Shown here: one piece after another, positions 1 through 64,000 of the stretch | Position numbering within the stretch: position 1 is the first letter of the stretch | How the letters are laid out: every line of letters begins with the position of its first letter | Source of the DNA: Thermoproteota archaeon | GTDB lineage: Archaea > Korarchaeota > Korarchaeia > Korarchaeales > Korarchaeaceae | Reading direction: 5' to 3' | DNA length: 64,000 bases | Assembly (NCBI GenBank): GCA_027491435.1 | Contig: JAOZFG010000017.1 | Span: 44,466 to 108,465, forward strand | Notes under the pieces: model-generated | Seen by the model: only the letters and a program-made list of their open reading frames with translations | Databases searched by the model: none | What the model was told of the DNA's origin: nothing | Position numbers and translations under genes: made by a program

Positions 1-222
1 CTCAGGGGGTATGTAGTACATGACCTCCCCATTCTCCAGGACTACTTTAGCTAGGGGGGTGTGCCTCCCCGGCTCATGTATGAACTCCTTGATGATTCCC
101 TTGATCGTGGAATTTATCCCTAGTTCAGCAGGGTATTTGGCTGGAGCGACCTTAAGGTGGGCCCTTGACCTAAACTGTATGCCGCCCCTTCCCTTCCTCT
201 GAACGAGGATCCGCTTCCCCAT
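1..222 (-). CDS. rpl2: 50S ribosomal protein L2 (uL2), N-terminal part; runs off window edge
   Basis: Manual translation from ATG at 222 gives MGKRILVQRKGRGGIQFRSRAHLKVAPAKYP..., the typical archaeal uL2 N-terminus; follows L23; SD GGGTGA. Not in ORF track. Confidence 0.95.
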   Translation of the reverse strand, partial: MGKRILVQRKGRGGIQFRSRAHLKVAPAKYPAELGINSTIKGIIKEFIHEPGRHTPLAKVVLENGEVMYYIPPE

Positions 223-231
223 TCAATCACC

Positions 232-507
232 CTACACGAGTATGCCCAGTTTAGGAGCCACGTCTGAGGCTTTATACTTTGGTTTGAGCTTAACGTAAGC
301 CTTCTTCCTTCCATCGGGAGTTATTAGAGTCCAGACCTTATCTACCTTGACCTCCAGTATCTCCTCCACCGCCCTCTTTATTTCCTGCTTGTTAGCCCTT
401 AGGTTAACGTAGAAGGTCAATTTATTCTCCTCATTTATCAATCTAACGGCCTTCTCGGTTGACACAGGACTTATTATAACATCATAAGGGTCAAACTTCT
501 TATACAA
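232..507 (-). CDS. rpl23: 50S ribosomal protein L23 (uL23)
   Basis: PVSTEKA...NKLTFYV...ANKQEIK...KKAYVKL motifs; L3-L4-L23-L2 order. Confidence 0.97.
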
Positions 508-1291
508 GCTTAACCACCTCCATAAGCTTGGAAAGGGCCTCGTTAGACCAGACGGTAAGCCTGCCGGGTACTCCTCCGGGAGCCAAGTGCATTACGCTTA
601 GGTTTCTTAGGCTTACTACGTCGACGCCCGGGATGTTCCTGGCCGCTCTAGCTATGGGGGCTCCCTCATTCATGTAGACTATCAGGGGGCCCTTGGCCCT
701 CTGCCTTACTCTTCCCCTCATCTTGCCCCTACCAGCTCTTATCTTCCTGAACCTATACTTAGTTCTCTCCAGTTCATCCTGAAGGCCCAGCGAGATTAGT
801 AGGGAGTAAACTTCCTTAGTCTTCCTCAAACTCTCTAAATCGTCAATTACAACCAGGGGGAATTGATCTATTCCATCGACCCTGTGCCTAGCCCTCACCA
901 ATTCAGGCACTGAGGTGGCGGCTATAGCTGAAAGGAGAGCCAACCTCCTCTCCTTCCTGTTTACCCTCTCCCATATTGATCTGGGAGACCTTGGGGCCAT
1001 TACCCTAACTCCCCCAACGGCCATGGCTGCCCTGGCGGCATTCCCGGCCTTCGGATACCCCCTTCCCTTAACTCTAGGGACTCTTGCCACTCCATGGCCA
1101 GCCCCCCAGGATTCGGCCGAGGTCCTCAGGCCAGCTAGGGGATCCCTATACTTTTGCTGAATTCTAGCGGTCAACTGGGATAAGTATACCCTTCTGATCA
1201 CGTCGGGCCGTACTACGTAATCGAACACCTCTGGCAGGGTAACCTTACCTACTTCGTTACCGCTGAGATCGTAAAGCGGCACCTCTCTCAT
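500..1291 (-). CDS. rpl4: 50S ribosomal protein L4 (uL4)
   Basis: [41 protein letters not shown]; likely start ATG 1291 (MREVPLYD). Confidence 0.97.
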
Positions 1292-1305
1292 TTTGATCAA
1301 CCCCT

Positions 1306-2331
1306 TCACTTCTTCAGCCAGCCCACCGAGCTTATATAGGTTATCTCCGGAGCTGGCAGTTCATCGTAAGTGGGCCTTATCGGATCCCTCATCATGACGA
1401 ACCTCTTGGCCGGCCCTGGAATTGAGCCGGAGAGCAACACGTAGTGCGTTCTAAGCACGCCGTAGTTCTTGAAACCTCCCTTGGGAGTTACGTCAATCGA
1501 GTCCTCCTTTGTGGGGTCTGCTATAAGCAATATCCTCTTGTTATACTCCGTCCTCTTGTGGTATCCAGTCTGCCCGGCCCTAGGAACCCTCCAAGTAACG
1601 TAGGGCGGATGCCTGGAGCCTAAGCTGCCGACCCTCCACCTGCCCTTCCCGGCTTTGTGTCTCAGCAGTTCCACGCCAAACCTCCTGACAACTCCCTGCC
1701 ATCCGTGTCCCTTGGTAACCGCTGTCACGTCAACTAACTGACCTGTCTTAAACACGTCGAAGATGCTGACCTGTTTTCCTACGAGGGACTTGACATATGC
1801 AAACCTCTCGGCCATATCAGCTCCTTTTACAGGTATTTCAAGGAATTCGGGCTTTTTCTTATGGATTCCTGCCAGATCTGGCCGTGTATAGGCTAAAATT
1901 CTAATCTCCTCCACTTCAGACAAGTTGTCCTCTATCTTGGGAAGGGCCTTATCTAAGTTGTCTATGCTGTTCTTTTTACCCATGGTCAGCCTTATCCTAG
2001 GAATTACTTTATTTTTCTCTTCTTTAACTATTCTGAGGGCGGTGGTTATAGGTTTAAGTCCATAAGGCGTCCCTCTATAAGCCCTAACGCCCACTACATT
2101 TATTGGAGGTGATTCAACCACCGTCGAAGCTAGAGTTATGTACTGCCCCTGAAGCAGCTTGCCCGGCCTGTCCTCCTTCATGTAAACGTGAACCATACCT
2201 ACCTTGTAACCTGGGAAGGCCACTAGCTTGGGATTTTCTATCTCCAGTTCAGGGTAGGACCTGAAGGTTGCCTTCTGGGTCCTAGCTCTTTTCCTAGGCC
2301 TGAACTGAAGAGAACCGTGTCTCCTAGGCAT
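1306..2331 (-). CDS. rpl3: 50S ribosomal protein L3 (uL3)
   Basis: PRRHGSLQFRPRKRA, GYKVGM, TKGHGWQGVVRRFG, RAGQTGYHKRTEYNK. Confidence 0.98.
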   Translation of the reverse strand: MPRRHGSLQFRPRKRARTQKATFRSYPELEIENPKLVAFPGYKVGMVHVYMKEDRPGKLLQGQYITLASTVVESPPINVVGVRAYRGTPYGLKPITTALRIVKEEKNKVIPRIRLTMGKKNSIDNLDKALPKIEDNLSEVEEIRILAYTRPDLAGIHKKKPEFLEIPVKGADMAERFAYVKSLVGKQVSIFDVFKTGQLVDVTAVTKGHGWQGVVRRFGVELLRHKAGKGRWRVGSLGSRHPPYVTWRVPRAGQTGYHKRTEYNKRILLIADPTKEDSIDVTPKGGFKNYGVLRTHYVLLSGSIPGPAKRFVMMRDPIRPTYDELPAPEITYISSVGWLKK

Positions 2332-2414
2332 TTCACTTACACCCTGTCAATCCATACCAAGGTTTGATTTAGGTATATTAAATTTGACGGTCCTCGGGCC
2401 GGGCTTGAAATCAC

Positions 2415-3074
2415 TCACTTAAGCACCTTGCCCGTCTCCATGTACCAGAGGTAGAGATCTAGCTCCCCTAAGGGGACGCCTACCTCCTCAGCCACCTTCT
2501 TTAGGATGCCCTCTAACTCTAGGTACCTTCGTTTGGTTAGGGTCTTTGGCTTCTTTATTATCCCATACCTTTCGAGTAAGTCAAGTATGTGGTAATCGAT
2601 TATGGCCACGTTCTCAAACCCCACGTTTCTAAGAAAGTGGCTCGCCTCTTTGTAGCCTAGGCCCTTAACGTTCTTAGCCAACCAATCCCTCAGGTTATTC
2701 ACGTCTTTATAGGAGCTCAGTATTCTCTTAAGGTTGCCGAGCAATCTCCTAGCTTCGACTATATACTGAGCTCTAGCCTTAGGGTACCTGTGACCCATCT
2801 CCCTGAGCTTCTCCTCCAATTCCTCTTGGTTTAAGTATATAAATCCATTTCCCAATTTCTCTTGAATTCTTATTCCTCCCATGGCACTATAGTTAGCGGT
2901 TAATAGACAGAAGCAGAGTTCTTGAAATATTCTCTCCTCAGTACTCTGGCCGATCCTCTTGAACTCCCTCATCCTCTCCTTAACGGCCCTCTTTACCTTC
3001 TCATCGTTCATTACCCTCCTAAGGTCCTCTATTAACTTACTCAGGTTGTTTAGGTTGACCTCCATGGGCATCAC
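2415..3074 (-). CDS. ogg: 8-oxoguanine DNA glycosylase/AP lyase (Ogg2, MJ0724 type)
   Basis: FQELCFCLLTAN, KGLGYKEASHFLRNVG, AIIDYHIL, LDLYLWYMETGKVLK C-terminus. Confidence 0.95.
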   Translation of the reverse strand: MMPMEVNLNNLSKLIEDLRRVMNDEKVKRAVKERMREFKRIGQSTEERIFQELCFCLLTANYSAMGGIRIQEKLGNGFIYLNQEELEEKLREMGHRYPKARAQYIVEARRLLGNLKRILSSYKDVNNLRDWLAKNVKGLGYKEASHFLRNVGFENVAIIDYHILDLLERYGIIKKPKTLTKRRYLELEGILKKVAEEVGVPLGELDLYLWYMETGKVLK

Positions 3075-3485
3075 TTAAAGATCCACTATAACTGTTGCCC
3101 TCCAGAGGCCATCCTCTTTCTTAACTGAGAACCTGTGATAGGTTATCGCCTTGATCTCGGTCTTGGGATCGTGTTTCTCCGGATTTATTTCCTCACCCTT
3201 GCACACGGCTTCGAGCCTGTTATCCTCTATCTTAACGTCAAACTGAGAGAATACTAGGCCCTCAACGTCTGTTATAAACAGGAGTTCTGAAAGCCATGAG
3301 TGCAATAACATGCTCAGGTCAGGGGCCTCTAGCCTTATCTCCCTGGAAACGATCGGCTCTACCTTACTCACGTCCACCATTATGTGGTAAAGGGCTAGCG
3401 CAGCTTCTTTGAACAACCCTTCGAGCGTCTCAGACCAGACCTCGAAGCCTATGTCTGCCTCAACTTCGATGAGCCTCCTGCCCAT
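3075..3485 (-). CDS. Archease (RtcB cofactor)
   Basis: ADIGFEV..TLEGLF.EAA, EIKAITYH, C-terminal VDL. Confidence 0.93.
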   Translation of the reverse strand: MGRRLIEVEADIGFEVWSETLEGLFKEAALALYHIMVDVSKVEPIVSREIRLEAPDLSMLLHSWLSELLFITDVEGLVFSQFDVKIEDNRLEAVCKGEEINPEKHDPKTEIKAITYHRFSVKKEDGLWRATVIVDL

Positions 3486-4349
3486 TCAGCCACCCTTAAC
3501 AATAACGTACGCGCGATCATTAATCCTTATAGTCTTCTCCTTGAACTTAGCAGGCCTTTTATCGAATATGTCGTATCCTCTCTTTGCCCTAACCACGTTA
3601 AGGAGGTTTCCTACTGGGGATGAATCAACCTCGTCCAGGTTTATCTCCTGAGACAGTAAGATTACCCTGTAATTCTTGAAGTACACGCTGAATTTAGTGC
3701 CGTTGATGGCTACCTTAGAGGAGCTTCCATCTTCTACCTTGACACCGTTTATGACTAAGGAGCCTTCCTTAACGGACATGTTAACTCCCTTCAGCAGAAC
3801 GGCTATCGCGTTATCATCTTTAACGTCGTATACGCTGGAATTCGCTTGTATGGATAGAGAGCCCCCTTTAATCAACAAAAATACGTCCCTCATTAGGTAT
3901 TTCCCTTCATCAACTCCACATAACCCTAAATAGGCCGCCTCTACCTTGGAGTTAGAGAGGGTCAGGTTAACGCAGTTGTACCCGCTAAGCCCGGTTAGAT
4001 TGGGAGGGGCTAACGTCCCGTTCCTGAACTCTAGATTATAGATTCCTGAGTTATTATGGGCCTTGACAAAAAGGATTGTAGGTCCTCCCCCCAACAGATT
4101 CAGTGAAATTATCCAGAACATTAACAGGGCTAAGAAAGATGAGCCGGCTCCCTCCCTGTAGATCTTCGTCAGCCCCATGTCCCCTAGCTTCGATCCCCAA
4201 GCCTTCAAACTCATTGGAACGGACAAAAAGAACGCTAACACGTAAAGGCTGAGTCCCTCAGCTGGACTTAGATTAAGAATTCCGCTTACCATGCCCACAA
4301 TAATCGCTAAGGCTATTTTTAGTGAGAACACCTTATTCTTCGGGTCCAT
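3486..4349 (-). CDS. Membrane protein: N-terminal 3-TM EMC6/Rab5IP-like module plus ~200-aa beta-rich extracellular domain
   Basis: Three hydrophobic segments with pattern GMVSGILNL..EGLSLY ... GSSFLALLMFWIISLNL; C-terminal domain has about seven N-x-S/T sequons. Confidence 0.55.
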   Translation of the reverse strand: MDPKNKVFSLKIALAIIVGMVSGILNLSPAEGLSLYVLAFFLSVPMSLKAWGSKLGDMGLTKIYREGAGSSFLALLMFWIISLNLLGGGPTILFVKAHNNSGIYNLEFRNGTLAPPNLTGLSGYNCVNLTLSNSKVEAAYLGLCGVDEGKYLMRDVFLLIKGGSLSIQANSSVYDVKDDNAIAVLLKGVNMSVKEGSLVINGVKVEDGSSSKVAINGTKFSVYFKNYRVILLSQEINLDEVDSSPVGNLLNVVRAKRGYDIFDKRPAKFKEKTIRINDRAYVIVKGG

Positions 4350-4401
4350 CGGGTTGAATGATAGCTTCTATTTAAAAAGGGGACCCTCTTTTACCGGGAC
4401 C

Positions 4402-6294
4402 ATGAGGCGGCTGACTGGCTTGGACTTACGTCACCTCGTCAGGGAACTGGTCGGTCTCCAGGGTAATATTGTTAAGAAGATTTACTCTAGTGGCGATAAG
4501 TTATTAGGTATTTCAATCTATCCAGGAGTTACAGGGAAGAGAGACCTCATAATAGACCTCAGGGGGTACTCCTTCCTGAGCGATAGAAAGTGGAGCTGGC
4601 CGCAGGTCCCTCCTGCCATAGCCATGGGGCTTAGGAAGCACTTAGTTGGTAGGAGGATAGCGTCAATAAGGCAACCCAGGATGGAGAGAATACTTGAATT
4701 TGAATTCGGATCCAATATTAAGTTAATAGTTGAGTTGTTTGGCGGGGGAAATATCATACTTGTAAAGGATGGAAGCATAAAGTTGATAAAGGAGAGGGCC
4801 TCTTTCTCCGAAAGGGTTCTTAGGGAGGGCGTCGAGTACACCTATCCACCGTCACGATCGATTGATATTAGAGGCCCGGACGATGTGTTAGACGCTTTGA
4901 AGGAGTTTCGGGGAGAGGTGTGGAGGGCTTTAACTAACTTGTTCGGCATAGGTCCCCCTTACATAGACGAGGTATGCTCATACCTGAGAGTAGACCCCAG
5001 GAGTCCTCTAAGCGAAGTTAACTTGGAGGAGTTGGCCCATCAGGTTTACTCTTTAATTTCAGCTGAGTCCAGGCCCACAATTTACCTGAAAGGCGGTAAA
5101 GTCGTCAACTTCTCAGTAGTTCCCTTAAGCACGCTAGAAGGGTTTGAAGTTAAGGCCGTCCCTACACTTTCAGAGGCCGTAGAGATGTACTACCTAGATA
5201 ACGCTATTACCCAGATTGAAGATAGGCGTGTGGAATCTTTAAGACACGAGATAGAGAGACAGAGATCGCTGAAGGAGGGCTACTTGAGGAAAGCTGAGGA
5301 GCTTAGGAGAAAAGGGGATCTAATCTATCAGAACATCTATTACCTAAAAGGGGTTCTAGAGGATGTGAGGAAGGGGTTAGCCCCTAAGGGAGTCGTCTCC
5401 CTGAATAAAAAGGAGCACAGAGTGGTAGTCAGCGTGAATGGTGTGAACGTTGAGATGGACTTCCTGAAGAGCCCGCAGGAAAACGCCGCTGATTACTACA
5501 ACAAAGCCAAAAAGCTAGAGGAGAAAGCCTCCAAGATAGATGGAGTGGTTGAGTCCTTAAGTAAGAGAATGGAAGAGCTTGCCAGGGAAGTTGAGGAGAG
5601 AGCTGAGGCTTATAGACCTAAGAAGAGGAGGAAGAAGAGGTGGTTTGAGAGGTTCAGATGGTTCTACACAAGCTCGGGAAAGCTGGTTCTCATAGGCAGG
5701 GATCAACAGACTAACAGTGAGCTAGTATCCAGATACTTAGAGGATGAAGATCTTTTCTTTCACGTTGACATGCCTGGCGGGGCTGTGGTCATACTAAAGT
5801 CCTCGGGCGAACCTGATGAAGACTCCATAGAGCAAGCAGCCGCTGCTGCAGGAGTTTACTCAAGGGCTTGGCGAGAGGGCCTCTCCGTCGCCGACGTTTA
5901 CTATGTTACAGGTAAGCAGGTCTCCAGACACGCTCCTTCCGGCCTTTACGTGCCCAAAGGAAGCTTCTACATATCAGGAAGGAGGAATTACGTTAGAGTA
6001 AAGTTAGTCATATGCGTCGGCTTTCAAGAGGTTGAAGGGGAACTTAGGGTGACAGCCGCCCCGCCAGGAGTTCCTCTGGTAGGCAAAATATGTCTAGCAC
6101 CGGGCTTTATCAGTAAGGAGGAGATCTCAAAATTTTTAGTAAAACTCCTTAATGAAAAACTCGGACGTGTGATGCATGGGTCAGCCACTGATAAGTCTAA
6201 AAGGGAGACCCAACAGATTAATGATGGGATCATAGTAACAGTAGATGATGTGATGAGGATCCTTCCATCAGGTAGATTCAAGGTCTTGGAGTGA
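4402..6294 (+). CDS. rqcH: Rqc2/RqcH (NFACT family) ribosome quality control protein
   Basis: Start ATG 4402 (MRRLTGLDL); QPRMERI, IVELFGGGNIILV, ENAADYY.KAKK, WFERFRWF.TS.G.LV..GRD, FFHVDMPGG, PKGSFYI.G.RNY. Confidence 0.93.
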   Translation: MRRLTGLDLRHLVRELVGLQGNIVKKIYSSGDKLLGISIYPGVTGKRDLIIDLRGYSFLSDRKWSWPQVPPAIAMGLRKHLVGRRIASIRQPRMERILEFEFGSNIKLIVELFGGGNIILVKDGSIKLIKERASFSERVLREGVEYTYPPSRSIDIRGPDDVLDALKEFRGEVWRALTNLFGIGPPYIDEVCSYLRVDPRSPLSEVNLEELAHQVYSLISAESRPTIYLKGGKVVNFSVVPLSTLEGFEVKAVPTLSEAVEMYYLDNAITQIEDRRVESLRHEIERQRSLKEGYLRKAEELRRKGDLIYQNIYYLKGVLEDVRKGLAPKGVVSLNKKEHRVVVSVNGVNVEMDFLKSPQENAADYYNKAKKLEEKASKIDGVVESLSKRMEELAREVEERAEAYRPKKRRKKRWFERFRWFYTSSGKLVLIGRDQQTNSELVSRYLEDEDLFFHVDMPGGAVVILKSSGEPDEDSIEQAAAAAGVYSRAWREGLSVADVYYVTGKQVSRHAPSGLYVPKGSFYISGRRNYVRVKLVICVGFQEVEGELRVTAAPPGVPLVGKICLAPGFISKEEISKFLVKLLNEKLGRVMHGSATDKSKRETQQINDGIIVTVDDVMRILPSGRFKVLE

Positions 6295-6300
6295 TAAAAT

Positions 6301-6792
6301 ATGTGGGCCCTGATACCCCCTGATGAGGATGAGGAGGCGAGGGTTAGGCTTACAGTATCAGATATAATGAACAGGAACATAGTTTACGTGGAGCCAGAGG
6401 ACAGCGTGTACAAAGCTGCAAAGCTAATGAAGGAGCATGGCATCGGTTCCGTTGTGGTCCTCAAGAGCGGAGAGTTAAAGGGATTAGTCACTGAGAGGGA
6501 CCTCATAACAAGGTACATAGCTAAGGGCGATGGGAGGAGGCCTGAAGACGTTAAGGTAAGTGAGGTCATGACGTCTAACCCGGTAGTAGTTAAGGAAAAC
6601 ACGGAGGTGGACGAAGCCGCCAGGCTTATGGTGGAGAAGAATATAAGGCGTCTCCTCGTGGTTAACTCATCTGGAAAGCTTGTAGGAATAGTATCAAGTC
6701 GGGACATAATCAGAATAGCTCCTCACATATGGTTTATCCTATCGGAGAAGCTTAGGATGGCCAGGTCCAAGAGGGGGTGGAGCCTTATCTAA
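6301..6792 (+). CDS. CBS-domain protein (one CBS pair)
   Basis: VSDIM...GSVVV...GLVTERD; EVMT.NP...IRRLLVV...GIVSSRDI. Confidence 0.92.
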   Translation: MWALIPPDEDEEARVRLTVSDIMNRNIVYVEPEDSVYKAAKLMKEHGIGSVVVLKSGELKGLVTERDLITRYIAKGDGRRPEDVKVSEVMTSNPVVVKENTEVDEAARLMVEKNIRRLLVVNSSGKLVGIVSSRDIIRIAPHIWFILSEKLRMARSKRGWSLI

Positions 6793-6808
6793 CCCCCACG
6801 ATCCCCCT

Positions 6809-7654
6809 GTGGAGGGTGGTGTCTTGAGGAAGGTTAGGGATTACATGAGTAGGAATGTCGTTTTTGTCAGGCCTACAGACACCTTGGGAAAGGCCAGGAA
6901 TTTAATGTTAGAAAACAGGATAAGGCGTCTCGTGGTGGTCGATAACGGGAAGGTTGTGGGGATAATCACTGCCTTTGACATAGCTAAAGCCCTCTCTAGG
7001 AGGGGAGCCCCCTGGAGGTGGAGGAACCCAGAGAGCTCCCTGGTGGAGAGGTTTATGGCCCCAAACCCCGTGACGATAGAGCCTGAGTCCAGCGTGTTCT
7101 CTGCTGCCGAGCTAATGCATGAACGCAGAGTAGGAGGACTACCTGTTGTGGATAACGGCACCCTGGAGGGCATTATAACTGAGACCGACGTGACTCGGTT
7201 CTACGCTGAAAACTTGCACGGCAGGTTTAGGGTTAGGGAGCTCATGGACGAGGACTACGTTACGGTCACGCCCAACGCTAACCTGAAAAGGGTAGCTAAG
7301 CTGATAACCAAGGACAGGAAAGGTCATGTCTTGGTGGTAGACAGCTCAGGAAGGCTTCTGGGAATAGTGACTGAGGGAGATCTAGCGTTGTGGGAACCTT
7401 CGCTAGCTAGGAAGTACGTGCTTATCCCCTCCAAGACTGGAAGGATGTCCAAGGACTTGAGGGCAAAGACGGTGGAGCAGATAATGAGAAGGGTTGACGT
7501 GACTCTATCCACGGAAGATGACGCCAGTAAGGCGGCTAGAATGCTCATAGAGTGGGGATTAAACGTCTTTCCAGTTGTAAACAGTTCTGGGAAGATAGTG
7601 GGCGTTATAGATAAGAAGACTATAGTGAGGGGTGTCGTGAATGCGTCTAACTGA
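6809..7654 (+). CDS. CBS-domain protein (four CBS domains)
   Basis: Repeated GIIT.D motifs (GIITAFD, GIITETD, GIVTEGD). Confidence 0.92.
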   Translation: MEGGVLRKVRDYMSRNVVFVRPTDTLGKARNLMLENRIRRLVVVDNGKVVGIITAFDIAKALSRRGAPWRWRNPESSLVERFMAPNPVTIEPESSVFSAAELMHERRVGGLPVVDNGTLEGIITETDVTRFYAENLHGRFRVRELMDEDYVTVTPNANLKRVAKLITKDRKGHVLVVDSSGRLLGIVTEGDLALWEPSLARKYVLIPSKTGRMSKDLRAKTVEQIMRRVDVTLSTEDDASKAARMLIEWGLNVFPVVNSSGKIVGVIDKKTIVRGVVNASN

Positions 7655-8432
7655 TCCCGTATCATCTGTGATGAGGAGCCCTGTTATAACCATTGATAAG
7701 GGATCTGAGGTGGGAGAGGCCCTAGAGCTCATGGAGAGAGAGGGGATAAATCACCTGGTGGTAACCTCAGGCGACAGGGTAGTGGGGGTCGTAAGCGTTA
7801 GGGATATAATGGAGGGCCTTGGATCTTCCAGATTTGGCAAGATACCGGCTAGAAGGATTTACGTGAGCTCCGTGATGACTGAACCGCCGATCACTATAGA
7901 GGTGAACAACAGCATAAGGGAGGCGATAGAGACCATGTTAAGCAAGGGTATTAGCTCCCTACCAGTGATAGATGACGGTCAGCTGGCAGGCATAGTCACC
8001 GAAACTGACCTGATAAGGTACATGGACAGGGATGATGATATATCAGGCCTTGTAAAGGCAGACCATCCTAAGGTGATGCCCACTGACAGGATAGTGCATG
8101 CCAGAAACATAATGTTGGAGAGGGGTGCTAGAATCCTGCCAGTGGTTGATCAGGGTAAACTGGTGGGGCTTGTGACTGAAATTTCATTAGCCAAGGCGTT
8201 TTATGATATAAGAGAGGAGATAGACCCAACTTATATGGATAACGTGGCCAGAAGGGTTCTTGTCGAGGACATAATGGTTGAGGCTCCTAAGAAGGCTGTA
8301 AAGGGACAAAGGCTTAAGGCTGTGAGGGACCTGTTCGTGAAAACGGGACTTCCAGCTATACCAGTGGTCGGCGAAGACAACTCGGTGGTTGGGGTGATAA
8401 GCAGGAAGAGCCTCCTCAGGCTCCTGTTATAG
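7641..8432 (+). CDS. CBS-domain protein (four CBS domains)
   Basis: GVVSVRD, SSLPVID..GIVTETD, GLVTE, PVV..GVIS motifs. Confidence 0.92.
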   Translation: MRLTDPVSSVMRSPVITIDKGSEVGEALELMEREGINHLVVTSGDRVVGVVSVRDIMEGLGSSRFGKIPARRIYVSSVMTEPPITIEVNNSIREAIETMLSKGISSLPVIDDGQLAGIVTETDLIRYMDRDDDISGLVKADHPKVMPTDRIVHARNIMLERGARILPVVDQGKLVGLVTEISLAKAFYDIREEIDPTYMDNVARRVLVEDIMVEAPKKAVKGQRLKAVRDLFVKTGLPAIPVVGEDNSVVGVISRKSLLRLLL

Positions 8433-9255
8433 GGTCCAGCAGCATGCCCAGAAGGCCTAAGAACATCGCCAATTTCAGCATAGAGCTCACATTCCTCGCA
8501 TTTTCTACCCTCAGCTCCGCCCCCTTAATTGCGACTTTTATCAGAATAAGTGAGGAGAGTACCACAGAGAGTATTGCGTAAGTCATGCCGACCATGCCCA
8601 TTGCCAGGGGGATTGCTGATAGAAATGCTGAAGCTACCGCCAGCAGGGCCACAACCCGCCCTGACCTCTTAAAGCCGTACCTTACTGCGAAGGTCTTAAG
8701 GCCATAGGCCTTATCTCCCTCTATATCTTCTACAGTTTTCACTATCTCTCTGGCCAAGTTTGAAGTGAAGGCCACCGAGGAGAAGAGGACTACCTTGAGG
8801 TTTAACTCTCCAGCGGCCAAGGAGCCGAATATTAAGGTGAAGGCTACTCCCAAGCTCACCAGCACGTTACCAGGCAATCCGGTTCCCTTCAGCTTCCAGG
8901 CGTAAATGTACCAGGCTATTGAGAAGAGCGCCGCTATGACCACCTCCTCCAGGCCAAGAGTAACAGAGGTTAATACTCCTGCGATAGAGAATATCACGTA
9001 TACTAGCTTAGCTTCCTCTAAGGACATTTGCCCTGAGGGTATTGGCCTGTCCGGTTTGTTAATTTTATCTATGGGAGCGTCGAAGTAGTCGTTTATCGCG
9101 TTGCCTCCCATCAGCACAAGGGGAGGAACCGCTGCAGCTAATAAGAGGCGCCAGTTTAATTCTGTAGTTACAGCAAGCCAACCAACAATTACGCCTATAG
9201 CAGACATTATAGCGTTCTTAGGCCTTAAGAGTCTCAGCAAACCCTTCAGAGTCAT
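8416..9255 (-). CDS. Digeranylgeranylglyceryl phosphate synthase (UbiA family)
   Basis: LLRPKN, GNAINDYFD..IDKINKPDRPIPSG, AREIVKTVEDIEGD; multi-TM. Confidence 0.92.
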   Translation of the reverse strand: MTLKGLLRLLRPKNAIMSAIGVIVGWLAVTTELNWRLLLAAAVPPLVLMGGNAINDYFDAPIDKINKPDRPIPSGQMSLEEAKLVYVIFSIAGVLTSVTLGLEEVVIAALFSIAWYIYAWKLKGTGLPGNVLVSLGVAFTLIFGSLAAGELNLKVVLFSSVAFTSNLAREIVKTVEDIEGDKAYGLKTFAVRYGFKRSGRVVALLAVASAFLSAIPLAMGMVGMTYAILSVVLSSLILIKVAIKGAELRVENARNVSSMLKLAMFLGLLGMLLDPITGA

Positions 9256-9316
9256 TTTCCAATAGAACGTTGAGAACTTATTTTTATAATAACCATTAGT
9301 TTCGAGGTGTCCTCAG

Positions 9317-10258
9317 TTGGTAGTCAGGGTAGGAGTTATAGGTTGTGGTTGGTTCGGGTCAGCGCACGCTAGGGTCTACAGGCAGATAGGCGAAGCTGAA
9401 CTAGTAGCCGTAATGGATAAGGATCCTGTAGCCGCTAGGAGGTTGGGTGAGCTTTACCACATAAATTATTACACGTCCATAGAGGAGATGTTCCGTAAGG
9501 AGGAGCTAGACGCTGTTAGCGTGGTGGTTACTCCACAGAAACTGTTCGAAACTTCTATGAAGGTTATAGAGCATGGAGCCTCTCTGCTAGTTGAGAAGCC
9601 GGTAGTCGTCAGCAGGGATGAGCTATCTAAGTTCGTGAACGCTGTGAAGAGGAGTGACGTGATATTCATGCCGGGCTTTATTGAACTCTTTAACCTAGCG
9701 GTTGTTAAGGCTAAGGAGCTGATGGATAGGGGTGAGATTGGCGAGATACTGGCCTTGTGGTCCAGGAGGGTAGGGAGAACTCCTAAGAAAAAGCTAGGAT
9801 GGAAGATAGGCGTCTCTCTTGACTTAGCGGTGCATGAAGTCTACGTTTACAACAGATTAATGGGGGGTAGGCCGAACCACATCGCCTCCTTCACCGCCAA
9901 GGTGTTAAACGAGGGAGGTGAGGGCGAAGACTTGGCCATCTTCATAATGGAATACGGAAGAGTTGTGGGCAGCATAGAGACCAACTGGTTAACCCCCGTG
10001 GGCATAAGAGAGCTCCTAATATCTGGAGAGACAGGTACCTTGATAGTTAACTACGTGAATCAGGCTGTTGAGGTGAACAAGGGTGACGTAAGCGTGATCC
10101 CTAAGTACAGGAAAAAGGAGACTCTCTTGAGCGAATTAGAGTATTTCGTGACTCACGTTAAGATGGGTGAGAGACCAGATATAGGCATAGAGATGACTAA
10201 GGAGGTTTTAGGAACGTTATTTGACGGATTGGAGAGCAGCATACCGCTGGGGAAATAA
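9317..10258 (+). CDS. Gfo/Idh/MocA family oxidoreductase
   Basis: GVIGCGWFG, LVEKP, DLAVHE motifs. Confidence 0.92.
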   Translation: MVVRVGVIGCGWFGSAHARVYRQIGEAELVAVMDKDPVAARRLGELYHINYYTSIEEMFRKEELDAVSVVVTPQKLFETSMKVIEHGASLLVEKPVVVSRDELSKFVNAVKRSDVIFMPGFIELFNLAVVKAKELMDRGEIGEILALWSRRVGRTPKKKLGWKIGVSLDLAVHEVYVYNRLMGGRPNHIASFTAKVLNEGGEGEDLAIFIMEYGRVVGSIETNWLTPVGIRELLISGETGTLIVNYVNQAVEVNKGDVSVIPKYRKKETLLSELEYFVTHVKMGERPDIGIEMTKEVLGTLFDGLESSIPLGK

Positions 10259-10259
10259 C

Positions 10260-11315
10260 ATGAGGGGGGTCTTAGTAGGTAAGTACGTGTACGTGGAGGA
10301 GAAGGTGGATAAGCTCTATAAGCAGGGGTTCGGAGAGCTATCTGGAGGTAAATTAGAGCTCCACGTAGCTGAAGCTACTTACTTAGCTCATACAGGCAGG
10401 TTGAAGGTGTATGAAGGCGACAGGGAGTTGGGTGTATCGGACCTCCTGTTGATGCTTGAGGGAGACCAGTTCGTCAAGTACGTGGCTTATTCAGATCTCC
10501 GTAGGAAGGGAAGGGTTGTCGTTTACGAGAGGGCCACTGAGTTCCTCAGGTTGTACCCAAAGGGGAGGAGGGTTGGAGATGCACCCGCCAAGGAGCTAGT
10601 CTTTCCTCTATCAGAGGACAGCCTAGTTAAGCATAAGCTCATACTTGACGTCGTGGAGAAGGTGGCTAGGTTGAGGAAGAGGCTTGTGCTGGCTGTGGTT
10701 GATGATGAGATGAACGTCACCTACTACACGGCTGAGAACTTCATGCCGGAGAAGAGGGAGCCTAGCTGGAGAGTCCCGGAAGGCGAGTTTCGAGGTTACC
10801 TTGTGGGAGATAGAGTCTTAGTGGTGGATGGCGGGTCTCTATACAAAGAGGGCTTCTGGGGCCATCCCCTGGGAGTTGAAAAGCCAAGGCCCGGGGAGTT
10901 GTATGATGCTCCTTTGCAGCTCACCCTGATAGAGGCTATTTACCTCATCAGGAAGGGGGCTTTGACTGTTTACTCCGGAAAAAAGGTTATGACCGCTGAG
11001 GAACTCGGTAAACTGCATGAGAAGATAAGGGAGAGGGGCAAGGTTAAGGAGAGGGTCTTCGCCTACTGGAGGGACTTGGGTTACGTACCAAAGGCAGGAT
11101 CTAAGTTCGGGGCGGACTTCTTAGTTTACGAGAAGGGACCCGGGCTAGAACACGCCCCTTACCTGTGCATCTCTGGGGGTGTAGAAGAGGAAGTCAGGCC
11201 AGTGGACCTAATAAGGGCGGGAAGGCTAGCCACGTCCGTCAGGAAGGACTTGGTAGTGTCTTTGATTTCAGGTAACAGGGTCATCAGTTACAGGATTAAG
11301 TGGTTCAAACCCTGA
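10260..11315 (+). CDS. endA: tRNA-intron (BHB) endonuclease, two-unit type
   Basis: Two repeats; catalytic C-terminal unit KAGSKFGADFLVYEKGPGLEHAPY, RLATSVRK, YRIKWFKP; likely start ATG 10260. Confidence 0.93.
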   Translation: MRGVLVGKYVYVEEKVDKLYKQGFGELSGGKLELHVAEATYLAHTGRLKVYEGDRELGVSDLLLMLEGDQFVKYVAYSDLRRKGRVVVYERATEFLRLYPKGRRVGDAPAKELVFPLSEDSLVKHKLILDVVEKVARLRKRLVLAVVDDEMNVTYYTAENFMPEKREPSWRVPEGEFRGYLVGDRVLVVDGGSLYKEGFWGHPLGVEKPRPGELYDAPLQLTLIEAIYLIRKGALTVYSGKKVMTAEELGKLHEKIRERGKVKERVFAYWRDLGYVPKAGSKFGADFLVYEKGPGLEHAPYLCISGGVEEEVRPVDLIRAGRLATSVRKDLVVSLISGNRVISYRIKWFKP

Positions 11316-11732
11316 TAGCGTCTTCTGCTTCCCTATTGCTATGGAGGCGAAAGTCCTCGCATCTATCCCCTTACTTTTCGCCGTTTCGAGGTCGACTATA
11401 GCGCCAGCATTAGTTATTCTAGCATCTTCCAGTTTTACCATGAAGAACTTACCCCTCTCCTTAGAGAACTTGATAGCTATCCAGCTCTCAGCTCCCATCA
11501 TGGCTGATAACTTCTGTAGGGAGTCAACCTCTTCCTTCCTTATGTAAACGTAATCCTTAGAGGTCGTCTTAACCTCTATCACGAATATCCTGCCGTCAAC
11601 GGCTGCTATCAGGTCTGTTGATGGGTGGCTTGTGGAACCGCTTCCCGCCACCCTTAGGGTGGCCAGCCCGCCCCTCCAGAAGAGGTCCATTAGCTCCCTT
11701 TCGGCCCTTATGCCTTTGGCCTTCCTCCTCAT
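11268..11732 (-). CDS. hjc: Holliday junction resolvase Hjc
   Basis: KG.RAERELM..F...G.A.LRVAGSG...TDLIA...IEVKTT. Confidence 0.93.
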   Translation of the reverse strand: MRRKAKGIRAERELMDLFWRGGLATLRVAGSGSTSHPSTDLIAAVDGRIFVIEVKTTSKDYVYIRKEEVDSLQKLSAMMGAESWIAIKFSKERGKFFMVKLEDARITNAGAIVDLETAKSKGIDARTFASIAIGKQKTLSGFEPLNPVTDDPVT

Positions 11733-11733
11733 T

Positions 11734-12633
11734 TCATTCGCCCGTCAAGCGAATGGCGCCTTCCGAGGTCACTAGTACAGTGTCCTCGTATTGAGCCACC
11801 ACTTTACCGGAGTGTTCCACCAGGGGAGGGTAAGCTATAAGAGCCCCCCTCCTTACTAGCCTGAGCAGGGCGTAATTAACCCTGTGTCCTAGCTCACTCA
11901 CCAGCCACCTTTCACAAAACGGAAGCTTTGAGAACTTGTTTATTGCTAGCTTTTGAATCTTCCTTTCAATCTCATCCCTAGTACCTACCTTCTTCCTGAT
12001 GGAGAAGATGTACGGCTCCCCTTGCTGTACCACCTCACCCCTAGCATTTGGAAGCGTTGCGAACGGCTCTATAGCAAAAACATCCCCTTCTTTAAACTTG
12101 TAGACTCCTCTGACAGGGACGTTAGGTATATCTACACCTGCATGAAGCTTGAAAGGCTCTATCTTGTGCCCTGACAGGTTTCTTATCGGCTTGAAGCCCG
12201 CTGATACTATGGTATCGTAGATAACCTCGCTGACATCCCTCACCCTAACCCCAGGCTTAATAACGCTTATCGCCTTATCCAAGGCATCCCTAACGACCTC
12301 GGATAGCTCAACTAAGTTGTCATCCAGAACAGCCGGCCTCGCCATGTCCACGATTAACCCTCCTGAGTGGGCCCCAGCGTCCAGCTTAATTATCCCGGGT
12401 ATTATTCTGAGGTCGTCTTCTGGAGGAGAGGTGTAGTGGGCGGCCGTCTCGTTAATTGACAGGTTCGTTGGAAAGGCTGGTTTGAATCCAGCCTCAACTA
12501 TCCTCCGTTCCACCTCTTCAACTATGGAGATTACTAGATCGCCCTCTTGTATTCTGGAGGCCACGTCTTTAACGATGTAACTTACCACTTCCCCCAGCTT
12601 AAGGTAATTATTCAGGGCGTCTTCATCTAACAT
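11734..12633 (-). CDS. map: Methionine aminopeptidase type II
   Basis: PAFPTNLSINETAAHYT, KLDAGAH..G..VDMA, NLSGH, FAIEPFAT, VAQYEDT. Confidence 0.96.
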   Translation of the reverse strand: MLDEDALNNYLKLGEVVSYIVKDVASRIQEGDLVISIVEEVERRIVEAGFKPAFPTNLSINETAAHYTSPPEDDLRIIPGIIKLDAGAHSGGLIVDMARPAVLDDNLVELSEVVRDALDKAISVIKPGVRVRDVSEVIYDTIVSAGFKPIRNLSGHKIEPFKLHAGVDIPNVPVRGVYKFKEGDVFAIEPFATLPNARGEVVQQGEPYIFSIRKKVGTRDEIERKIQKLAINKFSKLPFCERWLVSELGHRVNYALLRLVRRGALIAYPPLVEHSGKVVAQYEDTVLVTSEGAIRLTGE

Positions 12634-12680
12634 ACGGTGTGTGAATCCTGGTGGAATTTAAAGAGGTTGTGGGGAGCGAA

Positions 12681-13301
12681 ATGCTGTGGGTAAAGGTACA
12701 TGAACGCTGTGAAAGATGTTACGAATTGGCTATCAACGTTTTAGAGAAAGGAGGTCTCATAATATATCCCACTGACACGGCTTACGGTTTAGGAGCCGAT
12801 ATAAGACAGGAGGACGCCGTGCTTAAGGTTTATAGGGTGAAGAGGCGCCCTTTAAGTAAACCCCTGACCATAGCTTTGGCCAGCGTTGAAATGATACCTG
12901 AGTACGCGGAGGTGGATGAGAGGCTCCTCAAGTTCATTTCCAGATTTCTCCCTGGCAGGGTCACTTTCATATTGAGGAAGAAGGGCTCTGTTCCTGACCT
13001 AGTTAACCCCAAGGCAATAGGGATCAGGGTTCCAGACAATGAAGTGGCGCTAGAGCTTATAAGGAGGTTTGGAAGAGCCATCACAGCTACTAGCGCTAAC
13101 TTGAGTGGAAGGCCCCCTAAGTATAGGGTCAGCGACGTGGTGAAGGAGATAAGGGTAGATCTAGCCCTAGATATTGGTGATCTAGGGAGGACGGAGCCCT
13201 CCACCATAGTCGAGCTTATTACTGGGAAGCCCAAGTTAATCAGAGAGGGGCCTGTGCCCTTTCAGGAGATAGTGAGGGCCTACAGGGAGGAGTTCTCTTG
13301 A
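12681..13301 (+). CDS. sua5: Threonylcarbamoyl-AMP synthase (YrdC/TsaC single-domain type)
   Basis: YPTDTAYGLG, K.RP..KPL, GIRVPD, TATSANLSG; directly upstream of kae1. Confidence 0.94.
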   Translation: MLWVKVHERCERCYELAINVLEKGGLIIYPTDTAYGLGADIRQEDAVLKVYRVKRRPLSKPLTIALASVEMIPEYAEVDERLLKFISRFLPGRVTFILRKKGSVPDLVNPKAIGIRVPDNEVALELIRRFGRAITATSANLSGRPPKYRVSDVVKEIRVDLALDIGDLGRTEPSTIVELITGKPKLIREGPVPFQEIVRAYREEFS

Positions 13302-14275
13302 TAGCCCTGGGCATTGAGTCTACCGCTCACACTTTCGGGGTTGGAATAGTGGATGAGGAGGGTAACATCCTAGCCAACGTTTACGACACTTACAGATCTG
13401 AGACTGGGGGGATGAGGCCCTTCGACGTAGCTGAACACCACTCCAAAGTCGCCGTTGAGGTGATAAGAGAAGCCTTGAGAGAGGCTGGAGTTACTTTGGA
13501 CGAAATAAGCGTTATAGGGTTCTCTAGAGGCCCGGGAATAGGACAACCACTTCAAATAGGGGCTGTAGTAGCTAGATCTCTTGCTATAACAGCTAAAAAG
13601 CCGTTAGTAGGCGTTAATCATCCCCTCGCCCACGTTGAGATAGGAAGGAAGGTAGCCAAGAGCTACGATCCAGTTGCTCTGTACGTTTCAGGAGGAAATA
13701 CACAGGTTATAACCCACTCCGGAGATAGGTACGTAGTTTTAGGGGAGACTCTGGATATAGGGATAGGTAACGCTCAAGAGAAGCTCGGGAGGGAAGTAGG
13801 ACTCCCCTTTCCAGCGGGCCCTCACTTAGATAGGATAAGGGGGAGCTGGGTTCCCTTGCCTTATGTAGTCAAGGGTATGGACCTCTCTTTTAGCGGGCTG
13901 GTCACCGAGGCGGTGAGGAGGATAAAGAAAGGGGAAGGAGTAGAAGACGTGCTTTGGAGCTTTATGGAGGTGGCCTTCTCCATGTTAATAGAGGTAGCTG
14001 AGAGGGCCTTGGCCATGACTGATAAGAAGGAACTTTTGCTGGTAGGAGGAGTAGCGGCCTCTCCTAGACTTAAGGAGAAGGCAGAGATCATGTGCAGGGA
14101 GAGGGGAGCTACTCTGAAGACTGTACCTCCTAAACTAGCCAGGGACAACGGAGCTATGATAGCGTGGACCTCGATACTAGCTTATAAGGTATTCGGGGCT
14201 GATAGGCCGGAGCGCACCCACGTGCTCCCGGACTGGAGGATAGACGACATAAGGTGGCCTCTATTGGAGGTGTAG
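13298..14275 (+). CDS. kae1: KEOPS t6A transferase Kae1
   Basis: LGIESTAHTFGVG, GVNH..AHVE, LYVSGGNTQ, GETLDIGIGN, DNGAMIAW. Confidence 0.96.
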   Translation: MIALGIESTAHTFGVGIVDEEGNILANVYDTYRSETGGMRPFDVAEHHSKVAVEVIREALREAGVTLDEISVIGFSRGPGIGQPLQIGAVVARSLAITAKKPLVGVNHPLAHVEIGRKVAKSYDPVALYVSGGNTQVITHSGDRYVVLGETLDIGIGNAQEKLGREVGLPFPAGPHLDRIRGSWVPLPYVVKGMDLSFSGLVTEAVRRIKKGEGVEDVLWSFMEVAFSMLIEVAERALAMTDKKELLLVGGVAASPRLKEKAEIMCRERGATLKTVPPKLARDNGAMIAWTSILAYKVFGADRPERTHVLPDWRIDDIRWPLLEV

Positions 14276-14277
14276 AG

Positions 14278-14853
14278 ATGAGAAAGTTCAACATATGTCT
14301 ATCTGGACTTACTGGAAGCGGTAAGAGCACTTTAGCCAAGAGGTTGGCCCAGAAGTATAACCTAAGGAGGGTCTCCGGCGGGGACATATTGAAGCAATTG
14401 ATAGGAGGGAAAGAGAGCTTAAGAGACCCGGGCTGGTGGGAGAGAGATACAGGAAAGGCGGCCATGGAAGTTAGAAAGAGGGATCACACGATAGACTTGG
14501 AGGTAGACAGGAGGCTCTCCATGCTAGCTGAAGAGGGGGGATATGTGCTCGACTCGTGGACCATGGCCTACTTGCTCAAAGGCGATAAGTGTGTCAAAAT
14601 ATTCTTGAAGGCTGACATTGAGGTCAGAGCTAGGAGAGTATCTAGGAGAGATGGAATATCTTTTGAGGAAGCTCTGGAAAAAATAAGACAGAAAGATGAG
14701 GAAACCTACATGATATACAGGGAAATATACGGGTTCAGGTTAGGGGAAGATTTGACACCATTTCACCTGGTATTAGACACCTCTAAGCTGGGACAGGACG
14801 ATGTGTTTGAAATAGTTACTAAATTTGTGGACGCCTGGTTGAGGAGGGCGTAA
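14278..14853 (+). CDS. cmk: Cytidylate kinase, archaeal type
   Basis: SGLTGSGKSTLAK P-loop, SGGD, D.EVD, RARRV..RDG, LVLDTS. Confidence 0.85.
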   Translation: MRKFNICLSGLTGSGKSTLAKRLAQKYNLRRVSGGDILKQLIGGKESLRDPGWWERDTGKAAMEVRKRDHTIDLEVDRRLSMLAEEGGYVLDSWTMAYLLKGDKCVKIFLKADIEVRARRVSRRDGISFEEALEKIRQKDEETYMIYREIYGFRLGEDLTPFHLVLDTSKLGQDDVFEIVTKFVDAWLRRA

Positions 14854-14892
14854 TTTATTACCGGGAAAATTTCGATTAATAGTGAAGGGATC

Positions 14893-15765
14893 ATGACGTA
14901 CCAAGACTTGCTAGATGAGGTAGAGACCCTCTGTTCAAAGGAGGGAATCGTAGGCAGAAGGGAGGAAATAGCTAAGATCCTGCTGGCAGCTAAGGCGGGG
15001 AAGCACGTGTTGCTTGAGGGACCAGTAGGGGTTGGAAAGACGTTCCTAGCCAGGGCCGTCGCCAACTACTTGTCAAGGGATTTCATAAGGGTTGAGGGAG
15101 ACGAGAGAATAACCGAAAATAAGTTAATAGGTTACTGGGATCCGCCGATGGTCTTAAAAAAAGGATACGTTGAGGAGGCCTTCGTGCCCGGCCCCCTGAC
15201 CAGGGCTGCGCTATCCGGAGGGGTACTATTTATAAATGAACTTAACAGATTGCCCGAATCCGCACAAAATGCCTTACTTCCTGTAATGGACGAGGGGATA
15301 ATTTACGTGCCTCATCTAGGCTCCTTAAGGGCCAGAGATGGGTTCTTAATAATAGCGACTCAAAACCCTGAGGAGAGCGTTGGGGTTACCAGGCTCTCAG
15401 AGGCCTTGAGGGACAGGTTCATCTACATATCTCTAGGGTACCAACCAGCCGAGGAGGAGAAGGATATAGTCATGCAAAACGTGCCGATAAGCGAAGATGA
15501 GGCTTGGATAAGCGTTAAAATTGTGAGAAAAACTAGAGAGCACCCTAGGATAAAGAGAGGAGCTTCTGTGAGAGCTTCTATCGACATAGCTCATCTGGCC
15601 AGATCCCTCGAAGGGGACCCGGATAGATGGCTTAAGTCATCTCTGATGGTCCTTCCTCAGAGAATTGAGCTTAAGGAAGGGCAGAGGGTTAGGGTAGAGC
15701 AAGTTATAGAGGAGATAGTCAGGGAAGTCCTTGAGGGGGAAAGCAGGGAAGAATTTTTTCGATAA
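14893..15765 (+). CDS. MoxR-family AAA+ ATPase
   Basis: HVLLEGPVGVGKT, LFINELNR, IATQNP, LSEALRDRF, ASVRASI. Confidence 0.92.
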   Translation: MTYQDLLDEVETLCSKEGIVGRREEIAKILLAAKAGKHVLLEGPVGVGKTFLARAVANYLSRDFIRVEGDERITENKLIGYWDPPMVLKKGYVEEAFVPGPLTRAALSGGVLFINELNRLPESAQNALLPVMDEGIIYVPHLGSLRARDGFLIIATQNPEESVGVTRLSEALRDRFIYISLGYQPAEEEKDIVMQNVPISEDEAWISVKIVRKTREHPRIKRGASVRASIDIAHLARSLEGDPDRWLKSSLMVLPQRIELKEGQRVRVEQVIEEIVREVLEGESREEFFR

Positions 15766-16765
15766 ATGGGAAGATATCCAGGCGCCTGACTTAATCCCCG
15801 CACTTTTTTGGAAGGATCTTGAGAAAATGGATTACGAGAAGCTTAAAAAGGTGGTCATCAGGGCGCTAAGCCTCTCTAACACTAAGCTGTTGGTCAAGAT
15901 AGCGGAGATAAATCATGTGGTGGTGGCTAGGGCCCTCTCAGAGAGCCTGCATGAGAACTTGCTTGACTCCATCGTAGAGAGGGATCCAGAGTCCTCAATC
16001 AGGCTGTATAGGTTAGTCAGGTGGAAGTTAAATGAGAGAGCCAGGGCATTGTTCAGGAGCTTGCTAAGTAAGGTCATATTAAGGCGCTCGAGGGTATCGA
16101 TGAACCTCTTTGAGGGCAATGGGAGGGGCAGATACTACGGCAGGTATGAAGCAGGGGACGACTTCGAGGTCGAGCTCACCATAGAGAGGTTGATCTCCTC
16201 GGGAAAGCCGATAGATCACGTGAGCTACGATGACGTGGTGGCCATAAAAAGGGGGAAGAGGAGGGGCGGGCTAGTGATAATATTGGATGCCAGCGGCTCC
16301 ATGTCAGGCAGCAAGATCCTTAGGGCTGCGACGACTGCCGCAATAGCCTCGCACTTTGTAGATAAGAGGGAGTTATCTGTGATAGGGTTCAACAATAAGG
16401 CATTTTTCATAAAGTCCATTAATGATAAGAAGAGCATCAAGAAGGTTGTGGAGGAGATACTGGATATAGTTCCCCTGGGCTATACCAACATGTACGACGC
16501 CCTCAGGCTGGCGTTAGAGGAGGGTAGGAGGATGAAAAACCCATCTTACATACTGTTAACTGATGGAGAGTACAACGTCGGCGGGGATCCCTATGCTCTG
16601 GCTGAGAAGATTAGGCTTAACGTCATCTATTTATCGGATAACAGGAAGAGGGGCAGCAAGACATGTAAAGAATTAGCTGAAGCCGGCGGCGGCAGGTATT
16701 ACGAGGTGAGAGATGTGAGGAGGATTCCTCACATACTGACGGAACTTCTATCGTATGAATATTGA
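15731..16765 (+). CDS. vWA-domain protein, partner of MoxR ATPase
   Basis: MIDAS DASGSMSG, GYTNMYDAL, LLTDGEYNVG. Confidence 0.9.
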   Translation: MRGKAGKNFFDKWEDIQAPDLIPALFWKDLEKMDYEKLKKVVIRALSLSNTKLLVKIAEINHVVVARALSESLHENLLDSIVERDPESSIRLYRLVRWKLNERARALFRSLLSKVILRRSRVSMNLFEGNGRGRYYGRYEAGDDFEVELTIERLISSGKPIDHVSYDDVVAIKRGKRRGGLVIILDASGSMSGSKILRAATTAAIASHFVDKRELSVIGFNNKAFFIKSINDKKSIKKVVEEILDIVPLGYTNMYDALRLALEEGRRMKNPSYILLTDGEYNVGGDPYALAEKIRLNVIYLSDNRKRGSKTCKELAEAGGGRYYEVRDVRRIPHILTELLSYEY

Positions 16766-16829
16766 GGAAGGCGTCGACACGTGGCCTCTTATAAAAGTTT
16801 ATATGGACGAAACCATCACAGACACAAGG

Positions 16830-16919
16830 GCGGGGGTGGCCGAGATAGGCCTAAGGCGCCAGCCTTAGGAGCTGGTGGGCGTAAGGCCCGCGAGGGTTCA
16901 AATCCCTCCCCCCGCACCA
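16830..16919 (+). tRNA. tRNA-Leu(TAG)
   Basis: GCGGGGG acceptor, CCAGC-CT TAG GA-GCTGG, long variable arm, GTTCAAATC, CCA encoded. Confidence 0.97.
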
Positions 16920-16965
16920 AAAACTGGTTGTCTAATTTTCTCTGGATGTTTTAAGAAAATCTGGA

Positions 16966-17042
16966 TGGTGCGGCCGCCGGGATTTGAACCCGGGTCGCCG
17001 GCTTGGGGGGCCGGCATCCTGTCCAGGCTAGACCACGGCCGC
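16966..17042 (-). tRNA. tRNA-Gly(CCC), with C at position 33
   Basis: GCGGCCG...CCGGC-CCCCCAA-GCCGG...GGTTCAAATCCCGGCGGCCGCACCA. Confidence 0.93.
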
Positions 17043-17047
17043 TAAGG

Positions 17048-17125
17048 TGGCGGGCCCGGGGGGACTCGAACCCCCGACCTGCGGCTTAGGAGGCCGCCGC
17101 TCTATCCTTGCTGAGCTACGGGCCC
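17048..17125 (-). tRNA. tRNA-Arg(CCT)
   Basis: GGGCCCG...GCGGC-CT CCT AA-GCCGC...GCCA. Confidence 0.97.
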
Positions 17126-17340
17126 AGTAAGATAGGTAGACCAGGGATTTTAAAAGTTTAGGGTCTGCATATCAGTAACACATATAAAGTAAATAGGAGT
17201 TATACGGGTAAATTATTCACTTGACATTTCTATAGTTCTAATTAACACGAGTTAAGGCTTTATTTGGTTTTATTCCTTTGGTCAGAATGTAAGAAGGGGT
17301 CCAGAACGCTTATATCCTTCGTTGGGGTAATATACATGCG

Positions 17341-17412
17341 GCCGGGTTGGCCGAGTGGTTTAGGCAGCGGGCTGCAGACCCGTGGACGGGGGTTCGAATC
17401 CCCCACCCGGCT
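17341..17412 (+). tRNA. tRNA-Cys(GCA)
   Basis: GCCGGGT...GCGGG-CT GCA GA-CCCGT..., U73 discriminator, CCA not encoded. Confidence 0.96.
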
Positions 17413-18639
17413 CTACTTTAGCCTAAACCTCCCCTTTATAACCCCTGCCCTTCTTCTCTCATCTTCTGTGGCGTAAAAAGCCCTCTCTAACAGGAGCTCT
17501 TCGATGGGATCGGGTTCGACGCCCCTTCTAGGGCACATCCTCCTATAAGTCCTTATGACTGAGTCTATCTCCAGCTCGTACATGCCGACCCCTAGGGTCT
17601 TAGCGTATATGGTAAAGGGAGGTACGTCCTCAAAGGCAGTTCCGTGTAGGTGGGCTGCGATCCCCAAGGATACTCCGGCATAAGTCTTGGAGCCTATCGA
17701 TAGCTTAGAGTGATCGCCTATGAAGGCCCCTACTTTGTTAAGGCCTGTGTCCGTCCCTCTGACCTTTACGTTGCCGTACGTGTTTTTCAAGTTGGAGGTT
17801 ATCATGCCGGCCCCTATGTTGACCCACCTCCCAACGTAGCTGTGACCTAAGAAGCCGAAGTGATACTTGTTTGAGTACTCCATTATTATGGACGTGGATA
17901 TCTCGCCGCCCGCTCTAACAGCCCTTCCTATATATGATCCTCCTATCCTAGCTCCAGACACTATTAAAGCTCCTTCCTCTATGTAAAGAGGACCTTTCAG
18001 GTAAGAGAAGGGCTCTATGGTTACCTTAGGACCGATGTAGACAGGACCTTCCCTAGCATCCACTACGGAAGGCCCGATCACCTGAATGTCCTCTGATATA
18101 CAAGCGTTGCCCCTGTCCCCAACTATTTGGAGGCCAACGTCCTTCCAATCGCACTTAGGTATGTCCCGCCTAAGCTCCTTTATTAGGGATAGGGGGGAGA
18201 GATCCCACAAGTTTTCCACTAAGGGCAATCCCTCTACCCTCTCGACCTGTAACTTAGAAGCCCATTGCCCGCTCATCACAGCTTCAAGCTCTTTAGGTGA
18301 GACTAAAGCGGCGATAAGGGTTTTTCCCTGGACCAGGGCCTTGCCTAAGGGGAGGCTTTTTATACGCTTGTACAAGTTGGGTTCGGGTATCACCCTGGCG
18401 TTTATTAGCAGCAGGGGTTCATCATCTGTGGGGCGTCTGTCCTCGCTCACCCTCTCCTTGACCTCCTCTCTAACCAACCAGAAAGTCTTTTCGCCCAGTG
18501 CCTCCTCATGTTTCGAGAAAATCCTCTTGGAGCCGTAAACGAGTAATTGAACTGGCAATAACGTTGTTAGAGGTCTCAACCTCAGGGAAGCTTCGTCCTC
18601 GAAGAGAGTAGGTTGGACCATCTCTCCTCCTTGACCCAT
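17413..18639 (-). CDS. GlmU-like sugar nucleotidyltransferase/hexapeptide acetyltransferase
   Basis: LRPLT..P, hexapeptide repeats, NKYHFGFLGHSYVG.WVNIGAG..TSNLKNTYG. Confidence 0.85.
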   Translation of the reverse strand: MGQGGEMVQPTLFEDEASLRLRPLTTLLPVQLLVYGSKRIFSKHEEALGEKTFWLVREEVKERVSEDRRPTDDEPLLLINARVIPEPNLYKRIKSLPLGKALVQGKTLIAALVSPKELEAVMSGQWASKLQVERVEGLPLVENLWDLSPLSLIKELRRDIPKCDWKDVGLQIVGDRGNACISEDIQVIGPSVVDAREGPVYIGPKVTIEPFSYLKGPLYIEEGALIVSGARIGGSYIGRAVRAGGEISTSIIMEYSNKYHFGFLGHSYVGRWVNIGAGMITSNLKNTYGNVKVRGTDTGLNKVGAFIGDHSKLSIGSKTYAGVSLGIAAHLHGTAFEDVPPFTIYAKTLGVGMYELEIDSVIRTYRRMCPRRGVEPDPIEELLLERAFYATEDERRRAGVIKGRFRLK

Positions 18640-18693
18640 AACGTCGACACTTTATAAGCCGGCCTAGCCCACTATTTCGAAAGGGGTGAAAAA

Positions 18694-19935
18694 TTGTCAA
18701 CTACGTACGAGCTCTATGAGTTCAGGAAGTTAATTAAGGAGCTTAAAAATAAGAGGGGTAGGGGTACTGAATTAATATCGTTGTACATACCACCCGGAAG
18801 AAATGTTTATGATGTTATCAAGTACCTGAGGAACGAGTACGACCAAGCGAGCAACATAAAAGATAAGCTCACCAGGAAGAATGTACAGAGCGCCATAGAA
18901 AGCATAATACAAAGGTTGAAACTCTACAAGAAGATCCCAGAGAATGGACTAGTGATATTCTGTGGTGCCATACCTAGGGGAAAGGATAGGGGGACTGAGA
19001 AGCTGGAGATATACGTAATAGAACCCCCTGAGCCGGTAAGGTCCTTCACTTACCTGTGCAGTCATGAGTTTCACTTGGAGCCCCTAGAGGAGATGGCTAA
19101 GGAAAAGAAAGCTTATGGGCTGATAGTCATGGACAGAGGAGGGGCTGTGCTAGCCATACTCAGAGGAGCTAACTACAGGATTGTGGACGAGGTAACTTCT
19201 GACATCCCACCAAAGCACAGCGCTGGAGGGCAATCTCAGAGGAGGTTCGAGAGGATAAGGGAGGAGAGGGTTCATGACTTCTTTAAGAGAGTTGGCATGA
19301 GGGCCAATCAAGCCTTCCTACCCTTGGGAGATGACTTAGAAGGCATCATAATAGGCGGGCCAGGGGACGCCAGGGAAAAGTTCGAGGAGGGTAACTTCTT
19401 GGATTACAGGCTTCAAAAGAAGATAATAGCCAACTTACCGCTATCATACACTGAGGAGCAAGGGGTTAGAGAGCTCATCATGAAAGCTGAGGACGTTCTC
19501 TCAGAGTCAGCCCTTTATAAGGAGAAGAGGGCTGTCGACGAGATATTCACTTTAATAGCTAAAGGGTCTAACAGAGTCGTGTATGGGCTTAGAGAGGTGG
19601 AAGAGGCACTTCTAGCTGGGGCTGTCGAGAAATTACTCTTATTGGAGGATTTACAGGTAAAGAGAGTCACTATAAGGTGTACTCAGTGCAAGTACGAGGA
19701 GAGCAAGTTCGTGAGGCCAGAGAAGGGGCTGAAGTTGGAGTCCTGGGAGTGTCCTAGGTGTGGTTCAACTACTGCCGAGGTGGAGGAGCAGGATATAATA
19801 GAATATTTTGGCGAGTTAGGGAAGCAGACAGGCGCTGAGGTCATTATAATATCTGCGAATACCGAGTGGGGCAATCAGCTGAAGGCCATAGGAGGTATAG
19901 CCGCCGTGCTGAGGTACGAACTGCACGGCTACTGA
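18694..19935 (+). CDS. prf1: Peptide chain release factor aRF1
   Basis: GRGTELISLYIPP, SNIKD, YLC, GGQSQRRF, C4 Zn minidomain, GGIAAVLRY. Confidence 0.97.
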   Translation: MSTTYELYEFRKLIKELKNKRGRGTELISLYIPPGRNVYDVIKYLRNEYDQASNIKDKLTRKNVQSAIESIIQRLKLYKKIPENGLVIFCGAIPRGKDRGTEKLEIYVIEPPEPVRSFTYLCSHEFHLEPLEEMAKEKKAYGLIVMDRGGAVLAILRGANYRIVDEVTSDIPPKHSAGGQSQRRFERIREERVHDFFKRVGMRANQAFLPLGDDLEGIIIGGPGDAREKFEEGNFLDYRLQKKIIANLPLSYTEEQGVRELIMKAEDVLSESALYKEKRAVDEIFTLIAKGSNRVVYGLREVEEALLAGAVEKLLLLEDLQVKRVTIRCTQCKYEESKFVRPEKGLKLESWECPRCGSTTAEVEEQDIIEYFGELGKQTGAEVIIISANTEWGNQLKAIGGIAAVLRYELHGY

Positions 19936-19973
19936 GAGGAAACTTTTATTATGGCATGGCCCAACTATAAACT

Positions 19974-20047
19974 AGGCCGGTGGCGCAGGCTGGTAGCGCG
20001 CCGCCTTCGCAAGGCGGAGGTCGGGGGTTCAAGTCCCCCCCGGTCCA
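19974..20047 (+). tRNA. tRNA-Ala(CGC); genomic A1:C72 mismatch
   Basis: AGGCCGG...CCGCC-TT CGC AA-GGCGG...CCGGTCCA; G3:U70 present. Confidence 0.93.
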
Positions 20048-20050
20048 CTT

Positions 20051-20125
20051 GGGCCCGTGGCTCAGACTGGTAAGAGCGCCCGGCTGATAACCGGGAGGTC
20101 GGGGGTTCAAGTCCCCCCGGGCCCA
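20051..20125 (+). tRNA. tRNA-Ile(GAT)
   Basis: GGGCCCG...CCCGG-CT GAT AA-CCGGG...CGGGCCCA. Confidence 0.97.
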
Positions 20126-20130
20126 TTAAG

Positions 20131-20541
20131 GTGATCAGGTTGAGGATTAAGCGGATTATACTGGACACCTCATTCCTCCTGGCATTAGCTCAGATGAAGG
20201 GCGTCAGCCTACATCAAATAAAGGAGAGATTTCCTAGAGCTGAAATTATAACGGTATCTCAGGTCTTAGAAGAATTAAGAAAGCTTGAGGGGAAGAGATT
20301 TGGAACCGGCGTCGCCAGGGAAGTGCTCAGGGGAGTAAAGGTTATCCACGTTGAAGGATATGACAGCGCGGACGACGCCGTCCTGAGCCTGTCTGAAGGT
20401 TTAAAGGAAGTGGCCGTCGTCACCTTTGACCTAGGCCTTAGGAAGAGGCTAGTTGAGCGAGGAATACCCGTAATCTACCTGAGGTCTAGGAAAAAGTTAT
20501 TAATAGATCATCCAGCTGGTTCCTACGAGGAGCCCCTCTGA
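20131..20541 (+). CDS. PIN-domain ribonuclease (Fcf1/Utp24-like)
   Basis: ILDTSFL, V.EEL, ADD, VTFD..LR; conserved position before rpoE'. Confidence 0.88.
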   Translation: MIRLRIKRIILDTSFLLALAQMKGVSLHQIKERFPRAEIITVSQVLEELRKLEGKRFGTGVAREVLRGVKVIHVEGYDSADDAVLSLSEGLKEVAVVTFDLGLRKRLVERGIPVIYLRSRKKLLIDHPAGSYEEPL

Positions 20542-20569
20542 ATCCGGAATCGGACTAGGTGATAGGTGA

Positions 20570-21139
20570 ATGTTTTACATCGCAGAGATGAGCGATATAG
20601 GTTATATAAGGCCCCTTGACTTGAAGGGGGATGTGAAAGAGATACTCAGGCGGCAGTTTAGCGGCAAGTATGTTGGTAAATACATTGAAGACTTAGGCTT
20701 GGTACTCGATGTATTGGAAGTAACTAGTGTTGGATTGGGAAAATCTTTCATTGGAAGTCCCCATATATACCTAAAAGCTGGCTTCAAAGTATTAACGTAT
20801 ATGCCAATCAGAGACGAAATTATCGAAGGTGAAGTGGAAAATATAGTTGATTATGGAATGTTTGTATCGATCGGTCCGATAAACGGGTTCGTCCACATCT
20901 CCCAGTTAGGAAACGACGTGTTCATACATAGAGGGGGAATCCTTCAAGGTAAGAAGAAGAAAGTTAAGTTCTCAATAGGTGATGTGGTGAGAGCCAAGGT
21001 CACAGCTGTGAGTAAGCCCAACTTGGCAGCCGCCCTTAGGGGAGAGCCAATAGTTAGAGTTTCTTTAACCATGAGACAGCCCGGCCTAGGTAAGCTTGTA
21101 GAGGAAGGTGAAAAGGTTGCCAAAGTACAAAGCGTGTAG
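20570..21139 (+). CDS. rpo7: RNA polymerase subunit E' (Rpo7)
   Basis: EIIEGEV..IVDYGMFV.IGP..GFVHISQ, LTMRQPGLGK. Confidence 0.96.
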   Translation: MFYIAEMSDIGYIRPLDLKGDVKEILRRQFSGKYVGKYIEDLGLVLDVLEVTSVGLGKSFIGSPHIYLKAGFKVLTYMPIRDEIIEGEVENIVDYGMFVSIGPINGFVHISQLGNDVFIHRGGILQGKKKKVKFSIGDVVRAKVTAVSKPNLAAALRGEPIVRVSLTMRQPGLGKLVEEGEKVAKVQSV

Positions 21140-21305
21140 GATCTGTAAGGCCTTGACAACCGAGGACAGGTGTCCCATTTGTGGGTCTACCGATCTAACT
21201 TACAATTGGGAGGGAATAATAGCTGTAATTGACCCGCTAAGGTCCAAGCTAGCCCAGTCTTTGGGTTACAAGAAACAGGGGATATACGCCCTGAGGGTGA
21301 GATAG
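21108..21305 (+). CDS. spt4: Transcription elongation factor Spt4 (RpoE'')
   Basis: KACRICK...CPICGS..LT..WEG.I.VIDP..S..A...YALRVR. Confidence 0.96.
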   Translation: MKRLPKYKACRICKALTTEDRCPICGSTDLTYNWEGIIAVIDPLRSKLAQSLGYKKQGIYALRVR

Positions 21306-21346
21306 ATCTTTAAATATGTTAGGGATCGCCTGATGTGTTGGGAGGA

Positions 21347-21646
21347 ATGATGAAGGTGGAAATTATAGAGCGGAGGCCTAATGAGCTACTTCAGAGGGAG
21401 GAGGTGCTGGCCAGGATAGAGTTCGAGGGGGGAACGCCTTCAAGGAAGGAAGTCAGGGAGGAACTAGCCAAGGCTTTGGGCAAGTCACCTGATGCGCTAT
21501 TCATAAGGAAGATAGAGACCGAATACGGTTTAACTGAGGCCAAAGTGTTCGCTATGGCCTACTATGACAGGAGGATCGCTCTGATGATAGAGCCCGAGCA
21601 TATCATAAGGAGGAATGAGGGAGGAGGTGAGAAGGGTGAAGCATAA
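21347..21646 (+). CDS. rps24e: 30S ribosomal protein S24e
   Basis: [30 protein letters not shown]. Confidence 0.95.
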
Positions 21647-21794
21647 ACCCGTTCAGGTTTGGAAGTATTATTCGATAGAGGGGGATAAGTTGGTCCTTAA
21701 GAAGAGGAAGTGTCCTAGGTGCGGCTCGTTCATGGCGGAGCATAAGGATAGGTGGACCTGCGGCAAGTGCGGCTACACCGATTTCAAGAAGTAA
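21636..21794 (+). CDS. rps27ae: 30S ribosomal protein S27ae (eS31)
   Basis: Manual translation: [52 protein letters not shown]; below ORF-track cutoff. Confidence 0.96.
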
Positions 21795-21872
21795 CGTCCT
21801 CGACTACCGACGATTGATGTATTTCCTTTTAAATAGGTTGGGTACAGGATACCTGATGCTTTAGGCGAGGGG

Positions 21873-23099
21873 ATGAGCTTGAAGTCTATAATCAAGTCTG
21901 CCTATAAGAGAGCTGAAGAAGAGCCTATTGAAACCCCAGATAAGGTGGCCCCTGAAGATTCCATGCTTAAGGAGTTCGTTGAGAAGGTAAAGGCTAGGAT
22001 AGTTATCATGGGGATAGGAGGTGCCGGCAGCAATACGATCACTAGGCTGAACGCAATTGGTATAGATTCCGTAGAGACCATAGCTGTTAACACCGACGCC
22101 CAACACCTCCTCACCACCTCTGCTGACAGGAAGATCTTGATTGGAAAGGAAGTATGCGGGGGCAACGGCTCTGGAGGGGATCCTAGGATTGGTGAAGAGG
22201 CCGCTAGAGAGAGTTCTGAGGATATTAAAGAGATACTGGCTGGGACCGATATACTCTTCCTGATGGCTGGGCTGGGAGGGGGCACCGGGACGGGCGCCAG
22301 TCCTGTAATAGCGGATATAGCTAAGCAGCTAGGGGCTGTTGTAGTGTCAATAGTGACCCTTCCGTTCTCTGCCGAGGGGATGAAGAAAAAGGAGATAGCC
22401 ATGGAAGGACTTGCTAGGCTAGCTAAGTCCTCAGATACTATAGTCGTGGTAAACAACGACAGGATCTTGGATATAGCCAAGGAGCTCCCCCTGTATCAGG
22501 CGTTCTTCATATCCGACGAGATAGTCGCCAGGGCCGTCAAGGGAATGGTGGAGATAGTCATGAAGCCCGGACTCATAAACGTGGATCTGGCTGACCTTAG
22601 AAACGTACTTGAGAAGGGAGGCCCAGCCGTACTCACCTTCGGCGAAAGCGATGGAGAGAACAGGGCTATAGAGGCAGTAGATGACGCGTTAGAAAACCCC
22701 TTGCTGGACGCTGATATATCTGGCGGGAAAGCGGCCATAATTAACATAACCTCTGGACCTGATTTCTCCCTGAACGAGATGGAGCAGATCGTCGAGACAA
22801 TTGTCGGATCATTAGATCCCAACGCTAACGTTATATGGGGAGCTAGGATAGACGAGAGCTTGAAGGGATCGGTCCAGGTGTTGTTGGTGGTTACGGGGGT
22901 CGCTTCCCCATCAGTAGAGGCAGCACTTCAGGGCGAGTTTGAGGCCCCGGCTACCTTGGAGAGAACTACAGTTCCTAAGGTGGAGGTTAAGACTAAGTTG
23001 AAGGGTAAGAAGACCTTAGAGAGGAAAACCGTCCCTATAAGACAGGCAGGAAAGAAGAGGGAGAGTTACAGTGGAGACTTCGGCATAGACGAACTGTGA
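21873..23099 (+). CDS. ftsZ1: Cell division protein FtsZ1
   Basis: GIGGAGSN, AVNTDAQHL, GLGGGTGTG, GLINVDLAD; ftsZ-secE-spt5-L11 context. Confidence 0.97.
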   Translation: MSLKSIIKSAYKRAEEEPIETPDKVAPEDSMLKEFVEKVKARIVIMGIGGAGSNTITRLNAIGIDSVETIAVNTDAQHLLTTSADRKILIGKEVCGGNGSGGDPRIGEEAARESSEDIKEILAGTDILFLMAGLGGGTGTGASPVIADIAKQLGAVVVSIVTLPFSAEGMKKKEIAMEGLARLAKSSDTIVVVNNDRILDIAKELPLYQAFFISDEIVARAVKGMVEIVMKPGLINVDLADLRNVLEKGGPAVLTFGESDGENRAIEAVDDALENPLLDADISGGKAAIINITSGPDFSLNEMEQIVETIVGSLDPNANVIWGARIDESLKGSVQVLLVVTGVASPSVEAALQGEFEAPATLERTTVPKVEVKTKLKGKKTLERKTVPIRQAGKKRESYSGDFGIDEL

Positions 23100-23109
23100 G
23101 GTGTCCGTG

Positions 23110-23271
23110 ATGTCCCTGTTGGAGGACATAGTACAGGCTTTAAAGCTCGCCGAGAAGCCCAAGTTCGATCAGGTGATGACCACGTTCAAGGTCACAATGG
23201 CCGGCTTTCTCATAGTTGGTATAATAGGCTTCATCATACAGCTGACGGCAACTCTCCTGTCGACTGGGTAG
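23110..23271 (+). CDS. secE: Protein translocase SecE/Sec61gamma
   Basis: Manual translation: MSLLEDIVQALKLAEKPKFDQVMTTFKVTMAGFLIVGIIGFIIQLTATLLSTG; conserved position. Confidence 0.92.
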   Translation: MSLLEDIVQALKLAEKPKFDQVMTTFKVTMAGFLIVGIIGFIIQLTATLLSTG

Positions 23272-23283
23272 GGTGTACCTTGG

Positions 23284-23787
23284 ATGGAAGGGGCTGCTGA
23301 AAGAGAGGAAGTTAAGGCCAAGGCCATATTCTTCGTAGTAAGGACCAGCGCTGGTCAAGAATTGAACGCTGTGAGGCTTTTAGCGGCCAGAGCCAACACT
23401 ATGGGAGCCAAAATTAGGTCTATCCTCTTTATTCCCAAGTTTAAGGGGTACTTGTTTGTGGAGGCTGACAGGGAGTATGAGGTGAGGAGGCTGGTTAGGG
23501 GATCCTCTAAGGTAAAGCTTATGACCACGAGTCCCGTGTCCATGAGTGAAATAGAGGATCTCCTGGCTTCAGAAGCTTCCACCATCGAGATAGAGAAGGG
23601 AGATATAGTCAAGATAGTCAAAGGAAACTTTAAGGGGTACAGGGCTAAGGTGCTCTCTGTATTGGAAGGAGGTAAGGGGATGATCTTGGCAAAGCTACTG
23701 GATATAGATAGGGATTGGGAGGTTAAGATCCCAATAGATCATGTGAAGCTTGAGAAGAAGGTTGAGAAGGAGGAAGAGGTGAGGTGA
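23284..23787 (+). CDS. spt5: Transcription elongation factor Spt5 (NusG)
   Basis: [32 protein letters not shown]. Confidence 0.95.
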
Positions 23788-23788
23788 A

Positions 23789-24271
23789 TTGGCTAAGAAG
23801 GTCGTTAGAGTGATGGTCGTTGGAGGAAAGGCCACACCTGGTCCGCCCATAGGGCCTGCCCTAGGAGGACTGGGCCTCAACATGGGGCAGGTTGTAAAGG
23901 AGATCAACGATAAGACTAAGGAGTACGCTGGCATGAAAGTGCCTGTCGAGATAGAGGTAGACCTGGAAACCAGGCAGTTTGAGGTGAGGGTTGGCACTCC
24001 GCCCACCTCTATGCTAATATTGAGGGAGCTAGGGCTTGAGAAAGGATCCTCTGACGCTGGAGGGAAGAAGGTAGGTGACCTAAGCATGGAACAGGTGGTC
24101 AAGATAGCTAAGATAAAGTTGAACGATGCCAACACCAAGGACCTGAAGAAGGTCGTCAAACAAGTCCTTGGGACAGCTTTATCTATGGGGGTCACAGTAG
24201 AGGGAAAGGACCCAAGGGAAGTTCAGAAGGAGATAGATCAGGGTCTCTGGGATCAGGTTATAGCAGGGTGA
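23789..24271 (+). CDS. rpl11: 50S ribosomal protein L11
   Basis: [33 protein letters not shown]. Confidence 0.98.
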
Positions 24272-24275
24272 TCTC

Positions 24276-24959
24276 ATGTCTCACGTAATTGTTGAGGATA
24301 AGGCCCTAGAGATAATAAGGAAGGTTCTGGAGGAGAGCCCTAAGAGGAGGTTTAAGGAGGCGGTGGACCTCACAGTGGTGCTCAGGGGTATCGACTTAAA
24401 GAGGGACCCTAACGCCAAGATAAACGAAGTTGTAGAGCTTCCTCACATGCCCAAGAACAGACCCGTCAAGATAGCTGTCATTGGAAAGGGGGACTTCGCC
24501 CTCAAGGCTAAGGAAGCGGGAGCCGACGAAGTGTTGAGTTTGGAGGACATAGAAGCTATGGCCGGTAACAAGAAGGCTTTGAAGAAGTTAGCCAACAAGT
24601 ACGACTTCTTCATAGCACAGGCGGATCTGGTACCGAAGATCGCTAGGATCATAGGTCCTGTCTTTGGCCCTAGGAACAAGATGCCGGTAACCCTGCCTGC
24701 CACAGCTGTGGACAAGTTGCCGGACATGATTAACAAGCTTAGGAAGTCCGTGAGGATAAGGATGAGGGATCAGCCCCTGTTCCACGTGAAGGTGGGGTCC
24801 CGAGATATGTCTCCTGAGGAGATACTGGAGAACGTAAAGACCGTCCTGTCCGTTGTTGAGAGGAAGTATGAGGATCCCAACAAGATAGCCAAAGTGTATA
24901 TAAAGACGACAATGGGACCAGCATATGAGTTGCCCATAGTCTATCATAAGAGGAGGTAA
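24276..24959 (+). CDS. rpl1: 50S ribosomal protein L1
   Basis: KRRFKEAVDL, GPRNKMP, YIKTTMGP. Confidence 0.97.
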   Translation: MSHVIVEDKALEIIRKVLEESPKRRFKEAVDLTVVLRGIDLKRDPNAKINEVVELPHMPKNRPVKIAVIGKGDFALKAKEAGADEVLSLEDIEAMAGNKKALKKLANKYDFFIAQADLVPKIARIIGPVFGPRNKMPVTLPATAVDKLPDMINKLRKSVRIRMRDQPLFHVKVGSRDMSPEEILENVKTVLSVVERKYEDPNKIAKVYIKTTMGPAYELPIVYHKRR

Positions 24960-24963
24960 GATC

Positions 24964-25839
24964 ATGTCTTTGCTTATAGATCCTGGAAGGAGAAGCAAGC
25001 AGAGGATTAGAAAGGCCAAAGTGATGGAGAAGTTCATAAAGCTGGTTCAGGAGTATCCAGTGGTAATGTTGGCTGACTTCACCAGGGTACCGGCGGATCA
25101 CTTTCAGAGGGCCAGGAAGGAGCTAGCTCCTAACATTAAGTTCTACGTGATAAAGAAGAGGTTAGCAAAGAAAGCGGCCGAGATGGTGGAGAGAAAGGGG
25201 TTAAAAGAGCTCCTGGAGAGGATGCCCCAGAACCTAGTAGTCATATTGAGCAAGGAGGATCCATTTGAAACCTACAGAAAGGTGACTGAGAGTAAGGCGG
25301 AGGTCTTTGTGAAGCCTGGAGAAGTCGCTGAGGACGATATAGTCATACAGAAGGGTCCAACTGACTTGGCCCCAGGGCCCATACTCACAGACCTTAGAGC
25401 CATGAACATCCCAACCAAGATCCAAGGAGGTAAGATAGCCATAGCCCAGGACGTCGTCATCGTCAAGAAGGGGGAGGTGGTCTCCAAGCAGGTGGCCGAC
25501 GTGCTTAAGAACTTGGGAATAAAGCCAGTTAAGGTAGGTTTCAAGGTCACTGGAGCCATAGATGAGGAAGGCATACTCTACTTGCCTGAGGTGCTTGCCG
25601 TAACTAAGGAAGAGATATTGGAGAACCTAAGCGCTGCCATATCTAGGGCGTTGACCCTCGCCTTGGAGATTGAGGAGATAAACAAGTATACCGTGAGGCC
25701 TCTCACAACCAAGGCTGTGCTTCAGTCCATGGCCTTGGCCACTGAGATAGGGTGGATAACCGATAAGACGCTCAGGCCAATAATTGCTAAGGCAGTGGCC
25801 GCTGCTAGAGCCCTCAAGGAAAAGGTAAATTTTGAGTGA
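24964..25839 (+). CDS. rpl10: 50S ribosomal protein L10/P0 (uL10), without acidic C-terminal tail
   Basis: KPGEVA.DDIVI.KGPT.L.PGP, IPTKIQGGKI; three stalk-binding helices then stop. Confidence 0.95.
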   Translation: MSLLIDPGRRSKQRIRKAKVMEKFIKLVQEYPVVMLADFTRVPADHFQRARKELAPNIKFYVIKKRLAKKAAEMVERKGLKELLERMPQNLVVILSKEDPFETYRKVTESKAEVFVKPGEVAEDDIVIQKGPTDLAPGPILTDLRAMNIPTKIQGGKIAIAQDVVIVKKGEVVSKQVADVLKNLGIKPVKVGFKVTGAIDEEGILYLPEVLAVTKEEILENLSAAISRALTLALEIEEINKYTVRPLTTKAVLQSMALATEIGWITDKTLRPIIAKAVAAARALKEKVNFE

Positions 25840-25914
25840 AATGAGAAGAAGCAGGGGGATGACCGGAGGCACCAGCCATGAGGGAGTGATTTAATGCGCG
25901 CATTAGGGACCCCC

Positions 25915-27048
25915 TCAGGAAACATCCCCCAGATATGGCTTATAGGACTCCAAGGCGTCCTTCCACTCTTTTTCTCCGAATAACCCCTTCTCCTTTTGCC
26001 ACTTTTGTAATTCGTAAAGAGGCCTTAGCAGATCCGGATCACTCATGAACTTCTCTCTTAACCCCTTGAACTCGTTTATAAAGTGTTCAGCAACGAAGTG
26101 TTTCAGGTCCAGTGGATGTATCTCCCCCTCCCTGTATGCCCTTTCCAGCTCCTCATAACTGTTTATTTCTATCTCACCTCCTCCCCTTGACCTAGATCTA
26201 GGCAACTTAACCGGAGACTTCCATGGCAGGATTAAGTACTTCATGGCGGCCAGCATAGGGTTTATCAACCTCCCCTCCTCATCAAAGCTCTCATTCCATG
26301 GAGGGCAGAAGGCTGCCTTCACCTTGGAGGCTATTATCTCCGGAGGGTCGTGGACTGCTATGTGTGATTTAGGTACGCTGCTGCTCATCTTCCCACCTTT
26401 CTCCAGACCTGGTATTAAAGGCAGGTGGATAGCTGAGGGCACGTACTTCTCGACCCTTAACTGAACTGGCGATGAGAATACATCCCTAGCTAGAGCGTGT
26501 ATCTTCCTCTGGTCCGTTCCACCTATGGCTACCTTAACCCCCAGGTAGAGTATGTCCAAGGCTTGCATCAACGGGTAGACTATATGTGACACCATTGGAT
26601 CCTTGCCCCTGGCTATGATAGTCATGGCCCTCCAAGCCCTGTTCACCGTTACCTTCTGGGAAAGGGTGAGCAGGTCCATCACGTAGTCCTCAGAAAGTTC
26701 AAAGTCGCTACCCAACACGATCTCTATTTCAGGACTACCTAGCTCGTGAAAGACCGTCTTCCAGTAAGTCATCGATACCTCTTTTATCACATCTTGGGGT
26801 CCCTTGAGGTTTAGTATGGCGTGAATGTCTGCCATTAAGGCTATGGAGTGAAAGCCCGCTTCTATCATGTCCCTAAGCTTGTAGATTGTTATTAGGGTTC
26901 CCACGTGAATGGGACCTGATGGCTCGTACCCTACGTATGTGTTCGGCCTACCTCCTTCCTTTACTATTCCCTCAATCTCGTCGATCGTCATCACGAACTC
27001 TTCCTGAGGTTCAGCTACGTTTCTGAGAACTAACTCGATGGGGTCCAA
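25915..27048 (-). CDS. tyrS: Tyrosine--tRNA ligase
   Basis: YVGYEPSGPIHVG, VYPLMQALD, GGTDQRKIH, KMSSS, AFCPP, HPLDLK. Confidence 0.96.
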   Translation of the reverse strand: MDPIELVLRNVAEPQEEFVMTIDEIEGIVKEGGRPNTYVGYEPSGPIHVGTLITIYKLRDMIEAGFHSIALMADIHAILNLKGPQDVIKEVSMTYWKTVFHELGSPEIEIVLGSDFELSEDYVMDLLTLSQKVTVNRAWRAMTIIARGKDPMVSHIVYPLMQALDILYLGVKVAIGGTDQRKIHALARDVFSSPVQLRVEKYVPSAIHLPLIPGLEKGGKMSSSVPKSHIAVHDPPEIIASKVKAAFCPPWNESFDEEGRLINPMLAAMKYLILPWKSPVKLPRSRSRGGGEIEINSYEELERAYREGEIHPLDLKHFVAEHFINEFKGLREKFMSDPDLLRPLYELQKWQKEKGLFGEKEWKDALESYKPYLGDVS

Positions 27049-27108
27049 CGTCCCACCGGGAGTTGGGGCTAGGGGAATTAATGAACTTTAGGTGTGAGGG
27101 AGGTAGTA

Positions 27109-27168
27109 GGCCTCAGGGTAGGTCAGTCAACACATCCAGTTCGTAGTCGTCGCCAATCATCATTGGCC
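27109..27168 (-). ncRNA. Box C/D methylation guide sRNA
   Basis: GGCCA-ATGATGA(C)-TTGGCGACGACT-ACGA(D')-..GTGTTGA(C')-CTGACCTACC-CTGA(D)-GGCC; perfect C and D boxes, terminal GGCC stem, 60 nt, intergenic. Confidence 0.85.
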
Positions 27169-27172
27169 AACC

Positions 27173-27655
27173 TTATGGGCCAAGGGACATCTTAACCTTT
27201 ATGGATCTGGCTTTTAGGAGCATTCGTAACATCTGCCAGTAATGAGTTGCAAACCAGTAAACATTACCACATTTATTGCATCTTAGAAATATATTATTAC
27301 TCTTTATGACCTCTCTAGGTAGATTATTTAGGATAATTTTGCTAACTGGAGACATGGGAGAATTGCAGAAGGGACACCTTGTGGTCCTGGGATCTATTCT
27401 CAACCTAAGCCCAAGCTTAAGGGAGAGGAGGGCTAACGCCTCCTCCTGTCTCTCAGGAACTAGCAAATAGTTAATCCTTCTTTTAGAGACCCTCTTAGCC
27501 AATTCCTTATCTCTTGTGAGGAAAACCCTGCCGTTAAAGTCCATGCTCAGAATTTCCTCATCCATTAAGTCTGGGGAAATGAGCTCCGAGTCGTGGCCCA
27601 GTATCCTGAGCCACTTAGCCAGCTTGCCCAGCATTGCGTCAACTATAAACTTCAT
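27173..27655 (-). CDS. Mut7-C RNase domain protein (PIN fold plus Zn ribbon)
   Basis: KFIVDAMLGKLAKWLRILG.D, LTRDKEL, TRCPFCNS, C..CG.VYW..TH. Confidence 0.93.
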   Translation of the reverse strand: MKFIVDAMLGKLAKWLRILGHDSELISPDLMDEEILSMDFNGRVFLTRDKELAKRVSKRRINYLLVPERQEEALALLSLKLGLRLRIDPRTTRCPFCNSPMSPVSKIILNNLPREVIKSNNIFLRCNKCGNVYWFATHYWQMLRMLLKARSIKVKMSLGP

Positions 27656-27685
27656 CGGCCGAAAGAGTAGGGAGGAAAAATATTA

Positions 27686-27761
27686 TGGTAGCCCCGCCCG
27701 GATTCGAACCGGGGTCTCCGGGTCCAAAGCCCGGCGTGCTTGGCCGCTACACCACGGGGCT
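27686..27761 (-). tRNA. tRNA-Gln(TTG)
   Basis: AGCCCCG (A1:U72 archaeal Gln)...CCGGG-CT TTG GA-CCCGG...ACCA. Confidence 0.97.
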
Positions 27762-27769
27762 TCAAAAGT

Positions 27770-27859
27770 TGGTGCGGGGGGTGGGATTTGAACCCACGCG
27801 GGCCTGACGCCCACCGGACCCTGAATCCGGCGCCTTGGGCCTGGCTTGGCTACCCCCGC
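27770..27859 (-). tRNA. tRNA-Leu(CAG)
   Basis: GCGGGGG...CCGGA-TT CAG GG-TCCGG, long variable arm, ACCA. Confidence 0.97.
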
Positions 27860-27861
27860 TT

Positions 27862-27939
27862 TGGTGCTCCGGCCGGGATTTGAACCCGGGTCTGGGGCTC
27901 GAAAGGCCCCTATGCTTGGCCGGGCTACACCACCGGAGC
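27862..27939 (-). tRNA. tRNA-Glu(TTC)
   Basis: GCTCCGG...GGGGC-CT TTC GA-GCCCC...ACCA. Confidence 0.97.
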
Positions 27940-27985
27940 CCCCAATCCCATACTCTAATAAGAAGGATATAAAAACTTGACGAGT

Positions 27986-29086
27986 TCAAATTGAGATACC
28001 TAGGTGCTCATCTAGCTTCATTCTTAAGTACTCCACGAACAGATCCTTGAGTTTCCTGGCGGTAGGACTCATAGCCTTGAATATCTCCAACTCAGCTTTT
28101 TTCTTCTTTTCAAGGAACCACTGGTTCTCTCTTTGCCAGAATTCGTTCTGCAGGTTGGGCAGATACACGTTATCTTGGGCGGCTTTAAGGTCCGCCGGGG
28201 TCAGCGGTTCAAGCGCGAACTGGTAATCCTTGAAGAACCCCTCTTCCACGTCTCTGGTCAGTATACCTATGAACCTGGCCTCTGGAGAGGCCAGATGGGG
28301 TATGTGAGCCGAATTTATGCTGTTGTATATGACTGTAGCGGCGATCCTAAGGGACCATGGCGATAAGTCCGTCAGGATGGCTATGGGAACCCCTTCGTCG
28401 GATAACATTCTCAGAAACCTCCTCATGCTCCTGGAGGCCTGTCCTTGAAGTATTGCTATCCCTATCTTTTTCTCCTCTGGTATGCCGAGCTCTATCATGT
28501 TCTTAGCAGGGCCCACCTTCTCTATGGCGATGACCGCTTTGACCCCTATCCTCTTGAACTTTATGTTTTCAGGCCTTGGAGGAACTGAGTAACCCATCTC
28601 TCCCACTTGATCTGCCCTTATTAACCTTCCAGACTTGTCTATGAGCTCTATATCTCCATAAATCCACCCTCTAGGGTCGCTAGTTATGGAGAAAGCCTCC
28701 CTCGGGTAGCCCAAGACTAACTCCATCAATATTATTCTGGCGTCGGTCTCCCTCTGGTCCTCTGGGAATAGAGTTCCTTTGAGCTTCTCCACCTTGTGAA
28801 CGTAGTAGAAGTCCCTTTTTGTCATAGTGAGCCCGTTTTCTAGGTGGTCTAGGGCCCTACTTATGCCGTAAAGCAAGCCAGCCAGCGTTTTGAGGCTCTT
28901 TATCCTGGATCCAGTTATCCTGCTGTAGGTCTTAGGCTTGAACACGTAGCCGACGTCTTCCAAGAACTCTATGTTAGACTGGCTGTTGGGCGGATACTCT
29001 ATCTCAGGGAACTCACCCCTCTCTATCGCTTCAGCTATTCTCTTAGCCAGCTCCAGAGCTCTCCTCCTCACTTCCTCCTTCATCAT
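27986..29086 (-). CDS. top6A: DNA topoisomerase VI subunit A
   Basis: TKRDFYY (catalytic Tyr), GYSVP, AIEK, TRRF-like SMRRFL; adjacent to top6B. Confidence 0.93.
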   Translation of the reverse strand: MMKEEVRRRALELAKRIAEAIERGEFPEIEYPPNSQSNIEFLEDVGYVFKPKTYSRITGSRIKSLKTLAGLLYGISRALDHLENGLTMTKRDFYYVHKVEKLKGTLFPEDQRETDARIILMELVLGYPREAFSITSDPRGWIYGDIELIDKSGRLIRADQVGEMGYSVPPRPENIKFKRIGVKAVIAIEKVGPAKNMIELGIPEEKKIGIAILQGQASRSMRRFLRMLSDEGVPIAILTDLSPWSLRIAATVIYNSINSAHIPHLASPEARFIGILTRDVEEGFFKDYQFALEPLTPADLKAAQDNVYLPNLQNEFWQRENQWFLEKKKKAELEIFKAMSPTARKLKDLFVEYLRMKLDEHLGISI

Positions 29087-30617
29087 TTATACCAGCCTCT
29101 CCGGCCACCTTGGTCAGGAGCTTCTCAATCGGGGGCCTTCTGCCGACCAGCTCCGTTAGGACCTCAGCTATTATCTGGTAGTACATCTTGAATATCTCAT
29201 ATCTCTTCCTCATCAGTTCCTTTCTCCTCTTTCTATTTAGGTATATCCTCAGCTCCCTAGCACATATCCTTAAGCCTAGCTCTATTTCCCTAGCTACTTC
29301 AGGCACGTTAGCTATGAACTCCTTGCCCACCGTCTTAAAGGGAACTTTAGTGGATACTATGTGGACGAAGAAGGCTACAGGCTCCTCCTCAGGGCTCTTT
29401 AAACCGTAATTGGTCCAATCAATTTTCTTTATCACGTGATAAGACACGTCACTGGACACGTCGTAGAGCAGGGGTATCTTGTTTGCGTACCTGTAAAGCT
29501 GGATTTCTCCGGTTGGCTTAAGGGCCCCTCCATACGCTATGGCAACCTCCACTATGAAGGGATTGGCTTCGTAGACCGATGGGGGCCTCTGAACCGCCTT
29601 AACGAACTCAGGCAGGAGCTCCTTCTTTATCCCCTCCTCGAACAGCTTTTCCCCTAAAGGGGCCAAGACTGATGGGTCCGGTGGCAAGAACTTCTTGTAA
29701 CTTCTTAGAGCCCTAAACAAGGCTAATATCTCCTCTTTGGTTAGTTCTGATGGTTTCTTGTCCTCGGGTATTCCGGCGAGCTTGAGAACCTCTCTAGCGG
29801 TTTTCTCCCCTACTCTCTGAAAGTGTTTGGTCAAGAAGGACTTCATGTTCCTAGTATTGGTGATCTCTACCATCCTCTGCAATAACTCAAGGTCTACACC
29901 CTTAGGATGGAATAAAGACTCCTTTGGCCTCTTAGGCAGCTCTTCTGTGCTTTTAGGGAAGAAGTAAACGTTTCCATCTGGTTCTATGAACAGTATGTCC
30001 GCATAAGGGACTACTATAGCCGTCTGGTGTAGGTACTCCACGATCTTCCTCCTGGCCCTCCCGTAGTTCCCCTCAAAGTGGGACTCAACTATGGTAAAGG
30101 AATTCCTCGATATGCCTCTGAGGATTCTCTTCTGAAGGATTTTGGGTTCATTCCTCTTTATGTCAATCATCATGGTTATCTCATAGGCCGGCTCACCCTC
30201 CCTGGCTGAGGTTATCCTAAAAGGTTTGTTGGTAGTTATCTGTCCGTAAAGTAAAGCCATGGTACCTCCTAAACCGAAGGTCCCTCTGCTCTGCATGAGC
30301 CTGTACTTGGAGCTCACGAAGACCCTGCCGAAGGCCTTAGGTATGTCATCGGGCTTGAGCCCTATGCCATTGTCGGCGACCGTTATCTTGTACCAGGGAA
30401 GGCCCTCGGACAGCGGGCCCTCTCTAGACTCCTCCTCTACGGATATGAGTATCTTGGGAGGGACGCCCTTCATTTCAGCCGCGTCTAATGCGTTTTCCAC
30501 TAGCTCTCTGACTATTGTGTAGGTGGCCCTTACTGGATTGTCGAAGCCTGCCAGCGACTTGTTCCTGTAGAAGAAATCGGACGCGCTAATTTCCTCCAGT
30601 TCAACTTTGTCCGCCAT
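29043..30617 (-). CDS. top6B: DNA topoisomerase VI subunit B
   Basis: RELVENALDA, DNGIG, QSRGTFGLG, RYANKIPLLYD, STKVPFKTVGKE. Confidence 0.97.
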   Translation of the reverse strand: MADKVELEEISASDFFYRNKSLAGFDNPVRATYTIVRELVENALDAAEMKGVPPKILISVEEESREGPLSEGLPWYKITVADNGIGLKPDDIPKAFGRVFVSSKYRLMQSRGTFGLGGTMALLYGQITTNKPFRITSAREGEPAYEITMMIDIKRNEPKILQKRILRGISRNSFTIVESHFEGNYGRARRKIVEYLHQTAIVVPYADILFIEPDGNVYFFPKSTEELPKRPKESLFHPKGVDLELLQRMVEITNTRNMKSFLTKHFQRVGEKTAREVLKLAGIPEDKKPSELTKEEILALFRALRSYKKFLPPDPSVLAPLGEKLFEEGIKKELLPEFVKAVQRPPSVYEANPFIVEVAIAYGGALKPTGEIQLYRYANKIPLLYDVSSDVSYHVIKKIDWTNYGLKSPEEEPVAFFVHIVSTKVPFKTVGKEFIANVPEVAREIELGLRICARELRIYLNRKRRKELMRKRYEIFKMYYQIIAEVLTELVGRRPPIEKLLTKVAGEAGINDEGGSEEESSGAG

Positions 30618-30625
30618 AAGATCAC

Positions 30626-31219
30626 CTAGGACTCTTCAAGCTCTTTCTTCAGCTTTCTCCAATACATCTCCTCATAGCTCCTTCTACTCTCTATCTCGGA
30701 GATCTTCTTCTCCATCGCCCTGAAAGCGGTGGAATGCATTGATCCTTCTAACAGCGAGAATATGGCCTCCCTTGCCGGGAGGATGTCATATATCTTCCCT
30801 ATTATGGACACCGTGTGTCCATAAACTGATATGTGAGTGCCGGTCTTCTTCTCTATAAAAGTCCTAGACTTACCCTTCTCTCCAATTATTCTACCCCTCA
30901 TCCTCCTGAGGGCGTTCTTACTGCTGCCCACAAACCTCCTTATGTCGATGACCTCCAACACGTAGTCGTCCTCCAGTAACTTAATTGCTATCTCGGGGTT
31001 GAACCCCCTGCCTATAGCCCTCACCACAGACTCGAGCTTCTGGGGAAGCAGGGGGTCTTTGGGCATATCGTGGAACCTTATGGTGACCTCTCCCGTGCCA
31101 CTATCAACTACTATCTCAGCTCCAGTGAGCTCCTCCAGCATGCGCTTTGTCGAGCCTCCTTTGCCTATTAGCACACCAATCCTCTCTCTTGGAATTCTAA
31201 TTGATATTTCGTAAGGCAC
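30626..31219 (-). CDS. KH-domain rRNA processing protein (Dim2/Pno1-Krr1 type)
   Basis: RIGVLIGKGG, AIGRGFNPE.A, RGRIIGEKG, LLEGSMH. Confidence 0.93.
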   Translation of the reverse strand: MPYEISIRIPRERIGVLIGKGGSTKRMLEELTGAEIVVDSGTGEVTIRFHDMPKDPLLPQKLESVVRAIGRGFNPEIAIKLLEDDYVLEVIDIRRFVGSSKNALRRMRGRIIGEKGKSRTFIEKKTGTHISVYGHTVSIIGKIYDILPAREAIFSLLEGSMHSTAFRAMEKKISEIESRRSYEEMYWRKLKKELEES

Positions 31220-31230
31220 AGGGAATCCCC

Positions 31231-32019
31231 CTACCCGGATATCTCTTCTGCTAACTTGTAGGGATCAGGTACAGTTAACTTGAACCTTCTATAAAAGAAT
31301 TGAGTCACTCGTTCAAGGTCCCTGAGCAGCAAGGAGAAGGCCAGAGGATGAGTTATCACAACCGCTTGAGATACGTCTATTATCCAGTGACTGTCCTCCC
31401 AATACATTATGTTGTATTCACTCAGATCCCCGTGTACCAACTCAGCTTCTCGATAGGCCTTCCTTATGTCTTCTATTATGGAGTTCATGATGCTCTCAGG
31501 ATCGTCTAGGCTCTCTAAGTCTTTAAGCAGAGGGGCGGGGGTAGCGTCTTTGCCTATGAACTCCATAACCAGCACGTTTCCCGTAACATCTATGGGCTTG
31601 GGTACCTTTACCCCCGCCTCCCTAAGCCTCTTCAAGTTCCTAAACTCTTTTTTTGCCCACATTCTTATTATTTTATCTCTATCCTTTACAGGTATGAACC
31701 TATAGTCGCCAGCTAAGTAATCTACATATTTCTTGAAGTTAGCTGTGTAGACCCTGTAAACTTTGACCGCTACCTCCCCTTCAGGCCCCATCCCTGCCAG
31801 AACTAGCGCTTCTTTTCCCGCGCTTATGACCCAGGTTAGATCGTATAGGACGCCCTTATTGAAGAGTTTAAGTAGGGATCTCACGGTTCTCTGGTCAAAG
31901 GCTAGCTGCCTCACCTTGTAGTACTCCTCATCCTTTATCCGCTTGAACTTTTTCTCCTCCTTCCTGAATATCTCCTCGAGCTTGGCTTCTAGCTCCTCTA
32001 CATCTTCCAACAAGAACAC
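31231..32019 (-). CDS. rio1: RIO1 family serine kinase
   Basis: ISAGKEA, AVKVYR, WAKKEFRNL, LVHGDLSEYNI, IIDVSQAV. Confidence 0.95.
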   Translation of the reverse strand: MFLLEDVEELEAKLEEIFRKEEKKFKRIKDEEYYKVRQLAFDQRTVRSLLKLFNKGVLYDLTWVISAGKEALVLAGMGPEGEVAVKVYRVYTANFKKYVDYLAGDYRFIPVKDRDKIIRMWAKKEFRNLKRLREAGVKVPKPIDVTGNVLVMEFIGKDATPAPLLKDLESLDDPESIMNSIIEDIRKAYREAELVHGDLSEYNIMYWEDSHWIIDVSQAVVITHPLAFSLLLRDLERVTQFFYRRFKLTVPDPYKLAEEISG

Positions 32020-32022
32020 CCG

Positions 32023-32376
32023 TTAGAAGGCTTCCGTGTAAGTTCCCCACTCCTCGGGTATGTATCCCCTCTCCATTAACCAAGCGACCTGCTGCTGATT
32101 ATACCTGACCACTATGTCCCCCTTACTCTTGTTAAACGGCCATATCGAAACTAGCACTATATCCCCCCTCTTTATCCAGGATCTCCTGCCCCTCAACTTG
32201 CCCCTAACCCTACATATCCTAACTACGCCGTCAGAACATTCTACTCTAAAGTGCCCTTTCCCGAGGGGCTCTAATACACGGCCAAAAACCTCGAGCTCCT
32301 CATCCGCTGGTAAAAGCTCCTCCATCTCAGCGTCAAGGGACCTCTCAACATCTCCTCTCTTCTTCTTTTTAGGCAG
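32023..32376 (-). CDS. eif1a: Translation initiation factor aIF1A; probable CTG start at 32376 (ORF track starts at ATG 32325)
   Basis: GRV...LG.GHF.V.C.DG..R.CRVRGKLR...WIKRGD.VLV..W; upstream in-frame CTG-PKKKKRG with SD GGGGTGA. Confidence 0.93.
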   Translation of the reverse strand: MPKKKKRGDVERSLDAEMEELLPADEELEVFGRVLEPLGKGHFRVECSDGVVRICRVRGKLRGRRSWIKRGDIVLVSIWPFNKSKGDIVVRYNQQQVAWLMERGYIPEEWGTYTEAF

Positions 32377-32388
32377 TTAATCACCCCC

Positions 32389-32820
32389 CTATATCTTGGG
32401 TATTGGCGTCTCAGCTCCACAGGCAGTACACCTGAGCACCCAAGTTCTCCTGACCTTCACTATTACTGTGTCGGGCCTGCCGCAGTGTGGGCAGATTACG
32501 TAGGTTCTTATGAACTTCTGTATCCTGGCATCTACCAGTTGAGGGTCCAGCTTTCTGGACAGTATTAACTTCCTTCCGTCCTCTGTGAGGAAGTAAGGCG
32601 AACCCAGTTCCTTAGAAAGGTACCTAGCCAAAAGTTTAGGATCCCTGTTGAGGGCTGTAACCAGCTCCTTAAAGTTTACTATGTGCGTCTGCTTGCCTTC
32701 CCACCTGACTATGGGCCTGGGAGGGGTAAACCTCTCACCGCTCTCAATTATATCAGGGAGAGCCTCTTTGGCAGCCCTTAGCATCTCCAAGTATTCCTCT
32801 CTTGTGGACAATCTTTTCAC
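32389..32820 (-). CDS. eif2b: Translation initiation factor aIF2 beta
   Basis: ERF.PP, NF.E....LNRDP, YVICPHCGRPDT, CTACGA. Confidence 0.96.
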   Translation of the reverse strand: MKRLSTREEYLEMLRAAKEALPDIIESGERFTPPRPIVRWEGKQTHIVNFKELVTALNRDPKLLARYLSKELGSPYFLTEDGRKLILSRKLDPQLVDARIQKFIRTYVICPHCGRPDTVIVKVRRTWVLRCTACGAETPIPKI

Positions 32821-32823
32821 CTC

Positions 32824-33450
32824 CTAACCTATGTAATAGTATCTTCCGTCTTCCTCATATATTAACCCTAGTTCCCTCAGCCTAGATAGAGCGCCCGACA
32901 CCTTTATCCGCTCCTCCCCCATTAGGTCCGCTATTTCATCCTGAGACAACCCGTCCACCTCTCTAAGTAGCTTGAGGAGTTCTTCTTCCAAATTTTTTTC
33001 ACTTCTTACCGGGGTCAGACTGGAGAACCTCAAATCCCTCCTTATAACCTCCAGCTCTCTGAGGAGAACTAAGTTAGGATCCTTCACTTTAAGAACTATC
33101 AAAGGCGATAAGTAGGGCTTATCCTTCCAGCTTCGGATCTTTGCTATGACGTCTAGAATAGACCCCCTAGCGTAAAGCTCTCCGGTTTCCTCATCTACTA
33201 GCTTATCCACGCCGTCCTCCCAGGCCCTCAACTGGATGATCCCAGTGCCGTCGAACAGGTCCAGCTTGGCAAAAGATCTGTTTTCGTGAACCCAAGTTGA
33301 AATTACCATTCCCAGAACCCTAACCTTAACGGCGCTACCCCACTTGAACCTGAAGTATCTCACGTGATCAACTGAAATGCTCTCAAATTCTCCCTCCAGT
33401 ATCTCAGATATCCTGACTTTGTAGGCTGGCTCTGTAAGGCTCGACCCCAT
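32824..33450 (-). CDS. RPA32-like OB-fold protein with C-terminal winged helix
   Basis: PAYKVRISEI..G, KVRVLGMVI, L.DGTG.I.LRAW, DPN..LLRELE, L.ELGLIYE. Confidence 0.82.
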   Translation of the reverse strand: MGSSLTEPAYKVRISEILEGEFESISVDHVRYFRFKWGSAVKVRVLGMVISTWVHENRSFAKLDLFDGTGIIQLRAWEDGVDKLVDEETGELYARGSILDVIAKIRSWKDKPYLSPLIVLKVKDPNLVLLRELEVIRRDLRFSSLTPVRSEKNLEEELLKLLREVDGLSQDEIADLMGEERIKVSGALSRLRELGLIYEEDGRYYYIG

Positions 33451-33507
33451 GACCCTCCCATAATATGGGTAATCCTTAAATAAAGGGTGGGGGTCTGTAA
33501 GTCAGGC

Positions 33508-33618
33508 GGGCCCGTGGCTCAGACTGGATAGAGCGCCCGCCTTATATGGCGGCTCCCGCTACATAACCGCCAGAGGAGAAGCGGGAGGTCGGGGGTTCAA
33601 GTCCCCCCGGGCCCACCA
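33508..33618 (+). tRNA. tRNA-Ile(TAT) with 33-nt intron (about 33546-33578)
   Basis: Body nearly identical to tRNA-Ile(GAT); CCCGC-CT TAT [intron] AA-GCGGG; intron helix TGGCGG/CCGCCA and BHB-like CCTT/GAGG helix. Confidence 0.92.
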
Positions 33619-33833
33619 CCCCGTTTAAGCCTGGTAAACAATTCCCTGTTTATCAGGTACCAAACTAGAAGGGACATTGAAAGTATCAAGAAAGCTGAGA
33701 TGACTTTAATAGCTGCTTCCAAGAACCCCTTCCCAATCGAGAGGACAGAGACCTTTATAACTAGCATAGCAGCTATGGTGAGCGCCCAACCAGACAAGAT
33801 TATCCAAATGGCCAACAACAACCCTTTGTCCAT
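33597..33833 (-). CDS. Small 2-TM membrane protein, unknown function
   Basis: Two hydrophobic helices; starts 4 nt after stop of GT4 gene with SD GAGGTGA; stop overlaps tRNA 3' end. Confidence 0.65.
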   Translation of the reverse strand: MDKGLLLAIWIILSGWALTIAAMLVIKVSVLSIGKGFLEAAIKVISAFLILSMSLLVWYLINRELFTRLKRGGGPGGT

Positions 33834-33837
33834 TTAA

Positions 33838-34809
33838 TCACCTCGGCGTCATCAGGTAATACGTAGTAAGCGAAAGTAGGCTAGACAGGGCCGTTAACGC
33901 TATTATTTCCTTGACCACCCTCCTTTCGTCCTTGCCCCTGTGCGAAACCAAGACGGCTATTAGGGTCATCGGGGCCTCGGGGTCTTCGTTAACGTAAAGC
34001 ACCCCGTCCCTAACTACAACGGGCCTTTTCATCTCCCTCCTCTCCCTAAGCCCCTTTACACTGGCTATCACCACAAATCCGGAGACCATGAAGGGTATTA
34101 GGGCTATGAAGAAGAACATCTCCCTGTTGGACGTTGCCGCTATTGAGGCTATAGCTGAGCCTACAGAGAGCGAGAGCGTGTCCCCCCCAAAGGCATCAGC
34201 AGGGTATTTATTCTTCAGGAAGTAAGGGATAAGCGAAGATATTAGAAGCAAGGTCATCCACCTTGAGGAGGCGTCCATCACCGGGAGCAGCAGCATTAGG
34301 GAAGTTATCACAGAGCCTGGCATTAACCCGTTTAACGCGTCCATCATGTTTATGGCGTTGGCGAATACTGAGAACATAATTGGTAGGATTAACCAGTAGA
34401 CGTAATACAGTCTGGCCCTTCCGACTACGGGCAGCAGGGGCCTGGGGGTCAACACCCCCAAGGCTATCAGGGGGAGGGGGGTCACTAGGAGTAAGGCGGG
34501 CTTTGTTAGGGCCGACAGGTTTATTAGGTCATCTATCATGCCTATAACCGCCCCTAAGGAGGTAGCAACGGCCACGGCTAAGAACTTAGGATTCCCTGTG
34601 ATGCCGGATAGGACGATTAACGCTGACACGAAAGGTATTACCACGGCGGGCCCCACAGGCTCAGGAACCCACCTCTCCTCCCTCTTGTGATAGTCCCTAG
34701 ACAATCTTCCAGCCTTCTTCAGTCTATAGATGTACGACCTGAGAGCCCACTCCGTAAAGGCGGCCGTAACTATCAGAGAGAGTGGCACCAGCAGATCCTC
34801 AGCTGACAT
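33838..34809 (-). CDS. MraY/GPT-like polyprenyl-phosphate sugar-1-P transferase (AglH-like), paralogue 1
   Basis: D.HK...VPEP.G, GMIDDL.NL...KP, NAINMMDALNGL, YPADAFGGDT. Confidence 0.85.
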   Translation of the reverse strand: MSAEDLLVPLSLIVTAAFTEWALRSYIYRLKKAGRLSRDYHKREERWVPEPVGPAVVIPFVSALIVLSGITGNPKFLAVAVATSLGAVIGMIDDLINLSALTKPALLLVTPLPLIALGVLTPRPLLPVVGRARLYYVYWLILPIMFSVFANAINMMDALNGLMPGSVITSLMLLLPVMDASSRWMTLLLISSLIPYFLKNKYPADAFGGDTLSLSVGSAIASIAATSNREMFFFIALIPFMVSGFVVIASVKGLRERREMKRPVVVRDGVLYVNEDPEAPMTLIAVLVSHRGKDERRVVKEIIALTALSSLLSLTTYYLMTPR

Positions 34810-34862
34810 CGCCTTAAACTGATCGCTTAAATTAAAAATCGTTAGATCATGATTGAGATGAG

Positions 34863-35798
34863 ATGCCCTTGGAGAGCATTATCACGCTAATAGCTGTCGG
34901 TGTGGTTGCCTATTGGCTTCAGAAGCTGTGGATATCTTCCTCCTGGAGGGCTAATTTGGTATCAAAGGACCTTCATAAAGCGGGGGAAGTGAGAGCCGTT
35001 AGGATAGGGGCCTTACCTCACGCTATGGTTGCTGTAATCTCCCTGTGCTGGGCAGTCTGGGCGCTAGACGTCCCCTACGTCTTAATGGCTTCTTCATACT
35101 ACGCGCTATTAGGACTGGCGGATGACGTGATAGGCCTGAGGAATTTGGAGAAGATCATATACTCATCTTTCCCGCTAATAGCCGCCTATCACGTCTATAA
35201 ACCGTTCAAGCTTTGGTTCGCTCTCCCATATCCTTTGATGGCAATAATATCTGTGTTGTTCGTCGTGTACGTGGCCAACGCCGTCAACACGTTAGCCGGG
35301 TTTAACGGATTAGAGATGGGGAGTACCGCTATAATATCTGGCTTCTTAGCTTTAATCTCTTTAATAAAAAAGTACGAAAATGCTTTCTTTGTTTACTTAA
35401 TACTGTTTATTCTATCACTTATATTCCTTAAAGATAACTGGTACCCGGCGAAGGCCTTTCCCGGCAACGTGGGCACGTTTTTCTTTGGAGGAATTTTAGC
35501 CCTAGCTTCTTCCATCTACGGGCTTTACTGGGAAATGATTATTTTGACGTTGCCTCATGGGGTAGATTTCTTCCTAAAATTGATTAGTTGGAGGAGAACT
35601 GCCAAAAAAGTGCCTGCTAAGGTGAGGTCGGATGGTACCTTAGAACCCCCAGGAAACCTCTCTCTAGCTGCTATACTGATTAGAAAGGGGATAAATAAGG
35701 AGAAAAAGATAGTAGTAACCATACTAGCCGTTGAAGCACTTCTGGGGGTCGTGGCGCTCACCTACTCGCTTTTAACTTTATGTACATTCTCCAGGTGA
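34863..35798 (+). CDS. MraY/GPT-like transferase (AglH-like), paralogue 2
   Basis: KDLHK, GLADDVIGL, NAVNTLAGFNGLE.G, NWYPAKAFPGNVG. Confidence 0.85.
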   Translation: MPLESIITLIAVGVVAYWLQKLWISSSWRANLVSKDLHKAGEVRAVRIGALPHAMVAVISLCWAVWALDVPYVLMASSYYALLGLADDVIGLRNLEKIIYSSFPLIAAYHVYKPFKLWFALPYPLMAIISVLFVVYVANAVNTLAGFNGLEMGSTAIISGFLALISLIKKYENAFFVYLILFILSLIFLKDNWYPAKAFPGNVGTFFFGGILALASSIYGLYWEMIILTLPHGVDFFLKLISWRRTAKKVPAKVRSDGTLEPPGNLSLAAILIRKGINKEKKIVVTILAVEALLGVVALTYSLLTLCTFSR

Positions 35799-37287
35799 GT
35801 ATGGGCTTCCTGTTGGCCAGAGTCTCATCCAACCTCCTCACGGAAGAGTTCTTTGGGGCCCTCTTAAGAGCTTCAGAATCCTCCATGGCCAGCTCCCTTA
35901 TTTCTTTCATAGCCTTGACGTACTCATCTATTTCCTCCAAGCTATCCGACTCTGTGGGCTCCATCATAAACGCCTCCTTGACTATAAGCGGGAAGTATAT
36001 GGTGGGCGGGTGCAGCCCCCTATCTATTAGGGCCTTGGCTACGTCGAGGGCCCTCACGCCATACTCCTTGAGGTCCTCCAGCGTTAATACGAACTCGTGC
36101 TTACAGGGCCTTTCCTTACCATAGGCCACCTTGTAACCGTAGTCTACTAGTTTTCTTCTAGCGTAGTTAGCGTTTAGCACCGCTATAGAGGACACCTTCC
36201 TGAGACCTTCGGTTCCAATCATCTTAAGATATGCCCAAGATTTTATTAGAACTTCGGAATTTCCATAGAATGTTCTTATCTTTCCAATGGTTTTAGGAAC
36301 ATTATAATCAAAATAGAACTTATTTCCAGACTTTTTAATCAGAGGAACTGGCAGGAAGTCTTTCAGGTCCTCTGTCACACCTACGGCTCCTGCGCCCGGG
36401 CCTCCCCCTCCGTGAGGGGCCGCAAACGTCTTGTGCATGTTAAGGTGGGCTACGTCCACTCCCATATCAGATAGCCTAACCCACCCCAGTATTGCGTTTA
36501 AGTTAGCGCCATCGTAGTAGATTAGACCTCCTGCAGAATGAATCAAGTCGCTTATCTCTAGTATGTCCGATTCAAATATCCCCAGGGTATTCGGGTTAGT
36601 TATCATTATGCCGGCAGTCCTCTCCCCTACTACAGCCCTAAGGGCGTCTATGTCTATAGTACCCTCGCTAGACGTGGGCACCTTTATCACCCTAAAGCCC
36701 GCCATGGCTGCGGAGGCGAAGTTAGACCCGTGAGCTGAGACCGGTATTATCATCTCGTCTCTTTGCCTCTCTCCCTCGTCTAGGTGCTTGGCCCTTATGA
36801 TAAGTGCGCCCACGAACTCCCCCTGAGCTCCAGCAGCTGGCTGCAGAGTGTAATGGGGAAGTCCAGTTATGGAGGATAGCATCTCCTGTAACTCGTACAT
36901 AATCCTGAGGATATGTTGAGCTGCCTCAGTTGGGATGAACGGGTGTAGCCTCCTCACCCTGTCGCTGCTAGCTATCCTCATGGCGGCTTTGGGGTTGTAT
37001 TTCATGGTGCAGGATCCTAGCCAGTAAGAGCCGCTATCCACCCCATAATTCATCTGAGCTAGTCTGCTGAAATGTCTGGCCACCTGGGGTTCGGCCATGC
37101 CGGGAAGGTTTATCTCCTTCCTTTTCATGTTCTCCGGTATCAGTTCGTCAGTTTCACCTACAATAGAGATTATGTCTGGGTCAGGCTCAGCGATTTTAGT
37201 CCCTCCTCTGCCCAAGACGCCTAGTTCGAATACCGTAGGCTCTAGGACTTCATTAGACTTCCTCCAGGTGGCCTGCCTGAATTTCAT
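35758..37287 (-). CDS. gcvPB: Glycine dehydrogenase subunit 2
   Basis: FRQA.W, LGSCTMKYNP, LQPAAGAQGE, HLNMHKTF..PHGGGGPG. Confidence 0.97.
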   Translation of the reverse strand: MKFRQATWRKSNEVLEPTVFELGVLGRGGTKIAEPDPDIISIVGETDELIPENMKRKEINLPGMAEPQVARHFSRLAQMNYGVDSGSYWLGSCTMKYNPKAAMRIASSDRVRRLHPFIPTEAAQHILRIMYELQEMLSSITGLPHYTLQPAAGAQGEFVGALIIRAKHLDEGERQRDEMIIPVSAHGSNFASAAMAGFRVIKVPTSSEGTIDIDALRAVVGERTAGIMITNPNTLGIFESDILEISDLIHSAGGLIYYDGANLNAILGWVRLSDMGVDVAHLNMHKTFAAPHGGGGPGAGAVGVTEDLKDFLPVPLIKKSGNKFYFDYNVPKTIGKIRTFYGNSEVLIKSWAYLKMIGTEGLRKVSSIAVLNANYARRKLVDYGYKVAYGKERPCKHEFVLTLEDLKEYGVRALDVAKALIDRGLHPPTIYFPLIVKEAFMMEPTESDSLEEIDEYVKAMKEIRELAMEDSEALKRAPKNSSVRRLDETLANRKPILTWRMYIKLKASR

Positions 37288-38645
37288 GAGCAGAACCCCC
37301 GCAGGTTATCTATTAGCTCATCAATGTCCCTCTTGCAGTGCCTCTCAGTTGTGGCTAGTATAGCTAGGCTCTCAGGGAACTCCTTGTAAATCGTTGAGGG
37401 AACGAAGCCTCCAGCTATCCCTTTGTACAAGAGGTGCAAGTTAACTTCCTTCCAGCTTGGGCCTTCAGAGACAACCGGCAGATCCCTAAAGAACTTGGAT
37501 TTGAATGGAACCTTAAAACAGGGCAATTCTTCTATGGAACGTCTCAAATACTCGGTGTTTAGAAGTATCTTCCTTCCTAGATCCCTCAAGCCATCCGGGC
37601 CTAGAAGGGAGAGGTAGATCGCTGCCCTTAAGGCCATTAGCTGGGAGTTTGTGGTTATGTTAGAAGTGGCCTCCTCCTGCCTTATGTGTTGCTCTCTAGA
37701 CTGCAACACCATCATGTAACTCCTAGTTCCCTCTAAGTCCTTAGTCATTCCGATAAGTCGGCCAGGAACTTGCCTTATCATCTTTCTGGTGGACTTAATA
37801 GCAAATATTCCTAGGGATGGCCCCCCGAAGTTCAGATAACCTCCTAAGGATTGTCCCTCGCCCACAACCACGTCGGCTCCGTAATCGCCGGGGGGCCGGA
37901 TCACTCCCAGGGAAATGGGCTCGACGCCAACCACGAAGAGTCCGCCTTTCTCATGAACTAGATCTGCAACTTCCTCTGCCTCCTCCTCTATGATCCCGAA
38001 GAAGTTCGGGTTCTCCAGGTACACCATTGCAGTATCTTCATTTAATTGGGCCTCTAGGCTAGCTAGAGAGATCCTTCCCGTCTCCTCATCGTAGGGTACG
38101 CTCACCAGCTCGACGTCTAGAGGACTAACATAAGTGCTGAGGACCGATAACCTCTCAGGATTGGCGTTCTTCGCGTAGATTATTCTCTTTCTCTTGGTAA
38201 CCCTCATTGAAAATCTGGCCGCCTCCCCTAGGGCAGATCCAGAGTCATAGAGCGAGGCGTTGACCACGTCCATGTCTAGCAACTCTGCCATGAGAGATTG
38301 GTACTCGAATATGGCTTGCAACAATCCCTGAGAAATCTCTGGCTGGTAAGGGGTGTAGGATGTGTAGAACTCCTGCTTAGAGACTATCTCATCGACTATG
38401 GCTGGAACGTAGTGATCTGCGATACCTCCTCCTGTGAAGGACAATCTGATCTCTGGAACCGAAGATGTAATCGACTCAAATAGTGAGCTCAAGTCCGCCT
38501 CCTTGAGAGGTGAACCTATCTCTGGGGGGTTACTCAACAATATCTCGTTGGGGACGTCGGAGTATAGCTCTTTTATGTCTTTTACGCCGATATAGCTCAA
38601 CATAATCCTAATTGTTTCAGGATCATCATTCGGTATTAGGCCCAT
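37284..38645 (-). CDS. gcvPA: Glycine dehydrogenase subunit 1
   Basis: FYTSYTPYQPEISQG.LQ..FEYQS, NASLYD, GGPSLG, REQHIR.E.ATSNI; start near 38645. Confidence 0.97.
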   Translation of the reverse strand: MGLIPNDDPETIRIMLSYIGVKDIKELYSDVPNEILLSNPPEIGSPLKEADLSSLFESITSSVPEIRLSFTGGGIADHYVPAIVDEIVSKQEFYTSYTPYQPEISQGLLQAIFEYQSLMAELLDMDVVNASLYDSGSALGEAARFSMRVTKRKRIIYAKNANPERLSVLSTYVSPLDVELVSVPYDEETGRISLASLEAQLNEDTAMVYLENPNFFGIIEEEAEEVADLVHEKGGLFVVGVEPISLGVIRPPGDYGADVVVGEGQSLGGYLNFGGPSLGIFAIKSTRKMIRQVPGRLIGMTKDLEGTRSYMMVLQSREQHIRQEEATSNITTNSQLMALRAAIYLSLLGPDGLRDLGRKILLNTEYLRRSIEELPCFKVPFKSKFFRDLPVVSEGPSWKEVNLHLLYKGIAGGFVPSTIYKEFPESLAILATTERHCKRDIDELIDNLRGFCS

Positions 38646-38888
38646 GTGCACCCAAACATTGACGGGGCGGGAAAGATAATACGTTGTCGAAAGCACTGAC
38701 ACCAACTTAAGTGTACTAGGTAAGCTTATTTAATCAAACACTATTTCCCATTTCCCTATAAAAATTTAAAGGTTATGCGGTTAAATTATAACAAAGTACT
38801 CATTTAAGTAAGGACAGCGAGTTAAGGGAAGGTATTTATTAGTAACAGGTAGAGGCTGAGAGGTCTTAAGACAATGCCCTCTTTTACA

Positions 38889-38978
38889 GCTCGGTATATA
38901 TTCTCAATATCAACTCGAGCGTTACAAAACGCCGTTATAAGAGCGGAGTTGAAATGCATCCTCTAGTATATACCGAGC
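38889..38978. repeat. 12-bp perfect inverted repeat with 66-bp spacer and nested 7-bp inverted repeat
   Basis: GCTCGGTATATA (38889-38900) and TATATACCGAGC (38967-38978); inner TCAACTC/GAGTTGA. Confidence 0.75.
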
Positions 38979-39346
38979 AGTTAAACGTAAATTAGCTGGC
39001 CAGCCTGGTGGGCTGTTAATTGGCTATCTTATATGGTAGAAAGGATTGTCATGAGAACTTCTACTATATACGCCCATTCATGACTTTATCATGTTATGTA
39101 TCTCTTTAAGGATACAACAATCAAAGTGTTGTGAAAGTTAATTAAAAGTTATGCATCATAATCCGCAATTATTCCGATAATTATTTAATGATTTCCTCAT
39201 ATTTAGAATTTATTTTAAATTTTATTGTGATTGATATTAATATATTGCCTGTATTTCTTGATTAATACAAGTTGAATGAACCTTGACCTCAGGACGCCTT
39301 CTCATCCATTCATATACCCTCACTGGTGACCTTGGCGGTGATTTCG

Positions 39347-39508
39347 ATGGTGGTGATCTCACTACACGTCCCCCCTCCTCTAGCTGAGGAGTTGGAGAGG
39401 TTGGTGAAGGAGGCCGGATATACCAGCAAGAGTGAGGCCATAAGAGAGGCGATAAGGCTCCTGATAAGGGAGCACAGGAAGAAGGTTAGAGGAGGTGTTG
39501 CCACTTGA
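39347..39508 (+). CDS. cdrS: Ribbon-helix-helix regulator CdrS-like, coupled to ftsZ2
   Basis: MVVISLHVP..LAEELERLV...GY.SKSEAIREAIR; overlaps ftsZ2 start, as in cdrS-ftsZ2 operons. Confidence 0.8.
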   Translation: MVVISLHVPPPLAEELERLVKEAGYTSKSEAIREAIRLLIREHRKKVRGGVAT

Positions 39509-40749
39509 GCCTTAACATGAAGTACTCGTCCCCAGCTAAGGAAATGGCTGAGATGTTCAGTAAAATACTCGACATACCAGTTCTTGGAAACAACAAGGTC
39601 AAAGGCTTCGTCCCAGAGGTTAGCGATGTGGGCAGCGATGTGAGTAGTGAAGGCTTAAGCGGGGAGTCCGAAGTAGGTCAGGGAAACATAGTCATCGTAG
39701 GGGTAGGAGGGTGCGGCTCCAACACCGTGGAAACCATAGCCAAGCTCAAGGTCAAGGGAATAAAGTTGGTGGCCATAAACACTGACAAGCATCACTTAGA
39801 CGGGGTGGAGGTTCCTAACAAGATACTCATAGGAGAGAGCATAACCAACGGGCTTGGGGCCGGTGGCATACCAGAAGTCGCCAGGGCCTGCGCCGAACAT
39901 GACGCACACAAGATATCAGAAGCCCTGGGCAGTAGACCTGACCTAGTGTTCATAGCCGCTGGCATGGGTGGAGGGACGGGAACTGGAGCCGCTCCCGTGG
40001 TCGCTAAGATAGCCAAGGATAAAGGTGCAAAGGTAGTTGGCTTCGTCACCATGCCTTTCAGGACCGAGGGCAGACACAAGATGAGGATCGCTCAAGAGGG
40101 CGTCAAACAGCTTAGGAAGTGGGCAGACACCGTTGTCCTGATATCTAACGATAAGCTGTTACAGCTTGCTGGCGACCTATCAGTTGACGAGGCTTTCAAG
40201 ATGGCTGACCTCACCCTGGCCACCATGGTCAAGGGAATAGCTGAGATAATATGGAGGAGGACTATGATGAACATAGACTTAAATGACATAAAGCTGTTGA
40301 TGAGCGCCGGTGGAGTTGCTGCAGTGGGAATTGGGCAATCAAGCGATCCCAAGAGAAGGGCCTCTGAGGCCGTTAAGATGGCCCTTAAAAATCAGTTGAT
40401 AGACATATCGCCGGACGGCGCTAAGGGTGCCCTGATAGTCGTATACGGGGGTAACCTTAAGTTAAATGAGGTCTACGAGATAAGCGAGATAGTTACCTCC
40501 AGAATGTCTAGCGACGCGATAGTCAAGATAGGGGCTGACATAGACCCTAGCCTTGGGGATACCCTCAGGGTAATCCTCTTGTTGACCGGGGTTAAATCCC
40601 CTGATATACTGGGAGGGAATTTCATAGCCCCTAAGAAGTCCGTGCTCACGCCTGCCTCACTAAGTGGGGACGGCGGGTTCAGGTTCAATAAAGAGATAGA
40701 CATAGATAGCATATCGGACATCCTAGGAGGGGAGCTGGGTTTCATATAA
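39505..40749 (+). CDS. ftsZ2: Cell division protein FtsZ2
   Basis: GVGGCGSN, AINTDKHHL, GLGAGG.P, GMGGGTGTGAAP, NIDLND. Confidence 0.95.
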   Translation: MSLNMKYSSPAKEMAEMFSKILDIPVLGNNKVKGFVPEVSDVGSDVSSEGLSGESEVGQGNIVIVGVGGCGSNTVETIAKLKVKGIKLVAINTDKHHLDGVEVPNKILIGESITNGLGAGGIPEVARACAEHDAHKISEALGSRPDLVFIAAGMGGGTGTGAAPVVAKIAKDKGAKVVGFVTMPFRTEGRHKMRIAQEGVKQLRKWADTVVLISNDKLLQLAGDLSVDEAFKMADLTLATMVKGIAEIIWRRTMMNIDLNDIKLLMSAGGVAAVGIGQSSDPKRRASEAVKMALKNQLIDISPDGAKGALIVVYGGNLKLNEVYEISEIVTSRMSSDAIVKIGADIDPSLGDTLRVILLLTGVKSPDILGGNFIAPKKSVLTPASLSGDGGFRFNKEIDIDSISDILGGELGFI

Positions 40750-41848
40750 CCTTTATAACCACCTCCTCCCTATATCCCGTTATAACCCTGGCGTAACCCC
40801 TAAACTTCTCGTTCACTTCCTCCTCGTCCAGGTCTACGATCAAGTGGTCAACCCCTTCCACCTTATCCGGGGTGGCTACGATTATAAGGTCGCTTTTATC
40901 GATCCTCCTCAGCGCCGGGGTCAATTGCACGTTTCCCCTACCTAGGAGTACCCCAGTGCCGCCTATTGGAGTCACTATGACCTTGATCTTGGAATGAGAG
41001 CTAACAATCTCCTCCATCTGCTTCACATCAACGTTAAGCCATTCAGTGCCCCTGGAGTAGGCATCTACTCCCGTAATTGATTTCTTAAGCCCCATCTTTT
41101 CCGCTACGAACTTGACCGTACTTCCGGGACCCAGGATTAGTAGGTCCCAATCTCCTAGAACTTCTAAGAGGTAGCGATATATCCCTTCCAGGGCCGCCTT
41201 AGGGTGCTGTTTAAAGTCCTTGCTTCTTTGGACTGAGGGAGCCAGGGGAACCTTCATGTAGCCATAAAGCCTGGGAGACACGATACCCCTCCTATAAGAG
41301 GACTCGTCCACGTCCACTACTTCCCTCTCATCCACATCGAGTAACCCCCTTACGTAGAGGGCAGCTATCTCCCCTGCTGCCTCTGGAGTCTCAGCGAACA
41401 CCCCTGAGAACACCTTTACCCCCGAGGGGATTCCCAGTACCACAACACCCCCGTTAACCGCTGACAAGATGTCTCTGGCGGTGCCGTCCCCTCCGGAGAA
41501 AAGGAGGAGATCCACTCCTTTATCGGCCAGTTCCTCCGCTGACAGTAGGGTATCCTCCCCAGTGGTAACTTTCTTGGGTTTGTAGCTTATCTCCCTCCAC
41601 ATATTTTTAAGGCCCGCTATTTCCACTGATTTCTCCCCCATTAAACCTCTTGGCGATAGTATCATCACTTTCTCGTTAGATAAGCTATTCTTAAAGCTGA
41701 TTAGCGCCTTGGAGGCTCTCTCAACCGATCTTAACGGAATTCCCATGTCAACAGCTTTAGATACGACCTCTGGCCTATCGCTTCCCCCTTCCGCCAGGTA
41801 ACCTCCTAGGCCAGCTATTGGGTTCACGATCAGGCCCACTTTCTTCAT
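40742..41848 (-). CDS. ATP-NAD kinase-like protein (COG3199/AcoX-related)
   Basis: GLIVNPIAGLGG, GGDGTARD, GIPSGVK..SGVFA, TPIGG.G.LLGRGN.QL. Confidence 0.88.
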   Translation of the reverse strand: MKKVGLIVNPIAGLGGYLAEGGSDRPEVVSKAVDMGIPLRSVERASKALISFKNSLSNEKVMILSPRGLMGEKSVEIAGLKNMWREISYKPKKVTTGEDTLLSAEELADKGVDLLLFSGGDGTARDILSAVNGGVVVLGIPSGVKVFSGVFAETPEAAGEIAALYVRGLLDVDEREVVDVDESSYRRGIVSPRLYGYMKVPLAPSVQRSKDFKQHPKAALEGIYRYLLEVLGDWDLLILGPGSTVKFVAEKMGLKKSITGVDAYSRGTEWLNVDVKQMEEIVSSHSKIKVIVTPIGGTGVLLGRGNVQLTPALRRIDKSDLIIVATPDKVEGVDHLIVDLDEEEVNEKFRGYARVITGYREEVVIKVI

Positions 41849-41885
41849 TGTATCCCATGATATAGCTTAGCCCGCACCATTAAAG

Positions 41886-43460
41886 ATGTGTGAGGGGGTG
41901 GCTGGACACTTTCCTTACCCGAAGTACAGGCCGGGGCAGCTTGACTTAGTGAAGACCATCTGTGAGTCTATCCAGAGTGGGGGAATTCATGCAATTGAGG
42001 CCCCTAACGGTATAGGGAAGACCTCCTCCATATTGACGAACGTAGCTTACTATGTTAAGGAGGGCTTGGTTGATGGTTTCATTTACCTGGTTAGAACTCA
42101 CAGACAAATAGATAGGGTGCTTGATGAGCTCCCTCACTTCAATTTAAAGGTGGCACCTCTCAGAGGTAAGGGAGAACTTTGTTTAATGGGATTCGCTAAG
42201 GAGGAGGTCTATGAAGCTTGTAATGAAGTCAGGAGATCTGGGAGGTGTAAGTTCTCCAGATATGTAGATGATAAGGCTCCTTTGAGGGTGCAGGAGCTCA
42301 TTGAAAGGTCTCTTCAACTTAAGACCTGTCCTTACTATTGGTCTTTAAGGCGGCTAGGGTACTCGGAGCTCGTTGTAGCTCCAATAAATTACTTGTTGGA
42401 GGAGGAGCCCTGGAGGATGCTGTCTGAGTGGTTAAAGGGTAGGGATATAGTCCTCGTGGTGGATGAGGCACACAACTTGAGCAGGCACCTGATAAGCTCC
42501 CAGGTTAGACGGATAGACCTCAATCTAACGATCTATGAGGAGATCAGGAAGGCCGGCGTTGATTTTATAGAGGTGCCTAAGGATTACGCCCAGAAGGCGT
42601 TAGGGTTAGAGGTGGAGGGCAGGCTTTTCGTGGACGGGGATGGAAACTCCCTGACCTTATTGGATTTGCCCGATAAGAGGGAGAGGCTCAGGTCTTTTTA
42701 CGCTGCTATCTTGGTATCTGGCACCTGGGGACCAGACAGGCTAGTGAGCAGAGAAGTGGGCGTCAGGTTAAAGGTGAAGAGGATTTCCCCGGACTGGGGG
42801 TCTAATGCCATTGTTTTAGTGACTGAGGACCTGACCACCAGGTATTCGGAAAGGGAGCGTAGCCTGAAAATGATTTATGAGATGGTAGTGGGCGTCGTCA
42901 ACTCGATAGAGGGCAATGTAGGGGTGTTCACCCCATCCTATGATATAATAAATTACTTCAGGGAGATGGGGTTGGAGGACCACGTGAATAAGCCTGTATA
43001 CTATGAGAACGATTCCAACAACTCCGTGGAGGAGTTCAAGTCGATGGCCGACAAGGGAGGGGCCGTCCTATTAGGAGTTCAGAGCGGGAGGATAAGCGAG
43101 GGAGTTGATTTCCCTGGAAATGAGATGATCGCCTCGGTCGTCGTAGGGCTTCAGCTCCCTAGGCCTGGATTAGAACAAAGGCTTAGGAGGGTCGTCGAGC
43201 TCAACTTGTTCGGGGAGAGCGGAGAGATTGAGTTACTGCACGCTGTCAGGTCAGCGAGTCAGGCGGCTGGTAGGTGCGTTAGAGGACCTGAAGACGCTGG
43301 CTTTATAGTGTTGGCAGATTATAGGTTCTTGATGGACAATGTCAGGCCCATGCTCCCCTACTGGATGCTCAGGAAGATGACCCCTGTATCCTCTAAAGAG
43401 GTCCCTAAGTTGGCTAAGTCATTCAATAGGTTGATAGGGAATGTTCAAACCGGGCCTTAA
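41886..43460 (+). CDS. XPD/Rad3/DinG-family Fe-S helicase
   Basis: RPGQ, EAPNGIGKT, four Cys incl. TCPYY, VDEAHN, SEGVDFPG, QAAGRCVRGPEDAG, LADYRF. Confidence 0.92.
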   Translation: MCEGVAGHFPYPKYRPGQLDLVKTICESIQSGGIHAIEAPNGIGKTSSILTNVAYYVKEGLVDGFIYLVRTHRQIDRVLDELPHFNLKVAPLRGKGELCLMGFAKEEVYEACNEVRRSGRCKFSRYVDDKAPLRVQELIERSLQLKTCPYYWSLRRLGYSELVVAPINYLLEEEPWRMLSEWLKGRDIVLVVDEAHNLSRHLISSQVRRIDLNLTIYEEIRKAGVDFIEVPKDYAQKALGLEVEGRLFVDGDGNSLTLLDLPDKRERLRSFYAAILVSGTWGPDRLVSREVGVRLKVKRISPDWGSNAIVLVTEDLTTRYSERERSLKMIYEMVVGVVNSIEGNVGVFTPSYDIINYFREMGLEDHVNKPVYYENDSNNSVEEFKSMADKGGAVLLGVQSGRISEGVDFPGNEMIASVVVGLQLPRPGLEQRLRRVVELNLFGESGEIELLHAVRSASQAAGRCVRGPEDAGFIVLADYRFLMDNVRPMLPYWMLRKMTPVSSKEVPKLAKSFNRLIGNVQTGP

Positions 43461-43893
43461 CCTAGTGATAGTCCCTAATGAGGAAGAGCTGTTCAGAATA
43501 ATAAGCACAGTCGTCAAGCTCAGCGAGGGAAACGTCGTCTCCCTATTAGCCTCTCACTACCTCTCGTTAAAACTTTCCTACACTTTAGACAGCGAAGGCA
43601 GGAACTTCTACATGGTGAAGGTAGGAGGAGACACGTTGAGGGCCACAATCGTGTTCACAGGATATCTTTCAAGAGAGGATGTGGGAATGGGAGTCATCGA
43701 CGATTTAGCGCTACGATTGACTGCATCACCGCCTGGGCTGGCTTTCAGGGGGTTAGCTTTTACAACAGCCCTCATCAGGTGGGCCTCGTTGGAGAGCGGG
43801 AAACCATGCGTTTGGGTGATAACCTCCGATCAGGGGGGTCTATTTTTAAAGATAATTGGACGGCTTTTAGACCGAGTGATTTACGCCCTGTGA
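43441..43893 (+). CDS. Degenerate RecA-fold protein lacking P-loop
   Basis: FKPGLNLVI (pre-Walker A strand), GVIDDL (Walker B-like), E.GKPCVWV, GG...IG..LDRVIY. Confidence 0.5.
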   Translation: MFKPGLNLVIVPNEEELFRIISTVVKLSEGNVVSLLASHYLSLKLSYTLDSEGRNFYMVKVGGDTLRATIVFTGYLSREDVGMGVIDDLALRLTASPPGLAFRGLAFTTALIRWASLESGKPCVWVITSDQGGLFLKIIGRLLDRVIYAL

Positions 43894-43903
43894 GGTTAAG
43901 ATT

Positions 43904-44386
43904 ATGTGGAGCCCTCTAGACTACCTGCTGAGTGCCTTGTACTACATACTGCCAGCATACGTGGCCAATATGACTCCGGTAGTCTTTGGAGGGGGAAAGC
44001 CCATAGACCTGGGGAAGAACTTTGTCGATGGAAAGAGGATCCTGGGGGATCACAAGACGATTAGAGGGTTCTTATCAGGGGTGTTAGCTGGCACGTTAGT
44101 CGGAGTTTTTCAGGGGAGGCCCCTTTGCGGCCTTCTGTTATCACTGGGAGCCATGCTTGGTGACATGATGGGCTCTTTCTTCAAGAGGAGGGTTGACATT
44201 AAGCCGGGAGAATCGGCCCCCTTGTTGGATCAAGAGGGCTTCGTGATGGTAGCGCTGGCCTTATGCATGCCCTTTGAACCCTTAACCTTGATGGAGATAC
44301 TGATCATAGTTCTAATAACTCCTCCGCTTCACTTACTAGCTAACATGCTGGCCTATTTACTGGGGTTCAAGGGTGTAAGGCACTGA
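43904..44386 (+). CDS. carS: CDP-archaeol synthase
   Basis: LPAYVANM.PV.FGGG.PID.G....DG.RILGD.KT.RG, GDM.GSFFKRR, P.LDQ. Confidence 0.95.
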   Translation: MWSPLDYLLSALYYILPAYVANMTPVVFGGGKPIDLGKNFVDGKRILGDHKTIRGFLSGVLAGTLVGVFQGRPLCGLLLSLGAMLGDMMGSFFKRRVDIKPGESAPLLDQEGFVMVALALCMPFEPLTLMEILIIVLITPPLHLLANMLAYLLGFKGVRH

Positions 44387-45261
44387 TGAACGTTGAAGAG
44401 CTCCTGAAGAAGTTGAAGGAGAGAGGGATTGATGTAAATGAGGCGCTAAGCTTAACCCCGAGAGAGCTGGCCGAAATGCTTAGAGTGGATAGGAAGGTAG
44501 CCAAGGTCCTACTTGAGGAGCTTTCTAGGAGAACCGTCGATCTGGTCAGCGCTGACAAGCTCCTGCCCGCCTCTCAGATAAAGCTCTCCACCGGTGTATC
44601 CGACTTGGACAGGGCCTTGAGGGGAGGGCTCCCCCTGGGATCCATAAACTTAATTTATGGACCCCCTGGATCTGGGAAGACGCAACTGGTCATGTTCTTA
44701 ACTGTTAGATCCCTGCTTCCGCTTGAGGAGGGGGGAATAAACTCAGAGGTTAGCGTCTACATCGACACCGAAGGTTCTTTCTCGGCTGAAAGGTTGTCTA
44801 AAATTGCCGAGGCCATGTCTGTAAAGGAAGCGCTTGACAGGGTCTTAGTGATGAAGGTATCAGGCCCAGTTCAGCTGAAAGAGGCTATCAAGAAAGTCAT
44901 TAGGATGGAAAAGATCAAGTTCATTTCAGTAGATTCCATATCAGCTCCCTTTAAGGGCTACACCGGCCTGAGTCAGTTGCCAGAGAGGCAAAGTGAGCTA
45001 GCTTCAATCCTGAGGTACTTCAGAAATTTCTCCGATAGAGGGGGGATAGTTACCTTAACTTCCCACGTCACTGGAGGAAAGGAGGATCTGAGGCCTCTGG
45101 GTGGGTACTTAATAGGCCACATGCCTCAGAACGTTTTCTACTTGAGGAGGGTCAGGAGGGACATAAGGCTCTTAAAGGTCGTCTCCTCCCCCTACCTCCC
45201 GCCTACCGAGGCAGTCTTTAGGATAACGGATAGGGGCATTGAGGACCTGCATAAAAGTTAA
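44386..45261 (+). CDS. RadA/Rad51 paralogue with N-terminal HhH-like domain
   Basis: STG...LD..L.GG, YGPPGSGKTQ, YIDTEGSF..ERL, VDSI, SPYLP..EA.F.I...GI.D; L2 region divergent. Confidence 0.85.
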   Translation: MNVEELLKKLKERGIDVNEALSLTPRELAEMLRVDRKVAKVLLEELSRRTVDLVSADKLLPASQIKLSTGVSDLDRALRGGLPLGSINLIYGPPGSGKTQLVMFLTVRSLLPLEEGGINSEVSVYIDTEGSFSAERLSKIAEAMSVKEALDRVLVMKVSGPVQLKEAIKKVIRMEKIKFISVDSISAPFKGYTGLSQLPERQSELASILRYFRNFSDRGGIVTLTSHVTGGKEDLRPLGGYLIGHMPQNVFYLRRVRRDIRLLKVVSSPYLPPTEAVFRITDRGIEDLHKS

Positions 45262-45293
45262 AGGGAAAGCCCTCTACATCTCCATGATCCGAC

Positions 45294-45710
45294 ATGAACC
45301 CTCGAGATAGATTTTACACTAAGACCCATGAGTGGGTTAAGATAGAGGGTGATATTGCGGTTGTTGGGATAACCTCACACGCAATAGAGCAGTTAGGTGA
45401 TATAACGTACGTGGAAATTAAGCCCGTGGGAACGGAGGTAAAGCAAGGTGAGCCCCTAGGAGACATAGAGAGCAGTAAAACTGCCGATAAGATATACGCC
45501 CCCGTGTCGGGGGTGATATTGGAGGTGAACAAGGGAGCCGGTATTTCCACAGAGGAAGAGGAAGGCGACGAGGAGGGCCTTGAGAAGCTATCGGATGACC
45601 CTTACGGGGAGGGTTGGATCGTCAAAATCAAGGTGAAGGACCCTGAGGAAGTAGAGAACCTCATGAGGGCTGAGGAGTACGAGGAATTCCTGGAAAGGGA
45701 AGCCCATTGA
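45294..45710 (+). CDS. gcvH: Glycine cleavage system H protein
   Basis: YTKTHEWV, GIT.HA..QLGDI, IESSKT (lipoyl Lys), DPYGEGW. Confidence 0.96.
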   Translation: MNPRDRFYTKTHEWVKIEGDIAVVGITSHAIEQLGDITYVEIKPVGTEVKQGEPLGDIESSKTADKIYAPVSGVILEVNKGAGISTEEEEGDEEGLEKLSDDPYGEGWIVKIKVKDPEEVENLMRAEEYEEFLEREAH

Positions 45711-46915
45711 GGTACGTGAAGACCATCAAGGACCCGATACACGGTTACATAAGCCTCACCGAGTTAGAGCTCAGAATAGTGGATTCCGGACCATTTCAGA
45801 GACTTAGGAGGATAAGGCAGCTGGCAGGAGCAGAGTACGTCTACCCTGGGGCCATACATACTAGGTTTGAGCACTCCTTGGGGGTTATGCACCTGGCTGG
45901 CATAGCTGAGGAGAGGGTAATGCAGTACGACCCAAACGTCGAGGGGCTTCTCAGGCTGAGCGGGTTGTTGCACGACATAGGGCATGGGCCTTTTAGCCAC
46001 ACGTTTGACGCTGTCGTTGAGAGGTTTGGGGGTAAGAGCCACGAGGAACGATCCGCCTGGGTTATTAAGGAAAGCGAGATTGGTGACATACTCTCGGCCA
46101 ACTATGACCCATCTGAGATAAGCGACATCATAAGGGGAACTCACGTCAAGGCTTATTTATCCAAGGTGATAAACTCCTCAGCGGACGTTGACAAGATGGA
46201 TTTCACGGTCAGGGACTCCTACCACACAGGAGCTGGTTACTCCGTTGACATAAGGAGGATAGCCCAGAACTACTCCGTTATAGGGGGGGACCTAGGGATA
46301 CACAGGAGGGCCTTGGAGTCGGTTGAGGCCCTCTTAATGGCCAGGTTGTTATCTTTTAGGACGATATACTACCATAAGACCTCCAGGGCCGTCCAACTAA
46401 TGTTGGAAAAGGGCATGGAGCTTCTAATAGAATCGGGTGAGTTGGACCTGGAGGCCATGCTAAACGACGTGAACTCTTTCCTAGACGTTGACGATTACAC
46501 GATGTGGAGCTTTATGAAGATGCACGAAACTTCGGCAGAAATTCTGAAGGATATAGCCAACAGGAGGATATTCAAAGTGGCATACGGGGTTAATGGGGTA
46601 TCCTTGAATGAGAAAGAGCTGAAAACTCTGAAGGAGGAGCTCCTAAACAAGACGGGGATTAAAGAAGAAGATCTGCTGATAGACAACCCTAGCATGGTGT
46701 TCATAAAGGATAAGGCCATACCCAGAATATTCGATGAGAGCGGCACCTTCTCCCCGTTCGAGGTGTCTCCAGTCCTGAACAGGTTAAGGGACATTAAGAT
46801 GAGCGTCCTAAGGGTTTACGTTAGACCTGAAATCAGGTCGCACGTTAAGAATAGGGTAAAGGAGGTCGTGAATCGATTCCTCGGAGATTTGCCTAGTGAC
46901 AGGAAATCTTATTAA
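45707..46915 (+). CDS. HD-domain phosphohydrolase (SAMHD1/dNTPase-like, COG1078)
   Basis: IKDPIHG, FQRLRRIRQL, HTRFEHSLG, LLHDIGHGPFSH, DVDKMD...RD, YYHKT. Confidence 0.93.
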   Translation: MRYVKTIKDPIHGYISLTELELRIVDSGPFQRLRRIRQLAGAEYVYPGAIHTRFEHSLGVMHLAGIAEERVMQYDPNVEGLLRLSGLLHDIGHGPFSHTFDAVVERFGGKSHEERSAWVIKESEIGDILSANYDPSEISDIIRGTHVKAYLSKVINSSADVDKMDFTVRDSYHTGAGYSVDIRRIAQNYSVIGGDLGIHRRALESVEALLMARLLSFRTIYYHKTSRAVQLMLEKGMELLIESGELDLEAMLNDVNSFLDVDDYTMWSFMKMHETSAEILKDIANRRIFKVAYGVNGVSLNEKELKTLKEELLNKTGIKEEDLLIDNPSMVFIKDKAIPRIFDESGTFSPFEVSPVLNRLRDIKMSVLRVYVRPEIRSHVKNRVKEVVNRFLGDLPSDRKSY

Positions 46916-46983
46916 GGGTTTTCAACTGAATGAGCACAGGCCCCCATTATAGGTGATGGACAATACCAGTTACAGAGAAGTTC

Positions 46984-47487
46984 TTGGTCTGTGGAGAAAG
47001 CTGTAGAAACGTCTTGGCCAGCCTAATGATCTCGATGACTAGGATGAACAACATGCACGAGAAGAGACTGCTTTCCCCGGGACACTTGCCTAGACAGGTA
47101 GAGGGGTTCGCCGTCTACGAGGTCGAGATGATAAGGAAGGATGAAGGTAAGAGGGTCAGCCAAGTTCCTTTCGATCAGTCCAGGGCCATGGCAGTGGTGC
47201 TCCCCATACTCCATGGTAAGGAGGATCCAATAGGCTATAAGTACCCCTTCTCCATCACCCTAAAGTATTACTACATGAAGGACGGACGGGCTGTCTACTT
47301 GAAGAGGGATGTCTACGAGCTCGTTTTGGTAGGCGTCGACAAGGGGGCTGAGGTAATCTTGTATCACAGGAGAGGCCTCCTCAGGGTGACCCCAGAGGAG
47401 CTTGTTGAAAAAATAGTGAATAGAGCTAGTCAAATATCCCAATCCCAACTCAAGTTTGACTACTTCGACTCCCTAATTCACTGTTGA
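46984..47487 (+). CDS. Hypothetical protein (start uncertain, possibly ATA at 46963)
   Basis: Open 167-codon frame with genome-typical codon use; no motif recognised. Confidence 0.7.
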   Translation: MVCGESCRNVLASLMISMTRMNNMHEKRLLSPGHLPRQVEGFAVYEVEMIRKDEGKRVSQVPFDQSRAMAVVLPILHGKEDPIGYKYPFSITLKYYYMKDGRAVYLKRDVYELVLVGVDKGAEVILYHRRGLLRVTPEELVEKIVNRASQISQSQLKFDYFDSLIHC

Positions 47488-47833
47488 TTCTGACAAGCCT
47501 TTCGAGGGCTTCTAGGATCTTGTTTATCCTGTCCAGTGACTCAACTTCGCCCTCTCTTAAGTCCATAACCTCCCCCTCAAGCGCCCTCACTAGGTCCTCC
47601 ATGACGCCTGCCAGCACGAGCTTTGTCCTCTCAATCCTGCCCTCCTCATCAGAGCTGACAAGTATTACCCTAGTGCCGCATACCGGACATATCACTTCCC
47701 CGCTCGGCTTCCTGAATAGGGGAGTTCCACATACAGGACACGTTTCCGATAGCATTTTCCATCCTTTAAGCAAAGCTTCGGCCAATTTCTTGCTCTTTTC
47801 ATCCCCTCCGGTGTCAGACACCCTCATAGCCAT
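47450..47833 (-). CDS. UPF0148 / autoantigen p27-like Zn-finger protein
   Basis: A..LLKGWKML.ETCPVCGTPLF....GEVICPVCG. Confidence 0.9.
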   Translation of the reverse strand: MAMRVSDTGGDEKSKKLAEALLKGWKMLSETCPVCGTPLFRKPSGEVICPVCGTRVILVSSDEEGRIERTKLVLAGVMEDLVRALEGEVMDLREGEVESLDRINKILEALERLVRINSELGSRSSQT

Positions 47834-47912
47834 TCTCTTAGAAATAGTGGGTAACAATTTTTAAGGGAGATGTGCCCGGTAAAACTGAACCTATTTGGGG
47901 GGTGTGAATACC

Positions 47913-48194
47913 ATGTCCAAGAAGGCACAGAAGATTAAGGAGTATGAGAACTATATTTCTGAAGCAATAAAAAGATTGGATAGGATTTCCCAAGATAGGG
48001 GCGTTCCGAGAAATATTAGGAGGGCCACTACAGAGGCCATAGAGGCTTTGACCGACGAGAGCTTTTCCTACGGGGTTAGGGCTAACAAAGCCATTTCAAT
48101 ACTCAATGAAATAGTAAATGATATAAACATGCCTTTCCCAACGAGATCTGAGATACTACTCATAATAGGGATCCTAGAAAGGATAAAGGACTAG
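47913..48194 (+). CDS. UPF0147 family protein
   Basis: L..I.QD.GVPRNIRRA..EA..., RA..AISIL.EI..D.NMP...R. Confidence 0.92.
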   Translation: MSKKAQKIKEYENYISEAIKRLDRISQDRGVPRNIRRATTEAIEALTDESFSYGVRANKAISILNEIVNDINMPFPTRSEILLIIGILERIKD

Positions 48195-48964
48195 AGGGTG
48201 GGCCGGGTCACCCGGCCCCTTAACATACTAACTTTCTGCGAGAGAACCTCTGCCTTTAGAGAGACGTTCTCCATTAAAACCTGAAGACACTCGCCCTTGC
48301 TCCCCCTAGTTAGGGACAACATAATGTCAGATAAAGCGGAAGCCGCCATCATAACCGCGTACCTCACATCCCCTGACCTGGGCACCTCGTCTAACACCCT
48401 GACCAAACCAGAAAGCGCGTTGGCTATGCTCTTTAGATCCTCGGCCGTCTCTTGTATGGACGGATCTCTAGACGCCTTAAGCAAATCAGAGGATATTGCC
48501 AATAACTCCTCTTTTAGGGGTCCTGCTTCTAGTATTGGCTTATCTTCGTCATAGTTTAGCTCAATAACCTCCGTTAGCATATTCAGCTTAATTAAGCAGG
48601 ACCTTATCGTTCCTATAGCCTTTCCCTTACCGTAGGTCATTGAATTTTCCTTCCTAGAAAGGAGCTGTTTTTTAGCCCATTCTACCTGTATCTCAAGTTC
48701 TTTTATCCTTTTTTCGGCTTTTATAATCATATTTTTTAATCTAGGTATGGCCTGAGGGCCATACTCTTCAAGGAATTTGTTGATCTGTTCTAGAGAGATG
48801 TCTGCCAAGTCCGCCAAGCCCTCTGGAACTCCTTTAGCTAGGTCATCGAAACATGTTATGCCGCTCCTCCTGAGCAGTTCTAGCAATTCTTTACCCTTAG
48901 ACTCTCCAAAATATGATATCACAGATGACCTAAGGTACTCTGAGGGGGCGCCCTTCCTGCTCAT
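48191..48964 (-). CDS. Hypothetical protein: N-terminal HhH-like motif plus coiled coil
   Basis: LRRSGITCFDDLAK..PE.LA....IS.EQ..KFLE resembles HhH_5; helical remainder; SD GAGGT. Confidence 0.65.
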   Translation of the reverse strand: MSRKGAPSEYLRSSVISYFGESKGKELLELLRRSGITCFDDLAKGVPEGLADLADISLEQINKFLEEYGPQAIPRLKNMIIKAEKRIKELEIQVEWAKKQLLSRKENSMTYGKGKAIGTIRSCLIKLNMLTEVIELNYDEDKPILEAGPLKEELLAISSDLLKASRDPSIQETAEDLKSIANALSGLVRVLDEVPRSGDVRYAVMMAASALSDIMLSLTRGSKGECLQVLMENVSLKAEVLSQKVSMLRGRVTRPTL

Positions 48965-48983
48965 CTTACCTCACAACCTAGAG

Positions 48984-49056
48984 TGCCGGGGGAGGGATTT
49001 GAACCCTCGACCTTCCGGTCTTCAGCCGGACGCTCTCCCACCTGAGCTACCCCGGC
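48984..49056 (-). tRNA. tRNA-Phe(GAA)
   Basis: GCCGGGG...TCCGG-CT GAA GA-CCGGA...CCCCGGCA. Confidence 0.97.
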
Positions 49057-49060
49057 AACG

Positions 49061-49136
49061 TGGTGGACCGGGGGGGATTCGAACCCCCGACCTCCCGCAT
49101 GCCAAGCGGGCGCGCTACCAACTGCGCCACCGGCCC
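49061..49136 (-). tRNA. tRNA-Ala(GGC)
   Basis: GGGCCGG...CCCGC-TT GGC AT-GCGGG...CCGGTCCACCA. Confidence 0.97.
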
Positions 49137-49312
49137 AACTTTTCTGTGGTCTAACCAGTATATTAAGATAACTCAAGCTTACTAACAAGTCACCCTCTAG
49201 GTCCCCCCAGTATATTTTATTAATTTAACTATTTTGTATCTTAAATGTCAGTAATTAAATGATATATCAGATTATTAATAAATAATTTAATAGAAATTGG
49301 AATTTGGTTACT

Positions 49313-49383
49313 AGGGGCTGTTGGGTGGATAGTCCTGAATACCTTGATTAGAATAGCCGAAAGGCCCTCCTATAGAAGCCCCT
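49313..49383 (+). ncRNA. Candidate ~70-nt structured RNA of unknown class
   Basis: GC island in AT-rich spacer, terminal stem AGGGGCT/AGCCCCT, GCC-GAAA-GGC hairpin, TTTAATA about 28 nt upstream. Confidence 0.4.
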
Positions 49384-49568
49384 GATGCTTGTAAAAATAT
49401 CTTTGTAAACACAGTTGTTAGGCCAAGTCTAATTGGAAGATCCGCTTTAAGGATATAAAGCGCCGTGACCTGTCGGCTGACAGGTTTAGTGAAATAAAGG
49501 CAAGAGATACATGTATTCCAATAATGAGGAGGACGTGTATAGGTAAGGGTCTCTCAGTCAACCATGAA

Positions 49569-49757
49569 CTACACCACTCTGAGGCCCTTCCACCTCACTT
49601 TGTTAGCCCAATTGTAACGTCTCATTCTCTTACTCCTTCCAAAGCCACAGGCGGCACAGTAACCCTTCCTAACGTTGTAAGAGTGTCTACCACATCTCCT
49701 ACATCTTATGTGAGTCTTACCCCTGCTCCTCCGACCCATTGAAGGGGTTCCCTTCAT
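49569..49757 (-). CDS. rpl37e: 50S ribosomal protein L37e
   Basis: KGTPSMGRR...[12 protein letters not shown].....CAACGFG.SKR.R.YNW. Confidence 0.97.
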
Positions 49758-50008
49758 ACCTCATCCTCCTCCTCTATTTTAGAAGTTGATATGGCAATTA
49801 CGTTGTCCCCCCTAATTAAAACCCTTTTCCCTATCTTAGAGGAAGTAGGGCCATCAGGGGTCGTCACTATCTCCTCGGCGTTATCCAGTATGAGGTTAAG
49901 GTGATTGTCATAGGACTTGAGGATTCCCCTGATCATAGAGCCGTTCTTAAGGGAGACCAATATGCTCGTGTTGATGCTCTTACTCAAGTACTTCATGGCG
50001 CTCGACAT
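49754..50008 (-). CDS. Sm-like archaeal protein (SmAP1/Lsm)
   Basis: V.LKNG..IRG.LKSYD.HLNLIL.NAEE, IRGDNV; conserved lsm-L37e operon. Confidence 0.95.
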
Positions 50009-50214
50009 TGTTGACCCCTTACACCTACTCATTCTCCCTACCCTCCACCCTTTAAATATGTTTCTTCCTGGACTTGAGACCACCTGCACATGGCCCTTTA
50101 GGTTGGAGAACGACGTGGAACGTAGGACACTTAATACTAGGACGTTACGGGTCCAAAGAAGTCTTTAAATAGGAATTATGTGGAGTTAACCGGGATTAAA
50201 GAGGAGGGTCTGAA

Positions 50215-50613
50215 TTGAGGTTCTTAAAGAAGATATTCGGTAGAGCTGAGGAAGATGAGTACGAGGAATACCCAGAGGATGAGTTCGTCGAAGAGAGTTT
50301 CGAGGAAGAGTACCCAGAGGAACCGGTGAGGATGAGGTTCCCTTCAGAGAAGGCCATAACCGTTAAGCCTATGAACCTCAGAACCGCTGAAGATGTGGAG
50401 CAGGTCCTAAACGAGATAAGTGAGGGAAACATAATACTGCTTAGGTACGACGACCTGATATCTGAAGGTGAGGAAAGGCTGAAGTACATACTTCAAAGGC
50501 TTAAAGAAAGGGTAGCTGAAATGGGCGGAGATCTGGTAATGATAAGGGAGCAGGGCGCTCCTCCCCTGCTCATAGTGCCTAGGTTTGTTGAGATATGGAG
50601 GAAGCCCAGGTAA
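50215..50613 (+). CDS. sepF: Cell division protein SepF (archaeal type)
   Basis: N-terminal amphipathic FLKKIFG, acidic linker, DV..V..EI.EGNIILL, L......GGD...I....LLIVP..V.I. Confidence 0.85.
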   Translation: MRFLKKIFGRAEEDEYEEYPEDEFVEESFEEEYPEEPVRMRFPSEKAITVKPMNLRTAEDVEQVLNEISEGNIILLRYDDLISEGEERLKYILQRLKERVAEMGGDLVMIREQGAPPLLIVPRFVEIWRKPR

Positions 50614-52509
50614 TCAGGCCAGCCTGAAGGTCTCGCCCACGTGGGGCGCCGATATTCTCATCCCGCTTGGAGTTGACTTGTGGGCTAGAGGTATAAAAGA
50701 CCTTATTTTACTTTCTTCTCCGTGAATCAGGAAGACCCTGTGGGGCCTAGGTTCTATTGACCCTAGATAAGCCAGAAGCTGAACCTTATCCGCGTGAGCT
50801 GAGAAGCCCTCAACCTTGTACACCTTGGCGTTTATCTTCACCTTCACCGGCTCAATCTCCCCTGGAAGTATGACCTCCTTGGCGCCGTCCCTTACTTTCC
50901 TACCCAAGGTCCCCTCAGCCTGATAGCTAACCAGCACTATGGCGTTTTCCTCGTGAGGGGCTAGTAGCTTAAAGTATTCCACGCTAGGTCCGCCGGTGAG
51001 CATGCCTGATGGTGCTATTATGACTGCTGGCCCTCCCCTTGTGGCATCTGGCCTCTCCTCAGGGCTACTTATGAAGTTGAAGTGCGGGTCGGTGAACGGG
51101 TCCTTGTCTTCCTTGAACACCTTCTCACGTATATAGGGGGACAGGTAGTCTGGATACGCCGAGTGTATGGCTGTAGAGTCATAGACCATCCCGTCTAGGT
51201 AAACAGGTATATCTGGGAGTTTACCCCTTCTAAATCCGTCAACTAGGGACACCATTATCTCTTGAGCCCTTCCAACGGCTAAAGCTGGTATGAGGACCTT
51301 ACCCCCCTTCTCAGCGGTCTCCCGGATTATCTGGAATAGCATCTCCTCAGCTTTATCGATGGGCGGGAGTATGTCCGTCTCCCCGCTATAGGTGCTCTCC
51401 ATTATGAGGCTTTCCACCCGGGGGAACTTGTGGGAGGCCTTGTTAAGCAGTTTAGTGTCTCTAAATCTGAAGTCTCCTGTGTAGAGTATGTTGTATCTGG
51501 CGCTCTCCACGTTCAGGTGAACTAGGCTAGAGCCCAGGATGTGTCCGGCGTTGTAGAAGGTGAGCTTTATGTCAGGGGTTATGTCTACGGTCTCCCCGTA
51601 ATCGAGGATAACGGTGTAGTTCAGCATCGTTATGACGTCGCTCCATGAGAAGAACGGAGTTATCCCCACCCTCTCTGAAAGCTGCAGGTAGTCGTAGAGG
51701 AGCAAGGCTACCAAGTCCCTGGTGGGTTTTGTCATGTACACTGGTCCCTTGTAACCGTACTTGTAGAGTAGAGGAAGCGCCCCAGAGTGGTCTAGGTGAG
51801 CGTGCGTCACTATGACGGCGTCTAGTTCGTCCAACCTGAATATAGGAAGGTCAAACCTGGGGAAGGGATTCCTACCACCGACGCTTATCCCAGCGTCTAA
51901 CAGCACTGTGCTCTCGCTGGAGTTGACCAGAATGGCGCTCCTTCCCACCTCCCTAGCGGCCCCTAGGAAGGTTATGTAGAGGCCCCTATCCTCCCCTATT
52001 CTAGGCCTATAAATCCTCTGAGCCATTTTCTTCATGAGCCTCTTCCTAACAGGTGAGTTCTCTATTATGACATTGTAGAAAGTATCTAGAAATGAGGACT
52101 TTATTGTGGGGGCTCTTATCACCACCGGCCTCCAGCCGGTCTCCTTGAGTATCTCCATTATGTTGGAGCCGCCCTTACCTACAACGTAACCGGTCCTCTT
52201 AGCTATTATGTAGACCTCGTTGGTCTCCTTAACGAATTTTACGTCCACTATTTCCGCCTTAGGAGGTATCAGAGACTTTATGAACTCTCTCGTATCCTTC
52301 TCCTCCTTTAAGGGTTGAGTGGCCAACACCACTATCTTCTTCTTCAGGGTTTTAGCGGCCGTGGTTATTACGTCAGGCGAGTCCAGTATGTCCCTAGGTC
52401 TCTTTGTGTAAACCACTACGAAGGGCCCCTCCAGCTCTACCTTATCTATCTCAGCGTATTTTGAGAGTATACTTCTGACCTTCCTCTTCAGCTGATCTGG
52501 GGCGTACAA
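50614..52509 (-). CDS. fttA: KH plus beta-CASP ribonuclease aCPSF1 (FttA)
   Basis: KH domains, LG..REVGRS, THAHLDH.G, NAGHILGS, MESTY, GFSAHAD, HGE. Confidence 0.96.
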   Translation of the reverse strand: MYAPDQLKRKVRSILSKYAEIDKVELEGPFVVVYTKRPRDILDSPDVITTAAKTLKKKIVVLATQPLKEEKDTREFIKSLIPPKAEIVDVKFVKETNEVYIIAKRTGYVVGKGGSNIMEILKETGWRPVVIRAPTIKSSFLDTFYNVIIENSPVRKRLMKKMAQRIYRPRIGEDRGLYITFLGAAREVGRSAILVNSSESTVLLDAGISVGGRNPFPRFDLPIFRLDELDAVIVTHAHLDHSGALPLLYKYGYKGPVYMTKPTRDLVALLLYDYLQLSERVGITPFFSWSDVITMLNYTVILDYGETVDITPDIKLTFYNAGHILGSSLVHLNVESARYNILYTGDFRFRDTKLLNKASHKFPRVESLIMESTYSGETDILPPIDKAEEMLFQIIRETAEKGGKVLIPALAVGRAQEIMVSLVDGFRRGKLPDIPVYLDGMVYDSTAIHSAYPDYLSPYIREKVFKEDKDPFTDPHFNFISSPEERPDATRGGPAVIIAPSGMLTGGPSVEYFKLLAPHEENAIVLVSYQAEGTLGRKVRDGAKEVILPGEIEPVKVKINAKVYKVEGFSAHADKVQLLAYLGSIEPRPHRVFLIHGEESKIRSFIPLAHKSTPSGMRISAPHVGETFRLA

Positions 52510-52513
52510 AAGC

Positions 52514-53188
52514 TCACCATCTCCTTCCTATCTTATCTATTAGAGCCTGCACTTCATCATTAGAGGAGAAGTGGACCCCCTCCTTGGAGACCACAGTTAA
52601 GTCTATGCCGTCTCCCGTAGCTGAGTCCCTAGATAAGGCCGCGACCATCCCAGAAATCACCAATAGTTTTCCCTCCTCAAGGGACAAGTCTTGCCTGTAC
52701 CCCTCTTCTATAACAGAGATCGCTACCGGAGAGCCGGAACCTGTGGCTAGGTAATCCTCTTCGGTTATAGTCCCGTAGAAGTCGACGTTGAACAAGTGTG
52801 GCCCCTCTAAATCTATGCCTCCCACTATCATATGGGCTAGCAAGAAGTAGGGCCTATAGCTTCTGAGCAGGAGGGTCAGATACTTAGCTATTCCTCTAAT
52901 GGGCATCTTCCTCTCGTTCTCCATACTGTAGAGCTCAGAAATAGCTCTAACATTTTGTACCAAAAACTGACCGTCTGCAACAAGTCCGGAGATCGTTGCC
53001 ACGGCATAGTCCGTCACCTTAATCGTTTTAACAGCTCTTTTACTAGCCACGAACGTGTTAGCAGTAGCCCTCTTGTCTGAGGCTATTATCACTCCTTCTT
53101 TAACCTTAATACCCACTGTCGTCGTACCCTTGAGTACTTTGACCAAGTCCTCCTCAGAGGGGTTTACGCCCTTCCATTTGATTTGCAT
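52514..53188 (-). CDS. psmB: Proteasome beta subunit
   Basis: Propeptide ending KG/TTTVG, ASDKRAT, SGLVAD, ATGSGS, RDSATG. Confidence 0.97.
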   Translation of the reverse strand: MQIKWKGVNPSEEDLVKVLKGTTTVGIKVKEGVIIASDKRATANTFVASKRAVKTIKVTDYAVATISGLVADGQFLVQNVRAISELYSMENERKMPIRGIAKYLTLLLRSYRPYFLLAHMIVGGIDLEGPHLFNVDFYGTITEEDYLATGSGSPVAISVIEEGYRQDLSLEEGKLLVISGMVAALSRDSATGDGIDLTVVSKEGVHFSSNDEVQALIDKIGRRW

Positions 53189-53271
53189 GATATCCCCCTA
53201 AACAGTACCAGGTTAAATGTGAGATAACGAAAATAAAAGAGTTCCCATAGGTAACCTAAGAGAGCGGGTGG

Positions 53272-53727
53272 GTGTTAGAAACGAGGAAGACGTTAGTTCC
53301 CACAGCAATAGCGATTAAGGGGGAGGCTTTCCTCTTCAGAGGTCCTGTGGATGCGTGTCATAGGTGTAATTGGCGTGCTGCGTGCGTTGAAGGGTTAGAG
53401 CCGGGTAGGGTTTATAGAGTGGTGGAAGTAGAGCCCAGGAAGAAGTTTAGCTGTAAGCTGGGCGTAGAGATGACCTTGGTAACCATAGAGAGGGCCCGCC
53501 TTGTGGTCGCTCTACCGTCTAAGAAGGCGATTATAGGGGCCACAGTGTATTATCAGAGGCCGAAGAAGTGCGACAGGGTTTTGTGTCCATATTACGATAA
53601 GTGTAACCCAGATGGCATATATGAGGGAGATAGGATAAGGATACTGAGGGAAGTTGGTAAAATTGAAGAAAGTGCTGAGGATTGTGATGTAAAGGATGTG
53701 AAGCTATACGAGGTTGAGGTTAAGTAG
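53272..53727 (+). CDS. UPF0179 family Cys-rich protein
   Basis: TLV....A..G..F.F.G....C..C.....C...LEPGR.Y.V; second Cys cluster. Confidence 0.85.
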   Translation: MLETRKTLVPTAIAIKGEAFLFRGPVDACHRCNWRAACVEGLEPGRVYRVVEVEPRKKFSCKLGVEMTLVTIERARLVVALPSKKAIIGATVYYQRPKKCDRVLCPYYDKCNPDGIYEGDRIRILREVGKIEESAEDCDVKDVKLYEVEVK

Positions 53728-54475
53728 ATTCTGTGACCTCGGGCTCTCCTTCCTGCTCCTTGTCCTCCGCCTGTTCCTCGCCCCTCTTAGGTATGTCGTA
53801 TTCCTCTAAGAACACTACCTTATTTACAGAGGGAACGTGCCTCATTATAAGGGACAGGGACTTTATCTTCCTCGAGTAAGCGTCCCTCAAGACGTAGGCC
53901 TTTGGAGGGAGCCATACCTTTACGATGCCCTGGTCGTCTGGTCCCTCCACCCTGATGTCCTCCATTGGAACGTCGAAGGAGTCGGCGACTATTGCTCTGA
54001 CCTTCTCAAGGTCCTCCTTTATCCTCTTAACTAGTCTGCCCTTCACGAGTATGGTCTTGCCAGCATAAGGGTGGTTGAAATCCACAGTAACTCTCCCAGA
54101 GGAGACGGACTCTATGACCCCAACTCTATCCCTTATAGTTATGTAGGCCCCCTTCCTAACGCTTGCCGGATCTACGTTCTCCTTCTCAAGCCTCTTTATT
54201 GAGTATACCTTAACCTTAGACGGATCCCTCTCTCCAAAGGCGTCCTTAGGCTCTAAAATTACCTCAAACTCTTCCCCCTCTTGTAACCCCTCAATCTTCT
54301 CCAAGACTTTAGGGAAAAGGTTCGACTCACCCGGTATCACCAGATAGGGTAGGTAAACTCTGTTCTTTTCGTGCACCCCTTTTTCTTTGGCGACTTCCTC
54401 GTCAGTAGTTTCCAAGACCTCCCCGGTTCCCTTGTCAAAGAGGGTTAGGTGAACTAACAGAAACTCCTTCATCAA
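53720..54475 (-). CDS. FKBP-type peptidyl-prolyl isomerase (long SlyD type)
   Basis: TT.EEVAK, P.DAFGERDP, GRVTVDFNHP.AGKT. Confidence 0.94.
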   Translation of the reverse strand: MMKEFLLVHLTLFDKGTGEVLETTDEEVAKEKGVHEKNRVYLPYLVIPGESNLFPKVLEKIEGLQEGEEFEVILEPKDAFGERDPSKVKVYSIKRLEKENVDPASVRKGAYITIRDRVGVIESVSSGRVTVDFNHPYAGKTILVKGRLVKRIKEDLEKVRAIVADSFDVPMEDIRVEGPDDQGIVKVWLPPKAYVLRDAYSRKIKSLSLIMRHVPSVNKVVFLEEYDIPKRGEEQAEDKEQEGEPEVTEST

Positions 54476-54484
54476 AACACCTCC

Positions 54485-55936
54485 TCAACCCTTCACCACT
54501 CCGACTGGAACCAGTCTAGCGACCAATTTAGCTATTCCGGCCTTGTGAGTGGCCGTAACCACCTCATCAACGTCCTTATAGGCGCCAGGGGCCTCTTCAG
54601 CGGCTACAGCGTAAGAGGCCGGTTTCACTATTATCCCCCTTTGGGCCAGCATTTCAACTATCTGCCTGCCCCTATATATCCTCTTCGCACGGGCCCTGCT
54701 CATCACCCTCCCAGCCCCGTGGGCGGTGGTCCCGAAGGACTCCTCCATGGCCTTATGGGTGCCTACCATAATGTAGGAAGCAGTTCCTTGTGAGCCCGGT
54801 ATCAGTACAGGCTGTCCTATGTCACGATAATCCTCAGGTATTGCCGGATGACCAGGCGGGAATGACCTCGTTGCCCCCTTCCTGTGCACGTACACCTTAA
54901 CGGTCTTTCCGTCCACCACGTGTTCCTCCAACTTAGCTATGTTGTGGGCCACGTCATAAACAAGTTTCATTCCCATGTCCTCAGCGCTCCTGCCGAACAC
55001 TTGTTCAAAAGACTCCCTTACCCAATGAGTTATAACCTGTCTGTTGGCCCAAGCGTAGTTGGCGGCCCCCTTCATAGCCTTGAAGTACCTTTGAGCCACT
55101 TCAGAATTCGTATAGGCGCATATAAGTTGCTTGTCAGGGAGTCTGAAGTCTAAGGAGCTTATCCTAGACATCATGTACCTCAAGTAATCGTCAGCCACCT
55201 GATGCCCAAACCCCCTGCTTCCTGTGTGAACCATTACCGTTATTTGCCCCTCTGAGAATATACCCATTTTTTTGGCAGCCTCTGGATCATATATTTTATC
55301 AACTTTCTGAACCTCTAAGAAGTGATTTCCGCTGCCCAGAGTGCCCAACTGAGGAGCCCCCCTCTGCTTGGCCCTCTGGCTTATAACGCTGGGATCTGCC
55401 CCTTCCATCATCCCTCCTTCCTCAGCGTGTCTCAGGTCCGACTCCCATCCATAACCCCTTTCAACGGCCCATCTAGCGCCTCCTACTATTACTTCGTCCA
55501 TCTGAGCTGGAGTGAGCCTAAGCCTTCCCCTGCTACCCAAGCCAGACGGTACATTCCTGAACAGAGTGTCTACTAACTGTTTTATCTTAGGCCTGACGTC
55601 CTTCTCTGTAAGGTCGGTCCTTATCAGCCTGACCCCGCAGTTTATGTCGAAACCTACGCCTCCTGGGCTTATAACTCCGTTGTAAGCGTCGAAGGCAGCG
55701 ACTCCCCCTATGGGAAAGCCGTATCCCTCGTGTATGTCGGGCATAGCTATGGAGTACTTGTAAATTCCGGGTAACATGGCCACGTTGGCCAGTTGTTCTA
55801 TGGCTCCCCGCTCAATGTTCTTAACTAGCTTCTCCGTGGCGAAAACTAGGCCCGGCACCCTCATACCTGGCTTGTAGTTTTGTGGGAGCAGCCACCTGAC
55901 ATTGTCTATTTTTTTAAGTATGCCCTCGACTCCCAT
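54485..55936 (-). CDS. rtcB: tRNA-splicing ligase RtcB (true start ATG 55936)
   Basis: [65 protein letters not shown]. Confidence 0.97.
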
Positions 55937-56006
55937 GAGAACACCCCTGTATAGGAAGGGGAATCGATATTTAAAAGGAAGATAAGGTGGTTTATCGAGA
56001 GCAGCT

Positions 56007-56762
56007 GTGAGGTTAAAGAGGAGGTTAAGCCAGCACATCATGATTTCCAAGAAGTGGATAAGGGTGATGGCTGATCTACTCGAGATAACTCCTGAAGAAG
56101 AGGTAGTTGAGATAGGAGCTGGTACCGGAAATCTAAGCTTGGAAATAGCTTCTAGAAGGCCTAAAAGGCTTGTGCTCATTGAAGTAGACCCTGAGGCTGT
56201 TGCAATCCTGAGGGAGAGATCCTTTCCTGACATCGAGGTTAGAATACTCAACGAAGACGTTAGAAGGCTTTTTCCCATCAAAACTGATAAAGTAGTCTCT
56301 AATACGCCATACGGGATTTCTTCGGAAATGTTCATTGGTTTGGTGAGCAGTGAGTTCAAGCGGTGCGTAATAACCTTTCAAAAGGAGTTCGCTGACAGGC
56401 TACTAGCCAAGCCAGGAACCCCCAGCTATGGGAGCCTCTCGGTAATAGCTCAGGTGAGGTTCTCCATCAGGAGGATAGCGATCATAGGCAAGACGAACTT
56501 CTTCCCCCCTCCCAGGGTGGACTCAACTCTGCTAATTTTAGAGCCCAAAAAAGTCGATTTTGAGGTGTTAGAATCTTTGTTAAGGTATGGGAAGGCTATA
56601 TTCTTCAGAAGAAAAAAGAAGCTGAGGAATTCTCTTAGGGGCGTTCCAAAGGACCTGTTGAGCGAGGTCCCTCACGGCGATGAGAGACCATACAACCTAA
56701 CCCCTGAAGAGGTAGTGGAGGTGGCCCTTTGGTTGAAAGAGAGGTTAGGGGCATCAGGCTGA
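56007..56762 (+). CDS. rsmA: 16S rRNA m6,2A dimethyltransferase KsgA/Dim1
   Basis: L.QH, EIGAGTG.L, VSN.PY.ISS, QKEFA.RL.A.PG...YG.LSV, F.PPP.VDS. Confidence 0.95.
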
Positions 56763-57328
56763 AGGTACGAGATGACGTGTACGATCCGGCAGAAGATACT
56801 CTTCTCCTTCTGGACGCCCTGGAGGATCAGGAATTAAGGGGTAAGAGGTGCTTAGACGTCGGAACAGGTAGTGGGGTGATAGCTATACGCCTGGCCAAGG
56901 AGTGCGAGTTCACGGTGGCCGTGGACCTGTTAGAGGCCCCTGCCCTCCTGGCCAAGGAGAACTCTAAGATTAACGGAGTGTACCTAGAAGTAGTTCAGGG
57001 CGACGTTTTAACTGCTTTTAGAGAGGGTTCCTTCGACGTGGTGACGTTCAACCCCCCTTACCTTCCCGAGGACCCTGACCCCAGTTCGGGGATAACTTAC
57101 TCGTGGGCAGGGGGGTTCATGGGTCGGGAACCTCTGGATAGGTTTTTAGCAGACCTTCCCAGGGTGCTCAAGGTGGGCGGATTAGGGCTCTTCTTGTTCT
57201 CCGATCTGAACGATTCAGAATGGGTTTTGAGGACTTGTAACAAGAAAATGGTGTGTGAGGTCGTTAGGAGGAGGAAGCTCTCATTCCATGAGATATACGT
57301 AGCTAGGGCTCAGAACCTACCTAGGTAA
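56729..57328 (+). CDS. HemK2/PrmC-like release factor Gln methyltransferase
   Basis: VYDPAEDT.LL, LDVGTGSG, FNPPYLP, WAGG..GRE. Confidence 0.9.
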   Translation: MVEREVRGIRLKVRDDVYDPAEDTLLLLDALEDQELRGKRCLDVGTGSGVIAIRLAKECEFTVAVDLLEAPALLAKENSKINGVYLEVVQGDVLTAFREGSFDVVTFNPPYLPEDPDPSSGITYSWAGGFMGREPLDRFLADLPRVLKVGGLGLFLFSDLNDSEWVLRTCNKKMVCEVVRRRKLSFHEIYVARAQNLPR

Positions 57329-57501
57329 GCGTCTCTCGCCTCCTTAACCATCTTATAATGTTTTCTGCACAAGGGTATTTTGTCGCCCGGATCCTCTTTG
57401 AGCTTCAACTTTAGGGCTTGTATGTAAGGTAGGAAAGATCTATTAACCAGTTTAGAGGCAGGCTCCTCACACCCCTCTATAATGCACTTCTCCCCTTCCA
57501 T
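57310..57501 (-). CDS. Small putative Zn-binding protein (C-x4-C ... LC-x2-HYK), 63 aa
   Basis: MEGEKCIIEGCEEPA...LCRKHYK; SD GAGGGGTG right after tRNA-Arg; ORF-track extension upstream is tRNA. Confidence 0.7.
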   Translation of the reverse strand: MEGEKCIIEGCEEPASKLVNRSFLPYIQALKLKLKEDPGDKIPLCRKHYKMVKEARDAYLGRF

Positions 57502-57516
57502 AGTAACACCCCTCAA

Positions 57517-57591
57517 CGGGCCCGGGGGGACTTGAACCCCCGACCTGCGGCTCCGGAGGCCGCCGCTCTGGCCTTGCTGAGCTACGGGCCC
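57517..57591 (-). tRNA. tRNA-Arg(CCG)
   Basis: GGGCCCG...GCGGC-CT CCG GA-GCCGC...CGGGCCCG. Confidence 0.97.
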
Positions 57592-57716
57592 CATTATATT
57601 AGTAAAAACTCTAAATTAACCTTTCCGTCTCTGCGTTAAGTCTAGCCACAAGCTATGATAAACTAGGCCCCGGACCGACGCGTGAACTTTATAAATCCGC
57701 CTGCGGTTCTAAGGAT

Positions 57717-57792
57717 GGGCCCGTAGCTCAGTCGGTAGAGCGCCGGCTTTGCAAGCCGGAGGTCCCGGGTTCGAATCCCGGCGGGTCCACCA
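57717..57792 (+). tRNA. tRNA-Ala(TGC)
   Basis: GGGCCCG...CCGGC-TT TGC AA-GCCGG...CGGGTCCACCA. Confidence 0.97.
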
Positions 57793-57819
57793 TTACTCCT
57801 TCTTAAATCGGTAGATGAA

Positions 57820-57892
57820 GGCCGGGGCCGGGATTTGAACCCGGGTTAAGGGCTCCACAGGCCCCCAGGTTGCCAGGCTACCTCACCCCGGC
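57820..57892 (-). tRNA. tRNA-His(GTG); G-1 not encoded
   Basis: GCCGGGG...GGGGC-CT GTG GA-GCCCT...CCCCGGC-C73; genomic -1 base is T. Confidence 0.95.
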
Positions 57893-57902
57893 ATAAGTAG
57901 GG

Positions 57903-57979
57903 TGGTGCGGCCGCCGGGATTTGAACCCGGGTCTGGGGCGTGGCAGGCCCCCATCCTATCCAGGCTAGACTACGGCCGC
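57903..57979 (-). tRNA. tRNA-Gly(GCC)
   Basis: GCGGCCG...GGGGC-CT GCC AC-GCCCC...ACCA. Confidence 0.97.
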
Positions 57980-58031
57980 CGTCCTTTATTGAGGGGGTTG
58001 GCTTATTTAAGTTTTGATGGTGGGTCGTCGG

Positions 58032-58703
58032 ATGATCACCGTGATCTTAGCTGAATCCTCCTTACACTTTATCCCTAAGAAGTATCATAAGGATAGGTCC
58101 GTTATCAAATTATCGAGAAAAAGGAAGAGAGATCCCTCACATATCCTTATGGATTTAAGCGAGCTGAGGTCGCTGGGATTTAAGTCCAAGGTAGGGGAGA
58201 AGGAGGGGAGGCCTGACGTAGTCCACAGGTCCCTGCTGTCCGTTACCGATAGCCCCTTATTTCTAATGGGAAGGATTAAGTTATACCTCCACACAGTTGA
58301 GGATAGGCTTTTTGAAGTTAAGGAGGGCGTCAGGCCTCCCAGGTCTTACAGGAGGTTCGTCGGCCTCATGGAGGAGTTACTGAGAAAGGGATCGGTGGGG
58401 CCTCCTGGGAAGCCTTTGATACGAGAGCTTAACTCTGACTTATCTGAAGTGATTTCGGGGAAGGTCTTTTTGCTTCGTGAAGGCGGAACCCTGCAGGACC
58501 CGATTAAGTTGCTCTCCTCAATCGATAGCTTCTCCATAATCGTAGGGGCCTTTCCCCACGGGGACTTTAGGGAGGAGGTCAGATCCCTGGCAGACGTGAA
58601 CGTCACCCTATATAAGGGAACGCTCTCATCGTCTACCGCAATATCGATGATGCTCGCCTACGCCTACTACGTGGAGGTATGGTATGCCGAGGAGGAGAGT
58701 TAA
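58032..58703 (+). CDS. nep1: Nep1/Emg1 16S rRNA pseudouridine methyltransferase
   Basis: ILAESSL..IP, GRPDVVH.SLL, RPPRSY.RF.GLME.LL, VGAFPHGDF. Confidence 0.95.
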   Translation: MITVILAESSLHFIPKKYHKDRSVIKLSRKRKRDPSHILMDLSELRSLGFKSKVGEKEGRPDVVHRSLLSVTDSPLFLMGRIKLYLHTVEDRLFEVKEGVRPPRSYRRFVGLMEELLRKGSVGPPGKPLIRELNSDLSEVISGKVFLLREGGTLQDPIKLLSSIDSFSIIVGAFPHGDFREEVRSLADVNVTLYKGTLSSSTAISMMLAYAYYVEVWYAEEES

Positions 58704-59034
58704 GGAGAAGAGGATTGCCAGGGAAAGGATTGTCAGGTTGCTAAGGCTGGCCGACGAGATCTACAGGGAGGAACTGGACTTAGCCTTGAAGTACGGGGAG
58801 TTAGCCAGGAGAATCTCCTTGAGGACCAGGGTGAAGATACCTAGGGAGTGGAAGTGGAGGTTCTGCAAGAACTGCGGCTCCCTGCTATTTCCCGGAGTTA
58901 ACGCCCAGGTCAGGTTGAGGGACAGGAGGATGCCTCACATCGTGATTCACTGTCTGAAGTGTGGATCCATCAGGAGAATACCATACCTCAGGGAGAAGAG
59001 GTTGCGTCGAAGCTTAGGTAACCAAACGTTTTAA
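58684..59034 (+). CDS. rnp4: RNase P protein Rpp21 (component 4)
   Basis: IARERI..L, Y..LARRI, K.RFCKNC.S.L.PG....VR, CL.CG..RR.PY. Confidence 0.95.
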   Translation: MPRRRVKEKRIARERIVRLLRLADEIYREELDLALKYGELARRISLRTRVKIPREWKWRFCKNCGSLLFPGVNAQVRLRDRRMPHIVIHCLKCGSIRRIPYLREKRLRRSLGNQTF

Positions 59035-59080
59035 AATCGATGACGTTAGGAGATAGAGAAAGGTTAGGTAGGGTGATAAG

Positions 59081-59539
59081 GTGCCTGTTGCCAGGGAGAT
59101 CAGAGCAGACCTGCTGATAGAAAGGTTGAAGGAGGAGCTCAAGAAGATTGACGAGATAAGGCCACCGGAGTGGGCCTTCTATACCAAGACTGGAGCTCAC
59201 AAGCAGAGGCCGCCCATACAGGATGACTGGTGGTACATAAGGGCTGCATCCATATTGAGAACCCTTTACATGAGGGGAGGCCGGCCAGTAGGAGTTGAGA
59301 GGTTGAGGACCAAGTATGGAGGGAGGAAGGACAGGGGAGTTAGGCCCGAGAGGTTCGTTAAGGGTAGCGGTCACGTCATTAGGCTCATCCTACAACAGCT
59401 GGAGAGAGCTGGCCTAGTTGAGAAGATTCCCAGAAGGGGAAGGAGAATCACTAGTAAGGGCGTCTCTCTCCTAGACAAGATAGCTGCCGAGATAATAAAG
59501 GAGACCGGGATAGTACCGGGTAAGGTGATACCTCCATGA
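59081..59539 (+). CDS. rps19e: 30S ribosomal protein S19e
   Basis: PPEWA...KTG.HK.RPP...DWWYIRAASILR, YGGRK.RG.RPE. Confidence 0.97.
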   Translation: MPVAREIRADLLIERLKEELKKIDEIRPPEWAFYTKTGAHKQRPPIQDDWWYIRAASILRTLYMRGGRPVGVERLRTKYGGRKDRGVRPERFVKGSGHVIRLILQQLERAGLVEKIPRRGRRITSKGVSLLDKIAAEIIKETGIVPGKVIPP

Positions 59540-59862
59540 GCTCTGAGGATGAAATAATTAAGCAGTTACAGGAGAAGATGATGGCTGAGTTGACCAGTAA
59601 GAAGAAGGAGGAAGAAGCCGCTGCTGCAGAGCAGGTTAAAATAGATGCTATAGTTAAGCAGATAGTAACTTTGGAGGCTTGGGAAAGGCTTAAGAGGGTA
59701 GAGTTAGTCAAGCCTGACCTGGCCAACGAGGTAAAGCTTTACCTTATACAGTTATATAGTTCAGGGAGGCTCACCAGAAAGGTAACCGATGAGGAGCTAA
59801 AGGCTCTCCTGGCCCAGCTGTCCGAGAGGAGAAGGAGGGACTTCAACATCAGGGTCGTCTGA
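59536..59862 (+). CDS. PDCD5-like DNA-binding protein
   Basis: T.EA.ERL.RV.LVKP.LA..V..YLIQL...G.L...VTDE.LK.LL. Confidence 0.93.
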   Translation: MSSEDEIIKQLQEKMMAELTSKKKEEEAAAAEQVKIDAIVKQIVTLEAWERLKRVELVKPDLANEVKLYLIQLYSSGRLTRKVTDEELKALLAQLSERRRRDFNIRVV

Positions 59863-59871
59863 GGTGATCTT

Positions 59872-60024
59872 ATGGCCACTCATAGGAAGTTGGGTAGCAA
59901 GTTAAGGTATGCTAGGGCCCTCAAGGAGAACAGGAGGGTTCCTGCCTGGGTCTATGCTAAGACCAACAGGAAGGTCAGGTTCAGGTTCACTAGGAACTGG
60001 AGGAGAAGTAGGCTTCAACTTTAG
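59872..60024 (+). CDS. rpl39e: 50S ribosomal protein L39e
   Basis: Manual translation: MATHRKLGSKLRYARALKENRRVPAWVYAKTNRKVRFRFTRNWRRSRLQL. Confidence 0.96.
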   Translation: MATHRKLGSKLRYARALKENRRVPAWVYAKTNRKVRFRFTRNWRRSRLQL

Positions 60025-60035
60025 GGGGTGGCTAG

Positions 60036-60335
60036 ATGGCTGAGGACAAGAAGGTAGTTAAGACCTTCTCCATAAGGATGGGCATATTGATAAAGGCGAA
60101 GTACCCACCCAAGAAGAGGGCTGCCAGGGCCGTTAAGTACATAAAGGGCTACGTGAAAAAGCACGCCAAGTTAGATGGTTACGAGGTGAAAGTGAGGCCC
60201 GAGCTCAACGAGCTACTTTGGAGTAGAGGGGCGGGAAATCCCCCCGGTAAGGTAAACGTCAAGGTGGTCATAGACGAGGAAGAGAAGGTGGCCGTGATCT
60301 GGCCCCTTCAAAAGGAGGTAAGGAGCACAAAGTGA
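60036..60335 (+). CDS. rpl31e: 50S ribosomal protein L31e
   Basis: KRAARAVKYIK..VKKH.K, LNE.LWSRG..NPP.KV.VKV. Confidence 0.95.
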   Translation: MAEDKKVVKTFSIRMGILIKAKYPPKKRAARAVKYIKGYVKKHAKLDGYEVKVRPELNELLWSRGAGNPPGKVNVKVVIDEEEKVAVIWPLQKEVRSTK

Positions 60336-61006
60336 CCATATCTAAGGTTAGGGTTCAAGGTAGTTCCAACCTAGGGGTTTTTATCAAGGCCGTTGCTGGG
60401 TACGTGTTCCTACCCCAGGGGACCAAGCCGAGCGTCGTTGAGGAGGCCGCACAAGTTTTAGGCCTCACCCCCCTAACCCTCAGCATATATGATAGTAAGT
60501 TGTTAGGTCTGTTTATAGCTGGCAACAGCAGGGCCCTGCTGCTCCCACCAATAGTGGGAAGAGCTGATTATGAAACCGTGAGGGACAGTGTAGACGTTGA
60601 GGTTCACGTTCTAGACACCAACTTCACCGCCCTAGGGAATGTGATACTAGCTAACGACTACGGAGCCTTGGTACACCCTAAGATGAGCGACTACGAGGTG
60701 GAACAGATTTCTAAGGCCTTAGGGGTCAAGGTGATGAGGGGGAAGATAGCTGATATTTCCGTAGTGGGCTCTGTAGGTGTTGTAACAAACAAGGGATGTG
60801 CAGTCAGTCCCTACACAGAGGATCACGAAGTTAAGGCCTTAGAAGAGCTCTTCCAGGTGGAGAATTGTATAAGGTGTACCGTGAACGACGGAGTTAGCTT
60901 CATAAAACTAGGCCTGGTTGCCAGCGAGAGTGGCGCTCTAGTCGGTTATAACACCACGCTTTACGAGATTGAGTGCGTGGCAGAAGCCCTTAAAATAGAA
61001 CCTTAA
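60332..61006 (+). CDS. eif6: Translation initiation factor 6 (aIF6)
   Basis: GS.NLGVF, AGNS, TALGNVILAND.GALVHP, VGS..V.TNKG, TVN.G, VG..TT..E. Confidence 0.96.
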   Translation: MTISKVRVQGSSNLGVFIKAVAGYVFLPQGTKPSVVEEAAQVLGLTPLTLSIYDSKLLGLFIAGNSRALLLPPIVGRADYETVRDSVDVEVHVLDTNFTALGNVILANDYGALVHPKMSDYEVEQISKALGVKVMRGKIADISVVGSVGVVTNKGCAVSPYTEDHEVKALEELFQVENCIRCTVNDGVSFIKLGLVASESGALVGYNTTLYEIECVAEALKIEP

Positions 61007-61018
61007 ACTTCCTTATAG

Positions 61019-61432
61019 GTGGTTCATTTGAGCAAGGAGGTAAAGCAGACCCTAGACCTGGAGAGCCTCCAAGGGCTCTACAAGTTGTTAACTGATGAGT
61101 ATAACAGGTTGCTCCTCCTCAAGAGCGAGATAGAGAGGACCATCGACACGCTGAAGGCTTTGACTAGGGCTGAGTCTGACGAAGTGGGACCCCTAATCAT
61201 ACCCGTGACTGGGTACCTATCCCTCCTAGTTCCAGAGGTTAAGAGGGGCGAGGTGCTCTTCCTCATGGGCTCCAACATCTACGCTAGGATGACTCCCGAG
61301 AGGGCCCTGGAGGAGGCCAAGTCCAGGCTTGAGGAGGTAGATAAGGCCCTAAAGGAGGTTGGTCAGAGCCTAGCTAGCGTACAGGTTCAGTTGGAGATGG
61401 CCAAAAGGAAGGGATCTGCTGGTGCTAGGTAG
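61019..61432 (+). CDS. pfdA: Prefoldin alpha subunit
   Basis: Coiled coils flanking LIIPV.G...VLF.MGSNIY..MT.E.A; eIF6-pfdA-ftsY context. Confidence 0.85.
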   Translation: MVHLSKEVKQTLDLESLQGLYKLLTDEYNRLLLLKSEIERTIDTLKALTRAESDEVGPLIIPVTGYLSLLVPEVKRGEVLFLMGSNIYARMTPERALEEAKSRLEEVDKALKEVGQSLASVQVQLEMAKRKGSAGAR

Positions 61433-62288
61433 GATAGTGGACGCCCTGTCCTCTAGAGGAATAGTCTCCAAGAGATGGAAGAGATCTGACGTTCTCAAGG
61501 TGTTTGAGGACCTGGAGGTAGAGCTCCTCTCTGAGGGCATGCCCCTGAAGGTCTTGGACTTCCTCAAAGAAGAAGTGTCCAAGTCCTTGGATGGAGTCGA
61601 GACTAAGGGCAAGCCCAGGGAGGTGGTTAAGGAGCACATAAAGAGGGTGCTCCTGGAGAAGATGCCCAAGCCCCCAGACATAACTGAGATCAGGGGCAGG
61701 CCAGCCAAACTCATTTTCTTCGGATTTAATGGGGTTGGGAAGTCCCTCTCCATAGTTAAGGTGGCCAAGTACCTCATAAAGAGGGGCTTTCTTACGATGG
61801 TGATCTCTGCGGACACCTTCAGGGCCGCTGCAGGGGATCAGCTGGAGGGTTACGCCAGGGCCGCGGAAGTCCCCGTGTTTAAGGGTCAGAGGGGAGCTGA
61901 CCCAGCTTCGGTAGCTTTTGACGGCATAAGTTCGGCGGCCTCTAAGGGTTATGATTACGTGTTAATAGACACGGCTGGCAGGAACTACCTGGACAGAAAC
62001 TTAGTGGAGGAATTGAGGAAGATTGTCAGGGTCTCTAAGCCGGACCTGAAGGTGCTAGTGTTGGATGGGCTCTCCGGCTCTGACATGATAAACCAGTGTG
62101 ACTCCTTTGAGGACGCCGTGGGAATAGATGTCCTGATAGTGACGAAGGTCGATGCTTCAACAGAGCTCCCTGCCATAATAGCCTCGTTTTACACGGGGAA
62201 ACCCGTCATTTTCCTCGGGGTGGGGCAGGGGATAGAGGACCTTAAGCCCTTTGACCCTAAGGAGGCCCTCGACAGGGTATTGGGCTGA
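61422..62288 (+). CDS. ftsY: SRP receptor FtsY (short, NG only)
   Basis: G.NGVGK, ADTFRAAA.DQL, GADPA.VAFD, DTAGR, TKVD, FLG.GQ..EDL.PFDP. Confidence 0.93.
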   Translation: MLGRIVDALSSRGIVSKRWKRSDVLKVFEDLEVELLSEGMPLKVLDFLKEEVSKSLDGVETKGKPREVVKEHIKRVLLEKMPKPPDITEIRGRPAKLIFFGFNGVGKSLSIVKVAKYLIKRGFLTMVISADTFRAAAGDQLEGYARAAEVPVFKGQRGADPASVAFDGISSAASKGYDYVLIDTAGRNYLDRNLVEELRKIVRVSKPDLKVLVLDGLSGSDMINQCDSFEDAVGIDVLIVTKVDASTELPAIIASFYTGKPVIFLGVGQGIEDLKPFDPKEALDRVLG

Positions 62289-62326
62289 AGCTTTTATCTT
62301 GTAATCTCTCCTAAGCCAGGGTTATT

Positions 62327-63256
62327 ATGGAAATAGTTAGGATGCTCAAGGGGAGGGACTTCCTCACCCTGCTTGACTTCACCCCTCAGGAGTTCAAGTA
62401 TCTGGTTGAGAGGTCTTACCAGCATAAGCACGGTTTGGTAGCAGGCAAGCCTTTAGAGGGTAAATCTGTGGCCGGGATCTTCGAGAAGCCCTCTACCAGG
62501 ACCAGAGTTTCAATGACCGTGGCTACCTACCAACTGGGGGGCAACTTCATGGAGCTGCCTACCTCCAGCCTTCAGGTCTCGAGAGGGGAAACCCTTAAGG
62601 ACACCGCCTTAGTGCTAAGTAGGTTCGTCGACGCCATAGCTGCTAGGGTGAAGTCTCACTCAACGCTTGAGGAGCTAGCTAAATGGGCCACCGTCCCAGT
62701 GATCAACATGTTAAGCGACAAGTTCCACCCTCTTCAAGCTTTAGCGGACGTGTTCACCATAAGGGAGAGGTTTGGGGAGAGGAAGGTTAAGGTGGCCTTC
62801 GTAGGAGACGGTTCAGCCAACACTTGTCACAGTTTAATGGTGGCGTCGGCCCTCTACGGTTATGATTTCGTCGTAGTGGCCCCCGAGGAATATTGGCCGG
62901 ACAAGGAAGTTCTGGAGAAGGCTAATGAGATTGCTCAGGAGACTAACACCATCATAGAGCTCATCAGCGATCCAAGGGAGGGGGTGAAGGATGCTGACGT
63001 CATATACACGGACACCTGGCTTTCCATGGGGGTTAGCGACGTTGATAAGAGGTTGGAGGTTTTCCCTCCTTATCAGGTTAACGGTGAGTTGTTGAGTCAC
63101 GCCCCTGAGCACGCCGTGGTGATGCACTGTCAACCCTGGTTTATAGGTCAGGAGATAACTGCTGACGTAGCTTACGGCCCCAAGTCCATAGCCTTTGATC
63201 AGGCGGAGAACAGGCTCTACACCGCTAAAGCGGTCCTTGAATCAATCATACCGTAA
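62327..63256 (+). CDS. argF: Ornithine carbamoyltransferase
   Basis: FEKPSTRTRVS, HPLQALAD, YTDTW.SMG, MHCQP, FDQAENRL. Confidence 0.93.
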   Translation: MEIVRMLKGRDFLTLLDFTPQEFKYLVERSYQHKHGLVAGKPLEGKSVAGIFEKPSTRTRVSMTVATYQLGGNFMELPTSSLQVSRGETLKDTALVLSRFVDAIAARVKSHSTLEELAKWATVPVINMLSDKFHPLQALADVFTIRERFGERKVKVAFVGDGSANTCHSLMVASALYGYDFVVVAPEEYWPDKEVLEKANEIAQETNTIIELISDPREGVKDADVIYTDTWLSMGVSDVDKRLEVFPPYQVNGELLSHAPEHAVVMHCQPWFIGQEITADVAYGPKSIAFDQAENRLYTAKAVLESIIP

Positions 63257-63391
63257 GGTATAGTATTCCTTTTTTCTACATCCTTTTTAATCAAAGAAAA
63301 CATTATGAGTCCTAGAGCTGAAAGTTAACTTGGAACCGGGGGAGACAGCTAATTAACACGGGTGAGCAAAGAAGAAGGGCCCCTCGGGACG

Positions 63392-63405
63392 TCAAAGTTT
63401 ATAAA
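63392..63405 (+). promoter_or_regulatory. BRE/TATA promoter of rRNA operon
   Basis: TCAAAG-TTTATAAA about 230 nt upstream of 16S, followed by GC-rich structured leader (11-bp hairpin 63538-63570). Confidence 0.7.
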
Positions 63406-63630
63406 GAGGAAACCCTCCCCTACTACTTGGCCATGGTGACCCGGTGGCGACCCCGAGAGGTGAAGGGGTAAACCCTGATCGTTATGAGGGGTCGTCTTTC
63501 CGACTATGGCCACAGGACCAATGTCCTTACGGTTATGTGAGCACGAGGAAACGGAGACACCTCGTGCTCAAGAGAGCCCGGATGCCCCACGAATGGCGGG
63601 TGGATCGGAGAGGCCTTGCGGCCGTATGCG

Positions 63631-64000
63631 AGACCGGTTGATCCTGCCGGAGGGGACCCCTATCGGGCTCGGACTAAGCCATGCGAGTCGGCTGGGGGAC
63701 CTCTCCCCTGGCGGCGCACGGCTCAGTAATACACGGTCAACCTGCCCTGGGGACCGGGATAACCTCGGGAAACTGAGGCTAATCCCGGATAGGGGTGGAT
63801 TCCTGGAATGGGTCCACCCCGAAAGTAGGCGGGGGAACGGCCCCGCTGAGGCCCCAGGATGGGACCGTGGCCTATCAGGTAGTAGGTGGGGTAACGGCCC
63901 ACCTAGCCTAAGACGGGTGCGGGCGGTGGGAGCCGGAGCCCGGAGATGGGCACTGAGACAAGGGCCTAGGCCCTACGGGGCGCAGCAGGCGCGAAACTTC
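63631..64000 (+). rRNA. 16S rRNA, 5' portion (runs off window)
   Basis: CCGGTTGATCCTGCCGG, AAGCCATGCGAGTC, GGCTCAGTAATAC, CTGAGACAAGG, CCCTACGGGGCGCAGCAGGCGCGAAAC. Confidence 0.98.

Follow-up and report, generated by a model that had tools for sequence, protein, structure and literature searches.

Archaeal and bacterial Thg1-like polymerases (TLPs) repair tRNAs with truncated 5' ends in vitro, while their natural substrates are a puzzle. In the available text of two reviews, it is argued that editing is not a role of these enzymes since 5' mismatches are absent from archaeal tRNA genes, and annotated archaeal and bacterial tRNA genes are described there as free of such mismatches (PMC3061083, PMC4284800). 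The tRNA-Ala(CGC) gene in the 64,000-nucleotide stretch of DNA analysed here (the window) is a counter-example to this premise, its position 1 being an A that stands opposite C72, and a tRNA-Ile gene in a related genome may be a second one. The first-pass annotation of this DNA knew of no documented archaeal genomic substrate of this kind, which agrees with the accessible parts of both reviews (PMC3061083, PMC4284800), and a literature search outside subscription journals and tRNA databases found no mention of an archaeal tRNA-Ala(CGC) with an A1:C72 mismatch.

The question raised by the locus is whether A1 is replaced by G after transcription or is kept in the mature tRNA. If the 5' end is edited, an archaeal 3'-5' polymerase would have its first natural non-His substrates in this tRNA-Ala(CGC) and the related tRNA-Ile(GAU), and 5' tRNA editing would for the first time be found beyond the organelles of eukaryotes. 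A mature tRNA that keeps A1 would instead make the change an ordinary tolerated substitution, and show no more than that an elongator tRNA of a probable thermophile can work with an open 1:72 end. Both A1:C72 genes belong to a lineage in which a Thg1-like enzyme is probably present and, for tRNA-His, apparently required. The tRNA-Ala(CGC) gene is thus a cheap natural test case, of one tRNA and one nucleotide, for the in vivo role of archaeal 3'-5' polymerases.

The tRNA-Ala(CGC) gene and its acceptor end

ARAGORN called a tRNA-Ala(cgc) at 19974-20048, and the Rfam tRNA family RF00005 matched positions 19974-20047 from end to end with 58.7 bits (gathering score 29; E 4e-10). The gene is the first of two in a tandem unit with the following features:

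18694..19935, + strand: eRF1 (peptide chain release factor) gene, with Pfam eRF1_1/2/3, immediately upstream of the tRNA unit
19934-19943, + strand: purine-rich stretch GAGAGGAAAC, directly upstream of the TATA-like box
19944..19951, + strand: TATA-like box TTTTATTA, at -30..-23 from position 1 of tRNA-Ala(CGC)
19973..19973, + strand: U(-1), which could pair with A73 (from the sequence)
19974..20047, + strand: tRNA-Ala(CGC) gene, 74 nt, no CCA encoded (ARAGORN, Rfam tRNA and sequence), with A1 at 19974, G3 at 19976, the anticodon CGC at 20008-20010, U70 at 20044, C72 at 20046 and A73 at 20047
20048..20050, + strand: spacer CTT, 3 nt, between the two tRNA genes
20051..20125, + strand: tRNA-Ile(GAU), second gene of the unit, with G1:C72 intact (Rfam 73 bits, ARAGORN)

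Downstream of the unit lie a gene for a PIN-domain protein and one for an RNA polymerase E'-like protein with an S1 domain.

The acceptor strands of tRNA-Ala(CGC) read AGGCCGG on the 5' side (19974-19980) and CCGGTCC on the 3' side (20040-20046), followed by A73 (20047), which places A1 (19974) opposite C72 (20046) while G3 (19976) pairs with U70 (20044). The sequence and the Rfam alignment therefore bear out the mismatch as it was first described, and also the statement that the rest of the cloverleaf, including G3:U70, is intact: pair 1:72 is the only one flagged in the Rfam alignment, in which 20 of the 21 pairs are standard. The four helices of the cloverleaf are all present with an Rfam score above the threshold, and so are the features expected of an alanine tRNA (anticodon CGC, G3:U70 and A73); the acceptor stem, in turn, is not fully paired over its seven positions, since 1:72 is open. 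In the minimum free energy structure computed with RNAfold, A1 and C72 are unpaired (-41.2 kcal/mol), and a G1 form made in silico reaches -45.2 kcal/mol. Other acceptor registers, with the 5' start shifted by 1 or with 3' tails of 1-4 nt, were tried and none was better than the annotated one with 6 of 7 pairs. A pair between U(-1) and A73 is possible, yet it is unused by RNAfold.

One base alone allows no test against chance, and A1 was judged as an outlier in its context. It is the exception in 1 of 17 orthologous genes, in 1 of 231 cells of the alignment that represent base pairs, and in 1 of the 16 tRNA genes of the window, none of the others having an acceptor-stem mismatch. The tRNA-Gln of the window has an A1:U72 end. 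As first reported, the two sibling alanine tRNAs begin with G1:

49061..49136, - strand: tRNA-Ala(GGC), G1:C72, CCA encoded
57717..57792, + strand: tRNA-Ala(UGC), G1:C72

The acceptor stem of tRNA-Ala(GGC), GGGCCGG...CCGGTCC-A, is the same as that of tRNA-Ala(CGC) except for G1. Judged from the sequences, A1:C72 is a real, derived single-base oddity, and the tRNA gene that carries it is in all other respects ordinary and well conserved.

Orthologous loci and the origin of A1

Relatives of the gene were found in genome contigs by a degenerate pattern over tRNA positions 18-46; position 1 could therefore not bias the search, which gave no self-hit. The 16 loci obtained are from other archaeal species, all of them metagenome-assembled genomes (MAGs), labelled as Thermoproteota/Crenarchaeota (11), Nitrososphaerota (2), Aenigmatarchaeota (1), Njordarchaeota (1) and 'uncultured archaeon' (1). 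Their orthology is supported by shared synteny, as eRF1 lies upstream of the tRNA in 14 of the 16 loci (tblastn), and tRNA-Ile(GAU) follows downstream after 1-10 nt in 12 of the 16 and after 148-541 nt in two more. By gene order, eRF1, a TATA box, tRNA-Ala(CGC), 1-10 nt and tRNA-Ile(GAU) form a conserved unit. Nucleotide identity over eRF1 and the tRNAs was 69.5-75.2% in the 11 loci whose alignment spans the region from end to end, and amino-acid identity of eRF1 reached 78.7% at most; the scan of genome contigs gave no closer relative above 75.2% at the nucleotide level or about 79% in eRF1.

All 16 relatives have G1:C72 in their tRNA-Ala(CGC) gene, and none has A1. In the alignment of 17 rows (11 of them distinct), 230 of the 231 pair cells are standard, the exception being the A:C of the window, and compensatory double changes are found at 5 pairs, indicating that this tRNA family is under normal structural selection. 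The window gene departs from its six nearest orthologs at 2 of its 74 nt, namely A1 and one base of the D loop, while the flanking eRF1-tRNA region is only 73.4-75.2% identical to theirs. A quick eRF1 tree was built with IQ-TREE, with SH-aLRT support only, from 14 rows; three loci without a full eRF1 (L004, L005 and L010) were left out. The window sits on its own long branch of 0.18 inside a clade of 12 with 100% support, and L002 and L007 fall outside. Since G is present in the sister groups, in the outgroup rows and in both alanine paralogues, G1 is ancestral and A1 derived on the branch of the window, and among the sampled loci A1 is, on this phylogenetic evidence, lineage-restricted. The first-pass annotation, which had proposed editing of the 5' end, had held that a G in close relatives would speak against its proposal. 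All 16 relatives do carry G1, which makes editing less probable without disproving it, but none of them is close (69.5-75.2% nucleotide identity).

The reading that we favour, with a probability of about one half, is that tRNA-Ala(CGC) carries a derived and tolerated G-to-A change and is most likely used as encoded, with A1. A G-to-A transition at position 1 on the branch to the window genome would have left an A:C at the end of the acceptor helix, and the tRNA would be expressed, charged and used with A1. Alanine identity lies in G3:U70, G2:C71 and A73, a set that is untouched in this gene, and the terminal pair is the cheapest and mildest site for a mismatch in the stem. A change from G:C to A:U usually passes through A:C. 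A fraction of the molecules may lose nucleotide 1, either by initiation at G2 or by an RNase P cut one nucleotide in, and a Thg1-like enzyme could restore G1:C72 on them, a step that a tolerated change would not need. A functional tRNA with an unpaired 1:72 end is known from the bacterial initiator tRNA, which has a C1xA72 mismatch; unlike it, the tRNA of the window is an elongator tRNA-Ala, and its mismatch is not conserved (0 of 16 relatives). Toleration is supported by the state of the gene, which, with 2 differences in 74 positions, 230 of 231 standard pair cells and 5 compensated pairs, is by these measures not decaying. Against it, loss of the terminal G:C pair costs about 4 kcal/mol at 37 °C in the nearest-neighbour model, which may matter if the organism is a thermophile, and its G+C-rich tRNAs suggest life at high temperature. 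Moreover, if 5' mismatches are normally purged in archaea, as the accessible statements of the reviews would imply (PMC3061083, PMC4284800), A1:C72 may need help.

A second A1:C72 end was found among the relatives, in the locus L010:

L010 1358-1432, - strand: tRNA-Ile(GAU) with A1:C72 in a related MAG, AGGCCCG...CGGGCCC-A (Rfam 66.8 bits)

This gene lies directly behind its own TATA-like box, TTTTTAAG, and at each of the 13 further loci where a tRNA-Ile(GAU) occurs, its first base is G. Among the 49 tRNA models that ARAGORN produced for the window and the loci (17 assemblies), these two are the only acceptor-stem mismatches and both are A1:C72; for the 16 loci taken by themselves, the number is 1 of 33 tRNA genes. 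As they affect different tRNAs in different lineages, the two events are independent. By our own post hoc estimate, two random hits would fall on the same one of 42 stem positions with a chance of about 1 in 42. The coincidence argues against random sequencing error as a joint explanation and for a tolerance specific to this position. It fits selection tolerating change at position 1, and it hints that position 1 is unusually permissive in this clade. Promoter proximity as a factor shared by both genes was considered and given no weight, since a promoter directly precedes about 33 of the 49 tRNA genes.

Another unusual tRNA was seen in the Njordarchaeota MAG (L005 961-1033, - strand). It is well formed, with the alanine anticodon CGC and an Rfam score of 78.3 bits, with U3:A70 in place of G3:U70 and no G:U anywhere in its acceptor stem, and thus lacks the universal alanine identity pair. 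Since U3:A70 needs two base changes, a single sequencing error does not explain it.

Repair of the 5' end as an alternative

The first-pass annotation had offered another explanation, according to which A1 is removed or never transcribed and G1 is added opposite C72. In such a scheme transcription would start at G2, or A1 would be removed by RNase P or another nuclease, and a Thg1-like polymerase would then add G1. Such editing is mechanistically possible, and nothing in the sequence requires it; we consider it unlikely, and the evidence on it comes from the promoter, the processing machinery and the substrates of known enzymes. The box TTTTATTA presumably serves the Ala(CGC)-Ile(GAU) unit as its promoter. 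It had been described as a TTTATTA box about 29-30 nt upstream of the gene, and its location at -30..-23 agrees with this and fits a start at or next to position 1. By the archaeal TATA-to-start spacing rule, transcription from this box is predicted to begin at position 1 or a few nucleotides away from it, and the T(-1)/A(+1) step resembles the archaeal initiator dinucleotide. Editing would profit from this arrangement, as there is a G at +2 and a transcript beginning with pppG2 could serve directly, with no activation step. In the orthologous loci, a TTTWWW motif starts between -35 and -25 in 14 of 16, and with a distance that varies from about -35 to -25, leaders of 0-5 nt are expected. Short leaders thus probably exist in this family, which argues against a strict leaderless design and, with it, against editing. 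In the window itself, a TATA-like box precedes most of the promoter-proximal tRNA genes, its start lying about 30-33 nt upstream of position 1 (examples at 17126-17160 (-), 49137-49170 (-) and 57685-57716 (+)), and this suggests that leaders are in general very short or absent.

The presence of one of its protein subunits shows that the organism has RNase P, and processing by this enzyme would still be needed for this unit because of the tandem tRNA-Ile(GAU) downstream. The window encodes:

58684..59031, + strand: RNase P protein subunit Rpp21/Rpr2 (Pfam PF04032, E 1.4e-16)

Removal of A1 by RNase P has a parallel in the reconstituted Pyrococcus enzyme, for which the accessible text reports that a pre-tRNA with a weak 1:72 pair is miscleaved one nucleotide in, to about 19% of the products (PMC3378863); this speaks for editing. 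For a dedicated removal step, on the other hand, a review states, in its available part, that the nuclease is known in no 5'-editing system (PMC4284800), a point against it.

A hint of a suitable polymerase comes from the tRNA-His gene of the window:

57820..57892, - strand: tRNA-His(GUG), C73, T at -1, no G-1 encoded

The absence of an encoded G-1, which the first reading of the sequence had already remarked on, was confirmed with T at -1 and C73. It implies either post-transcriptional addition of G-1 or a HisRS that is independent of G-1, and from the gene sequence the organism appears to rely on a Thg1-like enzyme for tRNA-His, or on an unusual HisRS. Where C73 is present and G-1 is not encoded, archaeal Thg1-type enzymes are described as adding a templated G-1 (PMC2904730, PMC6471195, in their accessible parts), and Thg1 orthologs are reported in korarchaea (PMC2904730, same limit), to which the window seems to belong. 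In vitro, archaeal TLPs add a missing G+1 opposite C72 on truncated tRNAs, non-His tRNAs included, according to the available text of PMC3061083. All of this favours editing, as does the second A1:C72, in the L010 tRNA-Ile, likewise behind a TATA box. By contrast, no Thg1 domain (PF04446) was found among the 73 window ORFs scanned with Pfam (a greedy non-overlapping set of ORFs of at least 90 aa), a result that refers to the window.

Comparison with known systems gives a mixed picture. With the TLP-dependent 5' tRNA editing of mitochondria (Acanthamoeba, Dictyostelium, Spizellomyces and Physarum), the locus shares an encoded 5'-side mismatch within the first three acceptor pairs, which can be corrected from the 5' side, a G opposite C72 restoring the ancestral pair; it also shares a templating 5'-repair enzyme family that is probably present in the lineage of the window (PMC4284800, PMC2904730, as far as their accessible text goes). 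Unlike in those mitochondria, where most tRNAs are affected (12 of 15 in Acanthamoeba, in the available part of PMC4284800) and the mature RNA differs from the gene, the mismatch here is seen in the gene sequence and is derived, and mismatches were found in one of the window's 16 tRNA genes and in one of the 33 from the 16 loci, with A1 in none of the 16 relatives of tRNA-Ala(CGC). These low counts weigh against editing. A further difference is that the organism is an archaeon, and for Archaea the consulted text of the reviews reports no annotated substrates (PMC3061083, PMC4284800). In the in vitro 5' repair by MaTLP and BtTLP the substrate is artificially truncated, whereas here position 1 is still encoded and would have to be skipped or removed. 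The leaderless tRNAs of Nanoarchaeum equitans (Randau et al. 2008, as cited in the available text of PMC4284800) resemble tRNA-Ala(CGC) in a purine at position 1, and probably in a promoter distance that would make transcription begin there or beside it. They differ in that the organism of the window has an RNase P subunit where Nanoarchaeum equitans lacks RNase P, that tandem tRNAs with spacers of 1-10 nt need endonucleolytic 5' processing here, and that the promoter distance varies by up to about 10 nt among orthologs.

The assignment of the window to a korarchaeal lineage, which bears on the presence of Thg1, comes from its gene content. The window has 49.6% G+C and no N, and contains the start of an archaeal 16S rRNA. 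Its features include:

33508-33615, + strand: intron-bearing tRNA, whose exons are a near copy of the tRNA-Ile(GAU) at 20051-20125, with a 33-nt intron
54485-56356, - strand: RtcB ligase (Pfam)
3075-3482, - strand: archease (Pfam)
10221-11312, + strand: two-repeat (alpha2-type) splicing endonuclease (Pfam)
21873-23096 and 39505-40746, + strand: two FtsZ paralogues (Pfam)
50215-50610, + strand: SepF homologue (Pfam)

The intron-bearing tRNA is missed by ARAGORN when the intron option is not used. Spliced at the canonical site 37/38, it has the anticodon UAU and is a tRNA-Ile3; the label Leu(tag) given by ARAGORN is not supported by the tRNA body. A tRNA-Ile(UAU) is rare in archaea and is reported for Korarchaeum and Nanoarchaeum, and Ca. 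Korarchaeum cryptofilum has an intron-bearing one that resembles its own tRNA-Ile(GAU) (PMC6000648, PMC8450103, in the parts available). The same species is described, in the accessible text of PMC3239211, as the one archaeon outside the euryarchaea that has an alpha2-type endonuclease. The window is like Ca. Korarchaeum cryptofilum in both respects, and from the intron-bearing tRNA-Ile(UAU), the two-repeat endonuclease, FtsZ and a G+C content of 49.6% its lineage looks korarchaeal. Two FtsZ paralogues and a SepF homologue, in a genome with relatives labelled Thermoproteota, are consistent with FtsZ-based division in the lineage. RtcB, archease and the endonuclease bring the tRNA splicing machinery together in the window. 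The RtcB ORF has 623 aa, with the domain beginning at residue 188, and the preceding part could be an N-terminal extension or result from a false upstream start.

Sequencing error, decay and other alternatives

It is unlikely as well that A1 arose by an error in sequencing or assembly, or comes from a minority allele that entered the consensus, and that the true base at 19974 is G. Such an error would explain why a single transition sets this one genome apart, when 16 of 16 relatives and both sibling isoacceptors have G. On the other side, the window contains no N and all but 5 of the 73 long ORFs match Pfam, which suggests good base quality without proving it, and the only two stem mismatches in 49 tRNA models share both position and base (the post hoc chance of about 1 in 42 given above). 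A likewise unlikely combination of toleration and repair would be that a change of G1 to A is tolerated in promoter-proximal korarchaeal tRNA genes because position 1, left out by a start at G2 or cut off by RNase P, is re-added after transcription by the Thg1-like enzyme of tRNA-His.

The tolerated change that we favour is helped by the low demand on this tRNA. In the 68 Pfam-supported ORFs of the window, GCG accounts for 151 of the 1242 alanine codons (12.2%) and is the second-rarest of them, just above GCA. The tRNA-Ala(UGC) can also read GCG by wobble, and tRNA-Ala(CGC) is a partly redundant and probably the least used of the alanine isoacceptors. The same facts, rare GCG codons and a tRNA-Ala(UGC) gene at hand, would suit a redundant tRNA-Ala(CGC) gene, inactivated by the mismatch and now degenerating while tRNA-Ala(UGC) reads GCG, and clade-specific loss of archaeal tRNA-CNN genes is the subject of one study (PMC6000648). 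Decay is nonetheless very unlikely: the gene has neither the several disruptive changes nor the low score nor the promoter loss of a pseudogene, but a single mismatch. It matches the nearest orthologs at all but 2 of 74 positions, all other pairs are intact, and the promoter box is kept at a conserved distance. Furthermore, the gene heads the tRNA-Ile(GAU) unit and is presumably still transcribed.

Correction on the 3' side, by deamination of C72 to U to give A1:U72, is highly improbable: A:C is the one mismatch that C-to-U deamination can fix, as it does in the tRNA stems of plant organelles, and the tRNA-Gln of the window shows that A1:U72 is acceptable, but the Pfam scan of 73 window ORFs gave no deaminase domain, no archaeal activity of this kind is known to act on tRNA position 72, and the archaeal tRNA C-to-U deaminase of Methanopyrus acts on position 8.

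The tRNA genes of the window include five tight clusters with spacers of 2-10 nt (16966-17125, 19974-20125, 27686-27939, 48983-49136 and 57820-57979). A full CCA is encoded by 10 of the 16 genes, with the other 6 lacking it, and genes with and without CCA adjoin each other within clusters.

Follow-up and report, generated by a model that had tools for sequence, protein, structure and literature searches.

The gene for translation initiation factor aIF1A in a korarchaeal genome appears to begin with a CTG codon. On balance we favour a genuine CUG start at positions 32376-32374, which would give a full-length aIF1A of 117 residues and would be helped by a very strong Shine-Dalgarno (SD) sequence; the case is built on comparison with related sequences. 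The CUG would be a T-to-C derivative of the TTG start used by the rest of the genus, and the initiator Met-tRNA would be placed on it by an unusually long SD pairing (10 bp) at the optimal spacing of 4 nt. The 100-aa gene call from an internal ATG would be an artefact of gene finders that disallow CTG.

Genomic context of the aIF1A gene

The source genome (G000) is a Korarchaeia MAG from an uncultured archaeon of hot-spring type, and the whole stretch of 64 kb that was analysed is referred to below as the window. According to the ORF listing and translation it carries a co-oriented, operon-like row of five genes, for an OB-fold/HTH protein, aIF2 beta, aIF1A, RIO1 kinase and a KH-domain protein (Table 1), and so contains the archaeal gene row aIF2beta-aIF1A-RIO1-KH protein. 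The identity of aIF1A is clear from its match to the Pfam family eIF-1a (PF01176; 83.5 bits vs a curated cut-off of 30.2, E 8e-24, residues 29-91), and the genome has one copy. The GTG start of RIO1 sits 3 nt past the aIF1A stop (junction 32019-32025, minus strand). Adjacency is conserved, with aIF2beta, aIF1A and RIO all present at a cover of at least 80% in 46 of 56 distinct loci.

Table 1 Features of the aIF1A locus in the window
Feature	Coordinates	Strand	Remarks
OB-fold/HTH protein	32824-33450	-	ORF listing and Pfam
aIF2 beta	32389-32820	-	GTG start; ORF listing and Pfam
Shine-Dalgarno sequence GGGGGGTGAT	32380-32389	-	10 nt; first G is part of the aIF2beta stop codon
In-frame TAA	32377-32379	-	5' bound of the aIF1A frame; translation
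CTG, proposed aIF1A initiation codon	32374-32376	-	homologous to the TTG start of congeners; right after the in-frame TAA, 4 nt past GGTGA
N-terminal basic tail PKKKKRGDVERSLDAE	32326-32373	-	16 codons; conserved as protein in the genus
Internal ATG (Met18)	32323-32325	-	annotated and ORF-track start; internal residue conserved in all relatives
aIF1A, full CDS as proposed	32023-32376	-	117 codons and stop
aIF1A, called ORF	start 32325	-	100 aa from the internal ATG; P0023, the genome's own gene call
RIO1 kinase	31231-32019	-	GTG start; ORF listing and Pfam
KH-domain protein	30626-31219	-	ORF listing and Pfam

The stop codon of aIF2beta, TAG (32391-32389), ends 12 nt ahead of the CTG. Translational coupling from aIF2beta to aIF1A is possible, and ribosomes that have just finished aIF2beta may assist initiation at the CUG. 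Since reinitiation in Haloferax drops by 40-60% once the gap reaches 13-14 nt (available part of PMC10666635), independent SD-led initiation is at least as likely as coupling.

In the window, aIF2beta and aIF1A lie in one frame, split by TAG, GGG GGT GAT, TAA (32377-32391, minus strand). The shared frame looks incidental, relatives having the two genes in different frames. Read-through or fusion with aIF2beta was rejected on the same grounds (frames compared by eye) and because both TAG and TAA stand between the genes in the window.

Anatomy of the start region

On the minus strand, the region reads TAG, GGG GGT GAT, TAA, CTG CCT AAA AAG AAG AAG AGA GGA GAT GTT GAG AGG TCC CTT GAC GCT GAG, ATG. 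The original prediction had the frame open for 17 codons upstream of the ORF-track ATG as far as the CTG, with an in-frame TAA as its upstream bound; translation bears out both, the TAA lying at 32379-32377. The 17 open codons, (L)PKKKKRGDVERSLDAE above MEELL, include no in-frame ATG, GTG or TTG. Between the upstream stop and the conserved N-terminus the frame accordingly offers no canonical start codon, as would be expected of a near-cognate start. RNA of the start region folds no better than shuffled sequences (z +1.26).

The CTG is followed by PKKKKRG, and the TTG of relatives by (M)PKKK or SKRK, so that a short basic tail precedes the OB fold in the window as in its relatives. A basic N-terminal motif of the M-P-K-K type is typical of a/eIF1A generally. 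We also considered a frameshift from the GTG within the SD (32384), which opens an overlapping frame of 49 aa, and rejected it. In every relative this GTG belongs to the SD motif, and the conserved M-P-K-K start of the protein would be lost if ribosomes slipped by -1 on the A-run.

Start codons of aIF1A in Korarchaeia

Named relatives in the comparison were Korarchaeum, Methanodesulfokora and unclassified Thermoproteota MAGs. The searchable set held 40 genomes of the class, and the gene was found in 38 of them. Within the genus of the window a match was obtained in 19 of 20 other genomes, the remaining one being 63% complete.

Aligning the orthologues for a conserved near-cognate codon, as the original prediction had envisaged, showed that the CTG itself is not conserved. 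The codon aligned with it, right behind the SD, is TTG in 19/19 congeners and is followed by P/S/R-K-K..., and three more distinct metagenome sequences of the genus have TTG too. In the window, the first base of this conserved TTG start has thus changed from T to C. Gene callers begin relatives at the TTG (P0002, P0009 and others). CTG stands at the start in the window alone among the 38 gene-holding genomes of the class, and two metagenome contigs, L037 and L041, provide two further cases.

Outside the genus the start varies. TTG is used in two genomes of genus g5, one of g3, and g6; ATG in the Methanodesulfokora-like g5 and three genomes of g3; and GTG in one genome of g3 and g7. The start is ambiguous in g2 and g4. 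Members of g2 (L022, L089-L092; metagenome loci L038-L040, L047 and L055) have a TTG with a weak SD upstream and an SD-led ATG (MSKK...) downstream, separated by an Arg-rich stretch of ~24 codons (LPSRRRGKRKRTFRRRRRP), possibly a relic of an earlier start region or else a long basic extension. In g4, locus L023 of genome G023 offers two candidates: a TTG, adopted by the public call P0025 (136 aa) and yielding MVRRRGGKRRKRRGGGKK..., and a GTG with a stronger SD (-16.1) giving the usual (M)PKGKRG tail. The public call P0025 may be 19 residues too long.

Conservation of the N-terminal tail

The residues E-R-S-L-D-A-E in front of Met18 show little or no variation across 23 sequences of the genus, and the codons for them vary synonymously, with six codons used for Leu, two for Ser and two for Asp. 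Such a pattern marks the tail as coding sequence in the genus. The window has kept every conserved tail residue, though it sits on a long end branch (0.24). Conservation at the protein level upstream of the first canonical codon is thus found both within the genus and, as described below, between L037 and L041.

An alternative is that the T-to-C change killed the start, and that a 100-residue aIF1A lacking the basic tail is now made from the ATG at 32325. We hold this to be unlikely, while granting it some weight. The internal ATG is present and conserved in every relative and is chosen by gene finders, the OB-fold domain (Pfam residues 29-91) would stay intact, and CUG is a poor start in E. 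coli, where its initiation reaches 1-2% of that of AUG (available part of bioRxiv 10.1101/063800; a bacterial figure, not an archaeal one). In eukaryotes, which archaea resemble in their initiation factors, CUG is the best near-cognate codon (available part of the review PMC5666671). The retention of all conserved tail residues on the long end branch argues against a lost start, as does the persistence of purifying selection on the tail of L037 and L041 in spite of their CTG. Moreover, the internal ATG has no properly spaced SD, the nearest SD-like sequence, GAGAGGT, ending 14 nt upstream, and inspection by eye found no TATA-like box at about -27 that could serve a leaderless transcript.

A second lineage with CTG

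The metagenome contigs L037 and L041 belong to another korarchaeal clade, with 72% protein identity to the window, and read ...GTGTGAGGTGATGTCTC CTG CCG AAG AAG.... Here too, the frame ahead of the conserved internal Met is free of canonical start codons. An out-of-frame ATG in these contigs (GTGATGTCT...) was rejected as a start; it opens an ORF of 8 codons and has no counterpart in the window.

Comparison of the two contigs shows 39 differences over 354 nt, and their codon differences comprise 36 synonymous and 2 non-synonymous ones. Within the tail there are 3 synonymous and 0 non-synonymous differences, and over the 30 nt that cover the SD and CTG the contigs agree completely. The tail of L037 and L041 has been under purifying selection since the CTG arose, which is hard to explain unless translation begins at or before the CTG. 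Proteins of the L041 type occur on 3 contigs from several sources, and gene callers begin each of them at the internal ATG.

A maximum-likelihood tree of aIF2beta, aIF1A and RIO (46 rows, 514 columns; quick search with SH-aLRT support only) placed the window within the clade of its genus (99), and L037 and L041 in a clade of their own (100) inside a different clade with g2 and g4 (98). Given these separate positions, the CTG arose at least twice.

Strength and spacing of the Shine-Dalgarno sequence

The assembly of the window genome contains no 16S gene, and the 16S 3' end was taken from three congeners instead (...GGATCACCTCCC). Ten consecutive pairs, one of them G-U, are possible between GGGGGGUGAU of the SD and the 16S tail ...AUCACCUCCC. 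The GGTGA core lies at 32385-32381 with a spacer of 4 nt to the CTG. The predicted duplex energy is -19.3 kcal/mol ahead of the CTG, compared with -8.4 kcal/mol ahead of the internal ATG, and the former is the strongest among all orthologues examined (others -4.6 to -16.3).

Two further points of the original prediction are upheld by these values: that a strong SD precedes the CTG by 4 nt, at the spacing usual for other genes here, 4 nt being the modal spacer for SD-led starts in the genome; and that the internal ATG has nothing comparable. Its central claim, a start at the CTG rather than at the called ATG, gains support from the comparison, through the genus-wide conservation of the tail as protein, the placement of the SD and the second CTG lineage under purifying selection.

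In prokaryotes, non-AUG starts tend towards stronger SDs (available part of PMC5622118), and the exceptional SD of the window may compensate for the weak codon. Compensation of this kind is not general, as the SD of L037 and L041 (-13.0) is unexceptional and not stronger than the SDs of TTG orthologues.

Start codon usage across the genome

We counted codons lying 4 nt behind GGTGA throughout the genome, where a stop occurs no more than 6 codons upstream and the frame stays open for 100 codons or more downstream. This gave ATG 52, TTG 16, GTG 4 and CTG 2; the two CTG cases are aIF1A and a 'CTG ATG' in which the ATG is the evident start. With spacers of 4-6 nt and a stop just upstream, the counts were ATG 80, TTG 48 and GTG 11. 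TTG is an unusually frequent start in G000, making up about a third of SD-led starts and being commoner than GTG. It thus does not stand out as a 'poor start' here.

A baseline for CTG was obtained from the first 80 codons of 2835 open frames with an SD cut-off of -14 kcal/mol or stronger. Such an SD precedes 48 of 4355 CTG codons (1.1%), a share like that of CTC (1.07%), CTA (1.19%) and CTT (1.0%); for ATG and TTG the shares are 2.65% and 2.15%. CTG is no general start in the genome, aIF1A being the only case. Fourteen CTGs combine an SD of this strength with the lack of a canonical codon within 6 codons, and among them the one of aIF1A alone comes directly after a stop, and has the strongest SD. 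The arrangement of CTG and SD at aIF1A is more than chance.

The rate of start switching was gauged by comparing G012 (800 kb) with G000, which gave 503 reciprocal-best pairs, 130 of them with an SD in both genomes. As many as 74 of these 130 carried the flag 'no canonical codon' for at least one of the two genomes, in most cases through misplaced SD-like coding sequence and start-site shifts. The remaining 56 pairs, with a canonical start in each genome, were the only ones used, as a rough guide that is too noisy for a CTG-switch rate. In this noisy analysis 6 of 19 SD-led TTG starts in G012 were still TTG in G000, which indicates that switches between TTG and ATG are common.

The tRNA genes were also searched with a special initiator tRNA for CTG in mind. 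ARAGORN finds one tRNA-Leu(CAG) in G000, an ordinary one, and none of its 42 tRNAs, with introns allowed, has a CAU anticodon, tRNA-Ile2 and both the initiator and the elongator tRNA-Met being missing. The missing CAU tRNAs and the 16S gene are probably unassembled, or have unusual introns. The same search returned one odd call, 'tRNA-???(aagc)'. We infer that the CUG would be read by the initiator tRNA, with the strong SD offsetting the weak codon.

Authenticity of the cytosine

The CTG would disappear if a base-calling or assembly error had turned the ordinary TTG start of the genus, with T as the true base, into CTG. The exact sequence with C is carried by one assembly, and all 19 congeners have TTG. 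The original prediction had itself reckoned with a canonical codon at this position in orthologues, coupled with reads exposing the C as an error, as an outcome that would overturn it; the part about the orthologues is indeed what we find, with TTG throughout the genus.

A search for sequencing runs, RNA or DNA, matching window positions 29500-35500 found none. One for DNA of the same species found nothing above 81% identity among 27 metagenome loci and 29 genome-contig loci (2 of these being bacterial chance matches). Sister proteins offer an indirect view. P0003, which is 95% identical to the window protein and lies on a contig of 5337 nt in a different assembly, is called as 100 aa from MEELL, and P0001 (87% identical) has its called start within the tail, at MERSLD.... 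As gene callers take the SD-led TTG in other relatives, the genomes of P0003 and P0001 probably have no upstream TTG. Judged by the behaviour of gene callers, not by DNA, these sister genomes probably lack a canonical upstream start altogether.

We regard an error as very improbable. A single-base consensus error at exactly this base is improbable a priori by our own estimate, the call of P0003 from the internal ATG in another assembly is as expected where TTG is lacking, and CTG recurs on two diverged contigs of an independent lineage, in a protein form known from 3 contigs of several sources. A real C, and with it a CUG start in the window, is what we infer.

Possible autoregulation

The original prediction went further and proposed a feedback loop acting on aIF1A. 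The weak start would be a selected sensor: abundant aIF1A (with aIF1) would lower initiation at its own CUG or UUG, and scarce aIF1A would raise it. Extended to the class, the aIF1A gene of Korarchaeia would have been kept on a weak UUG, and twice weakened to CUG, as a homeostatic stringency loop acting through the IF1/eIF1A homologue, which would help to reject near-cognate starts, and not through IF3 or eIF1. By analogy with known systems the sensor is conceivable; we think it quite improbable, and the class-wide version is to be seen with the same strong reserve.

In rabbit reticulocyte lysate, added eIF1 and eIF1A lower CUG initiation (available part of PMC5666671), which speaks for such a loop by analogy. 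A further point is that CTG arose twice in the aIF1A gene among about 50 distinct korarchaeal sequences, and a switch from UUG to CUG was recorded for 1 of 2468 ancestral UUG starts in closely related prokaryote genomes (available part of PMC5622118). TTG was kept in 19/19 congeners vs 6 of 19 TTG starts kept between G012 and G000, for which we roughly estimate a chance p of 0.06-0.2.

Against the loop stands the distribution of the start codons themselves. A poor start conserved across orthologues is not what the alignment contains, the CTG being confined to the window, L037 and L041; TTG is an ordinary start in the organism, and other korarchaeal clades use ATG for aIF1A. The main fidelity factor, aIF1, has a normal ATG start, preceded by a TATA-like box. 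Non-AUG initiation in yeast is not increased by haploinsufficiency for eIF1A (available part of PMC5666671), and a search of the literature outside subscription journals found no report of such a loop for a/eIF1A.

Comparison with known systems

The infC gene of E. coli, encoding IF3, has a conserved AUU start for which autoregulation has been demonstrated. Non-canonical starts in Deinococcus deserti were reportedly described by Baudet and colleagues in 2010, and autoregulation of eIF1 through poor start context is said to have been described by Ivanov and colleagues in the same year.

For D. deserti, the available part of PMC4007540 (Table 2) gives a proven CTG start for 1 leadered gene with an N-terminal peptide. 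Like the CTG and ATC starts of that organism, the proposed start of aIF1A is leadered and SD-dependent, with a near-cognate codon replacing ATG, GTG or TTG in rare single cases per genome. Unlike them, it is archaeal, concerns an essential initiation factor and is proposed from sequence comparison. The AUU of infC is named in the available part of bioRxiv 10.1101/063800. The resemblance lies in an initiation factor gene that begins with a codon disfavoured by the initiation machinery; unlike the AUU of infC, the CTG of aIF1A is confined to particular lineages and derives from a TTG that is in common use as a start, and the bacterial homologue of aIF1A is IF1 rather than IF3. With eIF1, aIF1A shares the situation of a eukaryote-type fidelity factor with a suboptimal start of its own, and the archaeal factors (aIF1, aIF1A, aIF2) form a machinery of eukaryotic type. 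The eukaryotic case differs in involving eIF1 and Kozak context, and aIF1 in G000 starts with the usual ATG.

A review of start selection gives AUG, GUG and UUG as the only archaeal starts (PMC4705826). Our search of the literature outside subscription journals found no report of an archaeal CUG start or of an unusual aIF1A start.

In eukaryotes, the basic tail of eIF1A is involved in selecting the start codon. Should the CUG start prove real, current annotation truncates aIF1A by 17-18 residues, both in the window genome and in the L037/L041 lineage, and leaves out this basic tail. It would also provide a comparative case of CUG initiation on an SD-led archaeal mRNA, and, with an initiation factor gene in which CTG has arisen twice, it would make the idea of a start-codon-dependent feedback testable.
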